The notes under the pieces are model-generated. The model saw only the letters and a list, made by a program, of their open reading frames with translations, was not told where the DNA came from and searched no databases. 43,894 nucleotides of DNA from a virus (Duplodnaviria > Caudoviricetes): the IMG/VR virus record IMGVR_UViG_3300030330_000362, positions 1 to 43,894 of that record, one strand, 5' to 3'. The stretch's first letter is position 1. The number at the start of each line of letters is the position of its first letter. Below, one piece after another: positions 1 to 43,894 of the stretch. Position numbers and translations under genes: made by a program.

Positions 1-187
1 TTTGTCTTTGTCGTTTGACAATGTTTTCTAAATAGCTCTGATACAATACCATCGCCAAAGTTGCTCTCGATGAGCAGCGTAGACACGCCATATTTCTTAC
101 ATTTCTTGAGTATTGTTAGTAAAGTTTTATCACTATATCCGTCTTTGGTTGCAAACACTTCATGTAGGTATATTATACCGTTAAGTT
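1..187. repeat. Terminal overlap copy 1 (circular permutation)
   Basis: Matches 43708..43894 except at positions 21, 96 and 108. Confidence 0.97.
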
Positions 188-1280
188 GGCTAAGAAAACA
201 TGCGGTTGTCTCATCAGCACCTCGTCCGCTGGGATCGACGCTGCAGATGGTTTCGGAATACTCAGTCCACTTCCCTTGTACTTGCATAGGTTTGTAATAA
301 TAATCCCCAGGAAGACCAACGCAAGGCAGATCTTTAAGAATGTTATCAGGGTCTGAGCACCAAATAATGTTTTCGGGGCCATGTGTAGGGTTAACAGGGT
401 TAACTATTAGGTCTGCAAATTTAAGTGGGAACTTTTCTCTGTCTGACAGTGTAGTGTCTAACATAAACTGCAGCATAAAGTTTGACCTACCCATAGAAGA
501 CTCACGTTCTAGCAAATCCTCTTCCTTAAATCTGGTGTCTGTAGGTCTCCACGCCAAGTCATCTGTATCTAGGTCGTCTGCTAGCTGGGGTGCTAACAAA
601 CCATCATACATTGCAACCTTACGTGGGTACCTTGCGGGCCACACAAACGGTCTATAGCTTCTTTCTCTTAGTTTGTTGTAAATAGTAAAGGTAGTCTGTG
701 GTGTGCCTAGAAACATAATACGTGAGTCTTTTTTAGGTGTAAGTATAGATTCACATTCTGTAACTAGCTGTAACAGTTTACCCCGTTGGAGCTCCGTCAT
801 GGAGTTATTAGGTACTTCTACATCATCTAGTACCATTAGGTCTGCACGGCTACCAGTCAACTGACCAGTAATACCTACAGACTTAACGCTAGGTGCTTGG
901 TGAGGGGTTGCTGGCCCCACATCAAACGATATACGTGACCATCTTTGGTCGTCGTTTTTGGGTTTCAGGTGTGCCAACCAAGGCACCTCTAGGATTAATC
1001 TTTGACAGAAGATTGAGAATGAGTCTGCTCTATCCTTAGAAGCAGAGACGACCATAACTTTTCTATCAGGGTCAATGAATAAAGTCCAAAGAACAAATGC
1101 AGCAGTAATCCAAGACTTACCCACACCCCTAAACGCTTGTATTTGGAGTCTTTTAGGGCCATGTTGTAAATATTCAGCAATACATAGTTGTGCTCTTGTA
1201 GGAGCTGGTAGGTTTAAGTGTGTCCATATAGCAGTCAGAAAATATCTAAAATCGGACTTTAATTCTTGTTCTATGTCCAT
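1..1280 (-). CDS. terL: Terminase large subunit (T7 gp19-like), N-terminal part; continues across the contig junction
   Basis: Read manually from ATG 1280: MDIEQELKSDFRYFLTAIW...QAFRGVGKSWITAAF (Walker A)...VVSASKDRA. Open to position 1 and in frame with 43260..43865 through the terminal overlap (about 575 aa in total). Confidence 0.95.
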   Translation of the reverse strand, partial: MDIEQELKSDFRYFLTAIWTHLNLPAPTRAQLCIAEYLQHGPKRLQIQAFRGVGKSWITAAFVLWTLFIDPDRKVMVVSASKDRADSFSIFCQRLILEVPWLAHLKPKNDDQRWSRISFDVGPATPHQAPSVKSVGITGQLTGSRADLMVLDDVEVPNNSMTELQRGKLLQLVTECESILTPKKDSRIMFLGTPQTTFTIYNKLRERSYRPFVWPARYPRKVAMYDGLLAPQLADDLDTDDLAWRPTDTRFKEEDLLERESSMGRSNFMLQFMLDTTLSDREKFPLKFADLIVNPVNPTHGPENIIWCSDPDNILKDLPCVGLPGDYYYKPMQVQGKWTEYSETICSVDPSGRGADETTACFLSQLNGIIYLHEVFATKDGYSDKTLLTILKKCKKYGVSTLLIESNFGDGIVSELFRKHCQTTKT

Positions 1281-1305
1281 TGTTATAGATTGTATGTAAT
1301 ACACG

Positions 1306-1332
1306 CTAGAGGCCCTTTGTAGGGCCTTCTAG
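1306..1332. promoter_or_regulatory. Intergenic hairpin upstream of terL (possible RNase III or translational control element)
   Basis: CTAGA-GGCCCT-ttgt-AGGGCC-t-TCTAG inverted repeat in the HNH-terL gap. Confidence 0.4.
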
Positions 1333-1345
1333 GTGCCTTAGAGGA

Positions 1346-1675
1346 TCATCTGATCCACTGTAGTATTAAGTTTTCTCGAATAGGGTTTGGGGGAAAGTTA
1401 TCCCTAAACCATTCTAACCAGTCATGGCTTCCTTTGTTTTGATTACACTTGACGCAGGCTGGTACGCAGTTCCTAGACATGTGACTACCGCCAGCACATC
1501 TGGGGCGTACATGGTCAATGGTAAGATCATGTTCGCAATGTTTTGTTCCACAATAGATACATTCATAATTGTTTGCCTCCTTGATAGCGTGTCTCCACAT
1601 ACGTTTTGCTTCGGATGAGGTCATGGCTATTAAGTTTTGTGTGTAATGTTTATAACTAGGAAGTACTGGTGTCAT
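1346..1675 (-). CDS. HNH endonuclease
   Basis: CIYCG...LTIDHVRPRCAGG...NCVPACVKCNQNKG HNH signature. Confidence 0.92.
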   Translation of the reverse strand: MTPVLPSYKHYTQNLIAMTSSEAKRMWRHAIKEANNYECIYCGTKHCEHDLTIDHVRPRCAGGSHMSRNCVPACVKCNQNKGSHDWLEWFRDNFPPNPIRENLILQWIR

Positions 1676-1941
1676 TTTTTACCACGGTTTCTTGCTCTGT
1701 TTTTAGATGGGTCTTCACGGACTAATCTTCCTGACTTAGTGTGTGAAAAATCCTTTCCGCCCTTACCTTCCGCCCCTGCCTTTCGTCTTGCTCGTTTGAG
1801 CTCAACTCTATACGCAATCGCTGACTTAGTCTTGTTACGTTGTCTTTGGGCGGCATTTTTTTTGGCCCGTGATTTGGGGTTGTCCCTGTAGTTTCTGGCA
1901 CTTTTTTTAAGTTTGTTACGTGGTAGTTTTTTAGGAGCCAT
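1672..1941 (-). CDS. Basic hypothetical protein with degenerate HNH-like C-terminus
   Basis: K/R-rich; GKDFSH...NRARN motif; ATGA-coupled to the HNH gene. Confidence 0.7.
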   Translation of the reverse strand: MAPKKLPRNKLKKSARNYRDNPKSRAKKNAAQRQRNKTKSAIAYRVELKRARRKAGAEGKGGKDFSHTKSGRLVREDPSKNRARNRGKK

Positions 1942-2194
1942 TTTTAATTATCGCATTTTGTACAGTGTCAAAATCGACAGTCGGCATAATGTCTGCTAAC
2001 TGAGACAAGGGTGACGTATCAAACGCCACACCTGTAATGTCGTTTTTGTATAACCAGTCAGCGGCAACTTTAAGGTCAGCTGTAGTAGCCTCGCCACTAC
2101 GTACCCTTGCAGTAAGCTCTTGGGTTATTAGTTTATGTAGTTCATTAAACTCATCCTCGCCAGCTCTGCGGGGTATGCGTTTTACATCACTCAC
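1931..2194 (-). CDS. Terminase small subunit (T7 gp18-like)
   Basis: 87 aa, FNELHKLIT...SGEATTADLKVAADWLYKNDIT; position upstream of terL. Confidence 0.75.
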   Translation of the reverse strand: MSDVKRIPRRAGEDEFNELHKLITQELTARVRSGEATTADLKVAADWLYKNDITGVAFDTSPLSQLADIMPTVDFDTVQNAIIKNGS

Positions 2195-2363
2195 TTATAA
2201 CCACCTTTGGAGGGAATAGACCACGTTTGATAAACTCTACAGCCTTATCATCTAGGTCGTTGTCACTTTCTTTAGCTAATCTTTCTAACAAATCAACTAC
2301 AAATAACTTAAATTTCTCACTTTTTAAAAAAGTTAAAACGATTGGTTTTAGTAGTGCTAGCAT
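2187..2363 (-). CDS. Small conserved cyanophage protein (58 aa; not in ORF track)
   Basis: MLALLKPIVLTFLKSEKFKLFVVDLLERLAKESDNDLDDKAVEFIKRGLF..., with an (S/T)DNxxDD motif; fills the gap. Confidence 0.75.
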   Translation of the reverse strand: MLALLKPIVLTFLKSEKFKLFVVDLLERLAKESDNDLDDKAVEFIKRGLFPPKVVISE

Positions 2364-2883
2364 CTTCTTTTGGTAATAATGATTGTATTGGTACTATGTC
2401 TTGGCACATGTGGTAAACACGTGTTCCTGGGCGGATAGTAAAGCCCCTTTGCTGCAATTCTGCACATTTTAGTGCACGTACAAGCTCAAAGTCTAATTGC
2501 ATCTTTTCTTCCTGACGTTTAGCTATGCGTCTACATTGTTCTAGACCACGCTTGTCAAGAGGTATCATAAAATTAACTTGAAAGCCCCAGTTTTCACTAA
2601 TTACGTACCCTTCGGGGTCGTATGGTGAGGTATCATTACCCATATAAAAGGGGCTAAAAGTCATTGTTGACCCGTTACAGGATATGCTAGGGCCGTATTG
2701 CTGTCTAGACGGTGCACCATTGTTCTGAAATTGCACTGCCTGATTGGTAACATTTCCCGTAGCTGCGGCCACGGGGTTAGAAGTATTGTTTGTCTCACCT
2801 TCAGCGTATGCTGGAGTTACTGTGAGAATACAGAAAGCGAGGTAGTAGTAGAGTTTATGGTATAGTTTGTTGTTGTATCCCAT
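2317..2883 (-). CDS. Conserved cyanophage protein with signal peptide
   Basis: Hydrophobic N-terminus ending AYA-E; NTSNPVAAATGNVTNQAVQFQN; several Cys. Start uncertain. Confidence 0.7.
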   Translation of the reverse strand: MGYNNKLYHKLYYYLAFCILTVTPAYAEGETNNTSNPVAAATGNVTNQAVQFQNNGAPSRQQYGPSISCNGSTMTFSPFYMGNDTSPYDPEGYVISENWGFQVNFMIPLDKRGLEQCRRIAKRQEEKMQLDFELVRALKCAELQQRGFTIRPGTRVYHMCQDIVPIQSLLPKEDASTTKTNRFNFFKK

Positions 2884-3170
2884 TGCTCGATTAACCCAGC
2901 TGATCTTGAGGTTGTTTCTAGTGTCCAAGGTAACGATGTATCAGTAACTGTGAATGTTGTACCACTCCCAGATATATCTGCAGACGGTGTTACGTTAGAT
3001 CCAGACCAAGTGTTCGTGGCCGCCCCAAAAACTTGCTTTTGCGTCACTTCTGTTATAGTCTGAGTGGTGGTTGTAGTAGCGTTCATACTACCTTGTGTAA
3101 ACTGCGGTGTCACGGTGTTTGCACTAGCAGCTGCTGGTATCAACAATGCTAGTAGTAGAAATTTTTTCAT
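2817..3170 (-). CDS. Conserved cyanophage Thr-rich protein with signal peptide
   Basis: MKKFLLLALLIPAAASA signal peptide followed by TPQFTQGSM. Confidence 0.75.
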   Translation of the reverse strand: MKKFLLLALLIPAAASANTVTPQFTQGSMNATTTTTQTITEVTQKQVFGAATNTWSGSNVTPSADISGSGTTFTVTDTSLPWTLETTSRSAGLIEQWDTTTNYTINSTTTSLSVFSQ

Positions 3171-3463
3171 TTGATTATTTTTTGACATTCAGAGCATTTT
3201 AACTCTCCTTTGCCATTACCGTTTTTTCCGTTTGATGTAGACAAACCAAAACTAGCTATACCGCCAGCAAAAATTGAAGCTACGAAAGTTATATCCGCAG
3301 CACTTGACGACTTTTTAAGCATTGGTACATCTACATAGTTTAATGTTATTATAAATCCGCTCCACACTACAACGCCTAGTCTTACTATTGTAGACACAAT
3401 TTCCATGCGTTCTTCGTGTGTATCACATCCATCCATTAAACCTTTTTTCTTTTTTTCTTCCAT
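3167..3463 (-). CDS. Two-TM membrane protein (holin-like candidate)
   Basis: Two hydrophobic segments (IVRLGVVVWSGFIITLNY; ITFVASIFAGGIASFGL) with charged ends. Confidence 0.6.
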   Translation of the reverse strand: MEEKKKKGLMDGCDTHEERMEIVSTIVRLGVVVWSGFIITLNYVDVPMLKKSSSAADITFVASIFAGGIASFGLSTSNGKNGNGKGELKCSECQKIIK

Positions 3464-3810
3464 TTGTCAATCTTACCTTGTAAGAATTTTTGAACACGTT
3501 TTTTTATAAGATCAAAAAAAGGTTGAGCCAGTGTTGTGGTAGCCACAGCTGCCACCGCTGTAGTTACAGCCGTAACCATAACTTCAGGCGATGGGACTGG
3601 CATTTGGACATCTATAATAGGTATGTCTAGTTTTCTTTGCTCTGGTTGTTCTTTTTTGGTTTCCGCTGATTGAGTCCCCTCTGGTCTGCGAAGATCGCTC
3701 GGAGGTATAATAAGCGGCTTGTAAGATGGTACATCAGCTGTTGGTAAAGGTATGGATATAGTTTGTATCTGATCTATACTGGGGATTGAGATGCTTGGTA
3801 TGTTGTCCAT
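3436..3810 (-). CDS. Pro-rich membrane-anchored hypothetical protein
   Basis: Pro-rich N-terminus, VMVTAVTTAVAAVATT segment, basic C-terminus. Confidence 0.7.
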   Translation of the reverse strand: MDNIPSISIPSIDQIQTISIPLPTADVPSYKPLIIPPSDLRRPEGTQSAETKKEQPEQRKLDIPIIDVQMPVPSPEVMVTAVTTAVAAVATTTLAQPFFDLIKKRVQKFLQGKIDKWKKKRKKV

Positions 3811-4028
3811 GCGTCTTTTACCTCTTTTGTCCAAACTGCATTGCATATAGCTGTAACGTCAGTAGGCTGACCGTCTAAGCTTGAGTCTGGGTGTAGTACA
3901 TATCTTTCAAAAGATCTTGTAAGTTCAACACCATCTTTTTTAATGACTGTTGCTTTACGGACTTGCACCGCTTTGTATATTCCGACAACTTCTATTTTGT
4001 CGTATTCGATTGACTCTGTAAGTGCCAT
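3774..4028 (-). CDS. Conserved small protein typically found downstream of tail fibres
   Basis: MALTESIEYDKIEVVG...QVRKATVIKKDGVELTRSFERYVL; GGAGA RBS upstream. Confidence 0.8.
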   Translation of the reverse strand: MALTESIEYDKIEVVGIYKAVQVRKATVIKKDGVELTRSFERYVLHPDSSLDGQPTDVTAICNAVWTKEVKDAWTTYQASQSPV

Positions 4029-4089
4029 TAGGATTAATCTCCGATTAAAACAGGTTTATGGCTTAGTTTTAAGACATAGCTTCGGTCTA

Positions 4090-5724
4090 TTATGTAGATG
4101 TTTCGTAAACCATAGTTATTATCATTTCTCCATTATATCCATTGCCTACATTGTGCATATCTTGATAACTAAAAGTAGACGTAGTGCCATCTTGTCTATG
4201 AAAATAAATATAGTTATTATTTTGATAAACTAAAGGTAATAAAGGATAAGAATAATTAGAATTTTTCATATATCCTATAAAACCACCGCCATGATAATTA
4301 TTTTGAGAGGCATTAAAGGGTAATCCATGAATCTCAAAAGTGTTATTATTATTACTAAAATTCCCTAAAATTCTAATGTAGCAATATGCAGTAACTAATC
4401 TACCTATTTTAGTATAACTTGAACGATAATTTGTAAGTGAAAATCCTTGCGAAAATGATGGAGTCCAAGTGCCTTCTTCATAGTCGTCAAGCTCATTAGC
4501 AGCATTATTACCGCCTAACCTAATACCACCATTTATGTTTACACCTGTGCTTATAGTAGAAAGTTTACCTGACGTTCCATAAAATAAATCTACATGACTT
4601 CCAGAAGCAATAATTCTATTACTACCAGCAGCAGATCTTATAGCAACATCATTACCTTGTATAAATAAATATCCCGTGGAGTTTTCAATGTATGAGTTTC
4701 CTCCAGAATGTGTTAAAGAAAGATCATTACTTGCACCTATTTTTAAATAAGCATCCTGATTAATTTCTATATTGCCACCAACAAGAGCAGCACCATTAAC
4801 TGTTATTCCTGAACTGGAAGTTTCAAGTTTTTTTGAATTATCATGGTATAGCTCTACTGATCCGTCAGTATTTGCGACAATCATAGCCTCGGTATTGTCT
4901 CTCATAAGATCTATTCCAGTACCGTTAGAATATAATTTTAATCTTCCAGTTCCAGAATCATAAATCGTAGAGTCTGTCCCATTGTGATAAATTTGTAAAT
5001 CTGAGCCAGCTCCTAATTTTATGCGGTTATTCGACGCTCCACTACTATCTTCTAATGTAATATTGTTACCATTACTTGCTAAGTCACCGCCTAGCTGTGG
5101 ACTTGTATCTTCAACAAGATTATTTATACTGGCAGGCACAGTTATAGTTTCAAAGGTAGGATCTGCTCCGTTGTTTGCACGTAGGAACTTACCATTGTTA
5201 GATGATGTGCCATGTTCTAGTTTAGCTAATGTTACTGCTTCGTCAGCAAGTTTAGCTGTAGTAATACTACCGTCATCTGGTACACTACTTGCAAGTCCGT
5301 TTGTTTGTATAGCATTACCCATAAAACCATGAGCACTGCATTGATAGTACAGGATTGTAGGTGTAGCATCACCTGTGACAATCTGTGTGTAAGCACCGCT
5401 AGAACCAGCAGTGCCGTTTGTTGTTACGTTTGTAGTATAAGCTGTAACCTTAGCTGCATCTTTGTAAAAACGTAGTGGGTGTCCACTGTTACTGCCATCT
5501 GCTTGGTCAAATTTGTAGGTAATTCCTGGCGTTAGTACAATAAATGGAGCAAACTTACCATCTATTTTATAACCGTTGCTAGAACCTTGACCGTTGTATC
5601 TATGAGTAGAATCTTTAGATGCAACAGTTACCGTAAAGACTATAGTAGATCCAGTATATAAATTTTGTATTGGTTCGAGAATGGTAGGTTGTATCCCACC
5701 ATTGCTCACTTGTGTTTGTCCCAT
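4090..5724 (-). CDS. Second tail fibre / receptor-binding protein with N-terminal cupredoxin-like domain
   Basis: HPLRF...YYQCSAHGFMG; ITTAKLAD repeat; DTSPQLGG; LDDYEEGTWTP...YTKIGRLV C-terminal fibre module. Confidence 0.8.
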   Translation of the reverse strand: MGQTQVSNGGIQPTILEPIQNLYTGSTIVFTVTVASKDSTHRYNGQGSSNGYKIDGKFAPFIVLTPGITYKFDQADGSNSGHPLRFYKDAAKVTAYTTNVTTNGTAGSSGAYTQIVTGDATPTILYYQCSAHGFMGNAIQTNGLASSVPDDGSITTAKLADEAVTLAKLEHGTSSNNGKFLRANNGADPTFETITVPASINNLVEDTSPQLGGDLASNGNNITLEDSSGASNNRIKLGAGSDLQIYHNGTDSTIYDSGTGRLKLYSNGTGIDLMRDNTEAMIVANTDGSVELYHDNSKKLETSSSGITVNGAALVGGNIEINQDAYLKIGASNDLSLTHSGGNSYIENSTGYLFIQGNDVAIRSAAGSNRIIASGSHVDLFYGTSGKLSTISTGVNINGGIRLGGNNAANELDDYEEGTWTPSFSQGFSLTNYRSSYTKIGRLVTAYCYIRILGNFSNNNNTFEIHGLPFNASQNNYHGGGFIGYMKNSNYSYPLLPLVYQNNNYIYFHRQDGTTSTFSYQDMHNVGNGYNGEMIITMVYETST

Positions 5725-5726
5725 AA

Positions 5727-6014
5727 TTATTCTGGTTTAGGATACTTTTTCTTAACAGGATCGACTATATCTGTTTTCCACTTATCTATACCATGATGGT
5801 AGATGTAATCAAGTTGAGTACCCCAATCTGGGTATTCTGCTTTTCTTTGTATTTGATAATTTAATTTATCAAGTTCTACTCTCGCTGCATCTATTAAAGA
5901 TTGGTTAAGAGTAATTGGATTTCCAGAAGCATCAAATACACCTCTATCATCATCAATGGTTACAGCATTTGAATATGCTTTATAAATTGCTTCAAAATCT
6001 AAATTTAAACTCAT
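5727..6014 (-). CDS. Tail-fibre-associated / assembly protein
   Basis: YQIQRKAEYP...QLDYIYH...W...VKKKYPKP motif common next to marine phage fibres. Confidence 0.7.
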   Translation of the reverse strand: MSLNLDFEAIYKAYSNAVTIDDDRGVFDASGNPITLNQSLIDAARVELDKLNYQIQRKAEYPDWGTQLDYIYHHGIDKWKTDIVDPVKKKYPKPE

Positions 6015-6475
6015 GGTTCGTACTCTATTAATATCATTGCACAGAAGCCTCTATGGTTATTACCTCCACCTCTGTTTAAAAACACTTCGTTTGATTCAGC
6101 TTTTACTTGGTATTTGTAAGTTACAGAAGAGGTAGTATTAGGACTATCTGTAAAAAGATGGACAAATGTATTTACATGGTAGGCATTAGGCATACGGATA
6201 GATTGATCCACCTCAGATATGTTTGTACTTCCTCTTAGTACTCTTGCCTTGTTGTTTTGACCATCCTGACCAGCACCAGCGTTAAGAGAAGTAATAATTA
6301 AAATTTTATTACTTGATGAAGAAGGAGTTATTGAGCAACTAAAACCACAGTCTACATAACTTGTAGAAGTTGTTGCAAACTTACTTGTTCTTGTACTTCT
6401 AACTATTTGTTTTATTTTTGAACCTAAACCTGTAGCAGTAGAAATGTTTGTACTATCACCAAAATGTATAGTCAT
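6011..6475 (-). CDS. Tail-fibre-associated protein
   Basis: KIKQIV...SITPSSSSNKILI...DSPNTTSSVTYKYQ motif; coupled to the fibre gene. Confidence 0.7.
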   Translation of the reverse strand: MTIHFGDSTNISTATGLGSKIKQIVRSTRTSKFATTSTSYVDCGFSCSITPSSSSNKILIITSLNAGAGQDGQNNKARVLRGSTNISEVDQSIRMPNAYHVNTFVHLFTDSPNTTSSVTYKYQVKAESNEVFLNRGGGNNHRGFCAMILIEYEP

Positions 6476-9400
6476 TATGATACCTCCGTTAAATTAAATT
6501 TGTACTTCTTACCAGAACGGTTATTCTTTAAGAACAAGTCTGATTCTCCTTCCTGTATTGTCCAGTCACCCCATGTACCATCAACGTCATTAGACGAGCC
6601 TTCGTTAGATAAGTTAAGGTCATTCGTGTAAACGTTTCTCCAACGTTTTGATGAAGTACCTAAATCATAAGTATTATTAGAATTTGGTTTAAGATGACCA
6701 CTCTCATCTATAATAGTTCTTTGTGTTGCATTAGTACTAAAAACTATAGAAACGTTAGATGCTGGAGAGTCAGTTTTAATATGTAAATTACCAGAACTAT
6801 CATGGCCAATAGATGCATGATCGCCACCAGCACCATCACCATTAGAAGCACCATCTAAAGTTAGATATGCACCACTACCGTTAGTAGATCCTATTAGTGT
6901 AATAACCTCACCAGATTTTTGTATATTTGCTCCATAAGACTTTGTCTCAAACCTTTTACTGTTGTCGTAATAGAGTTCTACGGATCCGTCACCATTACAG
7001 ACAATCATATTTTCAGAGCCATGTTCTATCCAAATATTACTATCGCTACTTATTCTTAAATTACCTGTACCAGCATCTTTAATATAAGAGTGGCTTCCAT
7101 CGTGAAAAACTTCCAGATCTCCACCACTACCAAAGACAGCTTTAGCACCATCATCAAAAATTAAACGGTCATGGGAAGTATCCCACTTCGCGTTTCTACC
7201 TGATGTTGTTCCTGTAAATAACGCATCACCTGATGCTGTTGAAGTAAATCCATCTGTAGTAAGCGATCCTGTTACAGTAGCTCCCGTATTTGTTGTCTCA
7301 AACTTTTTATTTGCTGAGTAATATAGCTCTGCTGTTCCGTTTTTTGTAAACGTTGCTAGTGTTTCACTATTATCTTGACTTTTTAAATATACACTATCAG
7401 CCAAGCTAAAAAGTGTACCAGTATTATTTTGAATTACAGCATGAGTTCCGTTGTGACTGATTGATAAATCTGCTGAATTACCAAAACGAGCAGCTTGGTT
7501 ATCATCAAAATCAATTCTAAAACCATTAGTATCTAAATTTCCGCCTAGTTGTGGTGATGTGTCACCGACTAGATCTGTGTTAACTGTGTTACCAGATGCT
7601 GCTGTAATACGTCCCTGTGCATCAACAGTAATAGAAGGTATAGAAGTTGATGAACCATAACTACCAGCAGTTACAGACGTGTTAGCGAGCTTTGCAGCAG
7701 TCACTGCGTCATCTGCAAGTCTAGCAGTAGTAACTGCACTAGCTGCTATCTTAGCTGTAGTAACTGCATCATTATCTAGTTTGGTTGTATTAACTGCACC
7801 GTCTTGTATTTTAGCTGTCGTTACGTTTGCGTCTACAATCTTTGCAGTTGTAACTGATCCGTTTTGTAGTATTGCACTTGTAACTGTGTTGTTACTTGGT
7901 GTGCCTATACCTACGGATGATCCGATGGTAATGATGAAAAAATCAGCACCAGTAGGAGGAGCGGAACTAAATATAATGTTATTACCACTGACAGCAAATC
8001 CTTCACTTGGAACTGAGGTTCCAGAATTAGGTTTCTGAATGACTCCGTTAAGACTGACGAGGAGTTGAGCTGCGAACTGAGGAGGGTTAGATAAAGCAAA
8101 TTTCTGAGCTGTGCCGTTGAATGTTGCACTACCACCTGGGGGGTTATCACTACCAGATCCAGTGCTAGATAAAGTGTTTATAAAAAAGTTACCAGTAGAT
8201 GTTACCTCTTCCCACGCTGTCGTAGTAGAGTTGTACACCATTAACTTGTTGTTAGTTGTGTCAAACCACAAGTCACCGCTATCTAGTGAAGATGTAGGTG
8301 CAGAGGCTGATACTCTATATCTGTTAGAAAATGAGTTGACCGTAGCACTAATAGCTTGTATGTCAGCTGCACTAGCTAATTGTTTATGGAATGTGTAAGT
8401 ATGCAGTGTTGAGGTTGTCTGAACCTGTAAACCACTGTTTGCTGGTAATGTCTGACTATGTAATGAGCTAGGAAAACCAGTTATAGTTACAGTGTTACCA
8501 GATCCAGCACCGTTAGATATAGTTGCTACACCGCTGCTATTGACTGCAAGACCGCTTGCAAGCTGTGATATAGATACAACTGTACCAGCATTGTTGCTAG
8601 GATCAGGGTTAGCTGTAGGAAAGCTAGTTTCGTTTGCTATAGCTACAAAACCACCAAGGGCGTTTGTTACAGACAATACAAGGTCGTTTACTGCTTTTGA
8701 TGTAGGTATGCGTGTATCACTGTTTGTAGTAACAGAGGTTTCTAGTGTTATACCGTCAAGCTGGTTTAGTTCTGCTGTAGAAGCTGTAAGAGCTGTACCA
8801 CTTGCTAGGTTTGATGCAGTTGTTGATTGCATACCAGCTAATGTTGTTAGCTCACCGTCAGCTATCTTGTCAGTTGTGACTGCGTTGCTTGCTATTTTAG
8901 CAGACGTGACCGAGTTACTTGCTAAATCTCCAGCTACTATAGTTCCGTCAGCTATTTTAGCAGATGTAATTTGACTATCAGCAATGTGTGCTGTATCAAT
9001 ACTACCATCTACGTAATGTTCAGAATCTATTGAGTTGTCTGCAATCTTAGCATTTGTGACTGCATCTGCTGCTATCTTAGCTGTTGTAACGGCATTGTCT
9101 TGTATCTTAACCGTTGTTACAGCGTTGCTAGATAGTTGATTTGCTCCAACATTACCATCTGCAATTTTAGCAGCTGTTACAGCATCGTCCGCTAATTTAA
9201 CAGTTGTGACGTTAGCATCGTTAATATTAGTTGTAGATACTGAATTATTACCAAATTTAGCACTTGTTACGGCTCCGTCAGCTATTTTGTCTGTGGTTAC
9301 AGAGTTATTAGCTAAATCAGCTGTAGCAATCGTACCATCTACAATATGTGATGATGTTACAAAGTTTTTAGTTATAGAACCGCCTTCAAACAAGGCCCCT

Positions 9401-9867
9401 TCCAATTCAAACGCCTTATTTCTAGCCTCTTGGCCTGTAAAGTTAGACTCATCAAACGCATTGTTTAGATCAGTAGATCTTATTGTACTACCACCCGCAA
9501 AGTTGGTATAATCACTCGATGCGTCTCTAGTTCTACGTTCAACTGACACCACAGCTCCTGTAGGAAGCGTAGTGCTGAACGTAATTGTATTGTTATCTGT
9601 GGATAGTGTGTAGTTATATAAAGTTGTACCAGCTGAAACTGCTGGGAAGTATAATCCGTCAGTATTGTTGACCTGTGGGTGGCTAGATTGTGCTGTACTA
9701 CCGCTTGTTTGGCGTAGTTGTAGCACTCTTGTACCACCTGACAGAGTTACATATACATCCAGATCATCATGGTTATTCAATTCGATCCCAACGGGGGTAA
9801 AGACAGTCGCAGACTGCCCGTTTGTACCCACTGCATTAGGAAATGTTTTTTTAGTTGTTACTGCCAT
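6475..9867 (-). CDS. Tail fibre protein (gp17-like)
   Basis: T7 gp17-like N-terminal adaptor; many ~10-aa VTTAKIAD repeats; C-terminal YDLGTSSKRWRNVYTNDL...WTIQEG domain. Confidence 0.92.
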   Translation of the reverse strand: MAVTTKKTFPNAVGTNGQSATVFTPVGIELNNHDDLDVYVTLSGGTRVLQLRQTSGSTAQSSHPQVNNTDGLYFPAVSAGTTLYNYTLSTDNNTITFSTTLPTGAVVSVERRTRDASSDYTNFAGGSTIRSTDLNNAFDESNFTGQEARNKAFELEGALFEGGSITKNFVTSSHIVDGTIATADLANNSVTTDKIADGAVTSAKFGNNSVSTTNINDANVTTVKLADDAVTAAKIADGNVGANQLSSNAVTTVKIQDNAVTTAKIAADAVTNAKIADNSIDSEHYVDGSIDTAHIADSQITSAKIADGTIVAGDLASNSVTSAKIASNAVTTDKIADGELTTLAGMQSTTASNLASGTALTASTAELNQLDGITLETSVTTNSDTRIPTSKAVNDLVLSVTNALGGFVAIANETSFPTANPDPSNNAGTVVSISQLASGLAVNSSGVATISNGAGSGNTVTITGFPSSLHSQTLPANSGLQVQTTSTLHTYTFHKQLASAADIQAISATVNSFSNRYRVSASAPTSSLDSGDLWFDTTNNKLMVYNSTTTAWEEVTSTGNFFINTLSSTGSGSDNPPGGSATFNGTAQKFALSNPPQFAAQLLVSLNGVIQKPNSGTSVPSEGFAVSGNNIIFSSAPPTGADFFIITIGSSVGIGTPSNNTVTSAILQNGSVTTAKIVDANVTTAKIQDGAVNTTKLDNDAVTTAKIAASAVTTARLADDAVTAAKLANTSVTAGSYGSSTSIPSITVDAQGRITAASGNTVNTDLVGDTSPQLGGNLDTNGFRIDFDDNQAARFGNSADLSISHNGTHAVIQNNTGTLFSLADSVYLKSQDNSETLATFTKNGTAELYYSANKKFETTNTGATVTGSLTTDGFTSTASGDALFTGTTSGRNAKWDTSHDRLIFDDGAKAVFGSGGDLEVFHDGSHSYIKDAGTGNLRISSDSNIWIEHGSENMIVCNGDGSVELYYDNSKRFETKSYGANIQKSGEVITLIGSTNGSGAYLTLDGASNGDGAGGDHASIGHDSSGNLHIKTDSPASNVSIVFSTNATQRTIIDESGHLKPNSNNTYDLGTSSKRWRNVYTNDLNLSNEGSSNDVDGTWGDWTIQEGESDLFLKNNRSGKKYKFNLTEVS

Positions 9868-9892
9868 TGATAATCAATGTATGGAATTGGTG

Positions 9893-12800
9893 CTAGGGTG
9901 TGGAACCACCTAGTTCTATTATTCTTTCTACTTCTTTATTTGTCTCAGAGGCTGAGAAACCTTGTTTATTAAGTCTATCTCTTAATTTTGGTACAAAGAT
10001 ACGTGATCTTAATGATTTAGGATCTTTTAAATCAGAAAAAGGAGTTCCTGGAAGCAACATTTGAGTTTTTGCTCTGTTTTTAGCTGCTTTAAACACGTTA
10101 TCTATTTCGTAATAGAACGGTTCTTTCCTAACATCAAAACCTCCTACCTCATTTCCAAAGACTCCTGCTAAACCATCCTTAGACATTACACCTTGGTTGG
10201 TTTTTTTACGTTGTTCTTTGTAATCTTTAAGAGATCTTTGCACAGGTTTACTGTTTATTACCCTTAATAAGTCTTTTCTAAGAAATTTATCTGTAGCTAA
10301 AAGCCTGTTAAACTCAGATAATTCAGTAGCAGTTAATTCAACACCATCAATAGATGTTAAATTAGCGTTTAGATCATATTCTATTTCCATTAAAAAGTCA
10401 GTTACAGGATCGGACTTTTCAAAATCTATACCTACTGGAGATATAAGGTTAAATGCTCTGAGAAGTATATTTTCAGGCAACATATATAACTTCTTTTCAG
10501 TACGTTCTTCATTAAATATATCATACTTTTGTGGTAAAAATAATTCTGCCGCACCAGAACGTCTCATAAATTTTTCATTCATAGACTGAGCTTCTTTCAC
10601 AGTACCATCTGCTAAATCGGCAAAATCATTCATAGCTCCTGTCATTGGTATAAAGCTAGCACCTTGAGCAGCTATTGTACTTTCAATTCTACTAGCAGGA
10701 TTTTCAGAAGTAAATAAACCAACAAGCTCTTCTAAACCACCCATAGGGCCGTTGTTAACTAATAGTTCACCAAAAATAATTGATAGTTTTGCTAAACCCT
10801 CATCCATTAAACTTTGACCTAAGACATGAGCGTTCTCTGCCATATTACCTACTAAATTAAATAATACGTTAAATATTTCTAATTTTTGAAAACTGATATA
10901 CACTTTATCGCCAGTTATAGGATTCTTATACATAAGACTATTAGGTTTTATGCCAGCTTGTATCCACATAGCACGTTTTCCTGGATCTCTTGGATAATCA
11001 CCTGTTAACTGTCCTCTTGATGCTGCAAATATAGCCAAGGCAGTAGCAATGGTGCCTGTTGCCATACGTCCTTCCATAAATGCAATTTCTTGAGGAATAT
11101 CTGCTTTAGCTATACCTAATTTTTCTAATTCTTCTAAATTACCTGTGACTAAAGCTCTATATTTTTTATTTGCTAAACCAAAAGGTGTGTGTAAAAATGC
11201 TAATTCTAAACCATTAACTGCTGGGGTTAAGAATTTAAAAAACAATCTACTTCCTGGAATGGTAGATGCAAGTACCTCAAAGGCTTTTGCTGTACCTGTT
11301 AAAGATTTTGTAAGTGTAGCTTCATCTCCAGCTAATTTAGCCATCTTATCTTTTGTTACCCAAATTCCAATACCATCTTCACTATCGTCAATTTTTTTAA
11401 AAATTTTATTTCTATATTGTTCTTTAAATAAAGGTAAGTATTTTTTTAAATCTCTTGGATCTACACCATCTTCAATAAGATCTCTTGCAGCTCTAGCATA
11501 CATCATTTGATGACCAATAGAGGTACGTGCTGCGGCATCTCCCGCTGCCATTGAGATAGTACTATGTCTAGCAAACGCATTTGTGTTTAATTCTTGTAAA
11601 CCTCTAGTAAGTCTGTACGCTATTTGTGTGCCAAAATTACCATATCTTTTTACAAAATCACCATGAGCAACAAAATTATCTTTATTACGTTTTATAGCAT
11701 ATCTACCTGTATAGTCAGTATCCATGCCTTTTCGTCCTAAATTATAATTTCTTTTAAACATAGCTATTGATTCACCTAAAGATGCAAACAAACCATCTAT
11801 TTCAGCAAAAGCTATTGCAACCTCTTTTTCAGTATATCTAGGAGCATTTACATCAATAAGTTCTCTAAATCCTTGCGGGGCTGTAAACTTATTTCTATAC
11901 AATCTATAAGGGTTGACAATACCAACAGCCTTCATAAATCCTCTATATCCACCTAAAAGACCAGTTCCAAAGATTGCTTTAACAGGAGTTCCTATACGTG
12001 ATAATAAACCATTGTACATAACACCATACAACTCTTGTACAATTTGACTAGGTAAGGCTTTAAATCTTGCACCTTTCTTTCCATGAAAACCAAAGAATGT
12101 GCCACCAAAAACTTTAGAGTTTAAATAAACTGCAAGATCTTCAAGAGACAAAACATCTCCATCACTTAATTCAAACATACGTATTAAATCTTGAAGCCCA
12201 GAATCATCTCCAGTTTTTTGTGCTTCTTTCAATAATTTAATCATGTTGTCGTGAAGTTTATCTGCATCTCGGCTTACGTTCAATAATTTTTTAGAAATAT
12301 TCTTATTTGCTCGTAATGTATCAATACGTTTCAAATCACCAGCTTGTTGTAGCTGACCATCTAAACCCCAAGCATATTGGTACTCTTTTGTCTTTTCAAA
12401 AACTACTTTCATTAAATCAGCAAGTTTTTCAAAATTAGTAAACACCGACATTCCATTAGATATTTCTAAGGTACCCGCTGACAGGTTAGCCATTGTTTTA
12501 CCTAAAGAGCGTAATATAATTAGGTTAGCGTCTTTTTGTACAGGGCCTATTGTGTCGATAATTAAGCTGTTACCATCTTTATCCTTACCATAAGAGAAAG
12601 TTCTAAATTCATCACCTTTCTTTTTACCAATACGTAAACGTGTTTCATAAGATCTTTTTAAATCTTTAATCTTACCTTGTGTAAAACCAGCGATGGATTC
12701 TAATATAGGTTCAGCACGTCTAACGGCTTGTATTGCAAGAGCTTCATAATCTTCACCTGAATAGGTTTTAGCCATACGTTTTGATATGTCATCAACTACT

Positions 12801-14437
12801 TCTTGAAAAATTTGTCTTAAATTTTTGTCGCCTCCAGCTGCTCTATCAATCAACTCTTTACCAATAGCTGTGTTAGAAGCTCTTGTTGGGGATGTGTTAG
12901 ATGGGCCTTTTGCATGATTAAGAATATCAGCTTCATCGACTAAATTTGTTTCTATTTCAGGACTTGTTTTAGCTTCAGTAACTACATCTTCAATAGCATC
13001 TACATTTTTAGAATATGTTACTTTTTCAATGTCGTCAAATAATTCTGGATTAACATGTGCATCTGGTTGACGACCTACATTTTCTAAATCTAAATCTGTA
13101 CTAGAATACTTAATGTCATCCCAGACATCACCTTTACTAGCACCTATACGTTTAGCTAGATCAGTATATCTAATAATTTCATCTTGATTTTTAGCAAACT
13201 GTACTCGATCTACACCTTCAAGACTGTTAAATTCAATTAATTCAGAGTATGCTTTTAGATCATCTTCATCTAAATGATTTCTAATATATTTATCTAAAGG
13301 ATCAGTAGGGTCTACACCAATACCAAGATTATTCTTAACTTTAGCTAATTTCTGTGCCGCTCTTTCTTGGTTAAGCATTTCTCTAAGAACTTGTCTTTTT
13401 AGTTCATTAGTACCAGCTTCGTTACCAATCTGGACTGCTTCATCTAGCGACTTACCTGACTTTTTAGCTTTATCAAAAGCCGCTTTAGCTGCTTTAGGGG
13501 CATGCCTAAAAAATGCACTAACATACCAACCAATGTGATTAAGACCACCTCCAGCTGCTACAGTCTTTAATTTTGCCTCCCATACACTATCATTATCATC
13601 AACAGCTAATCTATTAACAATAGGTGGTACTAACCAAGGTGTGTACTGATTTGCTAAGTTAATAATATTACCACCCTCTGAGGATTGAGAGATTAATTCT
13701 GCTGCTCCCCCTTCTCCAAAAACACGTCCAGCTTTACTTATAAATTGTAAAGGTTTATTACTTGCTATAAATTTTGAACCTGATCTTAATACACCAAGAT
13801 TTGTCAAGCCAGCTTTAGTAAGAGTTGCTTTACTAATACCGCCTACTCCACCTGTAAGTCTAACTAAAAGTCCAAACTCAATTAGACCTCTAGCCATTTT
13901 TCCTATATTAGTTTTATTTTCAGGTTCATAAACATCTGGCATTTCAAAGTAGCTACCACCCTTATAATTTTCATGGAAAGGGTTTTCAGTATCTTTGACT
14001 GGTTGACCGAGAACATGTTTCATTCCCGTTTCCAAAGTGTCCTTACTAAGATAAGCAAAGTTACCTAAACTTTCAGCAGTGTCAATTATACCTCCTGATA
14101 CAGACCTAATTGTTTCAGGGACTACACCTTTTTGCTCGTTTAACACTTCTTGGGCTTTAGCCATATCTTCAGATTTTTGTGCAAATATAGCTTCTTGGTC
14201 AGCTCTAATTTCTTCTTTACTACGTTGATCTCCTTGAAATCTGTTGTCAACAAAATCTCTTGCATTGACCCTTAGATCATCTGTAAATTGTTGAAAAGCA
14301 TTTTTAGAATCATTTTGTTTTGCAAATTCTTCTGCCATACTACTGACATCTGACATGTCAGGTAGTTGGTTTTCTGTATTTTCCTCTTGGGGTAAATACT
14401 CCTCGTTATTATTTTCCTGAGTTTCAAATTCTTCCAT
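9893..14437 (-). CDS. Internal virion protein (gp16-like)
   Basis: 1514 aa, largest ORF, syntenic position just before the tail fibre. Confidence 0.8.
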   Translation of the reverse strand: MEEFETQENNNEEYLPQEENTENQLPDMSDVSSMAEEFAKQNDSKNAFQQFTDDLRVNARDFVDNRFQGDQRSKEEIRADQEAIFAQKSEDMAKAQEVLNEQKGVVPETIRSVSGGIIDTAESLGNFAYLSKDTLETGMKHVLGQPVKDTENPFHENYKGGSYFEMPDVYEPENKTNIGKMARGLIEFGLLVRLTGGVGGISKATLTKAGLTNLGVLRSGSKFIASNKPLQFISKAGRVFGEGGAAELISQSSEGGNIINLANQYTPWLVPPIVNRLAVDDNDSVWEAKLKTVAAGGGLNHIGWYVSAFFRHAPKAAKAAFDKAKKSGKSLDEAVQIGNEAGTNELKRQVLREMLNQERAAQKLAKVKNNLGIGVDPTDPLDKYIRNHLDEDDLKAYSELIEFNSLEGVDRVQFAKNQDEIIRYTDLAKRIGASKGDVWDDIKYSSTDLDLENVGRQPDAHVNPELFDDIEKVTYSKNVDAIEDVVTEAKTSPEIETNLVDEADILNHAKGPSNTSPTRASNTAIGKELIDRAAGGDKNLRQIFQEVVDDISKRMAKTYSGEDYEALAIQAVRRAEPILESIAGFTQGKIKDLKRSYETRLRIGKKKGDEFRTFSYGKDKDGNSLIIDTIGPVQKDANLIILRSLGKTMANLSAGTLEISNGMSVFTNFEKLADLMKVVFEKTKEYQYAWGLDGQLQQAGDLKRIDTLRANKNISKKLLNVSRDADKLHDNMIKLLKEAQKTGDDSGLQDLIRMFELSDGDVLSLEDLAVYLNSKVFGGTFFGFHGKKGARFKALPSQIVQELYGVMYNGLLSRIGTPVKAIFGTGLLGGYRGFMKAVGIVNPYRLYRNKFTAPQGFRELIDVNAPRYTEKEVAIAFAEIDGLFASLGESIAMFKRNYNLGRKGMDTDYTGRYAIKRNKDNFVAHGDFVKRYGNFGTQIAYRLTRGLQELNTNAFARHSTISMAAGDAAARTSIGHQMMYARAARDLIEDGVDPRDLKKYLPLFKEQYRNKIFKKIDDSEDGIGIWVTKDKMAKLAGDEATLTKSLTGTAKAFEVLASTIPGSRLFFKFLTPAVNGLELAFLHTPFGLANKKYRALVTGNLEELEKLGIAKADIPQEIAFMEGRMATGTIATALAIFAASRGQLTGDYPRDPGKRAMWIQAGIKPNSLMYKNPITGDKVYISFQKLEIFNVLFNLVGNMAENAHVLGQSLMDEGLAKLSIIFGELLVNNGPMGGLEELVGLFTSENPASRIESTIAAQGASFIPMTGAMNDFADLADGTVKEAQSMNEKFMRRSGAAELFLPQKYDIFNEERTEKKLYMLPENILLRAFNLISPVGIDFEKSDPVTDFLMEIEYDLNANLTSIDGVELTATELSEFNRLLATDKFLRKDLLRVINSKPVQRSLKDYKEQRKKTNQGVMSKDGLAGVFGNEVGGFDVRKEPFYYEIDNVFKAAKNRAKTQMLLPGTPFSDLKDPKSLRSRIFVPKLRDRLNKQGFSASETNKEVERIIELGGSTP

Positions 14438-17400
14438 CAGGGTAAAACTCCTTGTGTTCTAAGTTTTTGGATATATTGGTTTGCAAAAGCATTGATAGTA
14501 GGTAGGTTAAACTTGTCCATATCGCCCCGTAAGACGTTAGCTACATGGTATCTAGCAGCTAGGTGTAAGTCACCATTAGCTTTAGTTAAAGCTGCACTAA
14601 ATGATTTTGCATTAAAATATTCCCACAACTCTTTTTGTAATACTTCATCTTGTCTATAGCGGTTAAGTGCCTTAGCATAATTTAAACCACTTAGAGGGTT
14701 ATCTTCATCTCTATCTTTAGTTAGTTTTAGAATCATACTACGAGTAAAAGGATATTTACCTATAGTTTGTTCTAATCTTTTTCCTATTGACAATTTATCC
14801 ATATCAGGTAAAGGGTCAACCAACTCACCATTAACTCGTTTTTGTATATCTAAATGTATATCTGTGGATGCACCTGTATTACCTATTTCACCTATAATCT
14901 CACCATTATAAGCTGCACCTATTTTAAGTTTAGGGTTGTAATTTTTTAAATGGTTAAATCTATATGCAGTACCATCTGGGGCAGTAATTTCTATAGTAAC
15001 TCCTAAAACTTTATCAGATCTATTGTCAGTAACAACACCATCCTGTATTTTAAAAGCTGTAAAAAAACCCTCTTTACCAGTTGTACCTACATCAAGTCCA
15101 TTGTGAGGGTTGCTTGCACCTTCAGGTAATTTTTCTGGATCTCTTTTAACTCCAAACTTACCATTAGCAGATATACCTATGTATCTATTACCAAAATGTT
15201 TTTCACCATTAATAGTCTGTACCTGACCAGCATCTAACTCTAAACCTTGTGCTGTAATTTCGTTTTTCACAACATCCTCAAAGTTCATACCAATAAATGC
15301 CTGTGTAATAGTCTTAGCATTAAATGGGTCAAGATCAGTAATAAGTCTTTTAACAACCTTAGTGCTTGTATTGCCTTTAGATTGTAATGCCATTAACTTA
15401 CTACCAGCTTCACTATTAAGTATAGAATTTTTAAATAAATCGTAATTTTCTGGTTTTGTTATTATTGGTAAACCAAATGCTTCATTTTGTAATACAGAAA
15501 AATCATACTGAGGTATAGACATACTTTGAGCTATGTACATGGATGATAAATCTTTTAAACCACCATTATCATCTATGTCTACATTTTTAGTTATCTTTTT
15601 ATCTGCACTTGTATTGTTAATTTTTATATCGTTAATTTTTTCTGGTAAAGAATATTGATGTTTGTAAGGATTGCCCCCATACTTTTCTTTATAAAGGTTT
15701 TGAAAACCACCGTCAAGTCTATCATCAGTAGTAACATAGTAACGACTGGTTTGACCAGCTGCTCCGCTTGTGTTAGCTTCAATTACTTGTGTTTTAAATT
15801 GTTTTAATGCTTCTTGAAGAGAGTCAGTAAAGGTTAAAACTTGTCCTTGATCTTTTGCAGCTTTTTGTATAGCATAAGCATTGAATTTTATTTCTGACAA
15901 AAACTCATTGTAAGCTACTGTAAAGGTACCACTGGGATCTTTGACACCGCCTATAGTATCAATTACAAAAGAATCATTTAATCCTGCAAGAAAACTTTTA
16001 AAATCTTTTTCTATACGTTCTACATCATCTTTTTCTATTGAAGGGTATAATTGTGGTAATACTTTAATGTTAGGATTAGCTTCTAAAAACTCTTTTTTAG
16101 TTTCAATATCTAACGTAGGGTCTGCAAATTGAGCAGCTGTTATAACACCTCCTTGTTCCTTTGCTGTTGCTTTTAAAGATCTAACTGTAGCATCAGGGCT
16201 AGATGGATCTAAAAATATTCTAGAAGAAGAATCAATAATTGTTTGTGTAGCAAATGGATACTTGTCATGTAAACTTTCAACAAAGTCTGATTTTTGTTGT
16301 TCAGTATCTCTTTCTTCAGATGATAATTTTTCTTGAGCATCAATATAATTCTCAACACTCATTTTTACAACTGCTTCTTGAAATGCTTTTTGACTATTAT
16401 ATTCAGCAACCACTGCTTTTTGTTTTAATTGCTTTATAACAAAAGGACTAAACTTAGCTTGATGTAATTCAGCTAAAGATTTAAAACCAGCTGGTGTATT
16501 AGTTTTTACATTTAAAGCAGCATTAATTCTATCTTCTAATAAATCTGGGTTAGATGATCTTTTAAATGCCTCTTCAACTCTAGTTTGCAACCGTTCTAAA
16601 GCTATAGCTCCCTTGGATTTATTTTTTGAAGTGCTTACAAATGGTTTAGCAGAATTAATATAATTTGGCAACATTTGGTTTAAAGAAGGAAATCCTACAG
16701 AACCATCTAACGAACCGTCTAAAAGATTATCTAAACCAGCTAACTGACTAGCATTAAACTCAGCATCTATATCTGCATACCTTTTTTTAAGGTTTTCTTT
16801 CATCACCTTTCTAGCAGGAGTTACTAACAACTCTGCTGTGGTTTGGTCATTTAAGTCACCTCTATTTTCTTGCGTCCATTTATCTAAGACATAATTAGAA
16901 GCAATAGCTAATTGTTTTTTAGTTAAATTAGGATCATTAACACTAAATGGTACATTACCATCAAGTAGTTGTGTATCATCAATTTTTAAAGCATTATCTA
17001 AATAAGCACTAAACCCTTCTACTTTTAACGCTTTGTCTTTAGCTTGATAACCATATGTATAAGCTCCAGAAAAAATACCTCTGATTCTTCTAGCTTTTTC
17101 ATCTTTAAAAGGGTCAGTGCTGTTTTCTATATCTTCAGCAAGTTTATTACCCTTTTGAGTTATGTCAAGTTGTTTATTAGCAACAATATCTATCGCCTTT
17201 TCTGGGCTGTCAAACCCTCTTCCTGGAAGGGTTCCAAAATTACCAAAGGCTTCATCATCAGGATCTAACGATTGAGTATCATCGTAAAGATCAGGAGCTG
17301 CTAATTCTTCCATAACTCTATCAGCAGAACCTTGAGCTCTAGCTGCAGTCATTCCTGTTTTAGCAATACTAGGTATTGTTTCACTTAAAAGATTTTGTAA

Positions 17401-17640
17401 TGTTTTACTAAATTGAGCAGCTTGTTGAGCTTCATAGTTACTAACCCTTAGATAGTTGTTTGTGATTCTTTGCTCTTCAGCTCTTTGTTCTGCAGCTGAC
17501 TGTACTCTTTTTGCAATCTCTTCTTTAGCTCTTTTTTCTATTTGAGCAGCGTACTGCTTTTGTCTATTGACATCAGAAGATGGTGTGCGTTGAGAAAAAC
17601 CTGTTTGCCACTCACCACTTCTACGAAATCCTTTTGCCAT
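14437..17640 (-). CDS. Internal virion protein (gp15-like) with M23 peptidase-like domain
   Basis: Synteny; HNGLDVG...YRFNHL...GEIIGEIGNTGASTDIHLD...VDP. Confidence 0.8.
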   Translation of the reverse strand: MAKGFRRSGEWQTGFSQRTPSSDVNRQKQYAAQIEKRAKEEIAKRVQSAAEQRAEEQRITNNYLRVSNYEAQQAAQFSKTLQNLLSETIPSIAKTGMTAARAQGSADRVMEELAAPDLYDDTQSLDPDDEAFGNFGTLPGRGFDSPEKAIDIVANKQLDITQKGNKLAEDIENSTDPFKDEKARRIRGIFSGAYTYGYQAKDKALKVEGFSAYLDNALKIDDTQLLDGNVPFSVNDPNLTKKQLAIASNYVLDKWTQENRGDLNDQTTAELLVTPARKVMKENLKKRYADIDAEFNASQLAGLDNLLDGSLDGSVGFPSLNQMLPNYINSAKPFVSTSKNKSKGAIALERLQTRVEEAFKRSSNPDLLEDRINAALNVKTNTPAGFKSLAELHQAKFSPFVIKQLKQKAVVAEYNSQKAFQEAVVKMSVENYIDAQEKLSSEERDTEQQKSDFVESLHDKYPFATQTIIDSSSRIFLDPSSPDATVRSLKATAKEQGGVITAAQFADPTLDIETKKEFLEANPNIKVLPQLYPSIEKDDVERIEKDFKSFLAGLNDSFVIDTIGGVKDPSGTFTVAYNEFLSEIKFNAYAIQKAAKDQGQVLTFTDSLQEALKQFKTQVIEANTSGAAGQTSRYYVTTDDRLDGGFQNLYKEKYGGNPYKHQYSLPEKINDIKINNTSADKKITKNVDIDDNGGLKDLSSMYIAQSMSIPQYDFSVLQNEAFGLPIITKPENYDLFKNSILNSEAGSKLMALQSKGNTSTKVVKRLITDLDPFNAKTITQAFIGMNFEDVVKNEITAQGLELDAGQVQTINGEKHFGNRYIGISANGKFGVKRDPEKLPEGASNPHNGLDVGTTGKEGFFTAFKIQDGVVTDNRSDKVLGVTIEITAPDGTAYRFNHLKNYNPKLKIGAAYNGEIIGEIGNTGASTDIHLDIQKRVNGELVDPLPDMDKLSIGKRLEQTIGKYPFTRSMILKLTKDRDEDNPLSGLNYAKALNRYRQDEVLQKELWEYFNAKSFSAALTKANGDLHLAARYHVANVLRGDMDKFNLPTINAFANQYIQKLRTQGVLP

Positions 17641-17649
17641 AATTAATTT

Positions 17650-18393
17650 TTATGAAGTTGACCACCACGCTTTGTTAGCATTTCCTGAAGCATGTCCTAT
17701 ACCAGAACCAGTTTTGACTCCTGCACTAAAGCCAGTCATAATAGATCCAAGCATACTTGGTTTTTCTGGGCCTGCCATTTCAACTGGTTTAACAGTTTTA
17801 AACTCAGCTGCCTGTGCAACTGGAGCTGCCATAACATTGTTAAATGCTTGGTTGTCAGCTGAATACTGACTGAGTAATAAGTTATATTCTTGTAAACCAA
17901 ATCCTTTTCTAGCATTATATACACTTGCGTCAACAGCAGCTTGTTCCATTCCTAACTGTCTTTCCTGATCGTTTAATGTTAGTAGCATAGACTGTCCTGC
18001 AGCCATACCACTTGCAAGTACTGTACCTTGGGCCCTGATAGATTCCGCTAATCTTGTCTGACCTTCAAATAATGCCTCTGATATTTTTTCTCTTAATTTT
18101 AGTTGGTTTGCTGTGGATGCTCTTGATTGCTCTAATTGGTTTAGATCTTTCTGCCTTTCCATTGCGGTAACTGAGGCAGCTTGAGCTTCTAATTGTGCTT
18201 TAAATACGTTTTGTTTTTGCTGGTCTTTGAAAGCAGATATTTGTATTTTATTTAGATAATCCTGCTTTGCTTGATAGTTCGACCTATCTACCGCTGCTTT
18301 CTGAGCTCGGTATTGTGCCATCTTCGCTTGTCGATCTGCGATTGCAGTCCCAACTCCCGAAATACCTGCCAAAGCTAGTGTTACTGTACACAT
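17650..18393 (-). CDS. Internal virion protein (gp14-like)
   Basis: MC start, Ala/Gln-rich helical sequence, synteny. Confidence 0.8.
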   Translation of the reverse strand: MCTVTLALAGISGVGTAIADRQAKMAQYRAQKAAVDRSNYQAKQDYLNKIQISAFKDQQKQNVFKAQLEAQAASVTAMERQKDLNQLEQSRASTANQLKLREKISEALFEGQTRLAESIRAQGTVLASGMAAGQSMLLTLNDQERQLGMEQAAVDASVYNARKGFGLQEYNLLLSQYSADNQAFNNVMAAPVAQAAEFKTVKPVEMAGPEKPSMLGSIMTGFSAGVKTGSGIGHASGNANKAWWSTS

Positions 18394-18824
18394 AGTTTGT
18401 AAAATTCTATAAGGGGTATGCCATTTAAAACAGTATAAGATAAGAAATTAAACTTTAATAATTTAAGTAATTTTATATGAGCTTCATTCCGCATGTCTGC
18501 GTAGTTACATAAATAAGGATTAGGTAGACTATCTACCCAGCGTCGTGCTTCCCTTACGAATGTATGAGGATACTCTGTACTAGCATCAGTGCATAGCATC
18601 CAGATAGCGTTCTGGGAAGTTACTCCCGCCACTCCAGCAGCCTTGCCGTTGGGAACCTTAAAGTACACACAGTATTCGGAATTGTAAAATGACTCTAATA
18701 TAGCTGGGGCAGCGTGTAAGCCAGAGACTTGTTCGGCTTCACGTTTATCTTCCCAACGTAAGTTTAGCCCTACACTTAGAGCAAGCTCAGGAGTGCAAGG
18801 CTGTATATACTTACCTACGTACAT
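18381..18824 (-). CDS. gp13-like protein (GNAT-like internal virion protein A)
   Basis: LRWEDKRE...AGV...IWMLCT...NYADMRNEAHIKLLKLLKF; synteny after the tail tube genes. Confidence 0.8.
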   Translation of the reverse strand: MYVGKYIQPCTPELALSVGLNLRWEDKREAEQVSGLHAAPAILESFYNSEYCVYFKVPNGKAAGVAGVTSQNAIWMLCTDASTEYPHTFVREARRWVDSLPNPYLCNYADMRNEAHIKLLKLLKFNFLSYTVLNGIPLIEFYKLCVQ

Positions 18825-21795
18825 GTCGTTTTGGATTATAGTTGCCATCCCAGCTAGCTGAGAGTAGGGCAGTGGAAAAGGGGTCTGGTATTTGTATTTG
18901 TAACCTATATTTATCTGTCTTTTTATATAATGGCACTCTTACTTGTTTTGTTAACTCCGAGGGTGGTGTGTTGAAACTTGTAGCGTTAGCTATCATTCCC
19001 GACTCAAACTGTACGAAGTCAGCCATGTCATTAAATGTAGATGATATATGAAACTCCATAGGGCCACTTACACCTAGCTCAAAGTTTATACCAGATATTC
19101 TTAGCTCACCATCCATGTCATAGACGTTAGCACTAGGAGTAAAGTAGTATGTAGGTAGCTCAATAAGTGTTGTGTATTTATACCCAACTGCAACCTTAGC
19201 ACCCGCAGCAAGATGTAAATTATTAAATGTAGCACTGTTGGTTCCTACAGCATCAGCTTTACGTACCATACCAGCTATAGAGTTACCTGACCCATCATTA
19301 CCAGACAAACCAACTAAGAAGAAGTTGTCAGCACTTGTAGGTGTGTAACCTATAGTAACTACAGTTTTCTCTGTAAGATTAGATCCACCTTGAGCAGTAT
19401 AGGTAAAACTACTTGGTATAGCCATACTATCTAAGCATGGTTCAAACCACCTTGCAGTCTTGGTTGCCTTTCCTACATCAGATGCCGCACCACCTAGTAC
19501 ATAAGTTCTATTGGCGTTAGCATCAGCAACATACTCATGTCTAGACAATATATAGTCAGATCCTTGTTTTGTTACTGTAAAGAAACTACCAGCTGTGTAC
19601 AACATGTGTTGCATTGTACCCGTCAGAGTCCAGCTATACCACGCTGATTGCTCACGTTTTTGTCCTGCATTGTAGTACTTATAATGATAAACTTGGTCAT
19701 CACCCTTTTTACCATAGGAAGTTATACCTATAGCAGCTGAGTTAGTTGATTTGGTTATATCTTTAGGTAAGAACTCTGGTACTACCCTTGTCTGTTCTAT
19801 TATACTAGGAGGTACATCATCATCTACCACAGTAGCCTCGAACGCCCTAGCATATGCTGAGACATTAGAAGTAAACAATACACTGGTTCCTAGATCTACA
19901 GGATCAATAGAGGCATCACATTCATAACTAGCTATCTTCTTTAATCTAGCTGTTTTAGGGCTAAATATGTCAGATTCTGTAAATAATATAAACTGAGCAT
20001 TATCACTAAACAACATAAGACCCTTTTGTATGGGTAATGTGTGGTTTACAAACGCTGGTTTGATGTCAGATACAGTAATATCTATAGGATTATCGTCACT
20101 AGCAGCTATAGCAGACACAATAAAGAAGTTAAAGTACCCCCCTGGCTGGCTTAAAACTACCTGTTCGTTAGATATAATCCCAAATCTGTTTCTGTGAAAG
20201 AACAATTCTTGTATAGTTTGACCCTTAAAACTAGGAAATGGGTTAGATACATCGTCTCCTACCTGTCTATCTTTCCAATAGTTTTCATTACCCTGTGAGT
20301 TTGCTGTTGATAAGTCTAGCTTAACAAAAGTAAACGTACCATTACGGTTGTTTATAAGTGCATGTGGCATGGTTGCGGGGTCTAAACCCTTTACCATTGG
20401 GTCGTTTCCAGAACCATCAAAGTTATGTGGTCTTACAGTTTCTTCCCAGCTACCTACACCAGAACTACCATTATCTGCAAAAAATTTTACGTAATAATCA
20501 TCAGTATCTAAGTCAGCAGTATTTGAAATTTGAGCCACATAGCCCTGTTTACACATAGCTGGTAGCCTACTAATATCCTGTGCTTTTTGACCTATGACAC
20601 TCATGTTTTCGTTTACGGCACCTCCAAGAAAGTTCACACCATCAGCACCTGTACCATTTAGAAATAAACCACTACCAATAACCTCAGCAGAGACGTTAGG
20701 AAGTGAGCTATTTACAGAAGATGCTAAACCTTTAAGAATAGTAGCCATACTGAGATAACCCTCAGATGGATTACGTGGAGTTTTATGGTATGCTATATTA
20801 GATACCCCATCATATGTGGTAACTTCCTCAACAGCTTCAACGGATATACGATATGTTTGCCCTTCTAGAGACACATCAATAAATAAACCTTGAGCTGTGT
20901 TAGTATTGCTGGTTCTAATTATACCACCGTTTTTTAAGGTAACTGTTGCAGTATATCTAGTATCATAATCCTGAACATAACCTAGAAATTTACTTTCATC
21001 ATTTGTTTGGTTGTTTTGGTATGTAGCTGTATTATTAGCAATATAACTTTGAGCGTTAACCTGTAAGCTACCTTCAATACCCTCAGTGATATTAGTACCA
21101 CCAACCTGAGCTCCAGTTGTAGTTACGTTTTGACCGCCTGTAAAAGACCATGTAATACTACCAGCAAATCTTCCGTCTTCATTGGTATCATCAAATGTAG
21201 CACCGTTAAGACTGCCACTTTGTACGACGTCAACTTTGATTGAGGTTACACGATAGTATGTATTTGGTGTTGGGGCAGTTCCTGTATATAACACATATTC
21301 TGTATTGTATGCAATAGTGTCTAACCTTGCAAATGAATAATCTCCATTTAGTATTGGCCCATCAGTTGTACCTGTAGTTCCTACGGTCTTGTTAGGGTTA
21401 GCTATCAAGGTGTAGTCTTGGATTGTTTGTACAGAATACGGAGATGTTGCTCCTGATAAATAACTAAATATAGAATCTCCAGAAGAATTTGTCAGAGATT
21501 TTTCAGTTCCATCTGCTATGTCCCATACTCTTATAGGCATAGATCCTGTTAGGGACGGTGTGATCTGTACAATATATTTCTCGTCACCATCTCTCAATAT
21601 GTCATACCAATGACCTGTGGTATTGGCGTTTGTTAGTTTACCTATAAACTCTGCAGGAGGACGTTTCTTTAGGCCAAAAGTTATGTCAGGCACAGCATTG
21701 TCACATACTCGTAACTGCCCAGGAAATTTTATTTTATCTGGCTGTTGTGAAACTCCTCCGAGAAAGTTAGGAATACGTTGGTTAATACTTGCCAT
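18811..21795 (-). CDS. Tail tubular protein B (gp12)
   Basis: QRIPNFLGGVSQQPD...GLKKRP; FFHRNRFG; EQSAWYSW. Confidence 0.95.
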   Translation of the reverse strand: MASINQRIPNFLGGVSQQPDKIKFPGQLRVCDNAVPDITFGLKKRPPAEFIGKLTNANTTGHWYDILRDGDEKYIVQITPSLTGSMPIRVWDIADGTEKSLTNSSGDSIFSYLSGATSPYSVQTIQDYTLIANPNKTVGTTGTTDGPILNGDYSFARLDTIAYNTEYVLYTGTAPTPNTYYRVTSIKVDVVQSGSLNGATFDDTNEDGRFAGSITWSFTGGQNVTTTGAQVGGTNITEGIEGSLQVNAQSYIANNTATYQNNQTNDESKFLGYVQDYDTRYTATVTLKNGGIIRTSNTNTAQGLFIDVSLEGQTYRISVEAVEEVTTYDGVSNIAYHKTPRNPSEGYLSMATILKGLASSVNSSLPNVSAEVIGSGLFLNGTGADGVNFLGGAVNENMSVIGQKAQDISRLPAMCKQGYVAQISNTADLDTDDYYVKFFADNGSSGVGSWEETVRPHNFDGSGNDPMVKGLDPATMPHALINNRNGTFTFVKLDLSTANSQGNENYWKDRQVGDDVSNPFPSFKGQTIQELFFHRNRFGIISNEQVVLSQPGGYFNFFIVSAIAASDDNPIDITVSDIKPAFVNHTLPIQKGLMLFSDNAQFILFTESDIFSPKTARLKKIASYECDASIDPVDLGTSVLFTSNVSAYARAFEATVVDDDVPPSIIEQTRVVPEFLPKDITKSTNSAAIGITSYGKKGDDQVYHYKYYNAGQKREQSAWYSWTLTGTMQHMLYTAGSFFTVTKQGSDYILSRHEYVADANANRTYVLGGAASDVGKATKTARWFEPCLDSMAIPSSFTYTAQGGSNLTEKTVVTIGYTPTSADNFFLVGLSGNDGSGNSIAGMVRKADAVGTNSATFNNLHLAAGAKVAVGYKYTTLIELPTYYFTPSANVYDMDGELRISGINFELGVSGPMEFHISSTFNDMADFVQFESGMIANATSFNTPPSELTKQVRVPLYKKTDKYRLQIQIPDPFSTALLSASWDGNYNPKRHVRR

Positions 21796-22439
21796 TACAT
21801 TCTTCTAATAACTTGCGATGGACGATAGGTGCTGTTGGGGTTGTGCTGATACTTAGTATCTGTGAAGATATTGTAATCAGCTTGTGAAGTGTCATACTCC
21901 AACGCTGCTGCCCTTGCAAGAGCCTCGTCTGACTCAAGTAACTTAGCAGCCTGTGGGTTGTTTACCATGCGGTTAGAGGCGATCCTCGACGCTCTGGTAG
22001 TAATGTAGTCCTTAAATGCCTGTGGTAGATCTTCAAAATCTAGCATCCAGATTACATCAAAATATAATTTACCACCTGTGACATTTTTAAATTGAAATGA
22101 ATGTCCTATCTTATCATAGACTTTCATTATACCGTTGTCACTTCTTCTAACAACATCGAAATCATTACCATGCCTAAAATGGTTTAGGTCTAGTTGAAGG
22201 ATGTTGTTTGGGATAACACAGTGGTTGTTACTATCTAATTCAATAGGATAGTCATTTTCTGTATTATACACCCAGCCCTGTGTTTGTATCTCACGGCAGA
22301 CTTGTCGAAGAGTTGCCTGAGCAATAGCCACATCTGGGCTCTGCACTGTGAGGGTGTTGACGGGTGACTCTCCAACACTCATAAGAATTGCGTTTACTGC
22401 ATCCAGTTCGGTGGACACACCATATGTTATTGCTGCCAT
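21795..22439 (-). CDS. Tail tubular protein A (gp11)
   Basis: TELDAVNAILMSVGESPV...QTQGWVYNTE...FEDLPQAFKDYI. Confidence 0.95.
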   Translation of the reverse strand: MAAITYGVSTELDAVNAILMSVGESPVNTLTVQSPDVAIAQATLRQVCREIQTQGWVYNTENDYPIELDSNNHCVIPNNILQLDLNHFRHGNDFDVVRRSDNGIMKVYDKIGHSFQFKNVTGGKLYFDVIWMLDFEDLPQAFKDYITTRASRIASNRMVNNPQAAKLLESDEALARAAALEYDTSQADYNIFTDTKYQHNPNSTYRPSQVIRRM

Positions 22440-22441
22440 AA

Positions 22442-22464
22442 GAAAAGGGGGGCGTGTGCCCCCG
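22442..22464 (-). terminator. Intrinsic terminator after the capsid gene (T-phi equivalent)
   Basis: Minus strand GGGGGC-ACAC-GCCCCC followed by CTTTTCT, just after the capsid stop. Confidence 0.85.
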
Positions 22465-22475
22465 TATAAAATGTA

Positions 22476-23645
22476 TTAGTTGAAAGCTGCAGGCTTTGTA
22501 GTTGTTCCTGCGAACAATTCTACTGAGGCAGCAGGATTTAAGAAATCTGCTCCCATAGCCATACGTCCCAATATCACGTCACCTTGGTAGACAACAGACA
22601 CATCTCCACTTGTTACTTGAACCTGTGGGCCGATTGTCTCGACTACACCAGCGGCCTCACGTTGGAAGATTAATCCACATGAGTTTGCAAAGTTACTTGC
22701 AGCACCGTAGTTCTGACGTGCACCGTAGTTGTTACCTGTTGCGGTGTTTGCTGTTTCAATACCCTCTGAAACCCATGAACCAGTATTTCCTGGATCTACT
22801 GTAGCAAGGTCAGTACCAGCAGAAGCACCTGAAGCGGGAGCATACTTAGTACCATACTTACTAAAGAATGGAATATTCATAGACTTGAAGATCTGAATAC
22901 CAGCTATCTCGATGATGCCGTTACCAGACTGCAATGCGTCGCCTCTTTCGTTACGATTGATTAGACCATTTGATTCAATGTTCTGTATCAAAGCGTAGTA
23001 TTGGCGAGGTGTCAATACAGCCACTCTACCATCCTCACTGACTCCTTTTTCGTCAAGAGCTGCAGCTGCGTCGTAGAACGCATTGATTAGGTGAGTTGAG
23101 TTGTAAGCGTCGTCTGCGTCAGATCCGCCACCAACTTGAATTTGAGTACCACCTGGCTCTACAAAGTTAGTCATACTAACTGGAGAAGCCTGTCTAGCAC
23201 CTTTAGCGATAGCTCTAAAAATTAGTCTATCATACTTTTGAGCAAGAGCATATCCAATCTTTCTGGAAATCTCTCCCCTCAATTCGTAATGTGAGAGTGT
23301 TTCATCTAGCTCATATACGAACGCACTAGAAATAAGGAGATCATCGACTGTGATTGTTTTCTCAGCTACTGGAGGTGCCTTCTGGTCATTACCTAGGATG
23401 GAATTTCCTGGAGTATGATACTCGGCTGTTGTGCGTCCAGTATAGATGAACTGTAAACTCTTACCGTTTGTGAGTGTTCTTTTTTGAACTAAATCTCTAG
23501 CTATTGTTTCTCTTTGGAAGCCAGTAAACATTTCTCCACTGAACAATTTTAGGTATAAATCCCTATTGTTAGTAGCGTTACCAGCACCGTTAATGCGACC
23601 CAGATTTAATTGTGAAGCTGGATCATTTGTTGACTGTTGTGCCAT
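22476..23645 (-). CDS. Major capsid protein (gp10)
   Basis: LYLKLFSGEMF...RTLTNGKSLQFIYTGR...EKTITVDDLLIS. Confidence 0.97.
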   Translation of the reverse strand: MAQQSTNDPASQLNLGRINGAGNATNNRDLYLKLFSGEMFTGFQRETIARDLVQKRTLTNGKSLQFIYTGRTTAEYHTPGNSILGNDQKAPPVAEKTITVDDLLISSAFVYELDETLSHYELRGEISRKIGYALAQKYDRLIFRAIAKGARQASPVSMTNFVEPGGTQIQVGGGSDADDAYNSTHLINAFYDAAAALDEKGVSEDGRVAVLTPRQYYALIQNIESNGLINRNERGDALQSGNGIIEIAGIQIFKSMNIPFFSKYGTKYAPASGASAGTDLATVDPGNTGSWVSEGIETANTATGNNYGARQNYGAASNFANSCGLIFQREAAGVVETIGPQVQVTSGDVSVVYQGDVILGRMAMGADFLNPAASVELFAGTTTKPAAFN

Positions 23646-23725
23646 TTTTCTAAAAAAATTTTAGGTATAAATTATCGTCTTATCACGTGAAAAGTTGCAA
23701 GTCTTATGCGACTCACTATGTTTTT

Positions 23726-23781
23726 GTGGTCTATCCCACCGTCTAGACGGCTTATGGGTATCCCCGTAGGGGCCAGAAGCC
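23726..23781 (-). promoter_or_regulatory. Structured 5' leader of the capsid gene
   Basis: GGCUU-c-UGG/CCA-u-AAGCC stem enclosing a CCCC-UACG-GGG hairpin, then CCGUCUAGACGG and GUGG-gauaga-CCAC. Confidence 0.55.
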
Positions 23782-23784
23782 AAT

Positions 23785-23834
23785 AGAGTAGGGAGGGATT
23801 GCACCTCCCAAGTCAACTATTTTTTGACTACTCT
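23785..23834 (-). ncRNA. tRNA-like element lacking a D-arm
   Basis: AGAGUAG/CUACUCU 7-bp stem, UCAA/UUGA arm with 7-nt loop, GGAGG-UGCAAUC-CCUCC T-arm. Confidence 0.5.
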
Positions 23835-23873
23835 TGTGTACTCAATGCCACGATATACGTAAGTTACAGTCAT
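23817..23873 (-). CDS. DUF4278-like YRG peptide (18 aa)
   Basis: MTVTYVYRGIEYTRVVKK; GGAG RBS; directly downstream of the riboswitch. Confidence 0.8.
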   Translation of the reverse strand: MTVTYVYRGIEYTRVVKK

Positions 23874-23885
23874 TGTAATCTCCAT

Positions 23886-23945
23886 ATACCCTAACCCCCG
23901 TTCCATGATTAGGTTGCATGCGTCCCATTAGGGATGAACGGACGT
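23886..23945 (-). promoter_or_regulatory. Glutamine-II (Downstream-peptide) riboswitch
   Basis: CCGUUCA-UCCC-uaau-GGGA-CGCA...CCUAAUC-AUGGAACGG-GGGUUAGG; CCGUUC/GAACGG pairing; followed by the YRG peptide typical of this family. Confidence 0.85.
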
Positions 23946-23948
23946 GGC

Positions 23949-24446
23949 TTAGTGAGGATCCATAACACCCTTGGGAAGATAACCGAGTTCACGTAATGAT
24001 CTAACTGAGGGATCACTTGTAACATTAGTGGGAAGTCGTCCAAGAGCGACATTATCAAAATTAAGTGTGTGTCTGTCAAATGTAGCCAATTCATATTCTT
24101 CAGTCATTGATAAACAATTTGTAGGGCAGTATTCAACGCAGTTACCACAAAAGATACAGGCTCCAAAATCTATAGAATAGTTACGAAGTTCTTTCTTTTT
24201 GGTTTCTTTGTTCATCACCCAGTCTACCACTGGAAGATTGATAGGGCATACTCTTACACAAACTTCACAGGCTATACACTTGTCAAATTCATAGTGTATT
24301 CGACCTCGATATTGTGTGGATGGTATTAGTTTTTCATAAGGGTACTGAACAGTGATTGGTTTTCTACCCATATGACTTAAAGTTACTGATAAACCCTGTA
24401 ACAAATGTTTGGCTGAGTCAATAGTATCTTTAATAAATTTATTCAC
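23949..24446 (-). CDS. ndhI: NDH-1 (photosynthetic complex I) subunit I, 2x[4Fe-4S]
   Basis: [11 protein letters not shown]...[23 protein letters not shown]...[22 protein letters not shown]; cyanobacterial type; GTG start. Confidence 0.97.
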
Positions 24447-24456
24447 TTAAAATAAA

Positions 24457-24582
24457 TTATAAAATTCCTGGGATTATCTGACCTGTAGCTGCATATGCAC
24501 CAACAGCTGCAACGAAACCTAACATTGCAAGGCGACCATTTAATAGTTCAGCCGTGTCCCATCTTGAGTGCTTGTGAGTCAT
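24457..24582 (-). CDS. hli: High-light inducible protein (41 aa; not in ORF track)
   Basis: MTHKHSRWDTAELLNGRLAMLGFVAAVGAYAATGQIIPGIL, with AExxNGRxAMxG and TGQIIPG motifs. Confidence 0.95.
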   Translation of the reverse strand: MTHKHSRWDTAELLNGRLAMLGFVAAVGAYAATGQIIPGIL

Positions 24583-24815
24583 CTCTTTCTTCGTTTGTGG
24601 TTGTAGTTAATTCGTTTTGAACTTGTTTTGGATTTACGAAATCTAGCACGTTCTTTACTAGACATCTCCGAGGAGGTCTTAGGGGTTTTAGACGAGACTC
24701 GCCTTGATGGTCTACAGGCAGGGTAGCCTTTACGGGTTTCGCCTTTCTGTCTTCCACATGGCTTACCAGTCTTAACGTCTACCCACTTCTCCTTAAACCA
24801 TCTTTTAAGACTCAT
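24579..24815 (-). CDS. Basic protein (LKRWFKEKW...CGR...YPACRP)
   Basis: ATGA overlaps at both ends; K/R-rich. Confidence 0.8.
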   Translation of the reverse strand: MSLKRWFKEKWVDVKTGKPCGRQKGETRKGYPACRPSRRVSSKTPKTSSEMSSKERARFRKSKTSSKRINYNHKRRKR

Positions 24816-24964
24816 TTTCCTACTTTCTTCATAGCTGCCTTATGTGCAGCTGTAAAAGTAGATCCACTTCTCATCATCTTCTTCATCATAGCCATGTGTT
24901 TAGCAGTGTGATGTTTCTGATGTTTTTTTAGAGTGGCTTCCTGTCTGGGTGTTAATTTAGCCAT
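24812..24964 (-). CDS. Basic His/Met-rich peptide (50 aa; not in track)
   Basis: MAKLTPRQEATLKKHQKHHTAKHMAMMKKMMRSGSTFTAAHKAAMKKVGK; TAATG and ATGA coupling. Confidence 0.75.
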   Translation of the reverse strand: MAKLTPRQEATLKKHQKHHTAKHMAMMKKMMRSGSTFTAAHKAAMKKVGK

Positions 24965-25131
24965 TACCTTTTTTTCTTTTTAGAGTAACCTTTGGCAGTT
25001 CTACGTTTACCGTCACTACCTTTGATCTTACCTTTACATACCTGTACGGCATAGCCGTTAGCGTATGCAGATGGGTAGACCTTAAACTTACGTTTAGCTG
25101 CGGCCTTACCTCTAGCACATAGTTTACCCAT
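24964..25131 (-). CDS. Basic peptide with YPSAYA motif (55 aa; not in track)
   Basis: MGKLCARGKAAAKRKFKVYPSAYANGYAVQVCKGKIKG...; TAATG coupling on both sides. Confidence 0.78.
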   Translation of the reverse strand: MGKLCARGKAAAKRKFKVYPSAYANGYAVQVCKGKIKGSDGKRRTAKGYSKKKKR

Positions 25132-25342
25132 TATTTACCTCCGTGTTTGCAGCCGCATTTGCTGTTTCCTTTTTTCTTTTTCTTTTTGTAGGCCATTTTT
25201 CTGGTTTCCATACTTCTACATCACATCCACATTCAGGACATGATAGAAAGGTTATCATACTATACTCATTGTGTAAGGGAGCATCTGAGTCACTTCCCCA
25301 GATAAGTTCTGTTTGACAATGCCAGCAGTTCAACACTTCCAC
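25124..25342 (-). CDS. Small zinc-ribbon protein
   Basis: CWHC...ELIWGSD...LSCPECG. Confidence 0.7.
   Translation of the reverse strand: MEVLNCWHCQTELIWGSDSDAPLHNEYSMITFLSCPECGCDVEVWKPEKWPTKRKRKKETANAAANTEVNNG
25131..25196 (-). CDS. Lys-rich micropeptide (21 aa; not in track)
   Basis: MAYKKKKKKGNSKCGCKHGGK; its stop overlaps the next ATG (TAATG). Confidence 0.55.
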   Translation of the reverse strand: MAYKKKKKKGNSKCGCKHGGK

Positions 25343-25578
25343 CTACGTAATGCCAATGCTTTACGGGTTGGCTTACCGTTTGGTTTTTTCATAGGGCCTT
25401 TTACACCCTTCATTCTAGCACAGAAAGAACGCTTCCTAGCACCTCCCCCTGGCTGTGGAGCCTTTAGGTTAGAGCCAGTGGCACGGTTGTACTTGGCTCT
25501 ACCTTTGGCTGTTAGGCCGCCTTTACGCGACTTTTCCCCTCTTCCGAGAGATAGGCTTACGCCCTTTCTTTTTGCCAC
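25330..25578 (-). CDS. Basic protein (GGLTAKGR...RKRSFCARM...LRRWKC)
   Basis: K/R-rich 82 aa with a motif familiar from marine phages. Confidence 0.8.
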   Translation of the reverse strand: MAKRKGVSLSLGRGEKSRKGGLTAKGRAKYNRATGSNLKAPQPGGGARKRSFCARMKGVKGPMKKPNGKPTRKALALRRWKC

Positions 25579-25684
25579 CTTTCTTAGTCCGTAATGCGAT
25601 CAGGTCAGCCCGATCTATTTTCTTTTTGTTACCAGCTAACGCAGCTAACTTTTTTTGCTTTGGTGAATAGCTAGAGTATGGCAT
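25523..25684 (-). CDS. Basic peptide (53 aa; not in track)
   Basis: MPYSSYSPKQKKLAALAGNKKKIDRADLIALRTKKGG...; TAATG-coupled to the upstream ORF. Confidence 0.65.
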   Translation of the reverse strand: MPYSSYSPKQKKLAALAGNKKKIDRADLIALRTKKGGKKKGRKPISRKRGKVA

Positions 25685-25749
25685 TAATACTTCTTACCCC
25701 CCTTACCTTTTTTTCCACCTTTCATCATTTTTTTCTTTGGCATTTTCAT
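25684..25749 (-). CDS. Lys/Gly-rich micropeptide (21 aa; not in track)
   Basis: MKMPKKKMMKGGKKGKGGKKY; AGGAG RBS 8 nt upstream. Confidence 0.65.
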   Translation of the reverse strand: MKMPKKKMMKGGKKGKGGKKY

Positions 25750-25760
25750 TGGATCAACTC

Positions 25761-26609
25761 CTATACGTTTAGATTTGAAGCGGCTAGTTTTCTGAGAACA
25801 TCATCTCTGTATGCCTCGTCTGTGCGGTATTCAGGTTTAGCCATGTCCCTAGTTACCTCAGCCATACTCCTGTATCGTTCAGGAGCAGACTCTTTTCCTG
25901 TAATTAGTTTTGAATCTCTACCGTTAGCTTCTTCGTATTGTCCCATAAGTGCTTTAACTGCAAATGATATAGCTGATTTGTTTCCTGTTGCCAAGACATC
26001 ATCATAGTTTTTAGCATCCTGTTCAGATAAATTATTACCCGCCCAAGACATCAGATTATCGTACCCCTTTTCACCGCCAGCAATATTTTTTAATTCATTA
26101 ACTTCGGCATCAGATAAAGTAGATTGTTGAGGTGTTTGACCTAGCTGTGATTTTAGACCACTGAGGTATGAGTCTACTAAATCTCTATTTAAACCAGCTG
26201 ATTCTAATTGATCGTACATATCATCAGACAATGTACCATTATTTTCAGCAAAATATTTATTCATTTCCCAAGGATCTATCTCATTAGATTTAAAAAGATT
26301 TCCTATTTGATCGCCATACAATTCGTTGACGGTTTCATAATTAACTTGGTCATCATTGGTGTACATCCTCTCTTCATAGTTTGGTGTATCATCAACTTGA
26401 GGTTCGGGTTCAGATTGAGAACCTTGTTTCTTTTGTAATTCTAAGTATGCTTTTTCTAAATCTTCTGGAGTTTTATATTTACCAGCTAATAAGTTTTCTT
26501 GTTTTTCAACAAGTTCCTCACCAACTTTTAAAGATTCTGCATCTCTGGCCTCTGCAGCTGCAATAGCCTCTGGGTCATTTGATGGATCATAGGTGAATGT
26601 TTCTGCCAT
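25761..26609 (-). CDS. Capsid scaffolding protein (gp9)
   Basis: Acidic; LLAGKYKTPEDLEKAYLELQKK; AGGEKGY..LMSWA; MAKPEYRTDEAYR. Confidence 0.93.
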   Translation of the reverse strand: MAETFTYDPSNDPEAIAAAEARDAESLKVGEELVEKQENLLAGKYKTPEDLEKAYLELQKKQGSQSEPEPQVDDTPNYEERMYTNDDQVNYETVNELYGDQIGNLFKSNEIDPWEMNKYFAENNGTLSDDMYDQLESAGLNRDLVDSYLSGLKSQLGQTPQQSTLSDAEVNELKNIAGGEKGYDNLMSWAGNNLSEQDAKNYDDVLATGNKSAISFAVKALMGQYEEANGRDSKLITGKESAPERYRSMAEVTRDMAKPEYRTDEAYRDDVLRKLAASNLNV

Positions 26610-26611
26610 AA

Positions 26612-28195
26612 TTACTGTGGTGGTGGTGTTTCATCTGTAGGTGCAACTCCTTGGTTTAGAGCATCTATTAACTCTGGGTTTTTAGAGGGGTCTAGTAAAG
26701 GAGTTCCTGCAAGTTTACCAGCTTGGTCTGTAAGAGACTGCATCTGTTGTGCTTGCATAGCCTGTTCTTGTTCTTGTTGCCTTTCTTGCATACTCTTGAC
26801 TAGGTTTAGAATGTCTATACCTTGAGCAGCAGCAAGACGTTTGATAGCCTCGTCTGGGTTTAAGAACTGGGCCAAGGCTTCTGGCCCCATAGTCTGAGCT
26901 ATGGTTGATATAAACTGAACTAATGCGTCTCTATCTTGTCCACGACCTAACGCATTTACGCCAGCTACAATAGTAGGTCTAACTAAAGACTTTGGTATAG
27001 CGGGTATTTGATTAGATGTAGTAAGAACGTGCATCTTACGGTTCAGGTAGGGTATAAGGAACTCTGTAGTTAACAAGCTGAAGAGTCCACCCAGCTGCCT
27101 CTCTAGTTCCATCTGGGTCATCCTGACCTCTTCGGCTGTAGTTCTCTCTGATTGCCTCACACTTAATATTAAGAACGCCTCCGACAATCTTTTTTCTAAA
27201 ACATTAACAAGTTGAAAAGCTGTTTGAAAATCAGCAGTCTTACCAACCTGTACAACTCCAACATCATCTGGTCGTCCTTGTATAATAGCACCATTACCAG
27301 CGTTGGCTAGTGATGCGGGTTTAGTTACTGAGGAAGGTGATACAGTAAATATTACTTTAGCTGCAGCTGCACTGCCCTCAACAAGAGCTTGCATTAATGC
27401 TTCCAAAGATTTTAAATCCCCGAGGAACTCTTCGACTCTAGAACGTCCGTAATCTTCTCCATCTACCGTTACAAAACGTAATGGTAGCCAAGGAGTTTTA
27501 TCTAAAGGTGCTTTACCATGACTGTCTGGTAGTATCTTATCGTGAACCTCTTGGAACCACATCCAACCTGAGTCAGTTCTTTTTACACAAGTATAAACGT
27601 CACAGTCTTTACCTCCATATTCTGATTTTTCATCATCATTAGGGCCATCATACTCCTCTTCCATGCCTAGTAATTTTTTACTGACACGCTCTTTAGTTAT
27701 GATTTCCATTACTTCACCATTACCGTCACGCTCTACAACATATCTGTTTAGAGGATATACTTTCATACCATCCTTTGCCATATATACAAGAGCGTTACCT
27801 GTAACTACCAAGTGTTTTAACGCAGAAAAAATTTGAACTCGATCAGTAGATCCAGCTATGCTGTCCATAATCATACGTTCAACTTTAGCAAATCCTAAAT
27901 CTAATTCACTCTTAGCCTCTGCGGGTACATCTTCTCCTAATTTAGAATCGTCAACCTGTAACTTAAAAAAAGAGGTGGAAGGTGGCAACAAACCTAACAT
28001 CAACTTGGATGCTAATGTTGTTACTCCCTTCGCACCAACTGATTGATACGGTGTGACAAAATCATTATATACTGCGTTGTTTTCATTTCTCATTAACAAC
28101 GTAGGTAAAGTTATTTCAGAACACTGATACGCTATGTTTAAAAACTGTTCACGGTGGGACGATAGTTCATGGTACCGCTTCCGTGCGAAGGCCAT
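26612..28195 (-). CDS. Portal / head-tail connector (gp8)
   Basis: QSVGAKGVTTLASKLMLGLLPP; GEDYGRSRVEE; ERTTAEEVR. Confidence 0.97.
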   Translation of the reverse strand: MAFARKRYHELSSHREQFLNIAYQCSEITLPTLLMRNENNAVYNDFVTPYQSVGAKGVTTLASKLMLGLLPPSTSFFKLQVDDSKLGEDVPAEAKSELDLGFAKVERMIMDSIAGSTDRVQIFSALKHLVVTGNALVYMAKDGMKVYPLNRYVVERDGNGEVMEIITKERVSKKLLGMEEEYDGPNDDEKSEYGGKDCDVYTCVKRTDSGWMWFQEVHDKILPDSHGKAPLDKTPWLPLRFVTVDGEDYGRSRVEEFLGDLKSLEALMQALVEGSAAAAKVIFTVSPSSVTKPASLANAGNGAIIQGRPDDVGVVQVGKTADFQTAFQLVNVLEKRLSEAFLILSVRQSERTTAEEVRMTQMELERQLGGLFSLLTTEFLIPYLNRKMHVLTTSNQIPAIPKSLVRPTIVAGVNALGRGQDRDALVQFISTIAQTMGPEALAQFLNPDEAIKRLAAAQGIDILNLVKSMQERQQEQEQAMQAQQMQSLTDQAGKLAGTPLLDPSKNPELIDALNQGVAPTDETPPPQ

Positions 28196-28533
28196 TAGTA
28201 GGTGCCTCCTCCGCCACCGCTACCGCCTCCGCCAGTGTTGACTCCTTGAGAAGTGTTAATACCTTTCAATCCGCCTGACGCTGGTTTCTTGGTTTGTAGC
28301 TGTGTAGTGCCTCTAGCTCGAGATCTTTTTTGAACTCTCTTTGCTTTAACCTTTGCCTTTCTCTTTGTCTCATCCTGTTCTACAGGAGCTGGAGTAGGAG
28401 CTACAGGAGCCTCAACTGGGGCTGTCTGTACAGGCATTGGGGGTGGTGGGGTAGTTGGTGGGGCTGGTGTTGGTGGGGCAGCTGGGGTTGATCGTCCGCC
28501 TCCGAATAGATTAGCGATTGGGCCGACACACAT
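28195..28533 (-). CDS. Pro-rich virion protein (gp6.7/7.3-like)
   Basis: MC start, PAAPPTPAPP repeats, position before the portal. Confidence 0.7.
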   Translation of the reverse strand: MCVGPIANLFGGGRSTPAAPPTPAPPTTPPPPMPVQTAPVEAPVAPTPAPVEQDETKRKAKVKAKRVQKRSRARGTTQLQTKKPASGGLKGINTSQGVNTGGGGSGGGGGTY

Positions 28534-28535
28534 AA

Positions 28536-28718
28536 TTATTCTCCTTTGAGTTTATGTTTAAGTAATCTTATTATTGACAGCTGACCAGCCCTATAAGATA
28601 TTGCTTTCTCCGATAGGTTGTGGTCAGGAAACTTGTCAGGAAACTGCTGGTCAAGTTCGTCAAGTATCTTTTCGATACGTCCCCAATCAAGAGTATTGGG
28701 GTAAATTGGTGTTTGCAT
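28536..28718 (-). CDS. Conserved small protein (gp6.5-like position)
   Basis: LDELDQQFPD...ISYRAGQLSIIRLL. Confidence 0.7.
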   Translation of the reverse strand: MQTPIYPNTLDWGRIEKILDELDQQFPDKFPDHNLSEKAISYRAGQLSIIRLLKHKLKGE

Positions 28719-29415
28719 GTTCAAAAAACGCAGGCATACGGGCACGTTTGGTGTCAGCTAGCTGTGGAGCTTTACCTTCATACATCAAACGGTCACTGGT
28801 TTCTAACCAGAAATTTTTATTTAAGTACTTATCTTCGTGGTTTGCTTTTAAGGGTTGTAGTATCCAATTTATTGTAGCCTTTCTAAGTTTGTCTAAAGAA
28901 GGGCTTGGACGTAAACCCATGCTAGCACATACGAGAGAGTTAGTAGCAACATGGATTTGTTCGTCACGGCTAATATCTGCACTGACTGTACGTAGACCAG
29001 CATCACCATTGAATCTAAAGAAAGGTAACAGCACAAAAAATATTGCACGTTCAGCTACCAAGGCTTTAGTTAGTGTGTGGTCGGGGTGTTCTTCCCATGC
29101 GGTGCGGAGGCGTAATGCCTCTGCTTCCGCTTTCTCATCTACACCCATTGCGTTTACTATATAACCTAACGCTAGGTCATGGTTTATTTCGTCGTTTACA
29201 TTCGACTGTAAAAGTACTCTCGCATCTTTGGGAACCTCCTTAGTAAGAGCTTCCTCGATAAAGGCACCCACAGGAAGCTCCATATGGCGTACTGCAAGAG
29301 CACGGAAGATGGTTTCTTCTGAGCCATCACGTAGTTTCCCAGCCGTCGTTTGTACGGGAGTCCACTTTCTTTTGCGGAGTAATAGTTTATCATAAGGTGT
29401 TTTCATTCTTGGCAA
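28687..29415 (-). CDS. nrdB: Ribonucleotide reductase beta subunit (ferritin-like, cyanopodovirus type)
   Basis: ELPV...DEINHD...AERAIFF...DISRDEQIH di-metal motifs; directly after the alpha subunit. Confidence 0.75.
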   Translation of the reverse strand: MPRMKTPYDKLLLRKRKWTPVQTTAGKLRDGSEETIFRALAVRHMELPVGAFIEEALTKEVPKDARVLLQSNVNDEINHDLALGYIVNAMGVDEKAEAEALRLRTAWEEHPDHTLTKALVAERAIFFVLLPFFRFNGDAGLRTVSADISRDEQIHVATNSLVCASMGLRPSPSLDKLRKATINWILQPLKANHEDKYLNKNFWLETSDRLMYEGKAPQLADTKRARMPAFFEHANTNLPQYS

Positions 29416-30776
29416 TCACATGTGGGTTCATTGTTTAAGATCCCATCCAAGTAACTGTCGACTTCAGATTCATCTAAGGCTGCATATGCACTCGACTTGT
29501 CCTGAACATCGCCCATTACCTGTAAGGAATAATAGAGTGATGTCTGGGGGCTTCCAAGCCACTCTTCAACGAACGCATTGTCGTAGGTTACAACGTCACT
29601 CCATGAGTTAAAGCTGTATCCGTGAAGAAGTCCCGTCTTTCCTAGAAGTGTCATTATACCGTCTGCAACTTTCTTGTATGCAGTCCAGCCAACTTCTGAG
29701 GCGATCTCTACATCGCCATAATCATAAGATGTAACTCCGAAGGTACCGCTATCACGGTCAACGCTTCGAGCTATTGGTGGTGCTATCTCGGGACATGATG
29801 TGTATCCGTCCAAGTCTTTTGTGTTATAACTGCAGCTAGCCGTAGGAGCTATTGCGAAGGCACGTACCATATGGTGAAGACGTGCTATCTCAGCAGCTCT
29901 ATATACTCCTGTTTGTATCTCTTCTGCTATCTTTCCTGCATTTCCATGAGCACTATTACCGTGTATAACTAAATCTAATGCTTCTCCAAACTCTTCGTAG
30001 GTAACTTTGTAACGTCTGAGGAGGTTGGCAAGACCGAGCATACCGAGCCCCACTTGTCTGTCATTTTCTGGGGCAAGGTATTCTCCAGATTCTCCAATAC
30101 CTGTCCTGCTATGGAGATTACACAGGTCGGACATACCTTCACTGAAACCCTGCGATATGTTGCTGATAGTACAGGCACCGAGACTGACATGCTGTAACAA
30201 GCAAGTTCCGCGTGAGGGCAAGTAAACCTCAAGACAGACGTTGGAGTAGATTCTGTTTCCATAGCGATCATGTTTAATTTTATTTAACCAAATGTCACCC
30301 GCTTTTATACCTTCGAGTAATTCTTTTTTGTAAGGAGTCTTGTCCCACATATCAGGTGTAAGATCAACACACCTTTTAATCCAAGGTAGTTGGTGTCTGG
30401 GTGTTTTTATAAACTCGAGCACATCATCGTGATCTAAGTCAAGATGACAAACACAAGCTCCGTTTTTATATACTCCGCCTCTACGTATAGTCTCGTTGAG
30501 TGCAGAATATACTCTAGCAAATGACACTGGGCCACTAGCTACTAGACCCTTTCCATTTTCATGTCCGTTAGGTCTTATGTTTGAGAGGTGTACTGCTACA
30601 CCAGCTCCATATCTTAAAGCATGGGAGACGAATCTCCAAGATGCTTCTATACCGTTAGGGCCTTCCATACTATCTTCGACAACAAAGACAGTGCAGGATA
30701 CAGGTAAACGGCCGTCAGGATTCTTAATCCAGTTTTCTACTCTGCCAGTTCTGGCTATCAAAGGTGAGTCGGTCAT
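29403..30776 (-). CDS. nrdA: Ribonucleotide reductase alpha subunit (compact cyanopodovirus type)
   Basis: PVSCTV; NVCLE; CLL; AIAPTASCS; TSLYY; C-terminal CDC. Confidence 0.92.
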   Translation of the reverse strand: MTDSPLIARTGRVENWIKNPDGRLPVSCTVFVVEDSMEGPNGIEASWRFVSHALRYGAGVAVHLSNIRPNGHENGKGLVASGPVSFARVYSALNETIRRGGVYKNGACVCHLDLDHDDVLEFIKTPRHQLPWIKRCVDLTPDMWDKTPYKKELLEGIKAGDIWLNKIKHDRYGNRIYSNVCLEVYLPSRGTCLLQHVSLGACTISNISQGFSEGMSDLCNLHSRTGIGESGEYLAPENDRQVGLGMLGLANLLRRYKVTYEEFGEALDLVIHGNSAHGNAGKIAEEIQTGVYRAAEIARLHHMVRAFAIAPTASCSYNTKDLDGYTSCPEIAPPIARSVDRDSGTFGVTSYDYGDVEIASEVGWTAYKKVADGIMTLLGKTGLLHGYSFNSWSDVVTYDNAFVEEWLGSPQTSLYYSLQVMGDVQDKSSAYAALDESEVDSYLDGILNNEPTCDCQE

Positions 30777-31492
30777 TTAGGTGTCCAAAGAATAGGTTGT
30801 TGAAGATCATGGTCGTAGTCTTCTGTACGTAAAATTCTAGCCAAACGTGCATTGAGCAAAGCGTCATCGTCTGATAACCCTCTATCTCTATATGCTTGAC
30901 ACACTGCATCCCATTTAGATTCGGACTTGTTTAACAGAGCTGTAGCTCGCTTGACTCCTATTCCTGGGCAACCAGAGTACCCATCTGTGGGGTCGCCAGC
31001 AAGGCTTTGAATAAGGTGCCAATCATCGGCTTGCTCTAGTGTAATCTCCTCCACTTCGTCAGCCATGTTCCATAGAACACAGGGGATTTGCTTCATGTCT
31101 TTGTCTGGACTAACGATAATGTTACTAGGGTCAGGATATTTAGTTGCCTCAATACCTATGGCATCGTCAGCTTCAAGATCCTCCATCATAACAAATCTAT
31201 AGTTTTCACTACAATAGTTTACTAGACGTTTGTAACCTAATGGTTTACGTTTCTGTCTATGACCTTTGTAGTCAGGAAAAATTTTCTTCCTAAAATTCTT
31301 GTGGTCTGAGAAATATAAGATGATGTCGTCATCCATCATTGCTGAAGTAACTTTATCCAGCTCTGTTTGAAAAACTTGTAGTACGTCACTGAACTGTGAC
31401 TGAGCTACTATAACATCCTCTCCAAAATCTATACCAGTTTCGCATACTTGCGAGGCTTTGTAAGCCAAGAAGTCGCAGTCAATTAGTAGCAT
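30773..31492 (-). CDS. 5'-3' exonuclease (gp6)
   Basis: LLIDCD; NFRK...YKGHR; LEADD; SPDKDMKQIP; GDPTDGYSGCPGIG. Confidence 0.95.
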   Translation of the reverse strand: MLLIDCDFLAYKASQVCETGIDFGEDVIVAQSQFSDVLQVFQTELDKVTSAMMDDDIILYFSDHKNFRKKIFPDYKGHRQKRKPLGYKRLVNYCSENYRFVMMEDLEADDAIGIEATKYPDPSNIIVSPDKDMKQIPCVLWNMADEVEEITLEQADDWHLIQSLAGDPTDGYSGCPGIGVKRATALLNKSESKWDAVCQAYRDRGLSDDDALLNARLARILRTEDYDHDLQQPILWTPK

Positions 31493-32763
31493 TAGTGTAC
31501 CTCGGCCCAGTTGTTACCAATGTTTGCATCGGCTTCAATGGGAATACGTAAATTGTAAAACTCTCCAGCTAGTATTGCAGATAGTTTACATACCTCAGCA
31601 ATATACTTTGCTTGTTCTGTAGGAGCTCCTAAGACTTGTTCATCATGCACGAAGGCATAACGCTCATGTTCAAAATTACTCATACGTAGGTTGTGATCTG
31701 TTATCAAAAGCCAACGTTTTGCTAAGACTGCAGCGGATCCCTGTAACAGAAAGTTAAGGGCTTTGTGTTCTTTGTCCACTCTAATGTTGCGTCTGTCAAT
31801 GGCACGTATTGTACCCTTCTCAGCAACCTTCCGAGTAGCGTTGACAAGGCTTTCCAGCCCAGGAATTGCCTCCATGTATGCCTTTCTGATCTCTGCTCCT
31901 TTCTTTGCAGCAGCATCTGGGGACAGCATGTTGTCGTATGACAAGCCTAGTTTTTGGTTGCCCCCTCCGTAGAGAAAACAATATGTAATAGTCTTGACCT
32001 GACGACGGCTAATACCTATCTTGTCAGCGTTTACCTGATGGATGTCATCCTCAAGTAATATTTTAGCATACCTTCCACCGTCGTAACGGGCAAGGTAGTG
32101 TGCAAACAGCCTAAGTTCAATTCCTGCAAGGTCACTGTCAACCAGTTTCCATGTAGGTTTTGTAATAAATAGCTCACGGCAGTCCTTGTCTGAACTAACT
32201 TGTGCCAGATTTGGATGTGAGTGTGCCATACGGTGCGTGGCAGCCCCTATAAAACAGGAGTGGTGAAGTCTGCCATCCTTGACCAACTTCAACCATGCGT
32301 TAGTTCCTTGTGATAACATTCCAAGTTTCTTTTGTGTTTCAAGAATCTCGAGAAATACCAACGCTTCTTTTGTACCAATTTCTTTGAGAACAGTCTCATC
32401 AATAACTGCTTTACCAGTCGGTGTGAATTTGTTTGGTTTCCAATTCTGATTAGTCTTGAACCACCAAGCAATATGCTCTCTGCTACTAGGATTGAACTCC
32501 TTTAACCGTTGCATTTCTGCACCAGCTATGTAGCCTTGTTTCTTGTTATCACGCCTTGGCGTAAACAAATTTCCTGGGACACACCAGCACATACTTTCAG
32601 CACTGTGCCTGAGTTCTTCCAGTCTTTTTAGTAAAGTGTTTTCTAGTTGTTGTGCTTTGGATATGTCAAAAGGCCAGCCTGTAGTCTTTTGATTAGCCAT
32701 AAGCTCTGCTATGTCATGTTCTAGTCTGACGCTAGCAACAACTTTTTGCGGAAATGCGTCCAT
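31492..32763 (-). CDS. DNA polymerase A, polymerase domain (C-terminal half of gp5)
   Basis: DSDLAGIELR (motif A), RRQVKTITYCFLYG (motif B), FVHDE (motif C). Confidence 0.95.
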   Translation of the reverse strand: MDAFPQKVVASVRLEHDIAELMANQKTTGWPFDISKAQQLENTLLKRLEELRHSAESMCWCVPGNLFTPRRDNKKQGYIAGAEMQRLKEFNPSSREHIAWWFKTNQNWKPNKFTPTGKAVIDETVLKEIGTKEALVFLEILETQKKLGMLSQGTNAWLKLVKDGRLHHSCFIGAATHRMAHSHPNLAQVSSDKDCRELFITKPTWKLVDSDLAGIELRLFAHYLARYDGGRYAKILLEDDIHQVNADKIGISRRQVKTITYCFLYGGGNQKLGLSYDNMLSPDAAAKKGAEIRKAYMEAIPGLESLVNATRKVAEKGTIRAIDRRNIRVDKEHKALNFLLQGSAAVLAKRWLLITDHNLRMSNFEHERYAFVHDEQVLGAPTEQAKYIAEVCKLSAILAGEFYNLRIPIEADANIGNNWAEVH

Positions 32764-33284
32764 AATTTTGCGACAATAGCAACGTCTTGTTTACAGTAGT
32801 CCTCCATTTCAGGAGTCCATTCTTTCCAATCAGAGGTCTTCCCATAGTCTCCTTTATGTAAGTTTAAACGAAAACCATAAGCCTCGAGACTGTGTGATCC
32901 ATACAACTTAGCTGGCATCATAGGCCACCTACGTCTGAGATCAATGTCCATTAGGTCAGAGTAAAAGTAACGACTGAGAATCAATGTGTCCCAGTGTGTA
33001 GGATTACAATTAAAAAATGGAAAATGTTTTTGTATCTGTGGTACATCAAACATCACACCGTTATGAGATACAATGTTTGTGCAAATATCAAGAGTACAAA
33101 CGCCATTTACAACTGAGTTGGTAAGTGTTTGGTCATTGAATGATTCAACTATACCGTTGTTTAGGTCTTGTAAAACCATGCAATGTATCTCAGTTGAGTC
33201 GATACCGTTTGTTTCTATGTCAAATGCTACGTCCAAGTCACCCGAAGTCTGTCGTCGGGTCAAAGTGTTGTTCGGTAATTGCAT
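32721..33284 (-). CDS. DNA polymerase A, 3'-5' exonuclease domain (N-terminal half of gp5)
   Basis: FDIETNG (ExoI), HNGVMFD (ExoII), YCKQDV (ExoIII); ends at TAG 32721. Start ATG 33284 or TTG 33236. Confidence 0.92.
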   Translation of the reverse strand: MQLPNNTLTRRQTSGDLDVAFDIETNGIDSTEIHCMVLQDLNNGIVESFNDQTLTNSVVNGVCTLDICTNIVSHNGVMFDVPQIQKHFPFFNCNPTHWDTLILSRYFYSDLMDIDLRRRWPMMPAKLYGSHSLEAYGFRLNLHKGDYGKTSDWKEWTPEMEDYCKQDVAIVAKLWTHFRKKLLLASD

Positions 33285-34842
33285 GTTCGGTGAAACTACA
33301 GGTGTCTAAATTGTAAACTAGCTCAGTGGCGATGCCAACTTCACCAGAATAGCGGTTCTTGAGGACTCTAACAATCGTATGATCTCGTTTGCTTGAGTTC
33401 TGCTGATCCCTTTCGAGCCCGATAACTCCGTCACTAAGCTGACCAATCGCTGCAGATCCTCTAAGTTGTCCAAGTGTAACACGTGCACCTTCCTCATGGT
33501 TCTTGTCTGTCTGAGTACGTCTGAGGTGCGATACAAGGAATAGAGCGATGCCTGTACGCTCAACTAATGAACGTAGCTTAGTCATGGTAACGTCAATCAT
33601 ACGTCGTTCATCGCCATCAAGTCCACTCAATAATATACTGAGGTGGTCTAGGAATACAACACGACACTCCAATCCACAGGCAAGGTACTCGATGCGAGAG
33701 TAAATTGTGTCAGGATCGTAACTCCCAAAACCATCAAACAAGTATAGATTCCAATTTGATAGAGTACGACTAAAAGCGTTTTCAAGTTCTGATTTGTCAT
33801 GTTCACCTAGATGGAATGATTTACCTAGTGCGGCTGACATCAATCCAAGGGCAGATCTCCTGTTCGATTCTTCCAACGCCAAGTAACCGACCCGTTCGCC
33901 TTTAGATAAAAGGTCACTTGCAATGGCTCTGCAGAAGGATGATTTTCCCGTTCCAGATCCCGCAGTAATCGTCGTAAGCTCTCCATAGCGGATGCCGTGT
34001 AGTTTTTCTTGGAGTCCTTTGAAGGGATAGTCATGGTCAGCTGGTGGTGTAGGTGTGGTTACTAATTCAAGAAGCGATTTTGCGTCAACAATGCCGTCAG
34101 GACGGTAAGTTTTTGCGTCCCAGATAGCTCGACGTACCGCTTCCGAGTCCCCCTGTTGTAAGGCATCAGAGGCATCTTTGTACTTTTCCATGCGAGCAAT
34201 TTTTGCTTTGCCCGCTGGTAAAAGTTCAGCACATTCTTGTGCTGCTTCAATACCATCTTTATCATTGTCGAAAAATAGTACGACTTCTTCATAGCCTTGT
34301 AATAGTGGTAAAACTTTTTGCAGGGATTTTTTGGCACCCTTAGCACCTGTGGGTATAGATACGTGGGGCCATTTAGGCAATGCTTCCCAACCAGAGGCGG
34401 CATCAAGCTCACCTTCGTATATGGTTAGGCGTGTGCCTGTGTCTGGGAATAAATTTTGCCCAAAAAGTTGAGAGTCTACGTTGTTACCCTCTAGCCAGAA
34501 ATCTTTTTCTTTTGTTCTGACTTTTGCTGCACATACTTGACCGTTTTTGTCAAAATAGTGCATACGTAGCGTATCACCGTCTTTGTGAATACGATATTTA
34601 CGACAGGTTTCTTCTGTTAAACCTCTTTTGCGTAATTTTATTGGGTCGCCCTTCAGCATGGCTGTAGACCATTTTGGTTTGACGATGGTGGAAGATAACT
34701 CCCCACTATTAAAGTGGTTACATACAAAACAATAAGTATGTCCATCAGAATATACGGAACTGCCATCTGACGAGCCACACTGAGAACAAGGGGCGTGATG
34801 TAAGAAGGTTGATTCATTTAAGCCAGTTGACTGGGATTGCAT
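33238..34842 (-). CDS. Primase/helicase (gp4)
   Basis: CSQCGSSDG...YCFVC zinc domain; EGELD/FDND TOPRIM; AGSGTGKS; LDHLSI; LRGS; KNRYSG. Confidence 0.96.
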   Translation of the reverse strand: MQSQSTGLNESTFLHHAPCSQCGSSDGSSVYSDGHTYCFVCNHFNSGELSSTIVKPKWSTAMLKGDPIKLRKRGLTEETCRKYRIHKDGDTLRMHYFDKNGQVCAAKVRTKEKDFWLEGNNVDSQLFGQNLFPDTGTRLTIYEGELDAASGWEALPKWPHVSIPTGAKGAKKSLQKVLPLLQGYEEVVLFFDNDKDGIEAAQECAELLPAGKAKIARMEKYKDASDALQQGDSEAVRRAIWDAKTYRPDGIVDAKSLLELVTTPTPPADHDYPFKGLQEKLHGIRYGELTTITAGSGTGKSSFCRAIASDLLSKGERVGYLALEESNRRSALGLMSAALGKSFHLGEHDKSELENAFSRTLSNWNLYLFDGFGSYDPDTIYSRIEYLACGLECRVVFLDHLSILLSGLDGDERRMIDVTMTKLRSLVERTGIALFLVSHLRRTQTDKNHEEGARVTLGQLRGSAAIGQLSDGVIGLERDQQNSSKRDHTIVRVLKNRYSGEVGIATELVYNLDTCSFTEHAITEQHFDPTTDFG

Positions 34843-35158
34843 AATAGGCACACCAAGGGAAGCCATGTTTCTCGGCCCACACAGCGTACGTGGTTTTAGA
34901 TTTTTTTGAAATCTTGTTGTGTGGTGCTTGAAATACAAAGCGGATGTCTAAGTCAGGATTGTCACGTTTTACAGCCAGCATCTTCCTGCGGTCAGCTGGT
35001 TTGAAGTAGCCCTTACATTCAAGATATATGTTGTTTACCTTGAAGTCGGGAGTATATTTGTGGTCAATAGTATATTTGAATGACTCACCCTCATACTCCC
35101 AGTCTAGCTTCATTTGAGAAAGCAGATCTGCTACATCTGTTTCAAGGTTACTTCTCAT
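34814..35158 (-). CDS. Endonuclease I (gp3)
   Basis: RSNLE...YTPDF...LECKG...DIRFVFQ...TTYAVWAEKHGF. Confidence 0.95.
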   Translation of the reverse strand: MRSNLETDVADLLSQMKLDWEYEGESFKYTIDHKYTPDFKVNNIYLECKGYFKPADRRKMLAVKRDNPDLDIRFVFQAPHNKISKKSKTTYAVWAEKHGFPWCAYYAIPVNWLK

Positions 35159-35742
35159 TAGAAGTCATCGTCAGGTTCAACGGAGCTGGGTGCTGCATCT
35201 ACTTTAGGTTGTTCAGTCTTGAAACCTTTTGTAGCACCAAACAATGCTTGAGCATCTTCGGCTGACATGTCGCCACTGTCAACGACACCAGCTCCGCTGT
35301 TAAGACTAACAACTTGAACTGCCTTTAGTTTTAATGATGTGCCAATGTCACCGCTTGGTAGAACGTATGGCTTTTGGAAGAAGGCTAGTTTAACCTGACT
35401 ACCGCTGTAGATAGGTGTCTCTTTGTCCTCTATGATTGTCCCCTCTGTGTCAACTACAACTGGGAATATTTTGTCTCCATCTTTCCAGCTGAATCTGATA
35501 TGGTATGAGCCAGCTTTGTTCTCTAGCTCTTCCCAAGGTTCAGGCTTTACTGTTACCCTTTTAGGGTTCTTAGCTCTGCCTCTTGCCCACTCCAATGCAG
35601 ACTCTCTCTCCTCTTCTAGTGTTTGAAGAAGCTCTTTGTCTGTAATCAGAGCAGATAGTTTGTATCCCCACTCTCCAGCTTTTAGTATAGCTTGAAATCC
35701 GTCGAGTACAACTGGTTTTGGTGTTACGTGTGTTGTTGGCAT
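35158..35742 (-). CDS. Single-stranded DNA-binding protein (gp2.5)
   Basis: IYSGSQVKL...GTSLKLKAVQV; acidic tail ending in F (EPDDDF). Confidence 0.9.
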   Translation of the reverse strand: MPTTHVTPKPVVLDGFQAILKAGEWGYKLSALITDKELLQTLEEERESALEWARGRAKNPKRVTVKPEPWEELENKAGSYHIRFSWKDGDKIFPVVVDTEGTIIEDKETPIYSGSQVKLAFFQKPYVLPSGDIGTSLKLKAVQVVSLNSGAGVVDSGDMSAEDAQALFGATKGFKTEQPKVDAAPSSVEPDDDF

Positions 35743-38090
35743 TAGCAAAAAAAATAGGTGGAATTTGAAACAACTGTAGGGTCTAATGTACCTACGATTG
35801 GTGGTGGTTCAGTGGCATTGATGTCCTGTGCAAAACGTGTAAGCCAACATTCTTCTGTGAATATATTGGTGTAGGTTTTTCGCACAAGCGTATTGAGTGT
35901 TCCCATGTCTCCTGCTCTACAAAGAACGGAGTCGTGGATAACTGTGAATGGCTCATTGAACTCAGTAAAAGATCTGTGTAAGAGCGAAGCGTCAAATGAA
36001 TGGATGTAGTTTGGAGCCGTACTTGATTTGTGTTTGGTAGGGCTGGGCTTTGAGTTACCGTTGGGTATCCTAATAGAGACACTCCCTAGTAACTGTAATC
36101 TCATCCTCTCTGTTTCAATGTCATCTCTTTTTTGATATACATGAAATCCAGAGGGAGTAGTCCATTCTACTGCAGTAGCACCATCTCTGATGTACTGGCC
36201 TACATGTTTTTTAATCCATCTCATTACCTTCATGGGCCCAGGAACTATGCTGTCCATGCTTTGATAGACTGCATTTACGATGGTTGTTAGCTCATCTTTG
36301 TCCACTTCAAACCCTTGCTCTTGTAATGATTCCCTTATGTACTTCCTACTGCTGTCTTTAGTAGCGTTGTAGGGTATAGTCATAACGGTTCGTTTAGTGG
36401 TCTTACGTGTCATCCATCGGTGCATGTATGACGGTAGGAACCTTTTGGCTTCGTCGGCAACTGCAAGGTAGGCGTCGCTTGGTTTCTGGCTGGGACAGAC
36501 ATTGACTAATTCAGCGGTAGACTTGTCTCGGGCCAGTCCTGCTAAAATCTGCAGACCAGAGCATGTTGCATCAACAGCGACCATAAGACCTGTTGTGTGT
36601 TTATCACCTTTGATACAGCAATGATAATACTCGTGACAGGCAGCCATAAACTGCCAAGGTTCTTCAACCTTTTCCCACTCGCTTAGGTTCTCGATGGGGT
36701 TGGTTGCAACCCTTGAAATTAAGTCTTTGTTTTGTTTGACCCACTCGTGTCGGTCATCCAACGTGGCCTTGTCCAACCCGTAGCTGGTAGCTACTTGAAA
36801 AGACAACCACAACTCAGACTCTTTACTTACACTGCACTCATTAGCAAATCTTAATAATGACTTACCAAAGTCTGTATCTTGTGGAGTGAGGAAGGCTGGA
36901 ATGGGATATGCTCTACCTCTGTAATCAAAAGACCAACAAAGATAGAAGTCCTCGTCTTTGAACTTTCTAGCCGCCTCCATCTGTGTTCTAGTTCTAACCG
37001 ATCTTTTAAAATTTATACGGTCAGCATTGTGAGCTTCAGCAACTTGTCTTCGCCAAGACTTGTTTACTTGCTCATCATCATCTGCAGCTGGTGGTCTAGG
37101 TGGTTTGAATGAAGGAGATATGGGTATAAATTTACCCACTACATACCCTCTTTCAACTAGCTCTTCAGCCACATCTAGTACGTGACGATTGACACGATAT
37201 TGCACCTTTTGTAACTTATTTAAAAAGTTTAAAGGCGTTTCTCCGTGTATTATGGTAACGTTGCTCCTAACCCTAGTCATTTCATGGCCTTTCATCATTC
37301 GGTTGGTTAAATAACCTCCGTAAATAATCTCACCATTTTCATCATAGCCCCAGTCATCAGGAGTCACTAACATAGGCCAAGGGATACCGCTAAATAACTC
37401 AGCAGATTTGATTAGTTCATGGCGTTTGGTATCAAACAACTCGGTAGGAACTACCTTGTAAAAATACCTTTTTCTGTGGTTGTGTTTGTCAACAGTAAAC
37501 CATTGAGTAGTCTGGATGACTGCATCTAAACCCCATCTCCCTAGTGTCAGTCTGGTTTTTGTCCCCCAGGAATCCCATTTAATTCCATGAAAACCAAACT
37601 TTTGGCTAGCGATTGCCTCACGTTGATGCGTACCACATGAGCTGTGATAGTATGTCTTCTCGATGTAGGACATAAGGTTAGGGTGCTCTTGTTTGTACCA
37701 TCTAAACTTAGCTTCTGCCTCCAATGCAGAGCCAATGGCAGCCAATACGGGAACCAATGTATTTTGGTTGGTGCGTGTACTGAACACTTTGTCAAAGGTA
37801 ACTTTCAACAGTATGGTAGCAATGGCTAATGGCTCCAGCTCGTCGAGATACTGCTTGATTGGTTGGTAATATTTACCAGCTTGACCATTCTGCAGTTTCC
37901 AAAACTGTGTCTGTATGTGCTCAACTAGGTAGGGTAATGCCTCTTTTATTGAGGATACTCCGTAAACGCTTGCACTTGCGTATGACTTCGATTCTAGCTG
38001 CTTTAATGAGTCGTGAAGCCTCTGCTTCCCTTGAGCTATAGCTTCCTGCTCCAGTAGAAACTGTCGGTGTAGGTTTGAATGAGTCTCCAT
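35742..38090 (-). CDS. T7-type single-subunit RNA polymerase (gp1)
   Basis: DYRGRAY, AVDATCSGLQ, RKTTKRTVMTIPY, PNYIHSFDA, IHDS motifs; likely start METHSN at 38090. Confidence 0.97.
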   Translation of the reverse strand: METHSNLHRQFLLEQEAIAQGKQRLHDSLKQLESKSYASASVYGVSSIKEALPYLVEHIQTQFWKLQNGQAGKYYQPIKQYLDELEPLAIATILLKVTFDKVFSTRTNQNTLVPVLAAIGSALEAEAKFRWYKQEHPNLMSYIEKTYYHSSCGTHQREAIASQKFGFHGIKWDSWGTKTRLTLGRWGLDAVIQTTQWFTVDKHNHRKRYFYKVVPTELFDTKRHELIKSAELFSGIPWPMLVTPDDWGYDENGEIIYGGYLTNRMMKGHEMTRVRSNVTIIHGETPLNFLNKLQKVQYRVNRHVLDVAEELVERGYVVGKFIPISPSFKPPRPPAADDDEQVNKSWRRQVAEAHNADRINFKRSVRTRTQMEAARKFKDEDFYLCWSFDYRGRAYPIPAFLTPQDTDFGKSLLRFANECSVSKESELWLSFQVATSYGLDKATLDDRHEWVKQNKDLISRVATNPIENLSEWEKVEEPWQFMAACHEYYHCCIKGDKHTTGLMVAVDATCSGLQILAGLARDKSTAELVNVCPSQKPSDAYLAVADEAKRFLPSYMHRWMTRKTTKRTVMTIPYNATKDSSRKYIRESLQEQGFEVDKDELTTIVNAVYQSMDSIVPGPMKVMRWIKKHVGQYIRDGATAVEWTTPSGFHVYQKRDDIETERMRLQLLGSVSIRIPNGNSKPSPTKHKSSTAPNYIHSFDASLLHRSFTEFNEPFTVIHDSVLCRAGDMGTLNTLVRKTYTNIFTEECWLTRFAQDINATEPPPIVGTLDPTVVSNSTYFFC
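37243..37266 (-). promoter_or_regulatory. Candidate phage-RNAP promoter inside the RNAP gene
   Basis: Exact 24-bp copy of 43237..43260 (GAGCAACGTTACCATAATACACGG on the minus strand). Confidence 0.55.
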
Positions 38091-38160
38091 AGGCGAGAAA
38101 TAGTGAGTATTCGTAGTCATCAAGGCAATCAATTTGCCGTTGAGTTAGTTTACGTATCAT
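37921..38160 (-). CDS. Small ORF overlapping the RNAP 5' end out of frame
   Basis: MIRKLTQRQIDCLDDYEYSLFLAYGD...; its start overlaps the upstream stop region. Confidence 0.5.
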   Translation of the reverse strand: MIRKLTQRQIDCLDDYEYSLFLAYGDSFKPTPTVSTGAGSYSSREAEASRLIKAARIEVIRKCKRLRSILNKRGITLPS

Positions 38161-38425
38161 AAGTTTTACATTGGGGTTCATGTGGATGCACCTTACAGTA
38201 TTCCTCCATGCTTTCGTAACATTTCCAGTTGGGTAGGAAAAACCTGGGGTCGTTAAGGCTGTCATACCTTAGCTCCAGCTGTCCTGTAGCTGCAAGTAAT
38301 ACTAAAAGGTCGGTGGGTTTCTCTTCTTCGAGTGTGGTATCAATCGACATAGATACCTCCCCAGTATCATCATCTATCCAATAGCCCTTTTTGTCAAGGA
38401 CATTGGCTAAGTCATGTGGGTTCAT
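38150..38425 (-). CDS. Acidic early protein with CP12-like C-terminal motif
   Basis: Ends MEEYCKVHPHEPQCKTYDT (C-x8-C-x2-YD). Confidence 0.7.
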   Translation of the reverse strand: MNPHDLANVLDKKGYWIDDDTGEVSMSIDTTLEEEKPTDLLVLLAATGQLELRYDSLNDPRFFLPNWKCYESMEEYCKVHPHEPQCKTYDT

Positions 38426-38715
38426 GGGATAAAGTCAAGTGTGTCTAAAATTTCGTTGCTGGTCATCACCATGTAGTCATTACCATCTTCAAGTAACTTG
38501 GTCATGTACCTCTTGGCAGCTATACCATTTCGGTATGACCTTTCGTTAATCTTTCCGTTGGGTAACATGGCTCTGACTACACATACATAGGATGGCGGTA
38601 GCTCCCATGTGAGAGCTGCCTCATACCCCATATCAAAGGTAACTTGTGTCAACTTGTTAGTGGCCTTCCATTTGTTTAGTTCTTTGATGCGGTTGTTGAA
38701 TATTCGTCCTGCCAT
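38422..38715 (-). CDS. Conserved cyanopodovirus early protein
   Basis: WELPPSYVCVVRA...GKINERSYR; ATGA-coupled. Confidence 0.75.
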   Translation of the reverse strand: MAGRIFNNRIKELNKWKATNKLTQVTFDMGYEAALTWELPPSYVCVVRAMLPNGKINERSYRNGIAAKRYMTKLLEDGNDYMVMTSNEILDTLDFIP

Positions 38716-38716
38716 T

Positions 38717-38836
38717 TTACCAAATGTGTAATTGTCCTCTCGGTGGAGGTGGGTTGTTTTTTGTGTGCATGAATACTAGCACTTGGCATCCATTAAACAT
38801 GAAGCCAATAGCAAATATTATCAATGCGTTCCTCAT
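38717..38836 (-). CDS. Small hydrophobic peptide (39 aa; not in track)
   Basis: MRNALIIFAIGFMFNGCQVLVF...; ATGA-coupled. Confidence 0.5.
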   Translation of the reverse strand: MRNALIIFAIGFMFNGCQVLVFMHTKNNPPPPRGQLHIW

Positions 38837-38961
38837 AGGCACCTGTCCTCGAATCTAATCTTGGCGATGGCCTCCCAAGCATCTTGGTCAAGCTCGGGGT
38901 GATCTTCTTGTACTTCCTCATAGATTTGCTCCATGATGGTTTCGTGGTGTAGAGTGCTCAT
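38833..38961 (-). CDS. Small acidic protein (42 aa; not in track)
   Basis: MSTLHHETIMEQIYEEVQED...RFED; ATGA-coupled. Confidence 0.65.
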   Translation of the reverse strand: MSTLHHETIMEQIYEEVQEDHPELDQDAWEAIAKIRFEDRCL

Positions 38962-39119
38962 AATGTTTCAACAAATGATCTGTGTAAAATGTCCCACTTC
39001 AAAGCCTTGTCTTTGAGTATGCGTAGCTCGTCAACAACCTCTGAGGTAGATAGCTGGTCTTGCCCTGAGCCTTGTTTGGCTACAGTGAATACCTCGTCGA
39101 TAAACTCTTGTGTAGTCAT
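38958..39119 (-). CDS. Hypothetical protein (53 aa; not in track)
   Basis: MTTQEFIDEVF...LKDKALKWD; tiles the gap. Confidence 0.6.
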   Translation of the reverse strand: MTTQEFIDEVFTVAKQGSGQDQLSTSEVVDELRILKDKALKWDILHRSFVETL

Positions 39120-39120
39120 C

Positions 39121-39387
39121 TTAGGCACCTATCTCTACTACCTTTGAACCAGCGGACTTTTTTGACGACTCGTACTCCTCAAAGGCGACACGCTCCTCGG
39201 TAATAGTCTTGACGTCATGGCACTCAAGGGTGTACTCTTCGCCATCAGCAGCCATATCTGTAAGCCTTTTGAGTCTGTACAGTGCAGCCTCAGCATCAAT
39301 GAATACGCCAAGAACTGTGCGTTCGTAGTGATATGGACATAGGCGTGTGAGTGTCCACATTTGGATGGAATTGTTAGGATTGGTCAT
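39121..39387 (-). CDS. Hypothetical early protein
   Basis: 88-aa ORF in a coupled chain. Confidence 0.65.
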   Translation of the reverse strand: MTNPNNSIQMWTLTRLCPYHYERTVLGVFIDAEAALYRLKRLTDMAADGEEYTLECHDVKTITEERVAFEEYESSKKSAGSKVVEIGA

Positions 39388-39545
39388 GTGAAGTCCTTTT
39401 GTAGTTTGTTAATAAATCTGGTGCAAAGTTGGTCGAAAGATTTGAGACTTTTGCGTGTTACACCGTCATCCTCGTCCCCGAAGTAGTAGAAGTTCTTGTG
39501 AACATCCTCTACAAAATTCATAAGGGCTTGATCGTTGTTAGTCAT
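39384..39545 (-). CDS. Hypothetical protein (53 aa; not in track)
   Basis: MTNNDQALMNFVEDVHKNFYYFG...; ATGA-coupled to the next gene. Confidence 0.6.
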   Translation of the reverse strand: MTNNDQALMNFVEDVHKNFYYFGDEDDGVTRKSLKSFDQLCTRFINKLQKDFT

Positions 39546-39870
39546 GTGATTGTAGCCATTGTAAGGATTTTAGCATAATCCTGGGGTCATCGTCAAGCTT
39601 GCCAAATGCTGTGTTGCATGGGTCGCAGATGTAACCTCGGAATTTATCTGTGCGGTGGCAATGGTCGAGCACCCAGCGTGTTGTATGCCTCCCACATGCA
39701 GGACAAGCACCCGACGATGGTGGCTTGTGCATCCTGCGTAGGCGGTTACGAACTCTGACGTGATGGTTTTGACAGGACTTGCACGTATTCTTACGTCCAG
39801 CCCCAGCAGTTGAAAATAGTGGGAAGGAGTCAAGTGGCTTGAGCTCTCCGCATTGCCTGCACTGTTTCAT
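39538..39870 (-). CDS. Endonuclease VII-like (His-Me finger) nuclease
   Basis: CRQC...CKSC; CPACG...VLDHCHRTDKFRGYICDPCN. Confidence 0.88.
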   Translation of the reverse strand: MKQCRQCGELKPLDSFPLFSTAGAGRKNTCKSCQNHHVRVRNRLRRMHKPPSSGACPACGRHTTRWVLDHCHRTDKFRGYICDPCNTAFGKLDDDPRIMLKSLQWLQSHD

Positions 39871-40010
39871 AAATCAAGCCAAGTTTCGTTTGACTTAAGA
39901 ACACCTAGCTCACGCATTATGGTGTCAAAGGTGGATTGACCACTGCTAGTCATTGATTGGTAGTCCCAACCAAGGTCAGTGAGTAGGTCTAGTAGTCTTT
40001 TAGAGCTCAT
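39867..40010 (-). CDS. Hypothetical protein (47 aa; not in track)
   Basis: MSSKRLLDLLTDLGWDYQSMTSSGQ...; ATGA overlaps on both sides. Confidence 0.65.
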   Translation of the reverse strand: MSSKRLLDLLTDLGWDYQSMTSSGQSTFDTIMRELGVLKSNETWLDL

Positions 40011-40207
40011 TGTAGAAAATCTGTGTAAATGACCTCATCAGCGAGCATAGATAGACCCGCATTGGATAGTATGTCTTCGAGGAGGCCGCTCTCTGCGTCC
40101 TCAACGGTAACAGCTATGGTGCCATTAGTTGATGGCTCGTAGCTCTGCCCCATAGATAGTAGGCTGGGAGCTGTGGATTGATCGAAGATTAGCTTCACGT
40201 TAGACAT
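40007..40207 (-). CDS. Acidic hypothetical early protein
   Basis: 66-aa ORF in a coupled chain. Confidence 0.6.
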   Translation of the reverse strand: MSNVKLIFDQSTAPSLLSMGQSYEPSTNGTIAVTVEDAESGLLEDILSNAGLSMLADEVIYTDFLQ

Positions 40208-40487
40208 TTGTTGCTAGCTCCGCTGGTAGTGATACTCTGACCTTTGGACGTCTGTGGTAGTAAGCGTCTGCGATCTGCTTGACATGTACACCCTGAGCTT
40301 TGCAGTTCTTGTTGACCCAGAACCCAAGGCTCATCTGTGGTTGTGTGAGTAGGTTAGCAATAGCTCTGCGTGATACATTGGTGTACTCGTATGAAGAGCC
40401 AGTCAAGTATGTAACTGTAGCTGATCCAGTGATAGGGTCAACGTCGATGGACTTGACACATGTTGAAGTGCGTTTTTTTGGTTGCAT
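40200..40487 (-). CDS. Early protein with KTSC-like pattern
   Basis: RTSTCVKSIDVD...VTYLTGSSYEYTNVSRRAI...SLGFWVN; first gene after the promoter at 40531-40559. Confidence 0.65.
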   Translation of the reverse strand: MQPKKRTSTCVKSIDVDPITGSATVTYLTGSSYEYTNVSRRAIANLLTQPQMSLGFWVNKNCKAQGVHVKQIADAYYHRRPKVRVSLPAELATNV

Positions 40488-40530
40488 GATAGTTGTGTGG
40501 TAAACAGCAGAGGGTGAGGCCCTCAGAGAT

Positions 40531-40559
40531 AGCATAGCAGCTATCTGGGAGAACGTCAA
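40531..40559 (-). promoter_or_regulatory. Sigma70-type promoter
   Basis: TTGACG-17 nt-TATGCT with TG extension. Confidence 0.7.
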
Positions 40560-41143
40560 CCCCATTGGCTAGCCATTGCGTCGGCTATGCCCTGATACGT
40601 TGCAGCACGTAGCTTCCAACGATCTTCTGATGGGCCGAGCTTGTTTTGACCGCTGGGTGTTTGGTTGTCCCAGTAGCCACGCTCGGGTAGCTCCAGCTCA
40701 TTGGTAGGTATGAGTGGTGGTAGATTCTTGAGCCACAGGCCAGTCTTTTTGGCCTCGGGGTGCCCGAACTGGTAGGGGTGGATGTATTGGGCTGGCTTGC
40801 CTAGTTTACTGCGTGTAGACAAGGCACCAACAGGGTTTTCAATGCAAATCCTGGGGCAAGGTAGCTGCCAGATACGTTCGACGAACTCGATGGCTCGGCC
40901 TTGGCGTCCGTCCTTGACTTTCTCGGCCCAGTATTTAGAACCTGAGACTGCTAGATCTGTGCAGGGTGGGTGTGCGATGATAAGATCCCAGTGACCATAA
41001 GCGATCTGGAACATATCACCTTGGTAGTGCTTGCCGAATGGCTGCTCGGAAGCTAGGTAGTCACAGCTGGTAGCGTCATGGCCTCGCTTGGTGAAGGCTT
41101 CACGTACTACCCCGCTGAACTCGCAGGCGATTAGTACTTTCAT
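40556..41143 (-). CDS. Phage C5 DNA cytosine methyltransferase-like protein
   Basis: MKVLIACEFSG (SAM-binding variant), DLIIAHPPC (catalytic PC), IENP, QFGH...KKTGLW; ATG 41143 overlaps the upstream TGA. Confidence 0.8.
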   Translation of the reverse strand: MKVLIACEFSGVVREAFTKRGHDATSCDYLASEQPFGKHYQGDMFQIAYGHWDLIIAHPPCTDLAVSGSKYWAEKVKDGRQGRAIEFVERIWQLPCPRICIENPVGALSTRSKLGKPAQYIHPYQFGHPEAKKTGLWLKNLPPLIPTNELELPERGYWDNQTPSGQNKLGPSEDRWKLRAATYQGIADAMASQWG

Positions 41144-41322
41144 ACGTGTGGGTGTTTGTGGCGTAGGCGTCTGTATTCTAGGTATTGGATGGCTTGCCAT
41201 ACCTCGGGTGGCAGCTGTTGGCTGGCTTGTGTCTCCTTAAGCGTAGGGCGTCTCCGTTTGTGAGAGTCCTTGCTCGGGGTCGAAGAACCACCTGTCGGTG
41301 TGGGCTGATTCGCAGAGGTCAT
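41140..41322 (-). CDS. Hypothetical protein
   Basis: MTSANQP...RRRPTLKE...; ATGA-coupled to the MTase. Confidence 0.5.
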   Translation of the reverse strand: MTSANQPTPTGGSSTPSKDSHKRRRPTLKETQASQQLPPEVWQAIQYLEYRRLRHKHPHV

Positions 41323-41437
41323 AGTTTTTCTCGTGTAAGGATGTGAGAGTGAGAACAATGGCAGGGTCAGATAGTATGCCTTTGTAGGACATGACTGCCC
41401 CACATATTACAGGCTCGAAGGTTAGTTGTCTATACAT
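41237..41437 (-). CDS. Hypothetical protein
   Basis: MYRQLTFEPV...; its ATG overlaps the end of the upstream gene. Confidence 0.4.
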   Translation of the reverse strand: MYRQLTFEPVICGAVMSYKGILSDPAIVLTLTSLHEKNYDLCESAHTDRWFFDPEQGLSQTETPYA

Positions 41438-42095
41438 TGTAGATACGTTTGTGTGTAACCCATGTGATAGCTTGGATGTCGGCTGGGTAGAAGTGCTCGG
41501 AGAGCTCCTCATTGATGAACGCGGTGGCGTCACGATAGTCTTGCTTGATGGTAGCCCGTAGCTTCTTGCCAATGGGCGGTACCTCTTTCATGGTGAGACG
41601 TTGGCCGAACCACACACTGTAGGCGTGGCCGTCGATGCACACGTCAGTCATGGCTGGGTTGGTGATGCAGTTGTAGAACTCGGTGATTTTGGGGCCGTTG
41701 AGAATGTCAACGATGTAGCAGGATGCTGAGTTAAGAATCTGCAGGGCCTTGACTAGCATTGGTTTGTACGTACACACTTTGACTGCGAGCACGTCGTCGT
41801 CGTCGCCATGCCGCCACGCCTTGATGACGTTCTCAGCGTCGATGATGTTACGCTCCCAACGGTTGTTAGGTGATAGGGCAGCGATGACGCCAGCAACAAC
41901 CTGAGCCGAGAGCCCATACTTTTCGCCAATGCGGGCGGAGATTTTGAGTGCTGAAGGGTACCAGTCGCAGCCGAGCTGAACTTCTTGGCTGGTGGCTAGT
42001 GTGAACTTAGCAACAATCTCACGTGCATTGTGTGATAGATGAGAATAAGACACGATTTGGTGATTGTGGATGTGAGCGGTTGGTAGGAATTGCAC
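41430..42095 (-). CDS. HhH-GPD / DNA-glycosylase-like phage protein
   Basis: G.DWY...VIAALSP...W.RN...GPKITEFY..I...VCIDGHA...Y..A...QAITW pattern; the start may be GTG 42053. Confidence 0.6.
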   Translation of the reverse strand: MQFLPTAHIHNHQIVSYSHLSHNAREIVAKFTLATSQEVQLGCDWYPSALKISARIGEKYGLSAQVVAGVIAALSPNNRWERNIIDAENVIKAWRHGDDDDVLAVKVCTYKPMLVKALQILNSASCYIVDILNGPKITEFYNCITNPAMTDVCIDGHAYSVWFGQRLTMKEVPPIGKKLRATIKQDYRDATAFINEELSEHFYPADIQAITWVTHKRIYNV

Positions 42096-42107
42096 CCGCC
42101 TGAACTA

Positions 42108-42136
42108 ACTATAGACCGCATGAAAGAGTTTGTCAA
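42108..42136 (-). promoter_or_regulatory. Strong sigma70 early promoter
   Basis: TTGACA-17 nt-TATAGT. Confidence 0.85.
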
Positions 42137-42388
42137 GGTATTTTATCAAATGCTAACATTTGTCTAGTTGGCTAGAAACAAACTCTAGTAAGTAATTGGT
42201 TAGCGTCCGTTTGTATTCCCACACAGTCCCACTAGATTCCTGGGCCCTCAAGCCCGACAGAATTGGTGGTAACGCTCCCTGATCGCCAGTGACGTATGCC
42301 CGTAGCATATTGTCCGTTTAACTAATTGGTTGAGCTGTACTCTAGTTCTAAGCTAGAGCCCCCGTGTTTGGTTTTGTTTGATACCTTT

Positions 42389-42417
42389 ATATTATATGGT
42401 ATCTTGTAAGGGGTCAA
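42389..42417 (-). promoter_or_regulatory. Sigma70 early promoter
   Basis: TTGACC-17 nt-TAATAT (TATAAT at 15 nt). Confidence 0.55.
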
Positions 42418-42489
42418 TCTTGTTGTTACATTTAGTAATAATTGACTTTTGTTGTTTTGCTGGTGTGACCTCTTTAGGTGTATGTATTC

Positions 42490-42517
42490 AATATAGCTAC
42501 CTATTCGAGAATGTCAA
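42490..42517 (-). promoter_or_regulatory. Sigma70 early promoter
   Basis: TTGACA-16 nt-TATATT. Confidence 0.55.
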
Positions 42518-42894
42518 GTATGTTTTAATTTGCTGACATTTGGTGTTTGATAGCCTATAAATAATTACACGCAGGGTAAACCGACGATTGTGGCCTATTG
42601 GGTTTTGGGCCATAGTACAAGTGTACTAAATATAGGTATTTGTACTCATATAATCCGAGCTTATGTATTATTTGTTACATATAAGCATTTCTTATATATG
42701 GGCCTTCAGTCTCAGCTGGTTCCTTATTTTTTCATAAGTATTTTTAATGTATTAAATAATATAAGTAAATATACTCGGCCCCACGGATAGTGCAACAATA
42801 TGTTAGTAAACCCATAAATAGCACAACAGATGGCCCCGCATGCCTTTAGAGGTTTTGCATAGGTCGGTTAACCGTACCCAGGTTTTGACGTTTT

Positions 42895-42923
42895 AGGGTA
42901 TCACATCCCCGCGAGTCTGTCAA
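42895..42923 (-). promoter_or_regulatory. Sigma70 early promoter
   Basis: TTGACA-17 nt-TACCCT with TG extension. Confidence 0.55.
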
Positions 42924-42965
42924 GTGTGCCAAACATTAAAGTGTCCACCAGGTATGCCCCCCCGC

Positions 42966-42993
42966 GTTATACCATAAATTTTTTATATGTCAA
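42966..42993 (-). promoter_or_regulatory. Sigma70 early promoter
   Basis: TTGACA-16 nt-TATAAC with TG extension. Confidence 0.6.
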
Positions 42994-43236
42994 GAGTATA
43001 AATACCTATATGTCAGGATATACGCACAAGGGGCCCCTCGGGGGTAATCGCAAGTACGCTGCGTATGAATACCGTATGAAAAATTTTACCAAAATCTAGA
43101 CACCCCTGTAAGACACCCACGTACTGCACTAGGTACCTTAGAGGGTGGTGTAGATGTTGGCTCCAGCAATCGGGGGACTGGAGGGGCTAATGCCCCCCCT
43201 TGACCGCTGTTTCCACCCACGAGGAGCACCACTTCC

Positions 43237-43260
43237 CCGTGTATTATGGTAACGTTGCTC
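43237..43260 (-). promoter_or_regulatory. Candidate phage-RNAP promoter just after terL (phi-OR-like position)
   Basis: Exact 24-bp copy of 37243..37266. Confidence 0.55.
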
Positions 43261-43894
43261 TACATCCAGTTCTCTAACTGGTGTTTGGAGATTCCACGAG
43301 CTTCTCTTTTTTGGTCTAAACTCATCCCCATCACAAGATGATTAGCCTCGCTCTGAGGGTCATCCATCCAAGCCTCTAGATGGTCTAACCACTCGTTGTC
43401 TTTTCTGTCTTGTATCTCTACTTCAGCTGAGAGGGCAAGGGCATCTGTAAACCATTTAACTCCTTGGGCAAGGGAGTCAATTCTATCATCGTGTCTAACG
43501 GCACCTTTTTCTCTGCACATCCTGCTAATTTGGTAAGCCAACATATATTGGTGTCTATTTTCAGACGCCTCATCAGCATTTGAAGCATAATCCCATTCAA
43601 TGACGGCTGGATCAACCACAAGCCTATGCTGATTAAAGACAGGCTCGAGAGCGTCAATAATACGGTCTTCTTTACGGACATTAGCTCTAGTCTCCTCTAT
43701 GTTAATGTTTGTCTTTGTCGTTTGACAGTGTTTTCTAAATAGCTCTGATACAATACCATCGCCAAAGTTGCTCTCGATGAGCAGCGTAGACACGCCATAT
43801 TTTTTACATTTCTTAAGTATTGTTAGTAAAGTTTTATCACTATATCCGTCTTTGGTTGCAAACACTTCATGTAGGTATATTATACCGTTAAGTT
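43260..43894 (-). CDS. terL: Terminase large subunit, C-terminal nuclease part
   Basis: IESNFGDG, KEDRIIDALEP, HDDRIDSLA motifs; continuation of 1..1280. Confidence 0.95.
   Translation of the reverse strand, partial: LNGIIYLHEVFATKDGYSDKTLLTILKKCKKYGVSTLLIESNFGDGIVSELFRKHCQTTKTNINIEETRANVRKEDRIIDALEPVFNQHRLVVDPAVIEWDYASNADEASENRHQYMLAYQISRMCREKGAVRHDDRIDSLAQGVKWFTDALALSAEVEIQDRKDNEWLDHLEAWMDDPQSEANHLVMGMSLDQKREARGISKHQLENWM
43708..43894. repeat. Terminal overlap copy 2
   Basis: Matches 1..187 with 3 substitutions. Confidence 0.97.

What the first reader, a model, noticed from the sequence alone, without database searches (positions are those of the whole stretch)
23949..24582. Podovirus carries ndhI with hli in the slot normally holding psbA
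Seen: an intact cyanobacterial-type NdhI with both CxxCxxCxxxCP clusters lies 10 nt downstream of hli, between scaffold and capsid. No psbA or talC is recognisable anywhere in this complete genome. Known: P-SSP7-type podoviruses typically carry psbA and hli here, and NdhI is an Fe-S subunit of the ferredoxin-oxidising arm of NDH-1 that drives cyclic electron flow. Viral ndhI has been reported mainly from metagenomes and PSI-gene myovirus cassettes. Inference: this phage supports ATP production through cyclic flow or respiration rather than PSII repair, a different metabolic strategy for a T7-like cyanophage.
Basis: partly seen in the sequence, partly recalled or inferred. Interest (0 to 1): 0.85.

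Follow-up and report, generated by a model that had tools for sequence, protein, structure and literature searches.

The report
Remodelled NdhI subunit spreading among cyanopodoviruses
Small T7-like ocean viruses of cyanobacteria carry their own shortened version of the host electron-transport subunit NdhI, in which one near-invariant residue is changed, and they likely plug it into the host's NDH-1 complex to sustain energy supply; it usually travels beside the photosynthesis gene psbA, so its standing alone in this virus is likely a gene-shuffling outcome, not a new strategy.

Summary
Observation confirmed: an intact 165-aa NdhI lies 10 nt behind hli, between scaffold and capsid, in a complete T7-like cyanophage without psbA, talC or thyX; a contig from an independent run bridges the junction. 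The 'ndhI instead of psbA' reading is not supported. Of 19 public loci with this NdhI type, 16 show upstream DNA: 15 carry psbA there, and the exception is this same virus. psbA-less hli islands are common among close relatives (16 of 34), and a conspecific contig has room for neither gene. The ndhI-riboswitch block is 90-94% identical to a distant phage while its flanks are about 72-83% identical to relatives: a swapped-in cassette. The real find is the podoviral NdhI type itself. It keeps eight cluster cysteines and the ferredoxin-binding lysines under purifying selection (dN/dS 0.02-0.08), lacks the C-terminal tail, and has ER>TQ at residues 44-45 (8 of 8, against 0 of 144 host and other viral sequences). 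That arginine aligns with human NDUFS8 Arg94, an NdhH-equivalent contact. No paper on podoviral ndhI was found, but three key 2011 papers were not read. The scan earlier noted ndhI only in other, myovirus-like genomes. Function is untested.

The parts
25761..26609 (-). T7-like capsid assembly (scaffold) gene, upstream border of the island
   Evidence: PF05396, phrog_1052
24579..25684 (-). Six small ORFs, five of them very basic, including DUF6321 (25330-25578) and DUF5872 (24579-24815); four of the six recur in relatives' islands
24457..24582 (-). hli, high-light inducible protein, 41 aa
   Evidence: phrog_178 E 3.7e-19; PF00504
24447..24456 (-). 10-nt spacer; resembles both the bases after hli in psbA-less relatives (L134, L135) and the last codons of psbA in L267; likely the left recombination joint (short and AT-rich, so only suggestive)
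23949..24446 (-). ndhI, podoviral type: 165 aa, GTG start, N-terminal helix 7 residues shorter than in hosts, no C-terminal tail
24312..24317 (-). Codons for Thr44-Gln45, replacing the Glu-Arg of hosts and other viruses
24243..24278 (-). First 4Fe-4S motif CxxCxxCxxxCP (residues 57-68)
24192..24209 (-). Ferredoxin-binding hairpin lysines K80, K83, K85 (= T. elongatus K86, K89, K91)
24123..24158 (-). Second 4Fe-4S motif CxxCxxCxxxCP (residues 97-108)
23889..23943 (-). Glutamine-II riboswitch aptamer, downstream of ndhI; a fixture of the island, also present in relatives without ndhI
   Evidence: RF01704, 53.2 bits over 33, E 3.1e-10; 9 of 9 podoviral ndhI loci
23817..23873 (-). 18-aa peptide ORF behind the riboswitch, with a YRG motif; resembles the DUF4278/IF17-like peptides (resemblance recalled; a 20-aa stretch covering it had no Pfam match)
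22476..23645 (-). Major capsid protein gene, downstream border of the island
   Evidence: PF21703, phrog_267

Best explanation
This is a podovirus-specific, shortened NdhI with a fixed Glu-Arg to Thr-Gln change, carried as a cassette that likely moves by recombination within the hli-to-riboswitch slot of T7-like cyanophages and is likely built into the host's NDH-1 complex, where it would pass electrons from ferredoxin towards plastoquinone and so sustain ATP supply during infection. Shown: the gene, its clusters and lysines, purifying selection, the mosaic identity pattern, and co-occurrence with psbA in the other carriers. Inferred: this virus took up the ndhI-riboswitch block from a psbA-ndhI donor without psbA, into a psbA-less background (loss of psbA from a three-gene island is not excluded). 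Inferred: the protein is made, assembles with host NdhH/K/A, and the TQ change and lost tail retune rather than abolish docking (for example easier exchange against the host subunit). The host is likely Prochlorococcus (nearest cellular NdhI, AT-rich codons; not shown directly).
For: Intact clusters and K80/K83/K85 (residues named in PMC7021789 passages). Pairwise dN/dS 0.02-0.08 in the 18 of 28 podoviral pairs with unsaturated dS, synonymous sites saturated in the other 10; window against L267: 22 synonymous, 5 non-synonymous codons. N-terminal amphipathic helix, which anchors NdhI to NdhA/L (PMC6992706 passages), is kept though 7 residues shorter. Tail loss has a precedent: Arabidopsis plastid NdhI (172 aa, offset 7) ends at the position of residue 165. 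Mosaic: ndhI 94% and riboswitch region 90% nt identical to L267, whose capsid is 73% and scaffold 31% identical in protein, while flanks match relatives at about 72-83% nt; L113 has the same psbA-riboswitch join as L267 without ndhI; psbA+ndhI state is not clustered on the capsid tree (6 changes for 7 rows, 130 of 500 shuffles as low). The myoviral P-TIM68 NdhI is annotated 'confirmed using proteomics'.
Against: Arg45 is kept in 144 of 144 host and other viral sequences, 120 of 120 near homologues and 93 of 129 distant representatives, and the aligned human Arg94Cys lowers complex I activity to 18% by disturbing the NDUFS8-NDUFS2 interface (PMC9783039 passages), so docking may be impaired. No listed RNA contig carried this ndhI allele beyond pieces under 50 nt in four RNA-library runs that do hold neighbouring genes of this virus species (one of them shows a strain without ndhI, so this is weak). 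No ribosome-binding site is evident before the GTG. Two window-specific changes hit conserved sites (Y14H, R29K). With the TQ pair masked the podoviral sequences split into two groups, so single origin rests partly on that pair. One extra subunit of a large multi-subunit complex need not be rate-limiting.
Confidence: 0.55

Rival explanations
1. Decoy or brake: the podoviral NdhI binds ferredoxin and clusters normally but, lacking the conserved arginine at the NdhH-facing loop, docks poorly or forms a less active NDH-1, which would throttle cyclic flow and leave reduced ferredoxin for NADPH and nucleotide synthesis.
For: ER>TQ is fixed in 8 of 8 distinct podoviral sequences despite saturated synonymous sites and absent from 401 host-family genomes, 371 of which show ER; both residues need multi-base codon changes; the aligned human residue is a disease site at the NdhH-equivalent interface; ferredoxin-binding lysines are untouched.
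Against: The rest of the protein, including surfaces that serve only inside NDH-1 (N-helix, loops after the second cluster), is held under strong purifying selection; 36 of 129 distant relatives also lack the arginine; the gene usually travels with psbA and hli, which support electron flow.
Confidence: 0.25
2. Passenger here: functional in psbA-ndhI phages, but in this genome a recently swapped-in, weakly translated hitchhiker of little effect.
For: Conspecifics differ at the slot; no evident ribosome-binding site; Y14H and R29K are window-specific; no RNA contig of the allele was listed.
Against: Frame intact; 22 synonymous against 5 non-synonymous changes from the nearest donor type; the ndhI-bearing form occurs in runs of at least two studies, years 2014 and 2025.
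Confidence: 0.12
3. One reading: ndhI replaces psbA as an alternative strategy, ATP by cyclic flow or respiration instead of PSII repair.
For: This genome has ndhI and no psbA, talC or thyX, unusual against cultured clade B phages (PMC4646655 passages); the junction is real.
Against: 15 of 16 loci with visible upstream DNA have psbA plus ndhI; only this one virus has ndhI alone; islands with neither gene are common.
Confidence: 0.06
4. Assembly artefact: psbA dropped out, or host DNA was joined in.
For: The window's ends differ at 3 of 187 overlapping bases, so the assembly mixes strains; no listed contig spans the whole island.
Against: The hli-ndhI junction is bridged in an independent run; the gene is of the viral type, 82-86% identical to the best host proteins but 95-97% to other podoviral copies.
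Confidence: 0.02

Closest known systems
ndhI of cyanomyoviruses P-TIM40 (KP211958) and P-TIM68 (KM359505)
   Same: Single NdhI subunit carried by a Prochlorococcus phage; 88-89% identical; clusters and ferredoxin hairpin intact
   Different: T4-like 190-kb genomes; they keep Glu-Arg and the C-terminal tail; neighbours are speD/cpeT or a PSI cassette followed by psbA-psbD; no T7-like phage is among the 12 records of 50,697 with a close (80-90%) match
Scaffold-capsid island of clade B T7-like cyanophages (P-SSP7: gp9-hli-psbA-gp28-gp10)
   Same: Same location and hli gene; capsid 69% identical to P-SSP7 and 73% to S-SBP1
   Different: No psbA; ndhI present; no talC or thyX; extra small basic ORFs
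Cyanobacterial NdhI of NDH-1 (T. elongatus 6HUM chain I; Prochlorococcus NdhI)
   Same: E 1.7e-86 over residues 3-165; N6a/N6b cysteines, K86/K89/K91 equivalents, N-helix
   Different: No C-terminal tail (hosts 17-49 aa more), N-terminus 7 aa shorter, ER>TQ
Glutamine-II (Downstream-peptide) riboswitch with DUF4278/IF17-like peptide of marine picocyanobacteria
   Same: RF01704 match followed by a short YRG peptide
   Different: Phage-borne; lies behind ndhI, so it would control the peptide, not ndhI; it is common in the island regardless of ndhI

Membership tests
Cyanobacterial-type NdhI (NDH-1 subunit I) | Two CxxCxxCxxxCP 4Fe-4S motifs | tested here: met
   Residues 57-68 and 97-108
Cyanobacterial-type NdhI (NDH-1 subunit I) | Family model score over curated cut-off | tested here: inconclusive
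   NF004537 and TIGR01971 pass; TIGR00403 298.2 against 302.35, a near miss with the model's ends unmatched (10-172 of 183)
Cyanobacterial-type NdhI (NDH-1 subunit I) | Basic hairpin that binds ferredoxin (K86, K89, K91 in T. elongatus) | tested here: met
   K80, K83, K85
Cyanobacterial-type NdhI (NDH-1 subunit I) | N-terminal amphipathic helix | tested here: inconclusive
   Aligned but 7 residues shorter than in hosts; the predicted model was unusable
Cyanobacterial-type NdhI (NDH-1 subunit I) | Glu-Arg in the PSERYRG loop (a conserved trait, not a curated criterion) | tested here: not met
   Thr-Gln here and in 8 of 8 podoviral sequences; ER in 144 of 144 others. Hence filed as a variant
Cyanobacterial-type NdhI (NDH-1 subunit I) | Assembles into NDH-1 and carries electrons from ferredoxin to N2 | not testable with these tools
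   Needs complementation and biochemistry
T7-like cyanophages, clade B (MPP-B) | T7-like core: RNA polymerase, primase/helicase, DNA polymerase A, portal, scaffold, capsid, tail tube, nozzle, terminase | tested here: met
T7-like cyanophages, clade B (MPP-B) | Phylogenetic placement in clade B (DNA polymerase tree) | not tested
   Only capsid similarity: best cultured matches at 67-73% include P-GSP1, S-RIP2, P-SSP7 and S-TIP37, several listed as clade B in PMC4646655 and PMC9381782 passages
T7-like cyanophages, clade B (MPP-B) | psbA and hli in the island ('nearly all' members; typical, not defining) | tested here: not met
   hli present, psbA absent; same state in 16 of 34 related islands
Glutamine-II riboswitch RF01704 | Covariance model score over gathering threshold | tested here: met
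   53.2 bits against 33, full model 1-60
Glutamine-II riboswitch RF01704 | DUF4278 ORF downstream | tested here: inconclusive
   18-aa YRG peptide present; no Pfam match for a 20-aa stretch covering it

The most novel reading that the evidence does not exclude
T7-like cyanophages have evolved their own NDH-1 modulator: an NdhI that keeps the ferredoxin dock and both clusters but has fixed a substitution at a near-invariant NdhH-contact arginine (the equivalent of human Leigh-syndrome site NDUFS8 Arg94) and shed its tail, so that it rewires or throttles host cyclic electron flow instead of merely topping it up; it spreads as a plug-in cassette across divergent podoviruses.
Probability: 0.25. 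Interest if true: 0.8.

Novelty: new variant of a known kind. Interest (0 to 1): 0.5.

Why it matters
Viral ndhI was known from myoviruses and metagenomes, and whether it differs in function from the host protein is stated as open (PMC10452541 passage). A podoviral form with exactly two diagnostic residue changes and a lost tail gives a clean, testable handle on that question and on what the conserved arginine does in photosynthetic complex I. It also shows that the hli-riboswitch slot of T7-like cyanophages is a swap site (empty, psbA, psbA+ndhI, ndhI alone, a 2OG-Fe(II) oxygenase-like gene), so presence or absence of psbA in one genome should not be read as a strategy. Several carriers have no canonical start codon, so gene callers may truncate or miss it.

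Tried and rejected
AlphaFold model of the protein: mean pLDDT 37, unusable; no fold search was run on it. No complex prediction was sent: NdhI-NdhH is a solved pair, would pass by likeness and could not judge a two-residue change. A scan of the viral collection for the hli-ndhI junction itself was not obtained, so the count of ndhI-only loci rests on the motif scans. The stop-plus-riboswitch pattern gave 11 loci: 5 already-known podoviral ndhI contigs and 6 with no match to any of the 20 query genes, dropped. Careful NdhI tree did not finish; quick trees only; monophyly of podoviral NdhI had support 93 unmasked and was not recovered with the TQ pair masked (some tails were left untrimmed in that run). 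Donor not resolved: with TQ masked all viral sequences lie on one side of an 85-support branch. A psbA-NdhI fusion by +1 frameshift in the carriers without a start codon was considered and set aside, because the D1 C-terminus is lumenal and NdhI cytoplasmic (recalled). RNA-library contigs gave no cover of this ndhI allele beyond short conserved pieces; this is no evidence of silence. A sigma-70-like site inside ndhI follows from codon choice and the region has no excess over shuffles (5 found, 5.5 expected). No paper on mutation of the matching arginine in E. coli NuoI was found (0 papers). Sharon 2011 and Philosof 2011 were not held; Alperovitch-Lavy 2011 was seen only as a reference line.

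Full report
Observation. The window is a circularly complete T7-like cyanophage genome: the ends overlap by 187 nt with 3 mismatches inside the terminase gene, and the T7 core genes are all found. On the minus strand the order is scaffold (25761-26609), six small ORFs, hli (24457-24582), a 10-nt spacer, ndhI (23949-24446, GTG start, 165 aa), a glutamine-II riboswitch (23889-23943, 53.2 bits), an 18-aa peptide ORF (23817-23873) and the major capsid gene (22476-23645). P-SSP7 has gp9-hli-psbA-gp28-gp10 here. psbA, talC and thyX families give no match in the genome, and tblastn with a relative's D1 gives best E 0.86. The junction is real: of 4 runs laid, X7 has a 369-nt contig over 24120-24488 with 2 differences and no gap, X1 and X3 have identical contigs starting at 24421, and X12 has no cover there. 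X7 is of another study and year than X1 and X3, which, like L269, may be the window's own data.

Is ndhI a substitute for psbA? No. In 50,697 phage records, 12 had a close match (80-90%): P-TIM40 and P-TIM68 (two records each) and 8 unannotated AG-345 single-cell viruses whose context I did not examine. In IMG/VR, 176 stretches encoded a relative; of the best 80, 9 lay among T7-like structural genes. A pattern for the residues peculiar to these 9 found 11 loci in IMG/VR and 8 in metagenome contigs. Of these 19, 15 show T7-like structural genes and 4 are too short to tell. Three are cut inside ndhI. Of the 16 with upstream DNA, 14 have a psbA match directly in front, L005 has only the last psbA codons before the contig ends, and one (L269) is this virus. 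The loci are not dereplicated; the 9 first loci and the window gave 8 distinct proteins. One cluster of >=98% identical capsids holds psbA+ndhI, psbA-only and neither. In run X16 a 908-nt contig with 9 differences over 24578-25105 joins to the riboswitch at 23947; by my arithmetic from the table about 190 nt lie between, room for an hli but not for ndhI or psbA (the tool marks the letters between as not known). L081, 99% identical in the capsid gene, also differs upstream of about 23780.

How the arrangement likely arose. The ndhI gene is 94% and the riboswitch region 90% identical in DNA to L267, whose capsid (73%) and scaffold (31%) proteins are distant, while scaffold, DUF5872, hli and capsid match their best relatives other than this virus at about 72-83%. 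L113 has the same psbA end and riboswitch as L267 with no ndhI between. In psbA-less relatives hli is followed directly by the riboswitch, or by a 2OG-Fe(II) oxygenase-like ORF (L106; below cut-off in both libraries), or by a 44-aa ORF. On a quick capsid tree of 44 rows the psbA+ndhI state needs 6 changes for 7 rows, no fewer than shuffles give (130 of 500 as low). I infer a cassette that moves by recombination between the end of hli or psbA and the conserved riboswitch/pre-capsid sequence. The 10-nt spacer resembles the psbA end of L267 and the bases after hli in L134, which fits a short-homology crossover but is too short to prove it. The tree does not fix the direction: the window's sister group has 10 rows with neither gene, 6 psbA-only and 1 with both.

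The protein. It has both cluster motifs and lysines K80, K83, K85, which align with the ferredoxin-binding K86, K89, K91 of T. elongatus (PMC7021789, passages; PMC6992706, passages, places the hairpin and the N-helix). Among 8 distinct podoviral sequences dN/dS is 0.02-0.08 in 18 of 28 pairs and dS is saturated in 10. Three things set it apart. First, all 10 podoviral copies examined end at or one residue after DPH, whereas 73 other viral copies have 12-30 and 80 host copies 17-49 further residues; the riboswitch follows within a few bases in 8 of 9 and about 100 nt later in L004. Arabidopsis plastid NdhI ends at the same position, so the tail is probably dispensable. Second, the window's subgroup has lost 7 N-terminal residues. 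Third, residues 44-45 are Thr-Gln in 8 of 8 podoviral sequences and Glu-Arg in 65 of 65 other viral and 79 of 79 host sequences, in 120 of 120 listed near homologues (1,962 were found, 120 listed), and by DNA pattern in 371 of 401 genomes of the host family, with Thr-Gln in 0 of 401. Against this, only 93 of 129 distant representatives that cover the site keep the arginine, so it is not universal. Gln45 aligns with residue 60 of mature mammalian NDUFS8 (5LC5 chain I), which is Arg94 of the 210-aa precursor (offset 34 read from the table; that this is human numbering is recalled, and it fits Arg77, Pro79 and Pro85 named in the paper). PMC9783039 (passages) lists homozygous Arg94Cys with complex I at 18% of normal and an impaired NDUFS8-NDUFS2 interface; NDUFS2 corresponds to NdhH (established knowledge). 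Quick trees put the podoviral sequences in one group with support 93, but in two groups (93 and 95) when the pair is masked, both on the viral side of an 85-support branch (48 rows, thinned from 152). Single origin and donor are therefore open.

Mechanism. Most likely (0.55) the protein is made from the island together with hli, inserted into host NDH-1, and relays electrons ferredoxin-N6a-N6b-N2-plastoquinone, supporting proton pumping and ATP; the TQ change would retune the NdhH contact. Only the sequence features are shown; expression, assembly and effect are inferred. The main rival (0.25) is a decoy or brake that binds ferredoxin but docks poorly. Four RNA-library runs hold contigs of this species' capsid or island genes, but none listed carries this ndhI allele beyond pieces under 50 nt. 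The riboswitch lies behind ndhI and is present without it, so it would govern the small peptide (PMC6212724, passages), not ndhI.

Known or new. Viral ndhI is known from metagenomes and P-TIM40 (PMC10452541, passages; PMC3877843, passages; PMC12801897, passages). Searches for ndhI with cyanophage, podovirus, T7-like, cyanopodovirus or NDH-1 terms (listings seen) showed no paper placing it in a podovirus, and a 2025 survey of marine Autographiviridae has no 'ndh', 'nuoI' or 'NADH' in its main text (PMC12361551, term search; supplements not seen, and they may list it). PMC4646655 and PMC9381782 (passages) state that all or nearly all clade B phages have psbA. Sharon 2011 and Philosof 2011 were not held and Alperovitch-Lavy 2011 was not read; they could show podoviral scaffolds. 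The scan's own notes hold three ndhI cassettes in other genomes, described with myovirus-type neighbours, and none for the words ndhI, podovirus, psbA, capsid, island. Interest 0.5.

Noticed in passing
L005:11, L006:571, L007:5980, L016:5980, L021:5980 (start of ndhI): In one podoviral subgroup ndhI has no canonical start: a GTT that overlaps the psbA stop codon sits exactly in the column of the host's Met1, with an in-frame stop just before it. Suggests coupled initiation at a non-canonical codon; gene callers would truncate the protein.
   Followed up: partly
L004:1499-1728: A group I intron (RF00028, 99.9 bits) splits the major capsid gene of a podovirus after about 30 codons.
   Followed up: partly
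window 24579-25684: Five very basic small ORFs (50-82 aa, including DUF6321 and DUF5872) and a Cys-pair ORF between scaffold and hli; several are 75-99% conserved in relatives; function unexamined.
   Followed up: no
L106:3905-4480, L137 after hli: A 2OG-Fe(II) oxygenase-like ORF (below curated cut-offs) occupies the slot between hli and the capsid; in L106 the riboswitch seems absent.
   Followed up: partly
L007:6681-7046 (similar ORFs in L005, L006, L016, L021): Cyanophage outer-membrane beta-barrel gene (PF24653, E 9e-38) behind the riboswitch peptide in the GTT-start subgroup.
   Followed up: no
window 31492-33284: DNA polymerase is in two overlapping ORFs, exonuclease (32721-33284) and polymerase (31492-32763); not checked whether split gene or frameshift.
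   Followed up: no
window 42096-43259: No talC or thyX behind the terminase, where cultured clade B phages have one or the other; L016's contig does carry talC.
   Followed up: partly
window 23720-23790: A short intergenic stretch before the capsid gene is nearly invariant across distant podoviruses; no Rfam match; possible phage promoter or recombination anchor.
   Followed up: no
window 24051-24079 (-): An 11-of-12 sigma-70-like site inside ndhI about 110 nt upstream of the riboswitch; probably a by-product of codon choice.
   Followed up: no
L242: A genome bin titled Pimelobacter simplex carries a cyanobacterial NdhI that groups with Synechococcus sequences; probably contamination of the bin.
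   Followed up: no
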